A stretch of 64,000 bases of DNA from Trichosphaerium sp. ATCC 40318. Its lineage: Eukaryota > Protista > Tubulinea. Made by a program: the position numbers and the translations under genes. Each line of letters begins with the position of its first letter. The stretch's first letter is position 1. Of the stretch, positions 1-64,000 are shown piece by piece. The DNA is taken from the NCBI GenBank assembly GCA_038496445.1, contig JALMLS010000500.1:1-64000 (forward strand), written 5' to 3'. The notes beneath the pieces were generated by a model. That model saw nothing but the letters and a program-made list of their open reading frames with translations, was not told the DNA's origin and made no database searches.

Positions 1-54
1 TATGTTGTAGTGACTAAGAAACGGTTCCTTAGTGGTTTCTTATGTTATATGTAG

Positions 55-466
55 TTTGCAGCTGTATGGTACTGAAGCTCGCTATTCAGAGCTACGTCAA
101 AAGCTTGTGAAACACATTTTGGCAAACAAAGTAAAATATGCTTGTAAGTTATTTTGAACTAATAATGTAAACTTACTATCCTTAGTTCAGTTCTCGGTTC
201 CTGAAGACATTTATATGCAGTCTGCTGAAACGTATGCAGAATATATGAAGATTGATGGAAATTGGGGAGAGCATCTTGCATTGGTTGGATTAGCTGATGT
301 AAGTCAATTGTATTTGATTTTGTAGTAACAAGTTGTGTAGCTTTTTAAGTTTAATATAACAATATTTTCTCTGAGTGGCCTGTATAGTTTTGGAGCAGGA
401 ACAGGAACTTGGCTTTTGTGTTATTACGGAAATAATCACTATGCATCTGTAAGAAAGATAAAGTAA
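55..466 (+). CDS. OTU-family cysteine protease/deubiquitinase, 3' part (5' end outside window); exons 55-143, 186-298, 341-466
   Basis: Spliced translation LQLYGTEARYSELRQKLVKHILANKVKYA-FQFSVPEDIYMQSAETYAEYMKIDGNWGEHLALVGLAD-LFKFNITIFSL...LLCYYGNNHYASV* carries the OTU QLYG..LR, Y..M...G.WG and terminal HY motifs. GT-AG introns keep the frame. Confidence 0.8.
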
Positions 467-742
467 TAATTGTATTTTAATTGTACAATATAAAATGTTT
501 TATTTGTATTTAATTACAACTGACACAATATAAGCCATGTTAACAAATTTGTAAATTCTATAACCTTAAACAATAAATTGAAATAAGTTAAAATTAGGTA
601 AGTATGAAACCAACATACAATTAAAAAACATTATAAAATTGATTAAGTCCAAATCTGCTTATTTTATAATTGTATCCTTAAATCAACATAAAGGTACTAA
701 TATATTTTTATAATCTAAATTTCTACTGTAACACAAGCCTTT

Positions 743-961
743 ACCCTAATTCTATTTAGGGTTGTAAACCTAACCCTAGCCCTAGTCAATATTCATTAGG
801 GTTGTAAACCTAACCCTAGCCCTAGTCAATATTCATTAGGGTTGTAAACCTAACCCTAGCCCTAAAGCAAATTTGCAATTACCAGCCATAACCCTAGCCC
901 TAAAAATGTAAAATAACGATTAGGGTATACCCTAGAAGCCAATTAGAGGTTAGGGTTAGGG
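743..961. repeat. Degenerate interstitial telomere-like repeats in both orientations (left flank of foldback)
   Basis: Multiple CCCTAA/CCCTAG then TTAGGG hexamers, including the perfect palindrome TAGGGTATACCCTA at 921-934. Confidence 0.8.
756..863. repeat. 40-bp tandem repeat (~2.7 copies) built from telomere-like TTAGGG/CCCTAA variants
   Basis: Unit GTTGTAAACCTAACCCTAGCCCTAGTCAATATTCATTAGG repeats with exact 40-bp period. Confidence 0.9.
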
Positions 962-1029
962 ATCTATGCTGTTGCTAAACAGCATGTAGGCAACGTATGT
1001 TGCCGATACTTATACATATAGTATTATGT

Positions 1030-1790
1030 AACAGTGCAAAGCACTGTGTAGAAATATATTGCAAAGCGATATATTATAGGGTCACAACGACAACATTCTG
1101 TAGCGAAGCGGCAAAAAAGCGAAAAACTCATAGAATCCAACAATTTGTAGCGAAGCGGCACGCATGCGGGACCTAAAGTGGAATGCATTATGTAGCGAAG
1201 CAGTAGGCATGCAGAGATTATGGTGGAATGCATTCTGAAGCGAAGCGCCATATTACAAAACCTAATGCGAAAAAAAAATTAAAAGAATCTAAGATACTGT
1301 AGCGAAGCGGTGCGCATGTGACACCTAATATCGGATGCATTATTCAGCGAAGCGGCACATATGCGGTGCCTAAAGTGGAATGCATTCTGAAGCGAAGCGC
1401 TTCATGCGAAAAAAATGAAGAAATCCAAGATATTGTAGTGAAACAACAATATGATACCTAAAGTGGAATGCATTATTTAGCGAAGCGGTACATGCATAAA
1501 CCTCAAAGTGGAATGCATTTTGAAGCGAAGCGCTTTATGCAAAAAAATGAGAAAATCCAAAATATTGTATGAAACAAAAATTGTAACATTTAAAAGTGGA
1601 ATGCATTATTTAGCGAAGCGGTACATATACAAACCTCACAGTGGAATGCATTCTGAAGCGAAGCGCTTCATGTGGAAAAATGAGGAAATCCAAAATATTA
1701 TAATGAAACAAAACAAATTGCAACTATTAAAGTGGAATGCATTATTCAGCGAAGCGGTATGATAGTGGATAAGATTATGTAGCAAAGCTA
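1030..1790 (+). repeat. ~45-bp satellite-like array with 3-monomer (~133-150 bp) higher-order structure, left arm
   Basis: Core GTGGAATGCATT(A/C)T..AGCGAAGCG. Perfect GCGAAGC at about 1103, 1150, 1195, 1240, 1302, 1347, 1392, 1480, 1525, 1613, 1658 and 1749. Confidence 0.9.
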
Positions 1791-2129
1791 CATATTGAAA
1801 TATGTAATATAATAATACCAATAATAGTGTAACCTTAAAAATCCCTAAAACAAAGGAATTTAGTGGGATTTATATCCAAAATCCCGTTTTCATTTTACCA
1901 CTGCATACATTGACTTGTTGTATTATTAAAAAGCAAAAATAAACCCATCAAAAACACATATATGCCTGTACACGATAAAGCAATAGCTAGCATTGATACA
2001 CATAGAATATGTCCTCAAATGCTTTGCTATGGCGACCTATCGTGACATGCGTATACATGTGCGACGAGGTTCAACGAAAAACTTTCAAAGAAAAATTAGG
2101 GATTTAAAAAAACCCTTTAAAATCAAAAA

Positions 2130-2180
2130 AACCCCTTTCATTAGGCTTTATTTAATTAATAAAGCCTAATGGAAGGGGTT
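2130..2180. repeat. Near-perfect ~23-bp-stem hairpin in the foldback core
   Basis: AACCCCTTTCATTAGGCTTTATT-TAATT-AATAAAGCCTAATGGAAGGGGTT, one mismatch. Confidence 0.85.
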
Positions 2181-2463
2181 AAAAAAAAAAAGGAGGAAGT
2201 TGGTACCTTTTTTCTGCTTGGGTATTCTCCTAGCATTTATAGGCTTTTCAGAGCCCTTAGATGTAGGAGAGTCTTCTGTGTTGTTGCTCATCCTGTGTTT
2301 TGATAAAGTCAAACTAAGACAATATCACGTGACGGCGATTGAATCACACATGCATATGTATGTCAATACCAGAGAACACCTACGTTCTTTGAAATTGATT
2401 AATAATTATAAAAAAAAAAAAAGTGTACATACATTGTTATTTATCAAATAATAAATAAACATG

Positions 2464-2620
2464 CACTTTAGTTTTATTATGTCAATTTCATTGAATCTCT
2501 TCAAAGTTTTTATAATTCAAACATACACTTTAGTTTTATCAAGGCTATTTCACTGAATCTGCTTAAAGTCTTTGTAATTCAAACAAACACTTTAGTTTCA
2601 TGCACAATTTCAAACATGCA
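2464..2620. repeat. ~62-bp degenerate tandem repeat (2.5 copies)
   Basis: CACTTTAGTTT...ATTTCA.TGAATCT..T.AAAGT.TTT.TAATTCAAACA recurs at about 2464, 2526 and 2588. Confidence 0.75.
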
Positions 2621-2819
2621 ATTGACATTGTTGATGACAATTGTGTATGTGGACAATAGTAAGAAAATAATGAGAAAAATGCAAAATTATGACAAGAACT
2701 AATCTTTATGACCCTTGTAACATACGAAAATTCCTACATGCAATAGCATGTGGCAAAATTAGCTCGAAACGTTACTAACAAGCAAATGTAAGGTTTGAAA
2801 AAAAAAATAGTAGCAGACT

Positions 2820-2941
2820 CCTAAACCCTAACCCTACGTTTTTCCCTAGCCCTAACCCTAGCAATTGAACATCGATTTTAGGGTTTGGGTTAGTTTACAT
2901 TAGGGCTTTGCCCTAATTGTGATTAGGGTTAGGGTTGGGTT
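2820..2941. repeat. Internal block of telomere-like repeats, CCCTAA run followed by TTAGGG run
   Basis: CCTAAACCCTAACCCTA...CCCTAGCCCTAACCCTAG, then TTTAGGGTTTGGGTTAG...TTAGGGTTAGGGTTGGGTT. Confidence 0.8.
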
Positions 2942-3172
2942 ACACGAAATTCTGTTTTGATTTGACTTTTACACACATAAAACTCCTTTAAGGTTTTATA
3001 TTTATACTCTATGTTATTGTAACGTTATACTTGACATTATTTTACTTACATTTATACTTTTTAATATATTTGTACTTTTTTACTTTAATATTACACAACC
3101 ATTTATATTATATTATTGTATTTTTTATGGTTACACTATTATTGGTATTATTATATTACATATTTCAATATG

Positions 3173-3933
3173 TAGCTTTGCTACATAATCTTATCCACTA
3201 TCATACCGCTTCGCTGAATAATGCATTCCACTTTAATAGTTGCAATTTGTTTTGTTTCATTATAATATTTTGGATTTCCTCATTTTTCAACATGAAGCGC
3301 TTCGCTTCAGAATGCATTCCACTGTGAGGTTTGTATATGTACCGCTTCGCTAAATAATGCATTTCACTTTTAAATGTTACAATTTTTGTTTCATACAATA
3401 TTTTGGATTTTCTCATTTTTTTGCATAAAGCACTTCGCTTCAAAATGCATTCCACTTTGAGGTTTATGCATGTACCGCTTCGTTAAATAATGCATTCCAC
3501 TTTAGGTATCATATTGTTGTTTCACTACAATATCTTGGATTTCTTCATTTTTTTCGCATGAAGCGCTTCGCTTCAGAATGCATTCCACTTTAGGCACCGC
3601 ATATATGCCGCTTCGCTGAATAATGCATCCGATATTAGGTGTCACATGCGCACCGCTTCGCTACAGTATCTTAGATTCTTTTAATTTTTTTTTCGCATTA
3701 GGTTTTGTAATATGGCGCTTCGCTTCAGAATGCATTCCACCATAATCTCTGCATGCCTACTGCTTCGCTACATAATGCATTCCACTTTAGGTCCCGCATG
3801 CGTGCCGCTTCGCTACAAATTGTTGAATTCTATGAGTTTTTCGCTTTTTTGCTGCTTCGCTACAGAATGTTGTCGTTGTGACCCTATAATATATTGCTTT
3901 GCGATATATTTCTACACAGTGCTTCGCACTGTT
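3173..3933 (-). repeat. ~45-bp satellite-like array, right arm (inverted copy)
   Basis: CGCTTCGCT...AATGCATTCCAC units mirror the left arm. Confidence 0.9.
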
Positions 3934-4001
3934 ACATAGTACTATATGTATAAGTATCGGCAACGTACGTTGCCTACATGCTGTTTAGCAACAGCATAGA
4001 T

Positions 4002-4268
4002 CCTAACCCCTAACCCTTAACCCTAATTGGCTTCTAGGGTATAACCCTAATCGTTTTTATCATTGACTAAGGTTTTAAGCTTTGAATAAAGAGTCCAAAG
4101 ATTAGGGTTAGGGTTAGGTTCGTAACCCTAAGTAAAATTAGGGTAGGGCTTAAGATCTGTGAGTGCTTTGCAAACCATAGCTACAATTAGGGTTAGGGTT
4201 ATAACCCTATGTTATATTAGGGTTAGGGTTATGTTAAATTCTACCATTTAGGGCTAGGGGTTAGGGTT
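4002..4268. repeat. Degenerate telomere-like repeats (right flank of foldback)
   Basis: CCCTAA-type then repeated TTAGGGTTAGGG, with palindrome TAGGGTTATAACCCTA near 4194-4209. Confidence 0.8.
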
Positions 4269-4426
4269 GTAGCTGTATGTTTGAGTTTGGTTAATACTTG
4301 GAAAATAGTGTTTTATACAACTTGCAATTAACTTTTGCTTGGTTTTTTTATGAGATTGTTGTATTTTCAAGCTTATGCATTCATATTATACTTTGTATAT
4401 TCTTTTTATAGTTTACAATCACTTAA

Positions 4427-5066
4427 GGGCGTCATCTCAGATTAGTGTTTACTAAATTGTACATGCTTTGATTTACTTTAAACTTTTGCCACACTACAAA
4501 CACGTGTATACACAGCTCTGTGTAAAAAATTGGCTTCGAATATGAACTTCGAGCATTATGATGTGCTTTTTTTTAGCAGTTTTTTTTATCTCAATTGTAC
4601 ATCCTCAGATTTTCCTTAAACTTTATATTCAAAGTCTACACACATATTTAAGGTGTTTATGGCAATATGAGCTTCGAATATAAGGTTTAGGGATTGAATT
4701 TTTCTTATTTTGGAAAGTAAATCTTAATTTAGTATTTTTTCTTTTTTGCACAGGCTTGAATTTGCTTAATACGCTGGTATACGGTTAATGTATGTGTGCT
4801 AAGTGCAGTCATCAAAAATGAACTTCAAATACAGGTTTTGTCTTTAGTAATAATGTAAAATAGCCTAAAATGTGTTTATATGATAGTAAAACGCGTTTTA
4901 GACACTTTTCGGTTTTGGCACATCAGTTTAAGCAGTTTTTTTTTTCAATTTTTCAAAGGCGACCTGTGTTGCTCTAAATCGCTATGGAGGATGCCTTGTG
5001 TGTCTGGAATGTATTGTGTAAAAAGTAGCAAATTCTGTACGCTGGGTCTAATCTGAGAGGACGCCC
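4427..5066. mobile_element. 640-bp non-autonomous DNA transposon (MITE) with 19-bp TIRs and TTAA target-site duplication; Kolobok-like ends
   Basis: TTAA|GGGCGTCATCTCAGATTAG (4427-4445) ... CTAATCTGAGAGGACGCCC|TTAA (5048-5066), 18/19 match. No ORF inside. Confidence 0.85.
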
Positions 5067-5402
5067 TTAATTTACAAATAAACTAATAATGTTAATTGGT
5101 ATTTATGTAATTAAATTATATTTGTAATTTTAACTAATATTGAACACATTTATTATATTAAGCATAAACCTTTATTGCATGAAATAACACTATCGCTTGT
5201 AAGAATATTGCATTAGGGTTAGGTTTTATTATGTATTTGTGTGCTTTTGGTACAATTTTTTGGAAAAAGCACACTATTGTAAGCATATAACATTCATAAT
5301 GCAGTACAAGAATTTGTAGTAACACGACCATTTTGTATATGTTTTATTTTTAATTGCATTTATGAATAACAATTGGATTATGTTATAAACATTGGTTTAG
5401 GT

Positions 5403-8299
5403 TTACAAACGGGTTGCATCAGCACCAAACAATTTGGATGACACCCAATCAGACACATAAGTTAAACGCATTTGTACACCAACCATGTTGCTACAAGGCA
5501 TGTTAGTATAAGGGCACATACAATTACAACTACAATTAAATATACCTGTATAGAGTGCAACGCCATAACCACCAAGCGCCAGGACCATTAATAATTGCTG
5601 TTGACTTGGAGCCACGCTCAACAAAGCCGTCCTCTGCGCCTACATATTCGTAACCGCCAATGTGTTTGTAGCGGAAACCACTCCTGTAAGGATGGATGTT
5701 TAGTAAAAACAAAATTGAACGCAAAATGAAACCAAGAGTGTAGGTACCTTTCTTCACTAGGCAAATCAAATTCGTCCTTGTTGAAAGCTTGAGCCAAGAA
5801 TTTACCTTCTTGAGCAGCGACTGCAGCTGTAGTAGGCAAGCGCGTCAAGCGTCTATCAACTATCTTCAAAATTTCTTTCAATTCATCAATTTCTAATTGA
5901 CCATCCTACGGGGTTTTTGTTTAGTGTACCTACATTCTACAAAACACATTTAAAACATACCTTGTTGGCATCAGCCAACTCAAACAACTCATTTGCCTCC
6001 TTACCAATTTCAAGAAGAGCCGGGAATTGTCTTAAGGGCAGTAGTTAATAACAAGTCAATACCTTTTGTTGTTTTGAAGTGAAAAAATTAATTACCTTCC
6101 AAGTGTCTGTATAAGCTCACGGAATTCAGATGGCGAAACGACACCATCACCATTAACATCCAATTTTTGAAAGATTTTTTCCCACCGCTGAACAAGTGCT
6201 CCCTACGTTTAAATACCAGCATTAGCATATCATATTTTGAAAGCACCGAGTAACCATACTTGATCGATTGTAGCACAATCACCCATTGCATAGACATCCT
6301 TTGCACCTTTTACTACAAGGTCAGGGCCAACAACAAGCGCTTGCCCATTTGTTTGCACTATAGAGAACGTATTAACCAAAAAATACAGTAAGGGGTTTAC
6401 TCTACAGAAATATAAAAAAATACACGTACCATCTTTGCCTATCTTGTTAGCCAGTGTTTGAGCGAGTGGGTGCATCATGCGGCCTCTTGACCATACCGCC
6501 AAGGTGTAATTGACCTAAACAAGAACACTTAAATTTTGTCTCACAGGTAACCAAATAATTGATAGCTATCGTACTGGATCAGCAGCATCGTGATCGTCAT
6601 CCTTCTTAAATGTAATTTTGTTCGAATCGATATTATCAATAGATGATCTGATGACATTTATATCACGCTCACGTAGGAAGGCTGCTCTTGCCCCTGCATT
6701 TTCAAATTAACAAACAGCATTCGAAAGAAAAAGTAAATATGTACATCTGGTAATGTTGCTGTCGTAGATATTGTTTATGTGATCCTTGGATGAAACTAGC
6801 GTAACTTGTATATCATCGGCTACTTCTGGATAACTAGATACCAACTCTCGCTTACTGTAATCTAATTAAATAATAAGCAACATGGTTTTTTTTTTCCTTT
6901 TGTGATGTTGTTTGTTGCAAATAGCCAAAGATTTGTTGTACCATACAAAGCAGCAGCAAGTTCCATTGCGATTGGACTACCACCAATTACTACAAAATTT
7001 AATAGCTCCTTGCGCTTCTCTTCTGACACACCAGGCATACTGGCTCGCTCCAGACAATCAATCAACTTATTACGCACTGCAACACCATCTAAAGGAAGCT
7101 GTTACAAACTACGCACTGTGACATAAATGCAGGACGTACGTTGAATATCATGGTATGGGAAAGTGAACTTCTCGGCACCTTTAACACCTTTTTGACTAGA
7201 TCCAGCGCCAATAGCAACAATAAGCTTATCGTATTCAACTTCAACATTTTCGCTTGAGCACAATCCTTAAACCACGTAAACAGAAACACGGATTGAAACA
7301 AAAATAGCCAACAAAAAAAAAAAAAGATCGGCAAACAATATTCGAAAAAAACTTCTCGCTGTTACCACACCTTCACAACGAATCTTGTGGCCTTCTGTAT
7401 CAATTCCAATGCAAGATGCCTCCAAAAATGTGCAAGGTTTATTTTGCCTGTTGCTGAAGCGCCTAATAGGTTCTGTAATACTACAAGCAAATTAGTTTAT
7501 CATTACACAAACAACTAAGGTAAACACAGGAATGCTAACAGCCAGATAATAATAAAAATGAACGAAATGAAGTGACAAAACCGACTGAAGCGTACGTGTC
7601 TGCGTGAACCGCGCCAACAATAGTTTCAGACAACAGAGGACTCCAAAGGAAGTAGTTGCGAGGTGACACAATAGTCACATCGTATTTGTACGGGTTTAAC
7701 CTAACCCAAAATTAAGTTTCATAATGGCATGTAGTGTAAAATGGAACCAAAGTGTATTAAAAAACGCCAACAGATATTTTTCGGACAGTTTCGATAAAAA
7801 GGTAAAAAAACCGCTCATCACACTAAGATTGCGAAGTGCACAATGCGTACCACGTCAACATTGACAATGCAGCCCACCCCGAGCCAAGAATAACAATCCG
7901 TTGCTTTGTTTCAACTCCTTCAGCCTCCATTTGAGCGCGATAATCTATGCAAGCATTAACAAGGCACATGAGAGCGAGCAAAAAGCACAGCCAGCGAAAA
8001 AAACTGTCCGTTTAAAAAAAAAACAAACCGCACCATCCCACCATTCCGACGCGAAATATAGTCCCAAACCAGCGGCGGCAAGTACAGCGCATGTAACGTT
8101 CCTTCTGGTCGCTTGTTGGTGCCTCCTTTTTTTCAAATTGTCAATTTTTGAGTTTTGAGTGTATCGAAAGCCTTCATATTGCGTACTTGAAGTACTCGGT
8201 GTGAGAAACCGACGACTTAGTCCGTGTATACTTTTTGCGCTGTCGTGTGGTCCTAACTCCGAGTTGTCTAGTGGAGTATTGTAGAGCCTTGCTAAACAT
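5403..8299 (-). CDS. Mitochondrial type II (alternative) NAD(P)H dehydrogenase with EF-hands, NDB-like; multi-exon
   Basis: Basic N-terminal presequence MFSKALQYSTRQ. Motifs RIVILGSGWAA, SPRNYFLWSPLL, VYAMGDCAT, EF-hand ELDVNGDGVVSPSEF, LPTTAAVAAQEG, FRYKHIG and C-terminal KLFGADATRL. Confidence 0.92.
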
Positions 8300-8418
8300 C
8301 CTGTTTTGTCGTTTTCAACGCTACACGAAAAGAAAAAAAAAAAGAGCAGGCAAAAAAAAAAAAACTGAGCGCTCGGTCAAAATAAGTTTAACGCATAGCC
8401 ACAGCAAAAAAACCCAAC
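8300..8418. promoter_or_regulatory. Putative bidirectional promoter between NDH2 and ATP synthase gamma
   Basis: Divergent ATGs are 119 bp apart, with poly(dA) tracts between them. Confidence 0.65.
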
Positions 8419-10106
8419 ATGTTGAACCGCGCTGTTTTCGCACGCCCTGTTGTTCAAAAGTACGCACTCGAATCAGAGATTATTTAGCGTTTGGGCTTCA
8501 ATAATCCTCAATTATAACTTAGGAATGCTAATCAACCTCGCGTTGCCCAACGTGCTTACCCTGGAGGAAAGGGCGAACTCAAACAAGGTTAGATAAATAA
8601 TTTCAAAAAAACCAACCCCACAACTCACTCGCCTACCTAACTTGCGTATATTTTAGTTAGTTTGAGACGTGCTGGTTGTCGTATGGTAAAGAAAATCACA
8701 GGCACCATGAAATTGGTAGCTGCAGCGAAAGCTAGAACCCTGGAAAACGAAGCAAAGCATGCCACACCTTTCTTCACTGGTCTATTCAAGGTTGTTGAAG
8801 AAAATATCAAAGACGGTACGCTGCTATTATTTAGCGTCCAAAACAGTTCAAACGCCTTGCATTGTACTTTGTAGTTAATTGACTCGCTTTAGAGCTTGCA
8901 AAGAAGAGCGGTAAAGCTGAGGAAGTTAAACGCGTTCACTTGTACTTTGGTACTGATAAGGGTTTGTGTGGTCCTATCAACACACAGCTTACCAGAGCAC
9001 TTCTCAAGGAAAAAGGTTGGTGTAGTGGTTGACGTTGTTTTTTTTTTTCTCTTTTTTCTTTTTCTCTCTTTTAGAGTACAAATGGTCAGTTTTTACACCT
9101 CAATTCAAACAATTCATAAGCTAATTGTTGCTAGAAATCATTGAAGGTGACGAAATGATTTCTGTTGGTGAAAAGGGTTTTTCTGCAATGACCGCCAACC
9201 TCAAAGTGTTCAATCCACAATTAACCTTCCATCAAACTGGTACGCTAAATACAATTTTTTATCCCGTTATTTGATTTTTTGGAACGCATGTGTTGTACCG
9301 CTTTTATTTCTCCCATTCTACAAGGGCTCACATGGTGTTAGGAAGAAAGGATACTAGCTTCACTGAGTTGGGTGTCATGTCAGATGTAATAATGGAGACT
9401 ATGGTAAGTTAGACTAGCGGCAAAAAAAAAAACCAAAAAGGCTTACCGTTTTCTACTCTTAGGAATACGATGTATTGACAATCTGGTATAACAAGTTCAT
9501 TAACGCTGCATCTTACAAAGTTTCTGCAATTAATGTACCTTCCTTCAAGTACATGACACAAGGCAACATACGCGTGCGTAAAATTCGTTGTTTTTTTTTT
9601 TTTGACAGTGTTTTTACTTTGCGTTAATTGTTTTATAACTAATTTCGATGTAGTCCAAGTGCCTCAAAGATTTTGATCGTGATGACGGTGATGTCAACAA
9701 CAACGACTTGCGCGATTTGGTTGAATTTATGACAGCCACCGCCCTCAACCAAGCATACAAGTATGTTTTATGCATCTTTTGTTATAACCCAAATAATCTA
9801 AACCAACCCTCGAACCGTGAAATGCCCTGCTAACAGCTTTTTTCAGACAAACACTTGCTTCTGAGATGGCCTCTCGTCAAGCTGCTATGGAGAACGCCAC
9901 CAAGGTACTTTTTTTGTTTTTTGTTGTGTCTTGTTTTATTTGAACGTGTCTTAAACTTACACTCCTTCTCTTAGAATGCCGATGAGCTCATTAGAAAACT
10001 CAACCTTAAATTTAACCAAATTCGTCAGAATATTATTACAACTGAGTTGGTAGAAATTACTTCAGGCGCCAAGGTTATTAAAGCCAGGAAGGAAGACGCT
10101 GCTTAA
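8419..10106 (+). CDS. ATP5F1C: Mitochondrial F1 ATP synthase gamma subunit; multi-exon
   Basis: Motifs [41 protein letters not shown] and [19 protein letters not shown]. Confidence 0.95.
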
Positions 10107-10553
10107 TTGCTTAATACTGGACTTTTACCTTGTATCTTCTTTGTATTCAACACATTGTTATTTTTTTGGTTGCATTACCACGCAACGTGTTTCATGTAGT
10201 GCCATGTGTGGTAAACGGTATTCAGTAAAAAAAAAACCAGCCTCTTAGCCTTAAAAACCCTTGCCTTTGTTTTGTTTTTACTGTTTTTTGTTTATTAGTA
10301 TCTACGTATATACAACACTGTACAACAAAGTATAACTACAGGCTTGTCTAAACGCATGCCACTCTTATTCAAAAACAGGCCATGTGATTCTGTCACTTTT
10401 TCTGCGGCCACTTTTTTTTTTGTTCACGTGTTTTCCTATCGTTTTTATTTTGTTGTTGTTTAGAAATCCTCCTTAACAAACCTCTCAGGGCGTTAGAAAA
10501 CGTCCAAAAAAGATTAAAAAAGGTTGAATACTTGGTATTAGGCTAATTGGTAC

Positions 10554-11752
10554 ATGTCCAGCGGAAATTGCTGTTCTGGAGGGCGAGGGCGAAAAAGAGC
10601 TGCTAGTTCGGCTTCAGGTAAGTGCTCAAATGCGTAGTGCTACCTCTGTGGTCGCGCAATATTACTCGTATTAACGTAATGTAGGAATAAACGTTGTAAA
10701 CGCGCAGCCTGTAGCAGCTAGTGAAGCCTACAAGCACGTGTTTAAGATTTTACTCGTCGGGGACAGGTAGGTTTAAATTACGTTCCCAAAGCTGTTTCCA
10801 GAGCACCTGGAATATTGACGTGGTTACTAGCGGCGTAGGAAAATCTAGTTTGGTTCTGCGATACTGCGAAGATAAATTCAGAGACCAGCACATAACTACT
10901 ATTGGTATTGATTTCAAGGTGCTACAGAAACTTAATCTTAAGAGTGGTGAACACAAACTTCAATTCTCACCTTTTTTTTTTTTCTTTTACGCTATCGAAC
11001 TTTTAACGAAAACTCACTTTGATTGTAAACGTACGTCACCAATATCGTTTGTAGGTGAAACTAGTTACAGTAGATGGTGAGAAGACAAAATTACAGGCAA
11101 GTAGCACACATAAGCAAAGTCGAATACTAATCGAAATAGATTTGGGATACTGCTGGGTACAATTTCTTTGTAGCACGTTTTTTTGTTAAAACGGCAATAG
11201 TCAAGAGCGGTTTCATACGCTCACTACAAGCTACTACAGAGGAGCGCACGCAATTATATTGGTATACGATGTCGCTCACAGAAAGTCTTTTGGTATGAAT
11301 AATTCTGGCAACACTTACTTACGTAGTTTGTTAAAAAGAGAACGTGGAGAAGTGGATGAGAGATATAAGCAAATTTGCAGCACCTCATATTCAATTAGTA
11401 TTAATTGGAAACAAATCAGACTTAGTGCATAGTCGTAAGGTAAAAGAGAGTGAAGGAAGGCAGCAAGCTAAGGTATTAAAAATGGACTTTTTTGAAACAT
11501 CAGCAAAGGAAGATGCCAATGTCGGTGCGTGCATAAGTTTGAAACAACAATTGACAGTGTGCTACCATTTTGACGCTTGACTATAGATGAGCTGTTCATG
11601 ACGGTTGCCCAAAAGGTGTATAAGGAGCGTCAAAATGATGATGGTTGGGAATAAAATAAGCTTTCTCTTTTTTTTGGACGTTTGCTATAGTATTGAGCTG
11701 TAATTGTATAGTAAATATCCCAATAAGACAATGTTGTTGCAAAGATATATGA
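10554..11752 (+). CDS. Rab-family small GTPase (Rab1/Rab8-like); multi-exon
   Basis: Motifs [43 protein letters not shown] and ETSAK. The spliced last exon gives ...IRQCCCKDI* (prenylation-type end). Confidence 0.93.
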
Positions 11753-11860
11753 GTAAACCACTGAAACAAAAAAAAAAATATCTATTCTACATGCAGACAA
11801 TCACGACTTGCAACATAGTCTTTCTGTTGGTGATCTCTCTTTTTCTGACTAAAAACTTTG

Positions 11861-12977
11861 TTACTTCTCATGGCGTTTCTTGAATTTTTCAAAGACTGGA
11901 TCTCCAGCTAGCTTTTCTGCAGGCTCCCAGTTATTTGCATCATTAGAAAAGTTTTTCCATTTTACAAGATACTCCTTGCCCTAACACAAAAATGTCAGCA
12001 TTGTACAAATTACTGCTTGCTGAGTGGGTACTTTGCTACCACTGCGTTTTGCAAGGATTTGCTCCACTTCATGTATTTGTTGATCATTAGCAACAAGGCC
12101 ATGCTATCGGTGTTGGTTTAGTAGTGCATAGCTTAGGTGTGCAATATTTTTCTGCTGTTTTACCTTTTCAATATAGTTTGCAAAAGTAGTGTTACCAGCC
12201 ATAGCATCTGCAGGTTCCCATGATGCCTCTGTCATTGGAAAACCAGTCCATTTTACAAAGTATTCATAATCATCAGCATTGCTTGATTTTCTTCTCTACA
12301 TTGAACATAAGGACTAACACACATCAACCGTTTTATGTTGGCTTGTTTCTGTACAGCCAGTTTCTTTTTTTTTTTTTTTTTGATTGATAGTTGTGTGGTT
12401 ACCTTTGATTTTTTGCGTCGGTGTTTCATAATGTTTTCAACATAAAAGAATTCTTCTTCTTCTTCTTCTTCTGAACTTGAGGTGGTACTTGGGCTACGTT
12501 TACGTTTCTTAGGTGGTGCTCTTTTTTTTGGAGATTTTGTGGGCGTTTTCTTTCTGGGTGATTTATTGGTGCCATTCTTTGTCTTTGTAGGTGAATTAGA
12601 GTTAGAACGCAGTGTACGCCTGGGAGGGGAAGGTTCTCTGTCTTTGGCTTTCTTAGCCGCTTGCTATTTGGAGTACACGTAAGAACTCACTTACTAAAAA
12701 ACTTGTTGTAAAGCCATTGTAGAAGGAACACGTACGTATTTGATGAATACTACGTTATTTTTCAAGTGTATTTCGGGTTCCCTTGAGTTTGGAGTTAATA
12801 AGGTCAACTTACAAATGCTGTGGTACCATGTGATGTCTGAATAGCCTTTCCAAGCCACACGGTACTCTGTTTTATTCTATCGCGCTAGTAAGAACCGCAA
12901 ATCACTCTTACAGTCGCATTACGTACTCCTTTTTTCCTTTCAGCAAGTATTCTCTCAACAATGTACTCTTCAGACAT
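11861..12977 (-). CDS. Protein with three chromodomains (start may extend upstream)
   Basis: MSEEYIVERIL..EYRVAWKGYSDITWEPE; FYVENIM..EYFVKWTGFPMTEASWEPA; HEVEQIL..EYLVKWKNFSNDANNWEPA. Domains 1 and 2 are joined by a basic SP-rich linker. Confidence 0.88.
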
Positions 12978-13432
12978 GCTGTGCTCCTTGCGATGGTTAT
13001 CTCACAAAATACAATTATAACTGCTATAATTGACCTACGACGACTCGACTCCTGCGCGATAATTCTCCATCCTAGATAAAGACACACTACAGACAAAACA
13101 AGATGATTGAGATAAAAGTTAGAGACGAGTATTACTTGTAGCTTACTCGAAAAAGTATGATGGAACGCCTGCTACAGCGCATTTGTATCACGCCTTGAGA
13201 TAGATTATTCACAAGTAAATTATCAATCACATTTTTGTTGTGTTGCATTTCATTGGCTTTCTGGGATATTGTGTTGCAATGTCGTTCTTTCAATAGCGGC
13301 ACTATGGGTAAAACACAAGTGTTACAAGTTTTTGAGTAAAACGTTTATGTTAACTGTACGTCAGGTCAAATAATATGGAGCAAAGTTAGTTCATTTGTAC
13401 AAAAACCACCATATTGTTGTGCCACCAATTGT

Positions 13433-16400
13433 TTAATTTACATATTTCATTGGCAAGTCTCCTCTGCTGTTATGCTTCTTCTTATTGCTCTTTTTCTTTT
13501 TTGGAGCGTCTGATTCACCAACGCTGTGTGACCGATTTCTCGTCGCTTGCCTTTCCGAAGGTTGCAACACTTCTAGTAGAGATATAATCTTAAATTCCAC
13601 TCGCTATAGTACAAAAGTAAGTAACTAATCTAGAAGTATGGAGGCATACGTGTTCAGTCTTGTTGCCTGATTTGTGGAGCATCGAAAACATATTAGACTT
13701 GTTGGACATTATCCAACCGACCAAATCAGATAATGCACTCTTTTCGTTGTTCCATGCTACAGGTACACGAGTTTTACTTAGTCTTGCAGGTCTGGACATG
13801 GACCATTCTTGAATCCTGTAAAATGGTCTTTTCCATAACTCCTCGTCCAAATCCAAGTCCTGAATCCAATGTTTTGCTTTAGTGGAGATATTGCGTAGCA
13901 CATCAGCGACTAGCGCAAGTGTTCTCATTGCTTTACGGCCTGGGCGTGCTGTAATAGTTTAGTTCAAGTAATCATTATTATACACGTACAATTGGTAGTA
14001 ATGCCATATCTTGCTGGCCTCTCAATTGCCTTACAGAAGTAATTTATAAAAATGAAGCTGAACACATCCTGTGTTGTATTTCTGGCTAGAGTGTTTGCAA
14101 ATACCCACAGACCACTATAAAACAAAAGCGTGAGAATTACTTGCTACCCTCTAAGGATTGTTGTTTATTACCTTGGGCAGGTCGCGAGACCTTGTAAAAT
14201 CGCAGTGATAAAGTTGTCACTAGTGATACGCAATTTGTCCAGCATTGTAGCTTTGGCTTCAGGAGGTAACAATGTATTGTCGACCTAATAATTATTTTAG
14301 TCATTTCCTTTGTGTGAAAAGTAATTCACCTCAAGTTCCATGTTATCAGATACAATAGGTTCCACAAGTCTGGCCAACACTTGCTTCAGCCAAGTTTGAC
14401 AATATGACATTGAAAACTCTACAAATATTGCTTTTGACATACTAGAGTGGAGGTACTAAATGCTGTCAGTTTGGGTGTAACCTTTTTCAAGTACTTGGTG
14501 TTGAGAGTAATTGTTTGTGACTTCCACATCAATGATAGCCTCTGTGAGTACATCCATTTGGTATTCAGCATGGAATATAGTTACTAGCCACTTTGCTACG
14601 GACTTGATATTCATTAGTCCAAAAATAAATAATAGTCTTCACTTACATTTAATTCAGAGTCGTTGTTTGAAACAATTAGAGCATTTGTAATGGTCTGTGC
14701 CATTTCTTTGTTGTCTGTAAGTACGTTGATGAGTGCTAAAACGAGCGGAGAGCCTCGATCTAGATGGTAGCGTGTTAAATCGATTATTTAAGCAACAGAC
14801 TAAAAATCATACCACCAAACTTGATACTCCTTTTCGTTGTTTTACCAATGTCTTGCAACGAGCCCGCTTTGTGTTTATGAGATTTTTCACCAGGAATCTG
14901 AAGAGCAGGACCTTGGTAAAAAAAGAAAATTAGCTCAAAAGCTCAAAAAGGTTGTGCAACTTACTGACAGGTTTTGGACAGACGGCGTCAAGAACGTCTT
15001 CCAAACGATCCAAGAGGTGAGGCTTTATTACATCCGAAAAGTGAAAGTCGACTTGATCAGGCTAAGCAAGGAAGTAAGCACAAGATTCATTAGGATTAAC
15101 CAAATATTTAAATTAACACTTGAGTACGTACAGCACGCTCCTTGATTTGCTTTGTAAATTTTTCTCTGCGTTTGTAAATATGAGCTGTCATTGTTTTAAT
15201 GTAACCAGATCTTCCAGTCACTTGTGGTGGGTAGGTCATAACTTGTCCAAGGAATTCTTTCATAGGCTTATCATTTTTAATCAAGAACCTTAACACGACA
15301 GTAAGTGGTTTGTACTAAAAAGTAAGAAACAAGAAAAACTTACCTATTGAGCTCGGCCATATAAGGTTCCTTAAACTTGGTACCATTGGCTAGATTTTGT
15401 AGAACCTTACCAATGAGTAATAGTGTTCTTCTTGTCTGTGACAATAATATTAGCTAATTTGTTGATTCTTATCAGTTACCTCAATTGAATTAATCTCAGG
15501 GAGCTTAAATGTCTCTGGAGAAGCAACACAAGGACAGAAGAATCTCAAGAAAATAAAACCAGCCATCTATAAAGCAAATAGTTGTCAGAACCTCATGACA
15601 GTGTGATTGCAACTATGACGTACAGCAAGTTGGAGAGAGTCTGTACCAAACTTGGCCTTAACCTTTCCAGCAATATTGCTTGCAATCTTGATAAATGCGA
15701 CTGGCATGTAGTCTATAGACTTTAGGATCTCATCCAAAAATTCCTGTGCCATAGTCTCAAGGATAGAGATGTGGCTGGGATCATAGCGTTCGCGGTTAGG
15801 GTCAACCTTAATGCTTTCAGTTAGGTACGAGCACAGACAGCATTATTGATTTAAAAAACTAACCTCTAATTGTATGTCGTTGTCGTTGACTTTCTTTATG
15901 TGTCTACCCAAAGCAGTTTGCGCAAATTCTATACCGTTAATTCTAGTGTAGGCACGCAGAGTCCTAGATGGGAACTCTTCGGATCTGAATAATGTAGTAG
16001 GATCCTCTGTGGGCAAGAAAAGCAAGGTTAGCAATAGGCTGCACTCGGACGTTATACGCACTTCTTAGAGAAACTTCGGTTTCAATCATAAAGTTTATCA
16101 ATTCCAAGTCTCGGCTAGCACGTTGGTACAATTGAATGATACCTGAGTGTTGTTAAGTAATGGAACACGTTAAAGAAGTACGTGTCACATACCATACACT
16201 ACTTCCTCGGCTTCTTTGCCAGTCAGGAAAGCTCTTCCAAGCGCCTCTATGAGGTTAAAGCCTCGATTTGGATGCAGTAAAGCCTGATAAAGCGTTAGTA
16301 AATTACTTTCTATTGCGACTCGACTACTTACAGAAGATAATATTTGGGCTCTTTGTTCTAAAGACATCCAATATTCTGCTTCCGCTAAACCAATACTCCT

Positions 16401-18625
16401 TTCATCTTTTTCGTTTCCTTGTTCTTCGTAAAAGGATCTGCGCATTGGAATCAGTGATAAACAATATATGGGCTCTGTCTTTCACCCAAGTATCCTTTAT
16501 TTAGAAAGTGCACATGGGCTTAGACAGAGCCAAGCTAGATACAAAATACCCCGCATTAGCAAACATTTTCCCCCAATACTTTCTCGTTGAAAGTCGGCGC
16601 ATGCGTTCCCCACGTGCTGTAGAAGGTTTCTTCTTAACAGTTTGTGTGGGTACTTGGCTGTGAGATAATGCTCGCGTATGTGAAACGACCTTCCGTGGTG
16701 CATTACCGCGTTTTCGACCTGGGCAAGATATATATATAGAATAAAATATACAAAGACAAAATGCCAACCCTTTCGTGTAGTTTGAGGGGCGCTTGAGCGC
16801 AGCGAAGACTGTGCTTCTGCAATTCGGCGTCGCCTGGGAATAAGCTTTAGAGCTACCCTGGGACAAGCAAAAAGAAAAAAAAGGATACACATATAAATAT
16901 ATAATGATAAAAAGAGAAGCAACTCACGCTGTTCCTTGATATGATAGTTGTCCAGCTAATTCATGAAGTTAGTAAAACTTCCTTTAATTAATACTATATC
17001 CACTTACATTGTGCCTCCAACCGCTTTAAGCGTGATTGTAATGAAGCATTTTCCTGTGCCTTTTCAAGCATTCTATCCTCTAACGTAGCTATTCTACATT
17101 GCAGATTTTAGTAAAAAGAAAGCAGCGCTGGTTATTATTCTTACTCTTGTCTGGAGTTTTTCAACTCAAGCGCTTTTTCAGCGCTAGAATATGCCGTTTG
17201 GTTCTCTTTTTGAAAGAGAGTTCGCTCTCTAGCATCTTGTATTAGCAAACAAAAGGGACACAGAAACTACGATAATTCTTACTCAAGCAATTTGCGTATC
17301 TGTTCTGATTGATGTTTTATTTTGTCTTCCTTCAGCTCTATCAAAGTTTCCTTATCACTGAGTTCGTGTTCTAAATAGGTAAAAAGTTAGCGTAAATACC
17401 CCAAAAGAAACCTTTTTGAGTACCCAAAGCTTCTATGCGTTTTTGTTCAGATACACCTTGCACCTCCGTGAATTTATTCAGTTTTTCTGTTAAACCATTT
17501 TAGTACACAATAAATACGCTTTTTATTGTACCTAATGCCTCTCGGTTTTTTGTTACAAGCGCAAAGTGATCTCTACGTTCCTATGACAACGTGAGAATAA
17601 GCTGGAGAAACCTAAAAGCGTACCTTAAGCATCAGTTTAATGATGTACTTTGGTGTCTGTTGATAGTATGTTTTTAAGATATTAATATCCGGAGCTAAAG
17701 AAAAGAGGTCAGAGAGAAAATATTGAAATATTTATAGCTAGCAGCTTAAACTTTGCAATACACAAAAAATAACTGATTGCTAAAATTAAAAAAGACCGCT
17801 TACCAGCAGGCATATGTAATATTGCTTCTCCAGCGAATAAATACGCATTTTCACTACATTGAGGATTAGTAAAAACAGAAAATGAAATCAGTGCATATTG
17901 CGTCATATTGGACAAGTTAGTACCTTGTGAGAATCCACTCTCGCAGTTGTGACGCAATTTCGTCTGCTTTGTCACGGCTAAAAAGCATTATAATCTTTAG
18001 GTACGAATGAAACAAATTTGGTAAAAGAACTAAAAAAATGACGGAGAATAAAATATTTTGATTGTTTTTGGACGTACTGTTTGTGAAGAGCTGATACTGT
18101 AAATCCAGAGATTAACCCTGCGCTCTTTGCACTGGAAATGACGACTTGAAGTTTGTACAAAGCTCCTTCAATATTCTTCAATATATTGTCTAGAAAGGCT
18201 CAATCAGTTACCACGCTTTCGCAAAGGTCTCATAACACAAAAACCAGATTGATGGCAAAAAAGATTTGTTTTAGCTAATTGTCGGTGAGGTTGGGTACCA
18301 ATGTCTTCGTAGTGGGCAACAAAAGGTCTTGAGCATGCTTAGAATGGTATTAGCGGCGATAGTTGGTTAGGAAAGCAGTTAAAAATTAGCTAAAAACAAA
18401 CTACGCACCTGTGATCACAGATTGTAGAGCGAATACTTGTGTTGCCGCTATTCTACAGCTCTGCACAATTTTGTCTATAAACCCTGAATTACTTGCTTCT
18501 GCACCGGACGCATCTGCTTCGTCTGTTTCGTGTTTTGCTGTACGTATTATCTCGATTATTTGAGCACGGAGAAGATTCTGAAAGTCAGCTATCTCCATCT
18601 CAGGAGACGCTTGGTATGCGGCCAT
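13433..18625 (-). CDS. Large coiled-coil RasGAP protein with a second degenerate RasGAP domain; many exons
   Basis: Domain 1 has TTLFRS (Arg finger), FIFLRFFCPCVASP and KVLQNLANG. A second LEVD...FIFINYFC...RTLALVADVLRNIS repeat follows. Confidence 0.85.
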
Positions 18626-18782
18626 GTTGTAGACCAGTTGCGAATTGGGCCAAACGTCAACAAAGCTGGTATTTTTATTTTGGTGCGTAAATGCAGTGTT
18701 TTTTTTTTTTTCAACCCAAACGTCAAAAAATTTCTAGTGGCACGGCCTTGTAAACGAGCTACACTCAACATTAACGCCCATT

Positions 18783-21072
18783 ATGGCACAGGCACTTGGG
18801 AGGCGATGCTACAGTACAGACGTTGTACGAACAAACGAAAACACAAAAAAAGGCATGGGCATCTAAGGTGTAATAACTAATCCAGATAAAGCACTTCGAT
18901 CTAGAAAGTGGGACGCAGTGGTAGTTGGTGGCGGTCACAATGGCACGAATTTAGCATTTTTGGTGGCTTTTATTGACAAAACTACATTTTAGGCTTGGTA
19001 GCTGCCTGTTACCTCGCGAAACAAGGGAAAAAAGTGGCAGTTGTAGAGAAACGGCATGTGGTAAGCGCGCAAATCTCAAATAGAAGTTGACCTTAATTCA
19101 ACAGCTTGGTGGCGCTGCTGTGACGGAGGAAATAGTCACTGACTTCAAGTTTTCGCGATGCTCTTATGTACTTTCCCTTTTTCGACCTGAGATCATCAAA
19201 ACCTTAAAACTACACGACTATGGCCTCAAATTACTCCCAAGGTAAGGTAATTTTTATATTTGTGTTTCGTGGTACTTTCTCAAACACGTGTTTTTTATTT
19301 TTTCCATTCTAACGTTCGAAAAGAGATCCTTCATCATTTACTCCGACGCGTGAAGCATCAGGTGATTATCTTCTGCTTGGCAGTGACCCTAAGTTTAATC
19401 ACGATCAAATCGCAAAGTTCTCAACACAAGGTACTGAATAGTAACATGTTTTCTTCTTTTGTAACAAGCTTAGATGCTAAAAACTTTCCCAAATACGAAT
19501 CTCTTCTTGAACGTGTTGTGGACGTCATTGAACCAATACTTGATGAGCCACCCATAGATATGAGTCGAAAAAAACTAAAAGCAAGCATAAAAATCCAGGA
19601 AGATTCCTAACTTACAGTAGGACGTACTCTCTCAAGCAGCTTCAGCAATGCAACTCGTAAAGAGAATGAAAAAATCGGATGCCAGTGTATCAGATGTTTA
19701 CGAGATAATGTCCGCCCCTGCGTCAACAATACTGGACAGGTGGTTTGGTATGTTCAATTCTGCACAGTAAAAGCTCATTTTAGTTTAGAGTCGGATATTC
19801 TAAAAGCAACACTTGCAACGGATTCTGTTATTGGGGCTATGACAAGTCCTTATTCTGAAGGCTCAGCTTATGTGTTACTACACCATTGTACGTTACAGAA
19901 AATATCTGAATTATGCCTACAAGCTGATAGTTATTAGTAATGGGTGAAACTAATGGAAAAAGAGGTGTTTGGTGCAACGTTCAAGGAGGAATGGGTGGAG
20001 TTAGGTACGAATTTTTGTACATCTTATGACTTTCTCACAACCCACAGCCAAGCCTTATCAAGGGCAGCAACTGACTTGGGCGTCGAGATGTTTACAAACA
20101 CTAATGTAAAGGAGATACTTTGCAATAATGGCAACGCAAGCGGTATTCTCTTAGATGATGATACTGTGGTTGATTCCAAGATTGTGTATCCTTCCAAATG
20201 ATCACTGTAGTTGCTGTGTCTCATATTAGAATTTCTTAATAATCTAGACTATCCAATGCAACACCAGAAGTTACTTTTAATAAGTTATGTCGCCCTGAAG
20301 ATCTACCAGATTCTTTTAAGAAGCATGTTAAAGGAATAGATTACAGCTCAGCAACGCTGAAAATGAACGTAGCACTAGATAAGATCCCTGATTTTCTATG
20401 TTGTGTACGTTAATCGAAGAAAAACAGCTTACTCATGGCACCTTAACTAGAATACTCACGGCAAGGTTGGTCCACAACATCATGGCACAATTCACCTTGA
20501 AGGATCTATGGAGGAAATACATCAATCTTATGTAGATGCAGTAACAGGCATACCATCTAAAAACCCAGTTGTTGAGATGACGTATGTCGAGTTTTATTTT
20601 TCAAAGAAAGTGTACTCAAACTGTTTTTTTTAGAATACCTTCTGCTCTAGATAACACCCTTGCGCCTGAAGGGAAACATGTGGCTTTATTTTTTGTCCAA
20701 TATGCTCCGTATAAGTTGAAGCAAGGCCTGACTTGGGAAGATCCTAGTCTAAAAGAGAAGTTCGCTGATACTGTGTTTGATAAAGTGGAACAGTTTGCTC
20801 CTGGCTTCAAATCATCTGTAATAGGACGTGATATTCTGTCCCCTCTTGATCTGGAGCGTGAATTCTCATTGACAGGCGGTAATATATTCCATGGTAGCAT
20901 GTCTTTGAACCAGCTGTATTTTATGAGACCTGCACCAAAGTTCTCTCGTTACCATACACCCATTGATGGGTTATACTTGTGTGGTGCAGGTGCTCACCCT
21001 GGTGGCGGTGTGATGGGTGCATGTGGAAGAAATGCAGCACTGGCAGCACTAGCAAGCCAAAGTAGTTGGTAA
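18783..21072 (+). CDS. PYROXD2: Pyridine nucleotide-disulfide oxidoreductase domain protein 2 (phytoene-desaturase-like FAD oxidoreductase)
   Basis: Motifs [54 protein letters not shown] and [23 protein letters not shown]. Start codon 18783 or 18806. Confidence 0.92.
20186..20247 (+). other. Probable U12-type (minor spliceosome) GT-AG intron in PYROXD2
   Basis: Donor GTATCCTT, branch-like TTTCTTAAT just before the AG. Removal restores [14 protein letters not shown]. Confidence 0.7.
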
Positions 21073-21421
21073 TAAACTATTAATCTACCTATCTAAAAAG
21101 TGATTGCGTGTTACTGTTGTATAAAACAGTGAGTAATTAACAATAGGACTTGTTAGTGTCAAACAAGATACAATGCCTTCAACGTGATATCAAAAGGACT
21201 ACTAAAATCAGCTAAAATGCGACTTCTTGGACATTTGAACAACTCTTTGCAATGCTGCTGAACTTAGTGTATCAGGTTGATTTCTTAATTCTTTTTATTG
21301 ACTAAAATGTGTTGTGTTTGTAAGCTAGTGGTGGAAAACATATACTCATACTTGCCCAGAAAGGGTGTTTAAACCTCTAGTACTACAAAGATCAAAACTG
21401 ACAGTGTGCCCGTGGGTAATA

Positions 21422-22334
21422 TTAATGTTTAGACATGTTCGTTTTGATTTGGCCATTCACCAAGGAAGTAAATACACCCACCAAAGGCTCATGTTCTCTG
21501 GCTTTTCCATCAATATATTCACAATGATAACCTACAGTACTGTCTTCTTTAAATATCAGATGGTGTCCGTCTAAACATCCATCTATATAGAACATGTAGC
21601 AATGAAGTGCCCCAGACTTGTACCACCAACGATGCTCACCTACTCTTTTGTCATCCTTGTACCATCCAAGGTGATAACGCTTTTTATTACTATGCCAGAA
21701 CTCTGCCTTCCCATCTAACTTACCTTGTTTGTAGTAACATACAATGCTGGGTTGACAAACAGGGTACACCCACCACTTTGTGAATGCACCATGTTTCTTA
21801 CCATTAACATAAGTTGTATGCTTATACAACTTACCTGCAACAGACCACTCTTTGTAATCTCCATCAAGCATCCCATCTTTATAAAAGCATAACACTCCAA
21901 GCACAACTCTAAGCGTATCATCAAGGGAGAGTTTTCTGGGTCTGTGCCATTCTCGATATTCACCATGTAGCTTGTCATCCTTGTAATTACAAAAAACTCT
22001 AGGACTTCCTTTTGGGTACCACGTTTTGCTCTCGCCTACTTTTAAACCATGTTCAAAAGTACAGTGTCCATCGAATCCCCGTTTGATAAACAGTCCATGC
22101 TTATTTAATTCAGTATCAAATCGTGAAGTGCATGCTGCTTGGAAGGAGAGAAGCGGCCATTGATAATACACGCGATTAATCCAAAACGCAACGTCTGTCT
22201 CAGCATCTAGTCGGAAAATCATGTGCTGAAGCTCCAAAGGTAATGACAGTAAATGCAGGCCTTCAGGAGGATATCTTAAAGACTAGGTGAGTTAAATGCA
22301 CTACTTTTTGTACCATACAATCGCAGATCGGCAT
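21422..22334 (-). CDS. F-box-like plus MORN-variant (YwqK-type) repeat protein; one short 5' intron
   Basis: LLSLPLELQHMIF N-terminus followed by repeated Y.DG.LDG.Y.EW / YVNGKKHG.F.KW units. Confidence 0.8.
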
Positions 22335-22608
22335 GGTCGACGTCCATGTTAAATAAGGCCCACTAGCAAGCCGTCGTGAAGTTTATGTTGTTTTTGAATA
22401 GGTTTGACATACAGTTGAATAAAAAAGGTGACAGGGCATTTTTGGCACTAATTCAAAAACAAGTCTAATTTAAACAAGCCTAAATCAGAATACCATTTTT
22501 CCAAAATCATAGGTTAGACGGACTCCATATACGTCAAGGACAACAAGCCAGAAATGTAGAAAATACAATTATTACAAACTTGATACAAGTATTTTTTTTT
22601 CATTTAAA

Positions 22609-25344
22609 TTACACACCCACTTCACTTTCGTCGCTTTGTTCAGATTCTTCATCATCATCTTCATCATCTGGATACTCGTCTTCCTCAACATCGAATATCA
22701 TTACACGTCGTGGATCGCAGTAAACAGCTGCAAGACCATTACTTGCACGCACACAAGCTGAACGAGGAAGCTCTCGTTTTTTGGTTTCCACCATTTCAAA
22801 ATTCATAGTCGCCTGTAGCTTTGTGACTAAACGACATAATATAGTCATTGCGTACCTTGGCACACTGCCGCTTATATATATCCACTAATGATTTTATTTC
22901 AGTAGGCATTGTATCTTCTGTAGACAGCCATGATAGCAATGAATTTGATGAGTCTAAAATCATGTGATTTAGTAACCTTACAAAAACTAAATGACCAATA
23001 ACGCACCATCCTTGCTTTCCAATACGAGCAGGGAGTTTGTATCGAATACAGCAAAATCGACAAGTTTATGGTCATCGTTAGGTTTTAGACAAACTGTGGA
23101 ACAGTCATCACAGTTTATAATACAAAGACCATCTTTAGAGTTCAAAGCAGCAAAATACAGAACCAACTTATCTGGTGCTACATAAAAAGATGCCTTGAAA
23201 GGTGATTCTGCATCTGTAGTGATAAGCCTTACAGTCCTCGATACTTGAATCCGTTTTTTAATAACACTTGCAGGACGCTTAAGAATAGGTTGTAAGGCAG
23301 AATATAGTTCTTTGGATGACAATTTTTGCTCATTGTCGTCTACAACTCAGATTAAGGGAATGACACTTGTACGTCATAAAAGGTGCACCTTTGAAACATT
23401 CGCCTATAGGATCTGTTCTAATACCAAGTATGAACATGGCAATATCTTCTTCTTTATACGACGCTGTCAATTGAGGTGGTTGCTTTTCAGGGTCATTCGT
23501 AAGTTGGTGACGAGCTAATTTGTTGTCAATACAGGAGTGGGAACTTTTAAAAAGAAAACACGTGCCTATAGCTAACCAAGAAAAGAATGAAGTAAACTCA
23601 TGTTTTCTCTTACTTACAACACTGATACTATGCTCGATATTATGTAAAAACTTTTTGGCAACATTAAAAAACCAGTCAATGTCCTTTGCAAAAAACGAGA
23701 ATGTCAGCCAAACCAAGATAAAAACAAGAAAGGATTCGTACATTAATCCGTAACCCAATGGCAGAGAACCTCTCTGTCCTAAGAAGCTCAGTAAATATAC
23801 AACATTTGTATTAATCACTTACCAAGATGCAAATGATTTGAGCTTGCTTACACGATATAGTAGCTGCTCAGCAGCGCATCTTAGATGCGTCAATGCGAGC
23901 ACTTCAATTTCTTGACATGTCACTTGTATTAAGGTTTGCAATTTGCTGAGATGCTATCAAACAAAGTCAGCAATTGAACGGTATAACGCAAACAACAAGA
24001 ATATTATTAAGAACAAGAAATACGTACTTGTTCATTGAGCACGTGTAGTAGAAAGTCAGCAATTGCGTCACCAGCAGAACCACAAGTAAGTAACTTAAGC
24101 ATCTGTTCTTCCAAGGAAATAGGAACATCTTCATTAGCTGGCCTATCTTGCTCCTCTACAAAGCAACATGTAAGCAGTTATTACGTATGCACGGGACGTG
24201 CCTTGAACAAACGTTTGAAGTTTCTTTATCTTTTCGTTGAACTGACTTATTGGCTCCTTCCACGTTTCTTTAACTTTAGCTATCCCTTCATCTATCTCAA
24301 CAAGTAACTTCGAAATTTGCCCACATTGCCATGCTAGCTCTCTAATTTCGCTTTCTTGCTCTGATACAGCTGTAGTGTTGAATGTAACCAAGTGATACTC
24401 AACAACATTTCCACTTTGTACCCTAGATAAAGAGTGTAATCGCTGTAATGATGCTTCCATGTTGAATGCACTCATAGACAAAGACTAAACCTCAAAATGA
24501 GTGCGAACTACCTTTGGTATAAGTGTACCACTCCTGCTGATGCAGGTATCTTCATAGCAGTTCTTACAAGATCAGGGGAAACTTGTGCAATAAGAAAAGT
24601 TCCAAATGCACTGGGAAAGAAAGTAAGAGAGTGCCAGCAAGTACAGTAATATGTCGTACGATAAGGAAATAATCTCTTCTTGATTACACGACAACATAAT
24701 AGAAAGCGAAGAAGGTTTAGCTTCTGGAGCTCCAACGTTTTCACAGTACTGTAACGGTTCCCTGCAACCGTTAGAATTGATAAAATCTTGATGGTGCCAG
24801 TATGGTACCTGTTCTGTGCGCTGAGACCAAGAACAGGAGGATAGAATGTCGCCAGCGCGTCATCATAATTTCGAGATGGGTTTGTGCCTGGACGGTTCTT
24901 AATCCATGAAATCGCCTTTGTACCTTCTGCGTGGTTGTTAAAAAGCAGAAAGGAAATGAGTATAAGTACGCTGATGTTCCGAATGTAAACGACCACTTTG
25001 TACATCCTCGTTTTTTTCAATATCGTATAATTTGATAGAGTCGTCACTTTGAGCAATAGAAATGACCTTCCCTGTAGAAATGTTTAAATGACGCGCCAAA
25101 AAAAATCAAAAGTACCATCAGGCCGCCAGGCAAACGCAGTAATTGCGTCATCCGCGTTTATATTTACAACTTTTTGCCACCCAGTACGATGTACAGTTAT
25201 AACGTCCTCAGTGCTCACTGTTGCCAATAAATCCATCGTAGGACTCCATTCTAACGCTTTCAGATCGCAAGAAAGCCCAGTGTCCTTTATCAGCTCAAAA
25301 AACTTTATTGGCTCATCCTCCTCCGTATTGGAGTCTGTATCCAT
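22609..25344 (-). CDS. ANAPC4: Anaphase-promoting complex subunit 4
   Basis: WSPTMDLLA...VHR.GWQ...AWRPDG WD-like N-terminus, helical middle domain, and C-terminal ASNGLAAVY...IFDVEEDE. Confidence 0.9.
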
Positions 25345-25638
25345 TTTTCAACCTTTCGCAAACGCAAATGAAGTGTCAACACTGACTTTGCTTGACAAAC
25401 AATGAAAAAATTAACGTCAATTCGAGAATTCTGCAAAATAACAACTTAAAGTCGCAACCATCAAGGCACAACGACGTGGACGATTTGCGGCAAGAACTGT
25501 ATTTTTCTGCAACGCACAAACAAATATTACAAAGATCAGGTGCAACCACCTGATCGAAAGCGCGTTCCAACAAACAACACTCGGGTTTTTCAGGTTTTTT
25601 TTTTTGACATCATGTCAAAAATATTGGGTGTTCTATAT

Positions 25639-28600
25639 TCAAGGTCCGTCATTGGTAGTACCCTTATTCTTGCCTTTTTTCTTCTTAGATTTTGAAGTAT
25701 CAAGTGCTGGTTCTGATATAGCTTGCACGAGTTCATTAAGAAGCGTTTTGTAAGTGCTACGGAATTGTTGCCTGAATAGCTTGCTGTGATATGCCGCCAA
25801 TTCTGCATTGACCATCTTCTCCAACAACCAGTTTCGTAGTTGATCATCATGAGAGAAAACAGGTGGGTAAGGTACAGGTGGTCCAAAACGTGGTACATCA
25901 GCCTGAGATGCCACACTTACTGTGTAGTACACTTTTGAGTTTCTACAAAATAATTAATGAAATTTTCAAAACAACCAATTTATTGATCACAAAGAAAATT
26001 ACGTACGCAGTTGCATTGGCCTCCTTTAGTACACGAACAACAATAATTATTTGAATATAATTGGATTTGACAGTAGTAGGATCAAAAGGATCAGATCCTT
26101 CCTCTTGAAAAACGACCAATATGATGTCGTTTCCTATGTGTCGTTTTTTTGCCCACTAAAAAAAATTGTCAGTCAAATACTGTTATTCTGTCTCGTTTAC
26201 CTGTTGATTATTATCCTGTGTAGGTAACATAGTAGCAACATGATACATAATCTCATTATTTCGGAACTTTGTAGTGATAGCGTGTGTTCCAGTAGTATTG
26301 GCTATTAAATCATTTAGTACAATCAGAAGTTAAAAGTCCTACGAAACGTACACTTAGCATCCAATCCACCCAAAAAGCCTGTGTAGCCCTGCATTACAAC
26401 GCGACTACCAAGCAACGTCAAGAATTTCTCGTAGTCAGCACTTCCAGCGGAATTACAGAACATTTCCTCTTCCTTACTCTGACCTACTTTACAAAGCATG
26501 ACACCAAACTTAAATTTATGCGTCACGCGCATATCACGCTGCTCGTAAGCCAAAAATCCCTATTCATGTTGCGTAAGTATTTATCGCTCAAAGTAATTAA
26601 TTTAAAAAAAGCCAACCTGTTGAAGACCATGTTTCTTCTCACAAATCTTGAATTCCTTGTTTTCAAATGTGGGGAAAATTTTTTTAAGTCCTTCCAAACT
26701 TCTTTCAGGCCAACTGTCATACTGCTCCTTTGAAATAGGAAGACAACCCTTCTTAATACCCTTTACATACTCGTAAGCCATCCAGTAATATTACAACTAA
26801 ACGTACATCTTTCGATCGAATAATAGCCCTATAACTGTACACACCATTATCATTCTAAACAATACGATAAGTATAACTTCTCCATGACGTATAATAACGC
26901 ACTTCAGCCTTAATGGAGGCTATTACCACTTCATTGGAGTCCTGAGGCGTTATAAAATTTCTATGCTCTAAGGAAATACGAAGTGAGAAACACAAAAAGA
27001 AAAGATCAGTTCGCTACCTTGACCCAAAAAATACTCTTGATACCAGTGAGAGTTATGTGGAAGATAATCTTTCCACGTCTCGGGTGAGACATCAGTAGTA
27101 CCTCCTTCCACAATGAACCCAGTGGAACCAGTTACAACATTTATGGACGCAAAAATCTCTTCAACTCTCTCAACGACAGCTGTTGCTTCATTGAACACAC
27201 CGACATCAGTTTGTGCAGTAAGTTTTGCAAGCACACTTTCCAATTTTGATACCAAGAATGCTATAGTAGGAATTATCCTCTTAATAATACGTTGGAGTTT
27301 TGGATCAGTGATCATATCTTCTTCCTCTTGCGTAAGCACTGGAGGCTCAAAGTCTTTATCTGCTTCTATTGAATCCAATTGTTTTCCAAGCATCACAACC
27401 AATTTAGAGAACTGAGACACCCGAACAAAACTACTGGTGCTCCTCACTGTGTAAAAGGCAGCTGATATAGCATTCAGTTTTTCAATATGCTCATGTAGGA
27501 GCTTCTGAATGGGGTCTAGCTTGTATGGAGGCATGCTTGGTTGCTTGCGTTGATTCTGATATTGTTGGCGGGCCTTGGCATGGGCACGCAATGGTACTTT
27601 TGCTTGAGTAATCGTTGTACTTTGTTTAGGTCTAGTCGTTTTGGCCTGTTTACTATGTCGCGCGCCAGCTCCAGCTTTGGACTAATGGTGTCAAAAAAAT
27701 CTACTTTTAAAAATACAGCCATAAAAAATAATATTACCCCAGATCCAGAATCTCCTGCGCCGCTATTAATACTTGACACTGACTGAGAAGCAGTTTTAGT
27801 TGGAATGGCTGGTGGGTTATATCCTAGCAAACAAACGATTAGTCGCGGCACAAAAGCGCACAGAATTGGGTTAAAAAAAAAAAGCGAAGACGAAAAAAAC
27901 CTTGTTGCTCAAATTCTAATTCAAGTGGTACCTGGGAATCTGTAGAAGAAAAACGCATCCTTGAATGGGTGTGACTTGCTAACGTGTTCTATGAGGTTAC
28001 GCTTTCGTAGTGCTTCGCCAAAGGCAGTGGCTTGCTTACGCGTCCAGCCAAATTCTTTGCATAACCACAAAATTGCTTCTGATCCAATAAACGAGCATTT
28101 GTATGTTTTGAAATGATAAACACGATCACGAATGTCAACACCCTGACGAAATTGTATAAATTTTAATTGGAAATCGCTCTCATTTAGCTCAGTAGTCGAA
28201 GATATGAATCGGTAAAAGTAGAATCCATCACGGAAAAAAGGTATTCGTGATACGTGCTCCATCATTCCTCTATCAACGAGCATTTGGCAGAAATACACAG
28301 ACTCCTCGCGGTCCCATTCCATCTCACTTACTAGCCAATCAACTGCTTCGAGAGCTAAATTGGGATTATTTAGTGTTGTGTTAAAAAAATATTGCGTGCA
28401 GTCATTTGCAACTGCAATCAATACTGTGGCTATAGCCTTCTTTGCCAAAGTAGCCAAAAGTAATAATAAATAAAACCGCTTAAAATCAACGCGTTGCTTA
28501 CTATTTGCAAACGTGACGACGTTGTAGCGTGGGGAGGTTACATAACGGCGTAGTGTTGCAAAAAGAGTAAAATAAAAAAAGATTTTTTTTGTAGAACGGG

Positions 28601-28972
28601 TTAAAACGCTCTCACGAATTCTATTTGAGCAATAAGATTCGCGAGGCATGCTTTGTAAACGAAAATAAAGAAACTACGAGATCTGACTTCGATTGTTTCT
28701 TTTTTGAGCTTTTTTTTTGTCACCAATTGTATCAATTGTATATCTATTCGGCAGAAAAACACTAAAATACTCGTATCTGAACGCGCACCAATGAAACAGT
28801 CGTCATACAGCTTGTCGTTGTACTTGTTCGCCTTGATCTCAATGCCATTAGGTCCAGAAGCCATCTTATCGACAACAGCTTGAATACCAAAATCGATCAG
28901 GGCAGCATAGACACGCTTCTTGTCTACCTCCCTCCCGTTTGCCTTAGGAGGATCACTTGGTAGTTCACTCAT
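25639..28972 (-). CDS. Tandem-DEP-domain Rap GTPase-activating protein
   Basis: Two DEP domains (CFIG.EAV.WL...EHVS...F.D...FYRF). RapGAP motifs FKFGV..K.GQ..EEEMFCN, GFLGGLD, IMYHVATMLP and KKRHIGND (Asn thumb). Confidence 0.9.
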
Positions 28973-29210
28973 TTTTTTGTAAGATTGCAGGCCTTTTTGT
29001 ATTGCATGTAGTAAATAGTCAGGCCAAAAGCGTTTTTGGAACTTCAACGACCGTTGCCAAAAAAAACGCTAACGCTGTTGTTTTTACCATAAAACCCCCT
29101 TGTGCTCTTTCGCAAAAAGCTTGACTGTGTGATAGTAATCAAATTGGTCACACGTGAAAAGACATCAAAGATCTAATTCTCAAACTCACACTACCAATAG
29201 TATAAACATA

Positions 29211-30244
29211 ATGGTAATTTAACTAATCATAATTTTTTTTTCTCTTTCATCATGTTTTGATCGCTATTCACGCTGCCGATTGCTTGCGCTTACTACACGC
29301 GGTTCCTCCTGTCTAATAATTTTTTTGTAGACTGACCACAAACTGAGTACTCTAATTCTCGTTGTTGGTGACATACACATCCCACACAGAGCCTCTAGCA
29401 TCCCAGCAGAGTTTAAAAAGCTACTAGTACGTTGTAGCTAAAATTTAAGCGCTATTACAACCAAAAAAATACAAAAAAAAAATTAACTCTACTTTTCCGA
29501 CACGAGCTTGTGGCTTTTAGCCTTCTATGTTACTAACTCGCGCCAGGTACCTAACAAAATTCAACACATTCTCTGTACTGGTAATCTCTGCTCTAAAGAA
29601 ACATACGACTATTTACGAACACTTGGTAGTGACGTTCATGTCGCAAAGGGCGATTTCGATGAGGTGAGACTTAGTTTTTTAGAAACAGCTGTAACTTCTA
29701 TTAATCTGACACGTACTTGCCTAGAACTCCACCTATCCAGAAAATAAGATCGTCACTATTGGAGAATTTAAGATAGGTCTTGTACACGGCCATCAAATCA
29801 TACCTTGGGGTGATCAAGAAGTATGTGATTTCTAAGCGTTGCGCCAAATCTATAATATCTGTCTTAATCCTCTACTAGGCCTTGGCCATGCTACAACGTA
29901 AGCTAGATGTCGATATTCTCAGTACGTTAATAGTTTTTTATTCTTTTATTTTAATTCTAATATTTCTGAACAGTACACGGTCACACACATGAGTTTAAAA
30001 CGTTCCAAGCGAACGGTAAATTTTTTCTTAATCCAGGCTCTATCACAGGCTCCTACAATGGCTTTACAACGTACTACTGGACATTTTATTATTGGGTTTT
30101 TTTATTAACATGTTATTTAGCGATGTAACGCCAAGTTTTGCTTTGATTGACATTCAAGGCAACAGAGTTATCACGTACCACTACCAGCTCAAAGATGGCG
30201 CTGTTAAAGTAGCAAAGATCGACTATGTCAAAGAACAACAATAA
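29211..30244 (+). CDS. VPS29: Retromer subunit Vps29
   Basis: Motifs [43 protein letters not shown] and NPGSITG. The first coding exon is just ATG. Confidence 0.96.
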
Positions 30245-30359
30245 ACACCTTGATTTTACTATAGCAAAAGTGTCAAGTTCAACACTGCAACAGTTAAAAC
30301 AAACACGACGACAAAGAAATCAAGGCACTTATTACTTTATACAAAAGCCAAACTTTACT

Positions 30360-31671
30360 TTAACTTATCAGTTTCTTTGCGTATTCATACGCAGCGAATG
30401 CAAGTGCATTTGCCGGCACTGCTCTAATGACACATACTGAGTATCCTTTCCAAAACCCCATCCATCCTTCTGTCTTTAATATGTGCCTTGCACAACTTAT
30501 CATCGAATCATATTTATTTTGCGAAGGATGTGCTGCGCCAGCTTGCATGTGAGATTTTATAGTATCCAAAGGATAAACTGAACTCCAGAAACCGAAACCT
30601 TTACTAAATGTTAGATAGGAATTATCACATCGTATTGTACGCACCTGCTGCGCCACCAGCACACAGAATAGATGCGAAAGGACTAAGACCTGTTGCACCA
30701 AGTGACAACTTTACTATCTGCTTCTATGTAAGTACAGAAACGATGAAAGTGTAAGGAACCTCATATGTTGTCAAGTATACACCATCACCAATGGAGTTTC
30801 TCATCAAGGTAGGATAGCCACCTTGAAACAAGCCTAGTGATTGTGTTATAAAATGTTACTCGAGGATATTAAGTGTACCATTTATACCGGACGTTTTTAT
30901 TGTCTGTGTTAGGCAATGAATAGAGTTTTTGTATTTTGGATTAACAGTCGCATGTGTTTGTGACTACAAACCAGTTAAGGGAATGAACACGTGATGATAT
31001 TAGGCAGAATGTCTTACCTGCATTTTGTTCTTTATTACTTCTATTGGACAATTAATAAGTGTGCAAACAGCGCCTACAAATCATTAACTGAACAATATCG
31101 CCGATTGAAGGCTACCTGTAGTAAGTCCAGCAGCTACCAACAGATGCAAAGGTGGCATTTTGCTATGCACGCCATCCAGGTTGTCTCCAAGCACGACACG
31201 CTTTACCAAACCGTACACCTTGGAATTTGTGATTCTCGGTTATCAATCGTGACAAATGGCGTACATAAAAATACCACGTGCTATTTAATATGCTTCCATA
31301 CAAAGGAGATGCAGCGCCTTTGTACAGGGCAAGTACGCCTTCTTTTTTAACTGTGGTGCGCATACAGTCAAGTACTCCTTGGTGGCTATCGTTAGCGAGC
31401 GTGGTGATGCAAACTAATGGTTCTTTATCCTACCTCGATACAAAGGCGCTGTCGGATTTTGTATCTGTAATCTAACCTGTTTTTTGTAAGTACGGAGGCA
31501 TATTGTACGCGTAATACCTTTACCTGAGTACTGTTAGCGAAATAGTGGAAAGGATGTGTATACACGTACAGTATCGAGAGGGTGCCCTACTGCTATGATC
31601 ATTACGCCTCTAAACGCTCCGCCAAAGATATCCTTAAACACATTGTGTGTATTTGATACTGTGTCACTCAT
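30360..31671 (-). CDS. Mitochondrial carrier (SLC25; carnitine/ornithine-type)
   Basis: Motifs GHPLDT-VK-VRLQ, EGVLALYKG, YPLDTIKS and GFWKGYSVCVIRAVPANA. Confidence 0.93.
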
Positions 31672-31878
31672 TTCGCTATGTTATGTAGTTACAGGGTTTC
31701 TCATACACGCCATTGTTCCAGAAAGTCATATTTGACCAATACTTGACTAAATGACCATTTTTATAAATGTCAAAATTGTTCGAGCCAAAAATTTAGTTCA
31801 CTAAAATAAAAGTTGTACCAAGCCACTTTACTTTGAAGTATTGTAGACAGTGAACCGTGTGGGTGCTCCAGATTGCCA

Positions 31879-34800
31879 ATGGCTTCATCTAAAGTGTTTT
31901 CTGTGCATTTTGCCGATGGCTACGTGAGTCGTATGACATTGAAGCCCCATTTGAAGCTACGACATGTATTACACACAAAGGCGGGCAAACGGGGCATAAA
32001 TCCCGATGCCTTCCTTGCAAAGGATAAAAACGGAAATGTTTTAAACGTCAATGATACTCTGGGTAGTTTACAACACTTGGAAGTTTTCTTTACGCAACCG
32101 AAATTTACTAGAGGTAAAAACACTTGCAAAAGTAATGAAAACAATTATTTAAATGTTTTCTAGGCGTATTTAAGGGTGATGGAATACCTGACAGCGTGTT
32201 CAGTGGTGAGCAAGAATCGTTCAAAATTACCACCCCAGCCAGTACCCAATTGAGCGACATCACTGTATTAATACGAATGAAGAAGTCTAAAACGGAGGCA
32301 TCAATAAGTCGAACTTCAAACGGCAATTTTTCTGTATTCTGGTGCGTTTTGATTGTCACTGCACGCACGTAAAACTGCGATCCTTTTGTTTTACGCGGTT
32401 TTAATTATAGTTGGAGTAATTCGAGCTAACAATAACCAAGGACTCCACCCCAAGCCGGTGTATATACGATCACAGTGTTCGTTGGTGGCGTTATGATGCA
32501 AGGTACTTAGCGCGACAAGTTTTATTTATAATTCTATTTGTTTGCTAATCGATCTATCTAGATTGTCCTATGCGTGTAGAGATAAAGCGTGCGTTTGTTT
32601 ATAACTAAATATCTTCACTACGATCTGTTTTTTTTCCAAAAGGCAAAACAAGTACTAATTGGGCATTAGCTCCACCTGCCACACGCAAACTTGTAAAATG
32701 TTGGGCTCCATTCGAAGCACTTGAGAAAGGAGAAATACCTCTTGATGTTAGCGACATATGTGAGGTTTATTGCGAGCAAGGTGATTGGTGGGAAGGTAAA
32801 AACTTGCGTACACTTGATACTGGATGGTTTCCAAAGGATTTTTGTGCATCTGTCGAGTCTGATGAAATTACTGAAAACCAGATTTCTTCAAAGTTGTCAA
32901 AAGCAACGATAAATGCTCTCATTTCATCTCCAAGAAAACCAAACAAGTATGGGCGCTATGGCATAAGAAATGCCGAAGACTCAGTGCTACTACAGAGCTT
33001 TATAAGTTGTTTTAATTTTACAACTGAATCGACATCAAATGTTGATTATCATTATAAAACAATCACAAAGAGGCGTACATTACCACTTGAGAGGACTGGA
33101 TGTAAAATAGACGCATCGCAAACAAAAGAACTACATAATTTATTAATCAAGCTCGAAATACCTTTCTTGGTTCCAGAGTTTGTACCAATACCAACTCCTA
33201 AGCGTAATATAAGCTACACAACTGAAGAAAGTGACTCAGATGAGGGCGTAAGTGTGAAGAAAAGAGGATGTCTTTTTTGAGAAAAAGGTCGTTCCTCATG
33301 TTGATTTTTTAGGAAGTACCAGAAGAGCTTATAAGATCAAGAAGAACTCCCACAAAAAAGAAATCAAAGAAAAAATTCTATCGCCTAGTCAAACAGAAAT
33401 TAGGTACGTCACGTGGACTTATTTTTCCAGTTTTGTAAGGAAACTAAACTTGTAACAGGAGACAAATTGAAAAAAACAAGCACTAAAGATCTTCCACCAG
33501 AAGATGCTCCTAGAGTACAGTACTTATCAGGATCTGTTCGAACAGCTGTTACCTTGATGGGTGATACCAATCCTTCACGTGGCTTAGCACATGTGGAACC
33601 TCCACAAGGGTTTGAACGCTTAGTAGTACGGCACAACAATCTTGTATTTTTTTTTGCAAAGCCCGAACCTCTGCTGTAGTTTGCATTTTTCTAACAGTTT
33701 ATGTAGACACGCAAGGAGACTGTTACGAGAGTGAGACTATCACCTCGACAACCAATGTCAAGCCGTAATCGCGTGTTTGACGCAGTGGACGATGTTGACG
33801 CTGATACACGTGATAATGTTACAATTACTAGACCTTCATTGCTAATTCCAAATTCTACTGGTGGTACAAGCGCACTTACAGATTCAAAAAATTCTGGACT
33901 AGTAAAAAATAGTTCCACTGACGCTATTGTCGATGATGGTAACGCTGAACATTCTAAAAAGAGTGCACGACAGTATATAAGCGAGCAAAGTGATTTTGAA
34001 GACTCCACTATACAAGACGTAACAAGTGATGAAGAAAAAAGTAAAGACAGCACTTCTTCTCGAATCAGTTTTCAGTCAGAGAATACAGAAGAACAACTAG
34101 ATGAAGATGAAGAAGAATTAAGTTTATCAACACCAAGTGAAAGCGAAGAAGAAAGCCAGAAGAGACCAGTTGATCAAGCTGTTAAACGAAAAGAAACCGA
34201 ACAAGAATCTACTGATGAAAGTGAAGTTGATGATTCTTTTAATCCTATAACAAGAGTGTTATCTCACTACTCACAGATATCAGAGAGTTCTACAGAGCCA
34301 GAAAAGAAGTTTAAAAAGCCACCAATGGTTAAATCAGCTACAACTGTACCAATCAGAAATAGTTTTACAAGAGAGATAAGCACTATTCCAGAAGAACCAG
34401 CGAATACTTTTCATGGAAAAGCTCTAAACTCTGATGCCAGTAGTAGATCTGTCTTTCAAAGAGCATTAGATAAGGCTAGACTTGCTGCTAGACAAAGTGT
34501 TCATGTAGCTCCTTCAGATGCTGATAGTGCTGTTTCTTCATCTTTGAGAGAATCTGGTTCTGGTGTAAGTTTTTTTTTTCAAGCTCTTTGTTGTTGCTGT
34601 TCTTTAGTCGTTTTTTTTGACAAAGTATTAACTTGATAATAGGCTCAAGGGACTGCTGCCGATACTGCTACAAGTGATGATGATGGTGATAACTCTGAAG
34701 ACGATATTAAACTTCCTAGCTGGGCAGTGGAGATTGACTATCCAATACAAAAGTATAAAGAAGAACGTAATGTAAAGGGGTGGCCTGATATCTTTATTGC

Positions 34801-35220
34801 TACTTCTTATGTTGTTTCAAAAGATCCTCTTTCTTTGTATGTTGTACGTAGGATGCTTAAAGAGTATCCAGACTGTGTCAACGATGCTAATCAACAGGTA
34901 CAATAACCAAGAAGAATCATCACTTATTTTCTCTTTTTTTTTAAGGGTTCTACAGCACTACATATAGCTGCAAACTATGGCAATGAAGACATGGTTCAGA
35001 TTCTTCTTGCGTCATCAGCTGATCCAACATTATCAAACAATTGGGGTATGTTATTCTGCAGTACATGCCAACAAGTGTTCTTGTCTTAACTTTTTTTTTT
35101 TCATCAGGTGATACGCCTATAACTATTGCACATAACCTTAACCATAAGAATATAATTAAAATTTTTGTAAAGAGAGGGTTTAAAGAAGCTAAAAAACTCA
35201 AGAAAGCTAAAAAGCGATGA
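31879..35220 (+). CDS. Multidomain adaptor: ubiquitin-like/RBD-like, filamin-Ig-like, SH3, acidic low-complexity, C-terminal ankyrin repeats
   Basis: SH3 motifs APFEALEKGEIPL...GDWWEG...TGWFPKDF. Ankyrin GSTALHIAANYGNEDMVQILL and GDTPI. Filamin-like PKPGVYTITVFVGG. The RBD call is weaker. Confidence 0.8.
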
Positions 35221-35460
35221 TCATGTGATCACATTGCTACTGTACAATAGATATTCTATGCTTTTAGTCTTGTTTATTTTTTGCTTATTCAATTGCTACA
35301 AAACTATTGTAAACCAACGACGTGTTTGGAAACAGACCTTGCAAGGACCAAGCGATAGTCAAAAAAAATTAGCAAAAAGTGTGAAGTGTCCATTGATTGT
35401 CTGTTTCAGGTACTATTACTATGTCAATCTTATATTATGGTTGTTGCAATTTCAGTTATT

Positions 35461-36842
35461 TTAGTGACTCAGTATAAACGTAGCGTACTTGTACGATATT
35501 TGTTTATCATCTGGTAATCTCCAATATGGCGTTTTGTGCTGTTTAAAACCCATAACAATAAAGTGATGAAAAGGACATAGAAAATACGTTGAATTGGCAG
35601 AACGAGGGTAAGCGTTAGCATACCTTTCATTGTCAAAATCGCCAATAGTTTCATCATTTACAGCATTATGTAAATAGCCATACAAAGTATCCTGTGTATC
35701 ATTAACGGTTGTTTTAGGCATCATGTCAATTGGTAAATGATTATTGAAGTATCTTATTATTTTTTCAAATGATGTTGTTACTATAAACTTTTCTGGTTTC
35801 TTTCCAAGATAATAATCATACTGATCAATAAAAGTTCTTTTGTAAGGAATTATTGATTGATCTATCTTTATAATGAACTCTTCAACAGACCTTGAAAAAT
35901 AGTGTAATATCTTCATTGAATTAACACTATTAACCATCTTTGCAGTTCCTTTATTATCATAGCCACAAAGAACGTCTTCTTCGTGCTTCCATCCAGCACA
36001 TTGAATATCATGTATACCAACTCTTGTTGTACTTTCGGGACGAAAAATCGTTTTACCACAGCCAAACACATTCCTTTCTCTAGGTGCGTCTATTAACCCA
36101 TTGGAGCGTGCATGAAGCATCCCGCAGGTATTGACTACTGACCATTTTATAGATAAACCACATGCTGTATTATCATAAGGTAGATGTGGGTCCTCACGTT
36201 CTTGTTGTGGATCCTTTGTTCTTCTATTTTCATGTTCTTCCAAGAAGTTGTATGCTGCATTAATATCTGACCCGTCTTCTTCAGGGTTTTTGAGGTAATG
36301 AAGATACTCATCAGTATGAAGAACAATCATCCAATCTGAAGTATTACCATAGAAAAGATTGCAACTACAAGAGTATGTGAGTGTAACTAAAAGTGAACTT
36401 GTATATTATCATACTTGTTGTGTATAACTGTTAGCTTGTCATTAGTGACTTTCTCTTTAGAATTGCCATATAATGTTACTAGACCATGGTCAATAAAGTC
36501 TTTTAATTGTTCTGGTAGCTTAGATGAATCATGGTTATTATCAAACAGAAAGATATGATCAACACCAGCCAAGATGTTCCAAACAACCCATTGCCTTATT
36601 CTGTATTCGTTTTTTGTTGGTGCACATGCACCGAATCTGTATGTTTTGTTTTTCAAGCTGGCATCTACTGTATCTGTTAAGAGGTTCCAGTTGATTTTGT
36701 TGTATGCAAATTCGCCTCTTTTTGTTTGCAACGTTCTTAGTGTTGTACTTGATCTTGAAGCACATAAGTAGTATACAGTACTCGCTAATAGCACTAGCAT
36801 CCAAAGTAACAGTACTTTACGCCTATTGCTCATTGTGTGCAT
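35461..36842 (-). CDS. Type II membrane glycosyltransferase (GT92/GT2-like); one intron
   Basis: N-terminal signal anchor, KNEYRIRQWV.WN...GVDHIFLFDNN, and DWMIVLHTDEY. Confidence 0.82.
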
Positions 36843-37104
36843 TCAAGATGATGAATTGACGTAGATTGTATTCAAATCACTTCACAACACACTTCTGAGT
36901 TAGGTTACGCATTTAGAACACCTTTTATCGTAACAGGACGTGCAATCAAATACTTGTTTCAAACTCGAGATTCTGTCCATGACTTGCTTTGATTTTAGTG
37001 TATAAAAACAAAGCCAGTTCATATTACAAAATTTCCGTTAGAAATTCTTCAAATAAGTGCGCTACAGTTCTAACAAAACAAGTGCCTTTTGGAATTTTAT
37101 TTCG

Positions 37105-38537
37105 TTATTGAGATTTCTTATCAGATATTGCTTCGAGTGTTTCAGGATCTTCTACGTACTTACGTATGAGTTTTCCAAGCTTTGCTGCCTATGTAAATAA
37201 TTTAGTAATCAATACAGGCCAACAAACTGACCTGAAAGCCGTCCAAGTATCTGTGGTCAAGGGTGACATTGAGGTTCATACGTGGCCTAAGTTATATGAT
37301 CAGTAACTGGAACAACATAATCTTAGTACCTTATTACTATTTCTCCTTCATGTGCAACTACTTTATCAGAAATAGCACCAACAAGAATGACACAAGGTGT
37401 ATGAAAAAATGGGGAAAATGGAGCATACTACAAAGCTAGTTAGTTCTCTTGTGGAAAACAGCATTTCCAGCGAAGTTCGCTTGTGCATACCGCTTCATCA
37501 ATACCCATAGAGCCCATATTAGTTACTACAACAGTTCCAAAAGGGAATCTTTTGATACCAACGGCCTTTAATCAACAAAGTAAATAAAAACGATTCATAA
37601 CAATTCTTGAGATGATTTTTTTTTGGACGTACAGACAAATCTAAGCCAACCGCACTCGCCAAGAAACCTCCCATATGGACTACTGGTCGTAATAAAAATG
37701 TAGGCAAGAGTCTAAAAAATCACGTGAGCGAGTCCGTTCTAGATATTCGAAAAACACAAAAAAGGGTTTACCTGGCGAGGTTGACGCTCTTGTTAAAGTC
37801 CTTGTCTTTTCCAGCACGTAGTTTGGTTACGTGAGCTGTCATTTCATCTATAAACGCATCCATAGATTTACTAGAAAAGCAATTAAAGCAAGAGGAAAAT
37901 GAAGAAAAAACAAATGGATCCTCACTTGTCAAGGTCTGAAATTGTGACTCCTACAAGGTTATCACCACCTTCTACTGTAGCCAATATAGATATATCTGCC
38001 GTCTAGAGCAAAACTGAGACACGTTCTCAAAGTAAAGCCTTTGAAAATGTGATGGTTTTTTCTGACTGAGAAAGCCGACACGTACTTTTTTAGGCAAGTA
38101 TCGGCCCCATAAGATACGCCCGTTGAATCTTGGCATGGTTTTTATTGTGTGGGCGACCGCTTTGCCTTTTGGGTAATGTTAGTATTTTTGTTGTTGTGTA
38201 CGTTGCGTACTTATGACGTGCGTGGCGGTAACTTTTTTGCCTGTGGTGTCTCTGTACTTTTTTATGTACTTGAGTAAATTGGTACAGTCGATTTCTAGCT
38301 TAGTGTAGATATTCGAATCTGATTGTGCTGACCATGTTGATATGGCTATTTTTTGTCTGAGTTCGTTAGTGTCAATGAGAAAAAGCTTTAAATCGAAAAT
38401 AAATACCTCACGCTCATTCCAGTAGATGTAAAACGCCATAAGAACGCAATGAACGCAATAATCACTGGCCAGAATATTATCGCGGGTAGAATAGAGTATA
38501 GAGCGTAGGTAACAATCGCAGCTGTTAACCAACCCAT
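37105..38537 (-). CDS. Stand-alone 2-oxoacid dehydrogenase E2-like acyltransferase catalytic domain with N-terminal hydrophobic helix
   Basis: MGWLTAAIVTYALYSILPAIIFWPVIIAFIAFLWR, then motifs NGRILWGRY, PFGTVVVTN, ILVGAI and LNVTLDHRYLDG. No lipoyl domain. Confidence 0.82.
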
Positions 38538-39068
38538 AACGAACTCTTACAGACTGTCTCAAAATGAAAGGTGATTGATTCGAATGAACGATTTTATAAA
38601 GTCAATGTCATTCAGCTGTGAAGCCAATGGGCGAATTCAAAGGCCTCTAAACAAATGTGGATTGTCAAAACGTTGTGTGGGTTTCGAAGTAGTACACATA
38701 CTTTGACCTAAGTGTACAACTTTACTCACGTGATATTCCTCTTTAATGTTTTTGCTAATGGGGTTGAATTTGAAATGCTGATGCATGTGTTTGGTTGCAG
38801 GCAGCTTAGAAGGAGTTGTGAAGGACGTAGTGGATCGCGTGGGGAAATGTTAAAACTTAGTGAAGAAACGCTGCTCGACCTTTTGCATAAACTAGTGTTA
38901 AAATTGTCTTTCTCTTCTAGTGAAGAAATTAAATCAATAGCACTTTCCTGTAAGTTTGTACTTTAGCTGAGCGCTACTATGCAGAGTATCCTAACTTTAG
39001 ATTTTGTGTTGCATTGAATTGTTAAAGGAAGATCACGTGATAGTTAGCCGAGCTGTCCAAGTACCAAG

Positions 39069-41825
39069 ATGCTTGCTGGTACCTGCCACTGTAAATAGCA
39101 CTTGGCTATGTACTGTTTTGACCAATGTCGACCATTTAACTGATTGTATTTCTACAGTGATGCTGCAATCAAAGGTACATGCTTACTTGGGATGTAACGA
39201 ACCCAAATATAGATTAAAATCGAGTAATAGATCCTTAAGGATGCAAAGGAGCACTTGAAAATCGATAATGTAGTCGTTAGCCAAACGAAGTCACTAACAG
39301 ACTCTAAAACATTTTCTGGGTACTTGGCGGTTCTAGAAACAGTACGTTATTGGCTTCTAATAGTAATCCCATCAATTCGCGAACAATTTGTTGAAAATAA
39401 ACAATTGGAGTGTTAAAAACTTATAAGGACGGACAATACGTTATTGCTTGGACGTCATACTACAGAAATTCCAATCTCAGTGATCAAACTGAATGGCTTG
39501 ACGTTGGCACGGGTGAAGACGTAACTGCGAGTACGTTCCAATTGCTTACAGCCTTTTGGGCGTTACCCGATTTATTTTCTGTGCCATTTGTCATTTACTC
39601 GGTATTAGCTGATGCAAAACGCGCAAATGCACAAAACAAAGGTGATTGCAATCAAACCCAAGTCGCCAAAGGTAACAAAAATCACCTGTCACTTTCTCGA
39701 GCTTACTATTAATTCTCAGATTATGAGATACGATTACCACTATCAACAATCAAGTAACCATTTACAGCTTGTACGGTTTTACTTACTACTGTACAGGACA
39801 GTTAGGACTTCAATACCACCTCTTGGATCAGGTTATGCACGTCTCATCTTCATGACAAATGATCAAGTGCCACATCAGTTCTTTTTCAAAAATAGAACGT
39901 CGGTAAAGCAATTCATGGACGAATTACGAAACTACACATATGTCACAAGGTAATAATGAAAGCCTATAATAGCTTAATGATAATATTAAGTATTAAACTA
40001 GGTCTCATGATGATTCACACTTGTATTACTTGAATGACTCCTCAGATCCTTTTCGTCGTAGTGTTCTCACTCTACTCAACAATCCAAATAATATGGATTA
40101 CGGTTCTAGACATGGTGATAATTCTTGGGATGTATTTGGAGTTAAGATGCTGTCAAAGTTTTCTAAGGTCACCGGATTCTCTAAAGGTAAGTATTAGTTT
40201 ACATACGATTTTATTAATTAAGTTAGATTTATGGATAGATAAGATGTCATTGACTCCTACTCAACCATCAACCAGTAGCAATACAGTTCCTGTATCAAGC
40301 AGTTTAGGATCTTTTGAGTTACTTCAAGATGAACTGACTGATTCAGCAGCTGTTAAAGTGCGATTACATATGTTACATTTAATCTTTCTTATTTCGGTTA
40401 GACTGCGATGAAGATTTCCAACACTGTTCCAAGAGGCAAACCTCTCACTGCAACTCAATGGAAAAAGAGTTTTGACAAAGAGGGTAGGTTAACCAACCCT
40501 ACTAGCATTCGTGCGACTATAGCTTTAGGAGTACGAAAAAGCACATGCATAATTCCAGGTTAACTTTTCTGTAAGGGAATGGATCCTTCAATTCGTGAGG
40601 AAGTCTGGAAGTACTTATTGAAGTACTATCCTTGGGACTCAACAAAAGCCCAGAGAACCGAATTACGTATAAAGAAGGCGTATGCAATGTATGTAACCGT
40701 ATGTAGTGTTAAATGTTATGTAGGAAAGAATATGAAGCATACAAGGGTCAGTGGACGACAATCACTGCTGAGCAAGAAACACATCACTCCAAATTTAGAC
40801 AAAAGCGTCACCGTATAGGTATGTAACCACTGGTACTATTTTATTCTTACTTTGAGTATAGAAAAGGATGTTTGGAGAACAGACAGGGAACATCCACTTT
40901 ATAAGGACAAAGAAGGAGAAGGCTTAAAAACCCTCTATGATATTCTCATGACTTATTGTTTCTTCAACTGGGATTTAGGTATAACTATCTGACACCCTTT
41001 TAAAGTACTAAGTCAATATCCAGGATATGTACAAGGCATGAATGACTTGCTGTCGCCTCTTTTGATATTAATGAAGAATCCTACGGATACTTTTTGGTGC
41101 TTTAAGGGATTGATGGACGAGATGGTAGTACAGTTTATCTATTTTCTGTGAACTAACGACTGTAGGCCAAAAATTTCGATAAAGATCAAATTGGTATGCG
41201 TACACAGCTCATGCAATTGTCAAGACTTGTGCGTGTATTGGATAGGCAACTATACGATTACCTAGGTACGACGCATTTGAAATAGAACTTGTGGGTTTTT
41301 TTTGGTCTTTTCTCACTTTTTTATGTTTCTAGAGAAAGTTGAATGTTTAAATATGTTCTACTGCTTCCGTTGGATACTCATTGCTTTTAAACGTGAATTT
41401 GCAAGTTCTCAAGTTGCTATCATTTGGGAGGTAGCTGACTTTTGTGATTTTTATTCTTTGGTAAAGTTAACACTTCTGTTAGAGTTGTTGGGCTCATACT
41501 TGCCCTCACATGCATTTATTTGTAGCAGCTGCTATTCTAATTAAATTTCGTGGTGTTATAATGACCCAAGAGATGAAATTTGATAACTTACTTCAAGTAC
41601 GAGTGCTTGTTTTATATCAATGCTCGTTTTAACTTATTTTTGATAGTTCACAAATGGTTTGGCACGTAAGTTGGATCATATTGGTCTCCTTGAATCCGCT
41701 GAAGGTCTCTACCTGTCGTTTTTGAAGGAAGACGATGCAATAAAGGTAACAACAGCATAAATCAAAAAAGTATCAAAAGTTAATGGGTTTTTAAGGAACG
41801 TGTCTTCGACGTAGATAAGCAGTGA
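39069..41825 (+). CDS. TBC-domain Rab GAP, TBC1D15/17 (Gyp7)-like; start uncertain
   Basis: Motifs REEVWKYLLKYYPWDST, EKDVWRTDR, GYVQGMNDLLSP, FWCFKGLMD and FCFRW-like YCFRWILIAFKREF. Confidence 0.9.
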
Positions 41826-42255
41826 GTACAATGCTGCTACAACCCTCTAGCCACTGTAATCACTATAAACACTTTTTTATTTTCCCACAATTACCAAATC
41901 ATGTGAGCACTTGTACTTGGTTAATTGGTTGTTATGACATTTGTCTAACTGTGACCAACTAATGTAATTATCTGTCGCAAATAACGACGCTAAAAGCTTG
42001 ACCTGTACTAGTATTAGGCGATCCATTAGCGACATTCAAGGTTTAACGGCTCGTCTGAGGAGACTAATCAATAGCCGGGTAAAACAATCATACATAACCC
42101 TCGAAGTTATGTCTAGTCTATTGGTATGTGGTTTTGTGCTGTTGGAAGCAAATGAGACATGTTAAGTTTTTTTTCGCTTATTTCAAATTAGCACAGATTT
42201 GCCGCGCAACGTACAACGAACGAATTAATCATAGCGTATTTATTAACGTATATAG

Positions 42256-45200
42256 ATGTCGAAGACGCGTTCTGGGCGAACAATTAATGAGAAACGCCAT
42301 AAATCGGCGTTAGAAGACCTAGCCGCTGTCAGAAGTGGTGGTGCAAGCCGTCTGGATACTTTGGAGGTAATTTACATGTTAACATAACGGTTACTAACAC
42401 AAAACAAGCTTGATGATACTTCAGTACTCGTAGAACTCAACGACGATGAGTTCCAGAAACACGTTCAAAAGCGGCGCACGGATAACTTCAGAACAGTCGT
42501 TGATGACGTTGGTACGTTAAACCATGTGCTGAATACGCGACAGGATGACCTGACGCCTATTGTAGAGGGAGAATATACGGATATTGGCGGGGAAGATATA
42601 TACTACACAGAAGGAGATGAGTACTCCGACGACGAGGATGTAGCGCCAACAAAACGCGGGAAGCGCAAACGTAAGTTTCCCCTTTATAAAACATTGAACG
42701 CTATTCAAACCTTACCACAACGATAGGGAATACTGCCAAACTCACAGCAGAGCAGCTTAAAAAGAAGCGTAGGCTTGAGAAGAAAAGAGAGGCAAACCGT
42801 ACGCCTAGTAAACAATTGGAACAGATGTGGTATAAACAAGTTCAACATAAGACCACTAAGAAGGTACGTTGGCGCCTTTTTCTTGTTCCAAAATCAGAGA
42901 TTTAACAAAAACCGGTTGAACGTCCTTGTTTCGTTAGTCGTATTCACTTCGCTTGTAGGTAATTAAACCAGAGCCTCCTTCATACTCGTCAGCTTTCTCA
43001 AACGAAAACACCGATCTCAATGCTATGTACAGCCAAATGTACAGTAATCCACACGGTACCAAGAAGTCTACAAAAGGCAAGAAAGGCAAAACGAAACGTG
43101 GTAAAAAACCAAAACGGATGGGCGTATACGCTTCACAAGATAGCCTCAATAGTTCAATATCAAACTTGTCTGTAAGTGGCGATAGCGTATCTAGCAGTAA
43201 AGCAATGGACATAGAGCCAAAGACACAAGCATCTCCTAAACCGCAACAAGCAAAAAAGCCAGTGAAACAACCAGTAAAACAGGTACAGTATTCACTAAAC
43301 GTGATTTGGATCAAAACTTACATTTTTTTTTTAAATAGGTTGTACGCGTTGATAAGAAACCTGTTCTGGTCGCTAAGAAGCCTGCCTCGAAACCTAGTGC
43401 TCCTAAATCAGCTTACGATGTTTCTGCAAAGCCTGTTGCTGCATCAAGCGCCGGTGCCTTTGCTGCAGAAGATGATAAATTCGAACAAACTGGCGAAGAT
43501 TTCTTCCAAGTCGCTGGTTCAATATCTAATACTCCAACTCAAAAGAGTAAGTTTTTGTCTCTCACAAAAAAAACCGTCACGCTCATTTCCTCGTTTCTAG
43601 GCAAAGCTAGCTTCCGTTCTTTACCTGCTCCATTGAATGAGCAAGGATTAATGCACATGTACTGGATAGATATGCAACAAGATAAAAGACAAAGAGGTTT
43701 GTGGACTTTTCTTTTTTCTTGTTTTTTTTTTAAATAGGGTCATTCAAGTATGATTATTTACGACTTTATTAGATACTGTCCACATTTTTGGTAAAGTGTA
43801 CAGTGATACTACACGCCAATGGGTATCATGCTGTGTTCACGTTACAAACATTGAACGTACACTCCTAATAGCTCCAAGAAAGTTTCCAGAACAAATTAAT
43901 GAAGAAAAGTCTGCAGATTCTAGGGAATGCTACTTTGGTACTTTTTTAGCGAATTGTTTTAGTGAAATTGCTTGCAGTGACTTACATTTTTATGCTATAG
44001 ATAAGCTAAACTTGGCCGCTGATAGGCCTGTGGATATAAATAAAGATGTTTTGGGTGAATTTAACCTCATCAGACAAAAGCACAGAATTGGAAATGTCAT
44101 GTCAAAAATTGTAAAGAGAAAGTATGCTTTTGAAATAGAGGGTACGCAATACTCTTCGGGGTTTTTTACCAGCCTTTTTTTTGCCTCTTTATTGCGATTC
44201 TTAGAAACCTCGTAATTTTGTTTCTCTATTCTTTTTTGCTATTCTAGTTCTCACAGCTAGCCTAGATGTTGAGCAAGGAGAATCAGAATATGTCAAAGTT
44301 ATTTACTCTGGAAAAGACGCTCAAATTGACCAAAAATACCTTACTGGTAACACATACTCTCGTATCTTTGGTTCCCAGACAAGCGCGCTTGAATCATTGA
44401 TTGTAAAGCGTAAGATTAAGGGACCAAGCTGGCTTGTTCTACGCAAACCAAAAAGAGCTACATCGCTTGTTTCATGGTGTAAGATGGAACTTACACTTGA
44501 TGATCCTAGAGCTATAGCTGTATCTGAAGAACAACCAAAGCCTCCACCACTTGTTGTCATGTCACTAAAGGTCACACCAGCCTTCAACCGAGATAAAAAC
44601 CAAAACGAAGTGTGCTGCGTCACTGGATTATATCACACTGCAGGTTCGTTTTATTACCATTTTTTTTATTGCTAGTCAGCCTTTCTTTGTCTTCTGACAA
44701 GCATCTAGTGAACCCTGATGAGATTCTTTCGAATCCTAAACGTGGTATTCGCTATTTCACAGCAGTAAGGCGCCTACCTAAGGTCAGCTTTCCACATGAC
44801 TTTGAATCAAATGTGAAACGTCAAAAGAAAAATATTGAAGTTCACAGAAACGAGGCTAGTATGCTCAATTCTCTAATGGGTGCGTTGCTCTTTTGAGAAA
44901 ATTTTTTGTTCTTTGGACATTTTCTTCTGTGCCTATTTTGCTTTCTTATAGTTTTCCCTAGCATCCATCATTACTGTAGACCCTGATGTAGTAGTTGGAC
45001 ACAATTTTATTGGTTTTGATTTAGATGTACTCTTGCATCGTATGAGACACTGTAAAGTAGCCAATTGGGATCAACTAGGTCGCTTACGTCGTTCTACAAT
45101 GCCACGTCTTCAAAAAGGTAAGAAATATTCAACACTTTTTGGTCCCTTTGTCAAAGAAGTGGTGCCGTGACAGCTGTGTTGGTGAACCTTTTTATGCTTA

Positions 45201-48200
45201 TATTTTATGCTTTAGGTGCTGGTGGAACATCAGACTCAAACGCATCTGAGAAAGAAGTAATGGCAGGTCGTTTGATTTGTGATACTTGGGTATCTTCAAA
45301 AGAATTCGCACCAAAGTCCTCCAACTACAAACTCGCCACACTTGCTAGAAGCCAGCTTGGTATCAAAAGGTACTTACTACTCAACATTCTCTCGATGGGT
45401 TCTTTCTGTTTTCTTGCTGTATCTCTTCTTATAGCTGTTCTAGGAGAGAAATCGAGAACGATAAGATTGTCAACTACTACCAAACATCAAAATCTCTCAT
45501 GTTCCTTTGCGAGCACAACTCAAATGATGCTTACTTATCTTTCCTTCTAATGAACAAACTCAATGTCTTGCCTCTCACAAAACAACTCACAACACTCTGT
45601 GGTAATAGATGGAATAGATCTCTTAGCTCAGTAGGTTCAGAGCGTGTTGAGTACCTATTGCTTCATGAATTCCATGCCTTGAAATACGTTGTTCCTGATA
45701 AGGAGTACTTATCCAGAAAAGGTACCCTTCATCTCTCCTTGTTTGCATTTCTTTGCTTCATTTTTAAACCATGTAATGTCTTACACGTTGTTTGTAGAAT
45801 GGGCAAAGAGAAAGGGCGCCAAATTGGTCGGTGGTAAAGTCCTAGAGCCAAAGAGCGGTCTATATGATAAATGTGTTCTCTTGCTTGATTTCAACAGTTT
45901 GTATCCAAGTATCATTCTGGAGTACAACATTTGCTTTACAACTGTTGAGCGTATATCATGTGCTTCTGATAAGCATGATACAACAACATGGGAAGCTGCT
46001 GAACCTGGTCCAACAGTAGAAACTGGTATACTGCCTCGTGTAATTGGAAACTTGGTGCGTTTTTTTCTTCAATTTCTCTTTTTTTTCTTATGTTGGACTA
46101 TCTCTGACGTTCTTCCTTTAGTTGAAGTCTCGTGGTGTAGCAAAGAAGATGCTTAAATCTGCAACAGAACCATCTAAAAAGCAACAATACAACACACAAC
46201 AATTGGCGCTTAAACTCGTAGCAAATAGCATCTACGGTTGTCTCGGTTTTACCAACTCAAGGTAAGCTATTTGTTTGCTAAGGAAAAAATAGCAAGATCT
46301 CATCTTCTCTTAGGTTCTACGCAAAGCCTTTGGCTTCCCTCATTACTGGCAAAGGTCGTGCAGCCCTAGACAAATGTAAAACGGTCGCAGAAGAGCAACT
46401 AGGTCTTAACGTATGTATTTTTCTTTACTTAAAGCCTTCCAATGTTCTACATAAACTTAACTCGGTCATTAGGTAATTTATGGTGATACTGATTCCATTA
46501 TGGTTTACACAGGTCTAACAGACCTTGTCGAAGTCAAAAAACTTGCCCGTGTTGTCATTGACGCAATCAACGAGTCATACAAGCACATTGAACTTGACAT
46601 GGATGGTATCTTTAAACGCATGCTTCTTCTAAAGAAAAAGGTACCTCGACTTTACCTCTTACCTCACATCACTCAGCTTTGCTTGTACTCACCTATTCGT
46701 TAGAAATATGCATCTCTTATGATTACTGAACATCCTGGTAACAAAATTACAACGTATCGCGAATGTAAAGGTTTGGATTTGGTCCGTCGTGATTGGTGTG
46801 TTCTAAGTAAAGAAATGGGTTCTAAGATTCTTGATGATATCCTTTCTGACAAAAATGGTGATGAAGTTGTTGAAAGCATTCACACCTACCTTACTGATAT
46901 TGTACACCTTTTACTCAATAGTAGTTTTTCTGTCGCACACGCAAAGTACTGACCACTATTTTTAGGGCGAAAAAATCCGCACGGCAAAATTCCATTGTCT
47001 AAATATGTTGTAACAAAGAGTCTCACTAAAGCTCCAAAAGACTATGCTCACCCAGAACAACATCCCCATGTTGTTGTCGCTCAGCGTGCACAAAAAAATG
47101 GCAAACCTGTTCGTGTAGGTGATCATATTGAATATGTCATTATTGAAGACAAAGACACGAGTCATATAGCCCAAAGGTACACCTTTTCGACTTTGTTTAA
47201 TGTTTCAGTTTGTTGATATTTATGATAGGGCTCGTTCACCGGAAGAGGTTGCAAAATCTCAAGGTAAAATGGGTATTGATATTAACTGGTATATTACCTC
47301 CCAACTATTGCCTCCAAGTACGATTTTGACTTCGAGAAAAAACCTAAAAGCTTCGAAAAAGCTAACTCTTGCTCCCTAGCTTCTCGTCTATGTGAGTACC
47401 TTGAGGGAACTTCTCATAGACAACTCGCTATTGCTCTTGGTGTTGATCCTGCTAAATACACAGCAAACACTTCAAGCACATCAGGTACTTCATTGCTCTC
47501 CAGTCTAAAGACTTTTTTTTTTTTGGCTTTGTAAAATGTTGTTTGTCTTCTTGTTTGACGTTATTCTAGAGTATCTTCCTAGAGGCAATGTTAACGACAC
47601 AATTAAATACAGAAATTGTGAGAAAGTTGTTCTTGTTAATCCAAAAACACGTGAAGAGCATGAGTTCAAAGGTGTTATGGATCCTCGATTTTTCTCTGAT
47701 CCTAGTGGCACTTTGCTTTTCTCTGGTAACCCCTTTTGACTTCTTACTCTAAAGCACTTATTAACTCTCTTCCAAATAGATGGTACTCCAATATCTGCTG
47801 GACGATTACTTAATGCGTTACAGATGCTTGCAAGAAAGCACTTGTACGTTATATTTTTTTGATACTATTTTTTTTTGGAGTACAAGTGTGTTTGAGGCGC
47901 TAACTTTATTCTTCTTTAAGGAAAATGTACTATGACTACAACATGGTTTCTACAGAGCCTACAATGAGGGTAAATACGCCTAACTTTATCTGGAAGAATG
48001 GTACTGCACAAAATTTTTGTTTCAAGGAAACAATACTAACCGAAAACGTTTAGATCGACCAAAAGTCATTGTTGATGGCACCCCAGTCATTGTCACCAAA
48101 GAGTACCCTGCAGTAAAGCTCCACTTACAACTTGAGTACATGTATAATATGTTCAATATTGAGCGCAAGCGACAACGTGAAACTAACGCGGGTACGCATA

Positions 48201-48495
48201 ATATTTTTTTTCATTTTTTTCCTTCTTGGAGAGTTACTTGCTTTTTTGGATACTGATTGCTCTCTTCTTTAGGTGCTTGGTCTAATTTCGAAAAAAGACT
48301 CGATGTTACTACAAAACACATCTTCGCTCAATGTGGCAAGGCTGTCAATGCGTATGCTTTGATTTTTTGTGTTTTTTTTACCTTCCTGTTGTGAAATTCT
48401 TAATTTATTCTTGCTTTAGGCATTTGAGCAAGAATGCTTTCCACTGGGTATCTTTGGGTAAACTATTTGGAGATATTTACCCTTCCGATATGTAA
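42256..48495 (+). CDS. POLA1: DNA polymerase alpha catalytic subunit; many exons
   Basis: Motifs [70 protein letters not shown] and [11 protein letters not shown]. Confidence 0.97.
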
Positions 48496-48980
48496 AAAAG
48501 AAGAATTTTAAAGAATGAGTTGTCTAAATGCGTCGAAAGGTTAAGTTGAAATGTATAATGTAATGTAGCATATAAAGCAATCCTTAAATGATCTTTGTCC
48601 CTTTCTAAATATTTGATATATTAAACATATCTGGCGTGGAGAACTCAGAGTTGTGGTTTCCTGACATTTTGTGGCTGTACAAATCGAGTTTTACGGACGG
48701 TGCATAGTCAACCTAGAGGCGTAACAGCTAGAGGCAGCGCACTGTGAGGTTTATGTTCAAAATCCTTGTCAGCTGCTGGGTACTTTGATGATTTTCACTC
48801 CCTTTGTTTGAGAGGAGTGCCTTCTTTTGCTCTTTTGTAGCTTCTGCACTGATGCTTCAGGAACAGGTTCCTTAGCTTTATCCATCCATGTCGGCAACCA
48901 CCAAGGTCAATAGCATAGATACAGAAAGTGTTCGAAAGCAGAAGTTCAGTAACCACTAATATCAATCTTTATTATTGTAT

Positions 48981-49547
48981 TTACAGAAAATTTTGTGCTA
49001 AAACATGAACGTGCATACCCGTCATACATTAGTACTTACGTTGTATTATGTAGCTAGGGGTTGAAACCTTAGGCTTGGGTTTAAATGAAGGTTCTATTGG
49101 AAGTAGCCCATAGTAATCCACTACAAGAGCGAGTTTGTTGTCTTTACAGCATGCTTCTCTTAAAGAAGAGATAGGAGGGGTTGTTGTCAGCGCACATGCT
49201 CGAAGATGGTCCAAAATAATGTCAAACCTTTTTGGATTTAAATCCAAAAAGAATCGGTTTTGTTTATCTCTTGCAAGGCTTTTATTCCATCTACCACTGA
49301 ACATTGCTGCTAGTAACGAACCCTCTACTTGACAAAGAGTACGTCTAGTAGTAGAAATGTTCGTCCCGCCAACATTAAGGTCTATAATATCATTTGGACT
49401 ACAACTCTTGTAGTCAGCCATTAATTCCTTTTCTCGTTTGAGTTGCTTTTTGTCTTGTTCTAATTTACATCTTTCCTTTGAAATATCTTGCTTATGCGCT
49501 TCTAATTGTTCATCTACAAACTTAAATACTTTATCTAAGCTCTGCAT
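48981..49547 (-). CDS. KCTD-type BTB/POZ (potassium-channel tetramerisation) domain protein
   Basis: IIDLNVGGT...TTRRTL...SLLAAMFSGRW...FLDLNP..F..ILDHLR. It ends at 49029 unspliced or at 48981 via a short intron. Confidence 0.9.
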
Positions 49548-49850
49548 GCAGCTGTGCGGTGTTATTAGTAATTGTGCTTTAAATAGACTTGACTAAATTG
49601 GACCGTCGTCTGGCTCTTCATCGTGCTTAAAAGGGCTATGCTTGTAAGTCTTTGCACATCGCTAGTGTTCAACCTTCATTAACAAGAGCTTTTGTTACAG
49701 ATAACTGCATTCTTAATTACATTCTCGTGAAATCATAGTTCGAGTTAGCGATTAGTGCACAACCGAATAAATGTGATAGTCTAGCGTTGGTTATAATTAA
49801 TCTATATGTACAGATCCTGTGCATAGTTTATGATGGCGTTCATGCTCCAT

Positions 49851-50435
49851 TCACTTATTGTTTCTGTGTCCTCTAAGCTGTGGGCAACCATATAGTGTAT
49901 GAGAACTATAAGCTTCACAAAGTATACATGTTTCTTCCACAGGACAGTTAAGGGCAAACCGTATATCTGACTCTATGCTAACCAAAAATTCTCGAGCATC
50001 TCGGGTACTAGTGAATGTCACAGTATAAGTCATAGATCTTTGTCCTTTCAGTCTTCTTGTTCTAGAGTAGGTAAAGTGCAGAGTGTTACAGAAATGCAAT
50101 GGATATCGTGCTGCCTCTAAAATCAAGGTTGACATCTTCTCAGCTATCTGTTCTGAGCTTTTAAGCAAGGTTAACGACTGAGTATTCTCCACATCTTTAG
50201 GAGGCTTTGATATATCCATTTTAACACCTGTGAACCAGAAAGCATCACTAGCAACCCAGTTTCGGAGAAATACTTCAATTGTATCTATTTCACTATATAT
50301 ACTTGCAATATGATACCTCCAAGCTTTACTAACGTGTCTGAATACATGAAGGTTCAATACAGGCAAATAAGTAATAATTTTCCTTTGTATTTCTTGAGGC
50401 AGTATCTCTTCCACTACTGAGACACAAGTGTCCAT
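49851..50435 (-). CDS. Intronless F-box-like protein with C-terminal zinc-knuckle-like motif
   Basis: LPQEIQRKIITYLP...FRHVSKAWR (F-box) and CILCEAYSSHTLYGC. Confidence 0.75.
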   Translation of the reverse strand: MDTCVSVVEEILPQEIQRKIITYLPVLNLHVFRHVSKAWRYHIASIYSEIDTIEVFLRNWVASDAFWFTGVKMDISKPPKDVENTQSLTLLKSSEQIAEKMSTLILEAARYPLHFCNTLHFTYSRTRRLKGQRSMTYTVTFTSTRDAREFLVSIESDIRFALNCPVEETCILCEAYSSHTLYGCPQLRGHRNNK

Positions 50436-50595
50436 AATGTTCGAGTAACTTCGATGACGTTAACTATTACAATCACGTATAATTGCATTGACTGTTGTCA
50501 ACGATTATTTGATCACGTGACTTGGGGGTTTTTTAACACAAAAAGAAGGCCATTTTTTGAAACGAAAGTTCGTAAGACTTGGTTTGCACACAATA

Positions 50596-52109
50596 ATGGT
50601 GCATTGGCCTACCGAAACGAACCATACGCTCGCAAATTGTGACTTTTTCACTGTTCTTCTATTCAAAAAGGTGCCATTGTACGATGTAGTAATAGGTGCG
50701 TAGAGTAATGCGTTCTCGAGCGTAAACTTGATCTAACAGATTTATAGCGCTACCAGTCGTTGTATTATTCTTCTGGCTTATCGTAAAGCTCCGAGGGCAC
50801 TTGATAGTACGTAGTATATCCATAATAATACAAACAAAAAACGATATTAGAGAATGAGCGTTAAAAACCAGTTAACGGACTGATGTTCATTTTAGGTGTT
50901 GTCTCTTACAAAAAACAAAGGCATGAAAGCAGCACTAATGTAAACAAAACTCAAAAACACGTGACTTGTAACTTATTCACGTTTTTAGATTTTTATGGGT
51001 TGTTGGTATCCTCAATGTTGGAAAGGCATTAGTATTAATAGTAGGGCGCACGCCTGGTACGTTATGATCGCATATAATTGTGATATACGTTACATTTATT
51101 GTTGCAACTGTCTTACATCCTTAAGGGAGAGCGACACAGTCGCCCTACTTCAAAATTGCGTGGGCTGTAACCCATAGCGCAGCAGTGAGTCTAGAAGTAT
51201 ACATTGATTTATTGGTAATTGTTCTCATGTACATTGTTGTCTTACCGGTAAACAAACAGTATCCTTACCAAGAAATATTGTAGCTTTGGAGTAAAATGGA
51301 CAGGTCTTAAGATTAGGTTATACTCAACTGTATTGAAAATTATGGCCATTGCTGCGATAATAGCTGCCTGTCTTGATTGTTCAATCAAACTTTTCATCTT
51401 GTTCGAGGTAGGTGAAGAAGTAGACCAAATTAAAAGTGGCAGAGTCAGGTAAATGTTTGCCTTTTGTTGACTATCTTGCTCATATCTTTACGTATAGCAC
51501 TATATACTGGTTACTCAGAGAATCGATTGGTGTGATCCTATATATAGTCATGTTTTTGGTTGTTGCATTCAGCTTGAAAAGGTTCGCTCGAGTGTCTGTG
51601 TTTAACAATACTAATAGTTTTTGATGTTAAGTGAAAACTCGAACTTTGGGTTGCATGGTCTTCGTATGAGAGTTATGCCAGGTATCGTGCATTCATATGA
51701 TAAGTTATCCTAATATCTATTCAATAGTAAAATGGAATCATCTACTCGTGTTATCAGTGCTGTTAAGCCAGTACGCCTTGTCAACTTCAGGTACAAAAAA
51801 AAAAGATGTGTTTGCATTCTCATTTGATCTAGGTTGGGTTATGGTATTTTATTCTATTGATGCAGCGACATGGTAAGTATTTATGAAGTGATGTACTGCT
51901 ATGAAACTCTGATTTCTTTCTTTAGTGTTGTGGATTCCAGTAATCTTGTTTTTTTGTTCGTATTTCCACCAATGGTTTACATGACGTTAATGAGTAAATT
52001 TTTCCAAAAAGCAGAACATTGGCCATTGATGAAACAACAACACAAAGCAAAACGAGTTCAAGTGGGTACTAAGAGCGAACGTGCTCCTTTTTTGGATCCT
52101 GAGAACTGA
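50596..52109 (+). CDS. TPRA1/GPR175 (plant Cand2)-like seven-transmembrane protein; multi-exon
   Basis: Spliced hydrophobic helices LYDVVI-ALPVVVLFFWLIVKL and FLWVVGILNVGKALV, ending with the family-like CVVD...LFVFPPMVYMTLMSKFF. Confidence 0.7.
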
Positions 52110-52375
52110 AGTATCCATGTAAAAAAAAATTTGAAACCAAAACATTTGTAAACTTCGATATACTTTATTCCAAACATTGAGATAGCCCTAAAATAAGCAA
52201 TGTTACTGCAACTTGTAATGAAGATTGTTCTCGCAATAAACCAGTACAGTTTTCACATATTCATGGAATAATGCTCGTAGAAAAATACGAGTAAGTTTCA
52301 TAACCCCAAAAAAACATGGTGTGGCGAAGTAAGCATTAAGCACTTACTCTGGTTTAAGTAACAGCTTGTCAAAGG

Positions 52376-53252
52376 ATGACTACAACTAACGACTACGCAA
52401 CCGTTACGCAAATTACATTTGAATCAACCGCTCCTGAATCATCTCTTATTTCACGTCATAACGCCAATCGTAATGTAGGAGATGACGTAGAAGATAACAA
52501 TGAAGTCGCTCTCGTTACTCCAGGTTCAATACGAAACGTTTAACCCAAGTTTATTCATTTAACAAGCTGTCCAACATGTTTTTTTGACTCCCTTGCGCAG
52601 ATACTGATAAAGAACACGTGATAATTCCGGAAATGACTATTTCGCCACCTACGGTTCTCTTTTATACCCTAAAACATAGTACATCATCTAATTGATAAGG
52701 CTGTTGCACGTAGGACAAGTATTGGTGTAAATGGAATTAGAATGAGAAATACACGTGTTGTTTTGCTTCTCATTGGTGTCACGAACTTAGTAAGTACAGA
52801 AATACCTTTCAAATGACGATGTTAGGCTGTGGCGCTTGTATCTGCATTTTTCGATAGGCTATGGATGCTATCTGGTGTTGTAGTTCTTCCACTTGCGCTA
52901 TTGGCAATCTGGCGCAAGAACACATTATTTTGCTTGCTGGTACCCGGTTTGTGGAGTGTGGATTGTGATTCTAACCCTAAGTATTAGCTGGCTTGTGGTA
53001 TATTAATAGACATTGTTGTACAAGTTATTTTTGCAATGAGGAATGACGGGCGGGTACTTGTGTTTACAGTTGATGCACTTCTTGCATTACTTAAGGTAAT
53101 TTCAATTTCAACCGTCTATCCAGTTTACTGACAGCTTTAAGCTACTTTCTTTGTACTACACATATCGCTTTTGGAAGGTAGTACAAGTACGCAATAAATA
53201 TAAAAAGCGTGAGAACTCGTTGCGTGAAATGGACGATGATATGTACTTGTAG
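52376..53252 (+). CDS. Small ~4-TM membrane protein of unknown function; multi-exon
   Basis: Short GT-AG introns join open exons with four hydrophobic stretches, ending ...EMDDDMYL*. Confidence 0.7.
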
Positions 53253-53343
53253 CAAAATATTTGGACACTGTCCAAAATCAGTGCTGAAAATAAAATGATT
53301 GATAAAACACTTAAACTAAATGATGATTTAACCAAGCAACAAC

Positions 53344-54122
53344 ATGAATAAGAACTCTACGAACAACTTTGACGCTTTTCTAGAAAGTACAATTATAACA
53401 GGCGATGATATGAGGGCTACATTACTCAAACACTCTGAAAGCAGCATGATAGAATTGTACAAAACAGCAACTAAAAAGCAGTGGGCTAACCTCCAGGCTA
53501 TGCTTAATCGTAGTAGTTCAGTTGATAATGAACTGGCAAAGTCGTTGGTGCTCATAAATCTATTGCAGCTATTACGCGACATGGAGTAGGTAAACAAGTC
53601 GCAAAATATGGTTTATATCTAGACGTATTCAATCAATCACTAATTTCTTAGCGACTTTCCTGGACGTCAAAATTTTATCCTACGTATGCGAGGGCAACTA
53701 AAAGTACACAGGAAACTATTTGTAGGAGAAATGGAAACCAAGAATGCATTCAATAGGTCAGAGAAAAAAACTAGTACAAGTTTTATACTGTAGCTCTCAA
53801 TCTTCCATTTATGGATCGTAAAAAGAGAAAAAAATCGGATACACAAGTTAACAGGCAAACAAAACGCAGACGATTGATAAAGGAAGATAAGGAAGTTAAC
53901 GACGAATGTTTAAATAACTCTGAAGAGAATGTCATTAATAGTGATGAAGAAAATGACGAAGAGGAAGACAAGAAAGTTGAAGCAAATGACGAAGAGGAAG
54001 ACGAGAAAGTTGAAGCTAATGAACAGTGTTTAAATAACTCAAAAGTAGGTACGAGCACTACCTACTCAAAGAAGCAAGAAGAGCAATGGATGGGCAGAAG
54101 AAATGTCGAGAAGCATTTGTAG
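53344..54122 (+). CDS. Hypothetical protein or gene fragment with basic NLS-like and acidic segments; splicing unresolved
   Basis: ORFs 53344-53589 and 53811-54122 read as natural protein. An in-frame 33-bp duplication lies at 53952-54017. Confidence 0.4.
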
Positions 54123-55993
54123 ATATCCATTTCTGAACAAAGTTTTATTTTTTGTGGATCGAGTTTGTTTTTGTATGAGATTGGTTTAGGATTTTCTTCA
54201 ATTTCAAACCCATGTTCTCCTTCTCCAAGCTTTTTGCTACTTTGAATGATGTTGTGGTGTATGTTTATGCATGTAACAAATAGCTGGGCAGATTGTCTAC
54301 AACGATTTCCTAACTTATCCAAATCCAAATTGCTTCAAGGTGTACTCTCACTGTGGATGTAAGGCATCTTCTCTACAAGCTACAGTAGCATAATTTGAAC
54401 ACTATCAGCATGCCCCACAATCTTTTTGAAAAAAAAGGGTTAATTAAACCATCACACGTGATTTGTTTTGTACCAGGAACTCGGGTGGGATACTATTAAG
54501 TAATTTTATTGGCTTATTTAAGAATATAGTCTTCTTGCACCTAGAACGTGATAGCTCAATAACTTCTACAATACAACATCAGAAACTCAGCTATAATATT
54601 CTTTTATAACGTACTATCTTGGCCTATATATACATGCGCCAATAAAATCTTTGAAGCTGAGAACAAGTACAACGTGTGACCAAAATGCTCTTGTGATTTT
54701 TCTATGTGAAAGAAATAAACACAGTGAGAAAATTAGTTTCAAATACCGTCACGTGGTGCTATAGCAAGGTATTGGTTATCTGAGGGCAACATTTCTTCAT
54801 TATCTACAAGAAGAGACCACAAACCAATCTGTGTATGAACCGTAAACAAGTGAAAAAAGTGTAAAAAACAAAAACAAATTTATAGCCACCAGCTTTTAAC
54901 TTACTTCAAAAGGTAATATGATAGGTGCTATTGCTGTCAACGCCAGCGTTTGTCTTATTTGTAATAAGAAAAGATGATGCGTTTCATCCTTTGTCACGTG
55001 TTAGTATGATCTAATACTCGTGTGGCGTACTTCACAAACAACAAGTGATTTTGACAGGAGTTCCAACTTTATAAATGAACCTTTGCCTGCACGGAGAAGC
55101 AAACCACCTGGTATCACAGATTTTACATCACTTTATAATGTGAGTGAACATGTGGCGTACAGAGATTGAACGTACGGCAAACGAGGCTTTTCTCTGGTAT
55201 CAGTTGCACGTGTTCCAAAAATAATTTCTTCCTCATCGTAGCTCTCTGTTAAGGGCATACTATCATTCCCATGTAACAACAGAACACGTATACCTTCATC
55301 GTTGCCGATAATTAAGTGCGTTTTTGTAAGCAGAGATGTAGTTGGAACCTTGTAAAAACAATAAGAAAGCAAAGACCAAAACTCCTATTCAAACCTTCGC
55401 CAACTTGAAGATTCTGAACCACTTGATTAGAATTTCGTTCTTTTGAGGCTCTTTCGTTACTTTACCTATGTGCATTACTGGTGGGTCATGCGTGGTGACT
55501 CCCAAAATATTGTCTAAGATTGGTAAGTGTCATTCGCGTTTTGAAATGTGTTAACCATGTGAGAATACGTTACAGCCAGTGGCCATTGTCAACGTTAGAG
55601 TGTTTTTCGTTTTGCTGTTTGTTTGAGGTAAAACGTCTTGTGATTGGCTAATACCAAGTTGTATAACGTGAGCATCTAGGCTGTACGCTTCTAGTCCTTC
55701 TGAAACGCTACATACGGCTATTGTATCTTTTCCAGCTACCAACCAGCAAATTGAGCTGCAGTTAGATACCAACAGCTATGTTTAGTTAAATACGCGGTTT
55801 GAACCATCAAGGCTAACTTTTGGCTTATTTTCTTCTGTGTGTTGTACTATGGCGTCACCTGCTCAAATTAACTTCCAGCGCATGGTTGGTGCATCTGCGT
55901 ACCTTTTTCAGAGACAAACGCAACACATTTCGTTAGATTGTCTACATGAATTCTACTGTTGTTTGGTAGGTCAACAGACTCTACTACGGACAT
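54062..55993 (-). CDS. Hypothetical multi-exon protein
   Basis: MSVVESVDLPNNSRIHVDNLTKCVAFVSEKG... Consecutive short GT-AG introns keep the frame at the 5' end. No family recognised; 3' end uncertain. Confidence 0.55.
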
Positions 55994-56062
55994 TATGACG
56001 ATTTTAACACCAAAATGACATCTGTAGCAATTAATAAAAGTCAACAGTCATCTCCCAGTACG

Positions 56063-56847
56063 ATGCTGCGCCTAACAAGGCGCCCACTGTGGCTAGCGAA
56101 GACTATGACAGCGTTAACTACACCAAAACGTTTTGTACGTGTTTTTGCTGACTGTAGACTTACAAGTGTTAAAAGAACCTCACACATGTTGATTCCACTG
56201 GCACACCAACAATGGTAGATGTTTCAACAAAATCAGTCACGAAACGCACAGCAACCGCGAGATCATCAGTTTTACTGCCCAGTACGCCATTTAATGGCTA
56301 AAACACCTTACAAATACAGAGGAAATTTCTGACAATATCAAGCTGGAAAAAGGTGATGTTTATGCAAAGAAAGGTACATAGCCACATCAACATAGTTAAT
56401 ACAAAGTGGTGAATCACGTGCTTACACTTCAAAAACAAGGTCCCGTGTTTGCAACAGCTATAGTAGCAGGAACCATGGCAGCAAAGAAAACATCTGACAT
56501 AATCCCCTTTTGTCATCCCGTGGGTGTAGAAAGTTGTAAGATAAACATCAACATGAGTAATGATGCAGTACGTTATGCAAAACCTCCCAATATTGACATA
56601 CACTAGCAAAAGGTATTAATCGAAAGTACAGTAACCTGTACCCACAAGACTGGTGTTGAGATGGAGGTACATACCAAATCATTTTCTGATTCTTCAGCAT
56701 TAACTTTTTTAGGCACTTACAAGTGCCTCTGTTGCTGCCTTGACGGTGTATGACATGCTCAAGGCGCTCTCCCATAATATTAAGATAACTCAAACAGAGC
56801 TGATAGAAAAGACTGGGGGTAAATCCGACCTAAAAATAAAATCTTAG
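56063..56847 (+). CDS. moaC: Cyclic pyranopterin monophosphate synthase (MoaC/MOCS1B/CNX3), with presequence
   Basis: Motifs [49 protein letters not shown] and EKTGGKSD. Confidence 0.95.
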
Positions 56848-57004
56848 GTAGTAAGAAACTTGTTTGAAAGTCGGTTGCTTGCCAAAATAATGAGTTTTCA
56901 TCAACACTTAAAACCTGAACTTGGCACATTCCTGAAATACAACACGCACTCGTAGCTACAGTAAGGTTTTAAATATAACGTTCGTAAATACTGTATAAGT
57001 CTCC

Positions 57005-59140
57005 ATGTTGGCTAGAACATGCTGCCGCCGATATCAAACGCGTCACTACGCACAGACAAGACAGCGTAGGGCGATAGCCTGTCAAAAGTGGTTTCACACA
57101 ACACCAAAGGCTAAAAATGCCAGTAGAGACGTGTTTAGTTCGTTGATAGCTCAGGCAAAGCAAAGAGTACCAAATGTACCTAGTGAGCATGAGTCTACAG
57201 GTCCCAAGGAAATACCGCTAGAGAAGCACGTCTTTCCAACAGGGAAGGATGTAAAGTACGTGATTTTAGTAAATTGCTTTATGTAACTGTCAAACAATTA
57301 AACTTAGGCGTTAATTCGCTAACCAGATTAGTTTGGCGTCGATGGAGTGGATTGGATTTGATTATGGTACAATTCTCACAACTCTGACCATAATATCCTC
57401 TAACATCGCTATATTGTAGACTTTACGCTTGCTCCTTACAAACCCAACATTCAAAATCTAATTTATGACATGGCTCTCGAATATTTAATCACAAAACTTC
57501 GCTATCCTGAAGAACTGCGCGAACGTGGATACGAGCCTAATTTTGCAATTCGTGGGTTGCACTATGATTCAAACAAAGGCATGTCAAAAAGAGCAAAAAA
57601 AAAACAACAAAAAAGCCCAAGCGCATTTTCCTCAGCTTGTCTAATCTCGTTTTACAGGTAATCTAGTAAAAATAGATTACCTACATAATATTCAGCCTGG
57701 TGCAGTGTTCCGTGGACGTCACAGGCTGTCAGGTGATGAAATATTGGATCAGTATGGTGGCTTACATGTACTGTCTATTTCTCAACGAACATTCGCTGAT
57801 TTCTTTTTTGTAGCTTTCAAACAAATACATGGACCTCAATATGAAGCCTATGCTCGATGAGTTTGCCAAACCAGAATCATGTACGTATTTTTTAACCAAA
57901 AATTATTGCCTGACCTAAGTTAGGTCTCATTGCGAATGTCATTGATTTCGTGTCAAAAGAAAATGTACCATTTAATTACAAATATCTTGTTGATGACGTA
58001 ACAAATGCTATTGAATATGTACATACATCGAACTTGATCCATGATCGTATTATGGCTGATATACCTACATACTTGGATGAGAACCAACCGCTACGAGAAT
58101 TACTCACTGGGTTGCAAGACAGAGGCGTAAAGGTAATTCGACATCTAAAGTTCCATCAAAGTTTATATTTCTTGTTTAGCTGTTCCTTCTTACAAATAGT
58201 CACTTTTCTTTTGTAAATGCTGGCATGACGTATATGCTTGATAAAAATTGGACAGAGTTGTTTGATGTTGTTATGTGTTCAGCAAGAAAACCTGCTTTTT
58301 TCAAGTACGCATTTGTACCAGTAGTTTTGTTGACATCCTTTTCTAGACACAATAGGCCGTTCCGTTTACTTGACTACAAAGGAAGATTACGATGGGAACC
58401 AGTAACACATTTTGAGAAAGGTAGAGTGTACTTGGAAGGTTCGATAAAGGTACAAGGAGCTTAAAATAGATGATAATGTTCGATTAACATGAAATAGCAA
58501 TGGCGTGAGATTACCAAAGCACCATACTCTAAAGTGTTATACATTGGAGACCACCTTTACGCAGATTTAAGAGAGCCTAGCAGGCAAACGTACGAAGATA
58601 AAGTCAACACTCAAAGTAGTAATATTAAATCACGTGACGCTATTTTAGTGGTTGGAAAACAGCAGCACTTGTACATGAACTTGAAGAGGAGATTTCAAAG
58701 CAAAACGCTCCAGAGTTTAAAGTCCGCTTGAAAGAGAAACTGACCCTTGAAAAATATTGTATGATACTTGCCGCAGATCACAAAGAAGACAGAATACTCA
58801 TAAAAGCTATGCGTAAAGAGATCTCAGACAGAGAACAAGGCAAGGTTTTTTTTGAAAAACCTAACGAAAAGTTTTTTATTTTTCTTGCTTGGACAACGCA
58901 CAACTAACCCATTTCTTAGAGCTCAAAGATATATTCAACCCTTACTTTGGTAGTGTTTTCAGAACACCCCAAGGTCCTACTCTTTTCGCGTATTATGTAC
59001 AGCGCTACGCCGATGTCTACACATCTAGCATCACCAATTTTGCCAATTACCCATTTGATTACGTCTATACTCCAGGACGTAACTACTTGCCACATGAAAC
59101 ACATCATTACAACCCAGATCTTAGCGCAATTTTAAACTGA
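57005..59140 (+). CDS. HAD-family 5'-nucleotidase domain protein (NT5DC2/3-like)
   Basis: Motifs GFDYDFTLA, FAIRGLHYD, FLLTNS, SARKPAFF, LYIGDHLYADL and FNPYFGSVFRT...RYADVYTS. Confidence 0.93.
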
Positions 59141-59460
59141 CTCACGAAAATAAGTACGAGAAGAAAATAATAAAAAAAATTTAAGGCACAAAGTACTATC
59201 GCGTTTATTTTCAGCATATTGTTTGATCACAATCTGGAACGCACGGGTAGAACCACTCCTCTCTCTGTCCGTCACTGGTACTACTAAATAAACGTATTTT
59301 TGGGCCACAGTTTGCCTAAATACATAATAGGATTCTGATAGCATACTCCAATGCTAACAACAGCGTCTGGAACAATTATTGATTATTAACAGCAAAATAA
59401 ACGAAAAAACAACCACAAAAGGATATCAATTTGCCTCAGCGCACTACCACAGCTGTACAA

Positions 59461-62400
59461 ATGAGCTATGGCAGCGATGAGGACGAATATGCAGAATACC
59501 CAGGCATGAACCTAAATAGCCTCAGTATGGACAGATCGGTAGCTGCTGCGTCTCTAATACGCAACCATAAACAAACAGAGCGAGGTACGATTTTAGTAAT
59601 AACCAAATGACGCCAATTATGTTCACGCTAATGTTTCGCGCAGACTGGAACAAGGAGTTTCAAGAACTACTTCATTCTTCCCGAATTGCCGAATTACCTG
59701 TAGGGTACGCAAAAACCGCTGAAGTTTATCGACAGCAATGAAAACAAGCTTTAATAGTACTAACAGACACCTTTTTTTCCGTCGCAATTAGTACTTTGTC
59801 AACGTCACACGTTTTAACTATTCCATAGTGGCTTACAAGCTGAGTTGACGCGTACAGTTGATCTAAAAAAACTAGCTCTTGAATTTGCGCACCTTGCGAG
59901 TGAAATAGGTGTAAAAATCATTTCAGAGTTGTACCTTCCAAATCAAGACAAGACAATACAACCTGTACCTGTTGGTGGTATGGCAGGAGGAGAAAAATTC
60001 TTACACCATGGTATTATGTTCAAGTTATCTCGTGACTGGAAAAACATTTACAATTGTGACTCGTATGCTATAAAGGCTGCTGAGGTGCGTATAACCAAAT
60101 ACAACTTTTACACAAACCAGAAAAAAAGGATCTTCCCAAATGATGACAAAAGTTGACACTGCAGTTTTTTGAGCCGTTAGTAGTTTTTTTATTTTAGCTA
60201 AAGTTTTGTTAGCACGAACTACGTGCAGCTATGGCGTTCTCAGACTGTAGGATATCACGTTTAGCTACACCTCTAATGGCACTTGTTCGGTTCGTGAAAA
60301 CTGTTAACTTAAACTTAGTGAAGTTTTTTTTTTGTTTACTTTGCGTGCAGATATCGTGGGCACTGTCTCTTGGCTCAGTCATTGGTACCAATAGATGAGA
60401 ACAGTTTATGTTATGGAAGCCATGATGCTGGAACAACGATACATAATAGTAACAGAGAACTTGAAGAGAAGATAGCTAGAGCAGCTAACGCTTTATACCT
60501 GAAGGTAAGCAATCACGTGATATTACTACAAAAAAAGACACTCGTTTTTGTGATTCTCATAATATTAATAGTATCACCGTGTTTGGGATAAAGGTCGTGA
60601 GGACTCTACAATGTTATTCACTGCTGTTGACCTTGAGGGCCACGTAGGCAGCGACAATAATTTTTACTTGAGTGCGTTACTAACTTTTAGTTTTTTTCGA
60701 AAAAAATAAAAAAGGTACACTAAATTGTATTGTAGTTGATTTAGCACGCACCTTCCCACCTACCGACCCTAACGGTAAAAAATGTGTACACATGTATCGC
60801 CTATTCCGACCAGAGTTTTTAAAAGCCAATGGTGTACCTTTATCGTCGGACGCTTTCAGCAAGTTTGGCCGAGATGACGACCAAGAGATTCACAACAAAG
60901 AAGTACGTTACTTTTACCCGTTTCTCCTCCACTTACCTTTCATCGCGCTACAGGTCAAGGAAGCAACAAGAAAGTTGGTACAACTAGCACCCATTACGTT
61001 AACGAAACGATTAACTTTTTTTTTAATAGCTCTATGAGCACGTGCCTCAGTTTGCAGAGTTTTTAGAGGGAAGATTCAGGCCAGGTAAAACTGTTATCTT
61101 TTTAAAGAGATTCAAATTGTTTTTTTAAGTGAATAAGTTTCTGTGCATTGCTAACGTAATTTAGTACCCCAACACCACGCGTTAAAGAGAGAGCTTGGAG
61201 AATCTGTTAGCTCTAGCATAAGTGTTAGCCTTAATAGCAGTTTCAGTTCAACTTCCAGCAGCGGAAGGGCTACGGTAAGAAAAACTGTCTAAACCGACTA
61301 AAATCTCATTGATTACTGCTAGTACTACATAAAAGGTAACGACATACCTGTAAGTGACGAACTTCCACAATTGTGTGCAGAGTACGGCATAGAGATTGTA
61401 GCAATCTTTTTTCTAAACAACAACGATAGGTTACATCTGCGCGGGTTGAACCTTAGGTATCTCGCATGGCTATACTGTCACTTAGTAAGCCCTAAAATCA
61501 AACGATTGGTACTTACAGAAACTGCTGCTCGAACTGCCAAGCATCTATTGGAAGCAAGGTACATTTCTCCACCGAGGCTAGCGGTTTTCAAAGAAATCAC
61601 GTGATAAATGTTACGAGAAAAAAACCTCTTTTGGCATTGTGAATCCATTGTAATCTCTTTTGTAGATGGAGAACATTAGAGATCCCTGATCAAAAGCCGT
61701 TTCTCGAAACGGCAGTTGTTTTCTTTAATCAACTGTTTGGAAATGAAGCACAAAGATTTTGGAGAACTACTGTAAAACCAGAACTACTGGAAAGGTACAC
61801 TTCTGCCAAGTTATGTTTTTACCTTACTCACCTACTATCGTCAAGATTTCCAATAGACGACCCACAGTCCTCTACTCTACCAGAACCACCCGCAATTCTT
61901 TGGGATGATTTTGACTGGAAGTCAGCAGTAGATCAAAGTTTGCTTTTTAGACGTATATGTGAGCTATCTGGTGTTACTTTCAATAAGTATTGTAATCTAA
62001 AGCAACACAATAACCACGCTACACTGACACGTGAGGATTTGAAGTTTCTTCGTGCCAGAAAGGACCCTTTTGCCATTACCGATATACGCGGTATTTTTCC
62101 TCGTGTAAAACATATGCACAGGATATCTTTTGAAGAGGGTACTGCACTGGCTAGATTAGCAGCTACTGAGACTGGCATGGCAGCGTGGCAGTTATACGAA
62201 AAGGTACTTGCGCTTAAATTGAAATGTCGTCATTAAAACAAATGACAGGCATGTAAATTATTTGATCAATGTTTGGCTATAAAACCAGATGACCACAGAG
62301 CATTAAGGTACGAAAAGTTTCAACGAGTCCACTAGTTAATAAATAGAAATCTTAATCTAACATTTCGTAGAAACTGGGCTTTTTGCCTTGGTAAGCAAGC

Positions 62401-64000
62401 AGAATCTACTAAAGGAGCTCTAGCCAAAAAACTTTGGGTACACGTTTCGGATAAATATGAAAAAGCTTTAGTTCTAAGACCGAATGACTGGAAAGCTTTA
62501 TGGAAATGGGGCACGTCTACTGTTGTTGATACTTTTAATTTACAATATTCATAGGTACAGCACTTTGTACAAGAGCAAAGAAAGCATCACGGAGGGACTT
62601 ACAAGTATTGTTAAGTAGTGCTTGTAAGAAACTACAACGTGCTACTGATATTGTATTTGAAGAAAAGTTAGAAGTTGATAATGTATGTTTGTATAATCTA
62701 CTGTATAATACTGGCAACGCACACCTGCGGTACGAATATTGTTATTTAAGTGCTTTGTTTTGGGGTATCACTCACATCAACTAAGGTATGCTCGCTTTCT
62801 AATGGGCCTGGACTCGTCCCGCTCTAGGGTCGTAGTACCTAGACCTAAGCTCAATATCAAGGTTAACAAACTTTTATCCGATGGTATGTGATTGTGTTAA
62901 CTATTGCTGCTAACTTGTTTGTCCAGCTGCCAAGGCGTTTCAAAAGGCGTTGGAAGTTAATGAAAATGCTGCTGATGTGTACCATAATCTAGCAGCAACA
63001 CTGGTATGTCATGAAATAACAATCACTTATTATTTATTATTATCATAGGCAACGTCAGCTCGTGTTGCTGCAACTGATGCTGACACAAATGTTCTTTTTG
63101 GAAAAGCTTTTTTAACTTTTGGAAAAGCACTAGACATGGATCCCAATAATACTGATATTTTGGTATGCCTTTTCACGTGATAGCTGTTATTTACGTTTAA
63201 TAGAGTAATTGGGGCACAGCACATTTTAGACAAGGTCAAATGCAATACATTGAAGACAAAGAAAAGTCACATAAGACTTTTGTTAGCGCAGCACAAAAAT
63301 ATGCAGATGCATTTAAAAGTTCTTTTGGATTCAACAAGGTAACCTCTCACACATTCAAGTACCAACTCAATTTATGCTTTTATAGGATGCGTTTAGTAAT
63401 CTTGGGTACGCACTGCTTATGTGCTCAAAAACAACACCACAACAGGTACTTAACTTTCTTTTCTTATTTCATTCTTAACTTGTGTCCTGTTACTAAAAAA
63501 ATACTTGTAGGTTGATGGTGATGTTCACGCAGGCTTAACGCGATGTTTTGAATGTTACATTGAAGCGATCAAGTCAAAAGTTGGGAAAAAAGGTAACGAG
63601 AAAAATACTCGTGGTTTTTTTTCTACTAGGTAACGGAGTTGACTTTTGATTCCCTAGAATTTTCTCGCGAAGCCAAATATGTCGTCAAAGAATACGTTTC
63701 CAAAGGAACATCGTTAGACCTTGTTCAAGAAGCTCGTGAGGTTCTTCTATTACTAGACAGGCTCAATCCAAGATCAAAGACAAATGATACTGAAGAAGAG
63801 TACAATTTAGATTTGAATAGCCTTGGAGGTGTTGTGGGTACTGAAACTGAAAGCACAGAGAATATAGTGCACACACCAACAAAAGAAAAGAAAGCAAATA
63901 GAAAACCACCACATAACGTAAAGAAGATCAGCAGTAGGAGAAAGAAGAAAAGGGACAGAGGCAGTTCTAAACGCCGCACAAACACTGACTTGGGCGATAC
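59461..64000 (+). CDS. Clu-domain plus TPR-repeat protein, runs off the window
   Basis: Motifs DWNKEFQ, VGGMAGGEKF..HGIMFK, HELRA, L.YGS.DAG.T, DLEGHVG.D, DLARTFPP, YRLFRPEF, PLSSDAFS and LHLRGLNLRYL. TPRs with KPDDHRAL.NWA and WGTAL follow. Confidence 0.9.

Follow-up and report, generated by a model that had tools for sequence, protein, structure and literature searches.

What kind of genetic element is represented by some 3.5 kb of non-coding, intergenic DNA (positions 743-4268 of the 64-kb window, the whole stretch of DNA that was analyzed) in which two 0.94-kb inverted arms are built of short tandem repeats? A first-pass annotation had described the locus as a telomere-capped foldback structure outside any standard transposable-element layout, and had proposed a replicon that passes through single-stranded DNA, or else an inverted-repeat centromere or origin. 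We lean, with limited assurance, toward another answer: the region is on balance probably a decaying copy of a non-autonomous foldback-type class II (cut-and-paste) transposon inserted into the short intergenic spacer that follows an OTU-like gene. Its layout is that of long-known foldback transposons, and what is unusual is confined to the repeat motifs.

Structure and genomic neighborhood of the element

The foldback structure is genuine (Table 1). An ungapped inverted match joins 943-1841 to 3122-4020 (899 nt, 98% complementarity) with 1280 nt in between, and gapped alignment lengthens the near-perfect inverted repeat to 905-1841 and 3122-4064 at ~98.5% complementarity around a non-coding middle, in agreement with the ~920-bp inverted arms originally described. 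The 882-nt block 960-1841/4003-3122 contains 13 mismatches. Identity drops sharply at 905/4064, from 98.5% to about 75%, and the outer flanks beyond these points have patchy complementarity (~73-81%), unlike the arms. The unique core of 1.3 kb that had been reported is present as a middle domain of 1280 nt, but the description had missed a third telomere-like block within it, at 2816-2945; TRF also detected 2.3 copies of a 62-nt repeat in the middle domain (2457-2598).

TABLE 1 Coordinates of the element, its parts, and its immediate neighbors
Feature	Position	Strand	Remarks
OTU-like gene, last exons and stop	61-465	+	Frame-2 translation with OTU-type C terminus and short introns; assignment by reading the translation
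Left outer flank	743-904	.	Degenerate telomere-like palindromic units, mostly CCCTAA/CCCTAG-type
Left arm	905-1841	+	Near-perfect inverted repeat with four sub-domains
Left arm, telomere-like inner tract	905-960		TTAGGG-type
Left arm, hairpin cluster	961-1085		Short perfect hairpins
Left arm, tandem repeats	1086-1760		45-nt units in 133/152-nt higher-order repeats; 12 GCGAAGC on +
Left arm, inner domain	1761-1841		Two overlapping hairpins
Middle domain	1842-3121	.	Non-coding, 1280 nt
Right arm	3122-4064	-	Inverted copy of 905-1841; 11 GCGAAGC on -
Right outer flank	4065-4268	.	Degenerate telomere-like palindromic units, mostly TTAGGG/CTAGGG-type
Separate ~650-nt element	4424-5070	.	23-nt inverted repeats (22/23 identical), TTAA on both sides

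Inverted duplications are a known class of assembly artifact, and a chimeric fold-back read or a mis-join is a conceivable source of the arms. We give this explanation almost no credence: artifactual palindromes are normally exact and without a spacer, whereas the arms here differ by 13 substitutions plus indels in their telomere-like part, have 1.28 kb of unique sequence between them, and are bordered by outer flanks that differ from each other in unit number.

The element starts ~280 nt past the stop of the OTU-like gene, and the ~650-nt element on its other side is not part of it. The surrounding ~5 kb are gene-free in a window that is otherwise repeat-poor and gene-dense, with short introns; without the two inverted-repeat elements the spacer to the next long open frame measures ~0.9 kb, and it has therefore been inflated by two inverted-repeat-bounded insertions. 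The element region is the most AT-rich of the window, with 33-34% GC compared to 37-40% elsewhere.

A gene-free, AT-rich stretch with a unique core between inverted repeats could also be a small regional centromere or replication origin of a compact genome, as in Komagataella phaffii and Candida tropicalis, where a unique ~1-kb core, kilobase-scale inverted repeats, and a non-transcribed stretch have been described (PMC8709784, PMC7292649). The geometry is similar to that of K. phaffii, in which inverted repeats of 2-2.7 kb accompany a ~1-kb core once per chromosome (PMC8709784), but the locus has shorter arms, which in contrast to those of the yeasts are tandem arrays, and it is the element itself that produces the gene-free stretch, which shrinks to ~0.9 kb once the two insertions are subtracted. 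The host, moreover, is not a budding yeast but a eukaryote rich in short introns that carries TTAGGG-like sequence, and a centromere would a priori rarely fall within a randomly chosen 64 kb. We consider a centromere or origin of this type quite unlikely.

GCGAAGC arrays and a bipartite motif

The heptamer GCGAAGC occurs 25 times in the 64-kb window, against 3.62 +/- 1.95 expected and a maximum of 9 in 100 shuffles. All but 2 of these copies are in the arms, 12 on the plus strand at 1103-1755 and 11 on the minus strand at 3208-3927, and the arrays with a single strand per arm are as first reported. Each arm has its heptamers on one strand because a direct tandem array was copied in inverted orientation, and common descent inflates the count, since the units arose by tandem duplication and one arm is a copy of the other. 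The spacing of ~45 bp given at first pass is correct only for a component of the array: in the left arm the spacings are, in order, 47, 45, 45, 62, 45, 45, 88, 45, 88, 45, and 91 nt, and 45 nt is a sub-unit, not a constant spacing.

Most heptamers had been said to adjoin a second sequence box, and a GGAATGCATT-type box does lie 4 nt upstream of 9 of the 12 heptamers in the left arm. Together they make up a bipartite motif of ~25 nt (GGAATGCATT-type box, 4 variable nt, then AGCGAAGCG) that is found ~10 times per arm in a single orientation; the heptamer is one half of this motif, which is repeated in 45-nt units inside 133/152-nt higher-order repeats. Copies of the tandem unit are 64-87% identical to each other. 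Every unit that retains the heptamer nonetheless has an intact 9-nt box, as do 10 of 11 units when these are delimited by overall similarity, while the columns that neighbor the box agree in only 5-9 of 12 units. Judged from their sequence, the units are old, and a conserved box amid diverged columns has the pattern of a repeated recognition site.

The closest parallel is Galileo, in which transposase sites have been bound experimentally within the tandem repeats of 1.2-kb terminal inverted repeats (PMC3688188). By analogy, the repeated motif is probably a multimerized protein-binding site, putatively for a transposase. The arrays would then offer multiple sites to a transposase encoded elsewhere (compare the THAP domain of Galileo), and such multiplicity could confer specificity in end recognition and help in pairing the two ends. 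GCGAAGC would be conserved as part of this binding site, not for mini-hairpin folding.

Telomere-like tracts

The mixed CCCTAA/TTAGGG tracts that had been noted on both outer flanks are present: each flank has ~60 CCCTA/TAGGG per kb and the remainder of the window 0.52 per kb, and a TTAGGG dimer with at most one mismatch is matched 16 times in the window against 0.15 expected, with 15 of the 16 matches between 854 and 4259. The block in the middle domain, also palindromic, reaches 77 per kb, and the left outer flank contains a 40-nt unit repeated 2.7 times at 756-864.

The designation "telomere-capped," however, does not fit the organization of these tracts. Orientation is mixed, with 10 C-type and 6 G-type on the left and 5 C-type and 12 G-type on the right; each block runs from C-type to G-type and could fold on itself; and a CCCTAG variant and non-telomeric spacers are interspersed, the spacers of the middle block being shared with the outer flanks. 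Uniform exact telomeric runs with the G strand 3' outward were not found at the tips of either flank. Because of this mixed orientation, the palindromic units, the common non-telomeric spacers, and the CCCTAG variant, we read the tracts as a repeat family of small palindromic units and not as a telomerase product. A true interstitial telomere or telomerase healing was rejected given the mixed orientation and shared spacers.

DNA transposons that bear the host telomeric repeat at their ends are known in ciliates, among them Tel-1/Tlr of Tetrahymena and the TBE elements of Oxytricha. The TBEs are named as a Tc1/mariner family in 10.1101/2025.03.17.643836. Compared with these elements, the tracts described here are degenerate, palindromic, of mixed orientation, and also internal, with no uniform outward terminal run. 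If the region is a foldback transposon, the telomere-like units would be a family-specific end module, or an older such module into which the element inserted.

Hairpins, folding, and arm decay

The stability attributed to the heptamer agrees with published chemistry: d(GCGAAGC) is an extraordinarily stable mini-hairpin (Tm 76.5 C) that occurs at the origins of single-stranded DNA phages (PMC13037366). The first-pass annotation had envisaged a replicon, mobile or extrachromosomal, with a single-stranded DNA stage and telomere-like ends; in such a replicon the GCGAAGC arrays would serve for priming or recognition, and the telomere-like ends would form hairpin caps. Besides the chemistry of the mini-hairpin and the self-folding potential of the telomere-like blocks, this proposal can draw on the abundance of short perfect hairpins, of which the arm has 13 (9 distinct) against 3.4 +/- 1.95 in shuffles, and on three perfect hairpins that have a common GCAAAGC center and different stems. 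A cluster of five hairpins lies just inside the telomere-like palindromes, and the middle domain contains a perfect hairpin with a 23-bp stem at 2130-2180; folds in this domain reach z scores of -7.2 for 2120-2190 and -6.0 for 2816-2945.

Other observations count against the proposal. Most units have a heptamer without an extending stem, and the stable hairpin of B-type units is in another register (stem of 7 bp, AAG loop). The G-to-A loop change that turns GCGAAGC into GCAAAGC sits at the centers of the long perfect hairpins, and in the octamer series this change abolishes the mini-hairpin, leaving no measurable melting (PMC13037366, in which Table 1 is without the heptamer form). The outer flanks, which would be the caps, fold no better than shuffles (z of -0.8 on the left and -1.8 on the right; -0.8 to -2 overall).

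Divergence between the arms points the same way. Besides the indels in the telomere-like part, the arms differ by 13 substitutions, of which 11 are transitions, 2 are transversions, and 6 have a CpG context. Three of the substitutions fall in the 9-nt box, and two independently break one hairpin's C-G pair; two left-arm heptamers have no exact counterpart in the right arm, and a left-arm GCAAAGC site is GCGAAGC in the right arm. In this comparison of only two arm copies, the three hairpins with the same center and different stems speak for hairpin preservation, yet the arm differences break stem pairs and heptamers with no compensation. These differences are mostly CpG-type transitions that break heptamers and stems, and the copy is therefore decaying; the pattern would fit neutral decay of a dead copy.

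The phage origins of G4, St-1, and alpha3 and plasmid ssi sites rely on the same heptamer/octamer chemistry (PMC13037366). In those systems one hairpin serves a replicon that has replication genes of its own, whereas here 23 copies lie in a double-stranded chromosomal repeat that lacks any such gene and in which the fold does not seem to be preserved. No Rep, primase, or polymerase was found in the element or in the scanned open frames of the first 50 kb of the window, and the phages, plasmids, and viral contigs searched contained no relatives. A single-stranded DNA replicon is thus very improbable. There is, in our judgment, a rather slim chance that the telomere-like palindromes, the five-hairpin cluster, and the GCGAAGC arrays are working parts of a eukaryotic element of an undescribed type, a foldback family whose termini are of hairpin type or mimic telomeres and whose ends undergo processing in hairpin or single-stranded form, or that the structure marks a small centromere or origin with inverted repeats in a lineage outside the yeasts.

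Coding content and search for further copies

Open frames in the middle domain do not exceed 111 codons, and none gave a Pfam match. Pfam was run on every open frame of the element and on 20 of the longest ones from the first 50 kb of the window (at least 110 codons, or at least 90 codons in 5.5-20 kb) and recovered no transposase or replication protein, and the autonomous partner that had been proposed (Rep-helicase, pPolB, or DDE transposase) did not appear among them. Rfam returned nothing at gathering thresholds and only sub-threshold miRNA-like matches on the 2130-2180 hairpin; no tRNAs were found.

Comparison of the element with the 64-kb window by blastn revealed no second copy, and no blastn match was obtained among phages and plasmids. 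Exact scans for the bipartite box gave 0 matches in JGI metagenomes and 0 in IMG/VR, a scan of IMG/VR for three spaced heptamers recovered only scattered single matches in unrelated contigs, and in a scan of metagenomes for the flank unit, the 45 contigs recovered had nothing in common with it beyond a palindromic TTAGGG motif of ~25 nt. An arm pseudo-ORF, used as a proxy for mis-called genes on other copies, had no match in the protein collection, and a literature search for the motifs returned only unrelated primers. The absence of dispersed copies from the 64 kb and the collections searched is a weak negative, since the remainder of the source genome lies outside these.

No convincing target-site duplication was found at either candidate boundary (outer, 743/4268; inner, 905/4064). 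A direct repeat of 10/11 nt (716-726/4235-4244) abuts the outer inverted similarity, but by our estimate chance alone would place roughly one repeat of this kind in the flanks searched, and it may be element sequence because part of it recurs at 2951-2957, after the core block. At the inner boundary only CTAA is shared, out of register.

A single copy in everything searched and the lack of a target-site duplication are compatible with a non-mobile local palindrome, that is, a minisatellite of 45/133-nt units next to degenerate interstitial telomere-like repeats that acquired an inverted duplicate through fold-back repair or template switching at small palindromes, with the arms kept similar by intrachromosomal conversion and with no function. 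The identity step at 905/4064 is what a duplication edge would produce, and many short palindromes are available to prime fold-back. Such a history sits less well with a domain order that matches foldback transposons, with the recurrence of the telomere-like module within the middle domain, and with a second inverted-repeat-bounded element adjoining in a region otherwise repeat-free; conservation of the bipartite box across old units further suggests past selection on a putative binding site. We regard a local palindrome as unlikely.

Comparison with foldback transposons

Published foldback elements consist of a flanking domain, a tandem-repeat outer domain, an inner domain, and a non-coding middle (PMC4079207, PMC3688188), and this layout fits the locus, contrary to the initial statement that no standard one did: long terminal inverted repeats, tandem sub-repeats with domain order, and a non-coding middle are all seen. 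Very long inverted arms are typical of the group, which comprises Drosophila FB, Tetris, the foldback-like Galileo (P superfamily), sea-urchin TU, and plant elements, and they extend up to 1.7 kb in Tetris and 1.2 kb in Galileo, compared with 0.94 kb here (PMC4079207, PMC3688188). Flanking, tandem-repeat, and inner arm domains around a variable non-coding middle are likewise common to these elements and the one described here; most foldback copies are non-autonomous, and their tandem repeats carry repeated protein-binding sites, as demonstrated in Galileo (PMC4079207, PMC3688188). Foldback families also contain modular rearranged or nested pieces (PMC4079207), and we count the recurrence of the telomere-like module in the middle domain, with shared non-telomeric spacers, in favor of a foldback transposon. 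Its long terminal inverted repeats would comprise a telomere-like palindromic end region, the short-palindrome cluster, and the tandem-repeat domain, and we infer its mobility from the analogy with these families. Helitrons, which lack terminal inverted repeats and carry a single subterminal hairpin at the 3' end, were excluded by the 0.94-kb inverted arms.

The element departs from known foldback transposons in having no sequence similarity to anything retrievable, in its repeated box, which contains GCGAAGC, and in its outer end, where the units are telomere-like palindromes and the two arms match least well. Tetris generates target-site duplications of 8-10 nt (PMC4079207), whereas none is convincing here. 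We count this against a foldback transposon, together with the lack of a second copy and of a transposase in the element or scanned window. The outermost 160-200 nt also weigh against it, being 73-81% alike although termini recognized by a transposase are expected to be best matched; the weaker match would need nested insertion or arm homogenization.

If the foldback assignment is correct, the locus adds one more family of this type, from a eukaryotic lineage absent from protein collections. Its value would lie mainly in the annotation of the source genome and in marking a place where inversions and ectopic recombination are likely. Two features are worth keeping in mind: a repeated putative binding site that includes one of the most stable DNA mini-hairpins known, and end modules made of palindromic telomere-like units. 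Were these conserved in other copies, they would provide a natural case for whether foldback transposases read DNA structure besides sequence.

Other genes in the window

With its dense genes and short introns, the contig does not resemble human DNA. Two single-exon products had no exact match on record, and a 289-aa product encoded in the window had no homologue in a protein search. The DNA polymerase alpha exon of the window matched animals, chytrids, other fungi, and a stramenopile about equally (~41-45%), with one contig at 51%. The closest sequences to its BTB protein (44%) were from an amoebozoan transcriptome and octocorals.

Inverted arms around a noncoding middle

The inverted arms that the first-pass annotation described at the element (positions 743 to 4268) are real; a repeat scan recovered ungapped arms at 943-1841 and 3122-4020 that are 899 nt long, 98% complementary, and separated by 1280 nt. 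Gapped alignment pushes the near-perfect repeat outward to 905 and 4064, across a telomere-like stretch that contains small indels, and the 882-nt block 960-1841/4003-3122 contains 13 mismatches. The boundary between arms and middle is sharp at 1841/3122; beyond 905/4064 the two sides are still related, but only patchily (73 to 81% in aligned pieces), so that identity drops sharply there. This drop suggests either a mobile unit at 905-4064 within an older copy of the telomere-like module or arms that were homogenized as the outer repeats drifted. The element's open reading frames are all of 111 codons or fewer and lack a Pfam match even at E = 1.

On balance we lean toward reading the element as a copy of a foldback-type transposon. 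It had been described as matching no standard nonautonomous transposable element layout, but its architecture of domain-divided long inverted repeats around a noncoding middle is that of Tetris-type foldback transposons, in which the long inverted repeats comprise flanking, tandem-repeat outer, and inner domains (PMC4079207). Complete Tetris copies are few, and its partner was not found (PMC4079207). Searches of the window and of metagenome, viral, phage, plasmid, and protein collections returned no second copy of our element, no transposase turned up among the window frames scanned, and no clear target-site duplication was found, which keeps our preference a slender one. That the arms record a passive inverted duplication is unlikely, and we give almost no credence to an artefact as the source of the arrangement. 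The inverted-repeat centromere of K. phaffii has a similar geometry (PMC8709784), a likeness that favors a centromere or origin, though we judge that reading improbable.

TABLE Repeat and hairpin features of the foldback element
Feature	Position	Location	Details
Telomere-like block 1	744-957		
Perfect hairpin	2130-2180	Middle domain	23-bp stem, 5-nt loop; DNA fold z = -7.2
62-nt tandem repeat	2457-2598	Middle domain	2.3 copies, 86% matches
Telomere-like block 2	2826-2930	Within middle domain	
Telomere-like block 3	4008-4262		

Heptamer arrays and a bipartite box

The window holds 25 copies of GCGAAGC where 3.6 would be expected; 12 are on the plus strand of the left arm and 11 on the minus strand of the right arm, bearing out the claim of arrays confined to a single strand per arm. 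The arrays are tandem repeats in which 45-nt units lie within 133-nt repeats (3.2 copies, ∼82% matches) and one 152-nt repeat (1.8 copies, 75% matches). Within the 45-nt units the heptamer centers a 9-nt box, AGCGAAGCG, and in 9 of the 12 left-arm units a GGAATGCATT-type box stands 4 variable nt upstream. Expressed as per-column counts against the natural copy, agreement among these 12 units is 12/12 for the heptamer box and 5 to 9 of 12 for most other columns, counts that are biased toward the heptamer box, the heptamer having served to anchor the units; in an unbiased unit family defined by overall similarity (D4), 10 of 11 members keep the exact heptamer. In every 133-nt repeat the third subunit has decayed and lacks CpG, indicating that much of the heptamer count stems from higher-order-repeat amplification and arm-to-arm copying. 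In Galileo, the long inverted repeats contain tandem repeats in which THAP-domain sites of the transposase were mapped (PMC3688188), and by this analogy we infer that the bipartite box may be a multimerized binding site.

Telomere-like modules

The telomere-like tracts reported for the outer flanks are present, but the blocks number three rather than two, one lying inside the middle. Each holds 60 to 77 CCCTA/TAGGG pentamers per kb, versus 0.52 per kb elsewhere, and in each the C-type comes first and the G-type second, so that every block is palindromic as a module. Core-block folding scores z = -6.0; for the outer-flank pieces, folding is not clearly better than for shuffles (z of -0.8 to -2). 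A CCCTAG variant and nontelomeric spacers are common to the blocks (e.g., 2906-2930 versus 739-763, at 21/25, and 2877-2899 versus 866-843), indicating that they are copies of one repeat module and ruling out telomerase products. The interpretation as telomere caps thus fails, with the third copy internal.

A short TTAGGG-like tract stands alone at 5205-5226, ∼135 nt to the right of a small inverted-repeat element, and is the sole telomere-like 12-mer of the window outside the foldback element. A ∼25-nt palindrome of facing TTAGGG units occurs in JGI metagenome contig L118 and 44 others (L119 to L162; 39 to 67% GC); L118 carries it twice (4951-4973 and 5352-5374), at a distance of 401 nt and as part of a longer direct repeat. 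These contigs have the palindrome, and nothing else, in common with the window element.

Hairpins

The left arm contains 13 perfect hairpins (stem of at least 5, loop of 3 to 5; 9 distinct), versus 3.4 ± 1.95 in dinucleotide shuffles and an average of 3.8 per tile in the rest of the window; they cluster at 921-1075 and 1776-1806, and as single-stranded DNA the arm folds with z = -3.9. Three perfect hairpins with differing stems share a GCAAAGC center. The corresponding G-to-A change abolished measurable mini-hairpin melting in an octamer series, the heptamer form not being tabulated (PMC13037366), and we therefore regard these three as ordinary Watson-Crick hairpins.

The mini-hairpin chemistry invoked earlier is correct: GCGAAGC melts at 76.5°C and is present at the origins of phage G4 and its relatives (PMC13037366). 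Nothing seen in the element shows this fold in use, however; in most array units the heptamer has no extending stem, and the stable fold of B-type units pairs 7 bp around an AAG loop and sits in another register. A replicon that passes through single-stranded DNA or is capped by telomeres is accordingly very improbable, the tracts being one repeat module. The long hairpin in the middle has only subthreshold Rfam matches, which are miRNA-precursor-like.

Probable decay of the arms

The 13 arm-to-arm substitutions comprise 11 transitions and 2 transversions, 6 in CpG context; 3 strike the 9-nt heptamer box, and one turns GCAAAGC into GCGAAGC. The stem partners 1060 and 1068 have undergone a different single change in each arm, leaving a mismatch in both, and the ancestral pair was presumably C-G. 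The CpG observed/expected ratio of the arms is 1.21, compared with 0.81 for the window; the arm motifs were CpG-rich at the time of arm copying and have been eroding since. We read the arm-to-arm differences as neutral decay and this copy as inactive.

Genomic neighborhood

Genes are densely packed in the window, a eukaryotic contig (∼38% GC, short introns) in which repeats are almost absent apart from the foldback element and an adjoining, separate noncoding element of ∼650 nt at 4424-5070. The latter carries at each end a 23-nt inverted repeat (the two match at 22/23), with TTAA directly outside both, and weaker inverted similarity runs a few nucleotides farther out; it probably represents a different family, one of miniature cut-and-paste transposons. 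On the other side, the stop codon of an OTU-like gene lies ∼280 nt before the foldback element.

Gene pieces, searched exon by exon and unjoined, include DEP, F-box, BTB, Ras, and DNA polymerase alpha. The polymerase exon has ∼41 to 45% identity to named animal, fungal, and protist matches alike, and 51% to one further contig; conserved pieces lie at roughly the same distance from these three groups. Three window products were tried against the protein collection, and it contains none of them. The source is apparently a lineage that has no annotated relatives, and we do not regard the contig as human.

A 286-codon open frame between eukaryotic genes (21425-22282, minus strand) has a weak match to MORN_2, below the curated Pfam cutoff. 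This repeat type is known chiefly from bacterial proteins. A codon-phased 33-nt tandem repeat at 53945-54022 (2.4 copies, 93%) probably lies inside an acidic coding region.
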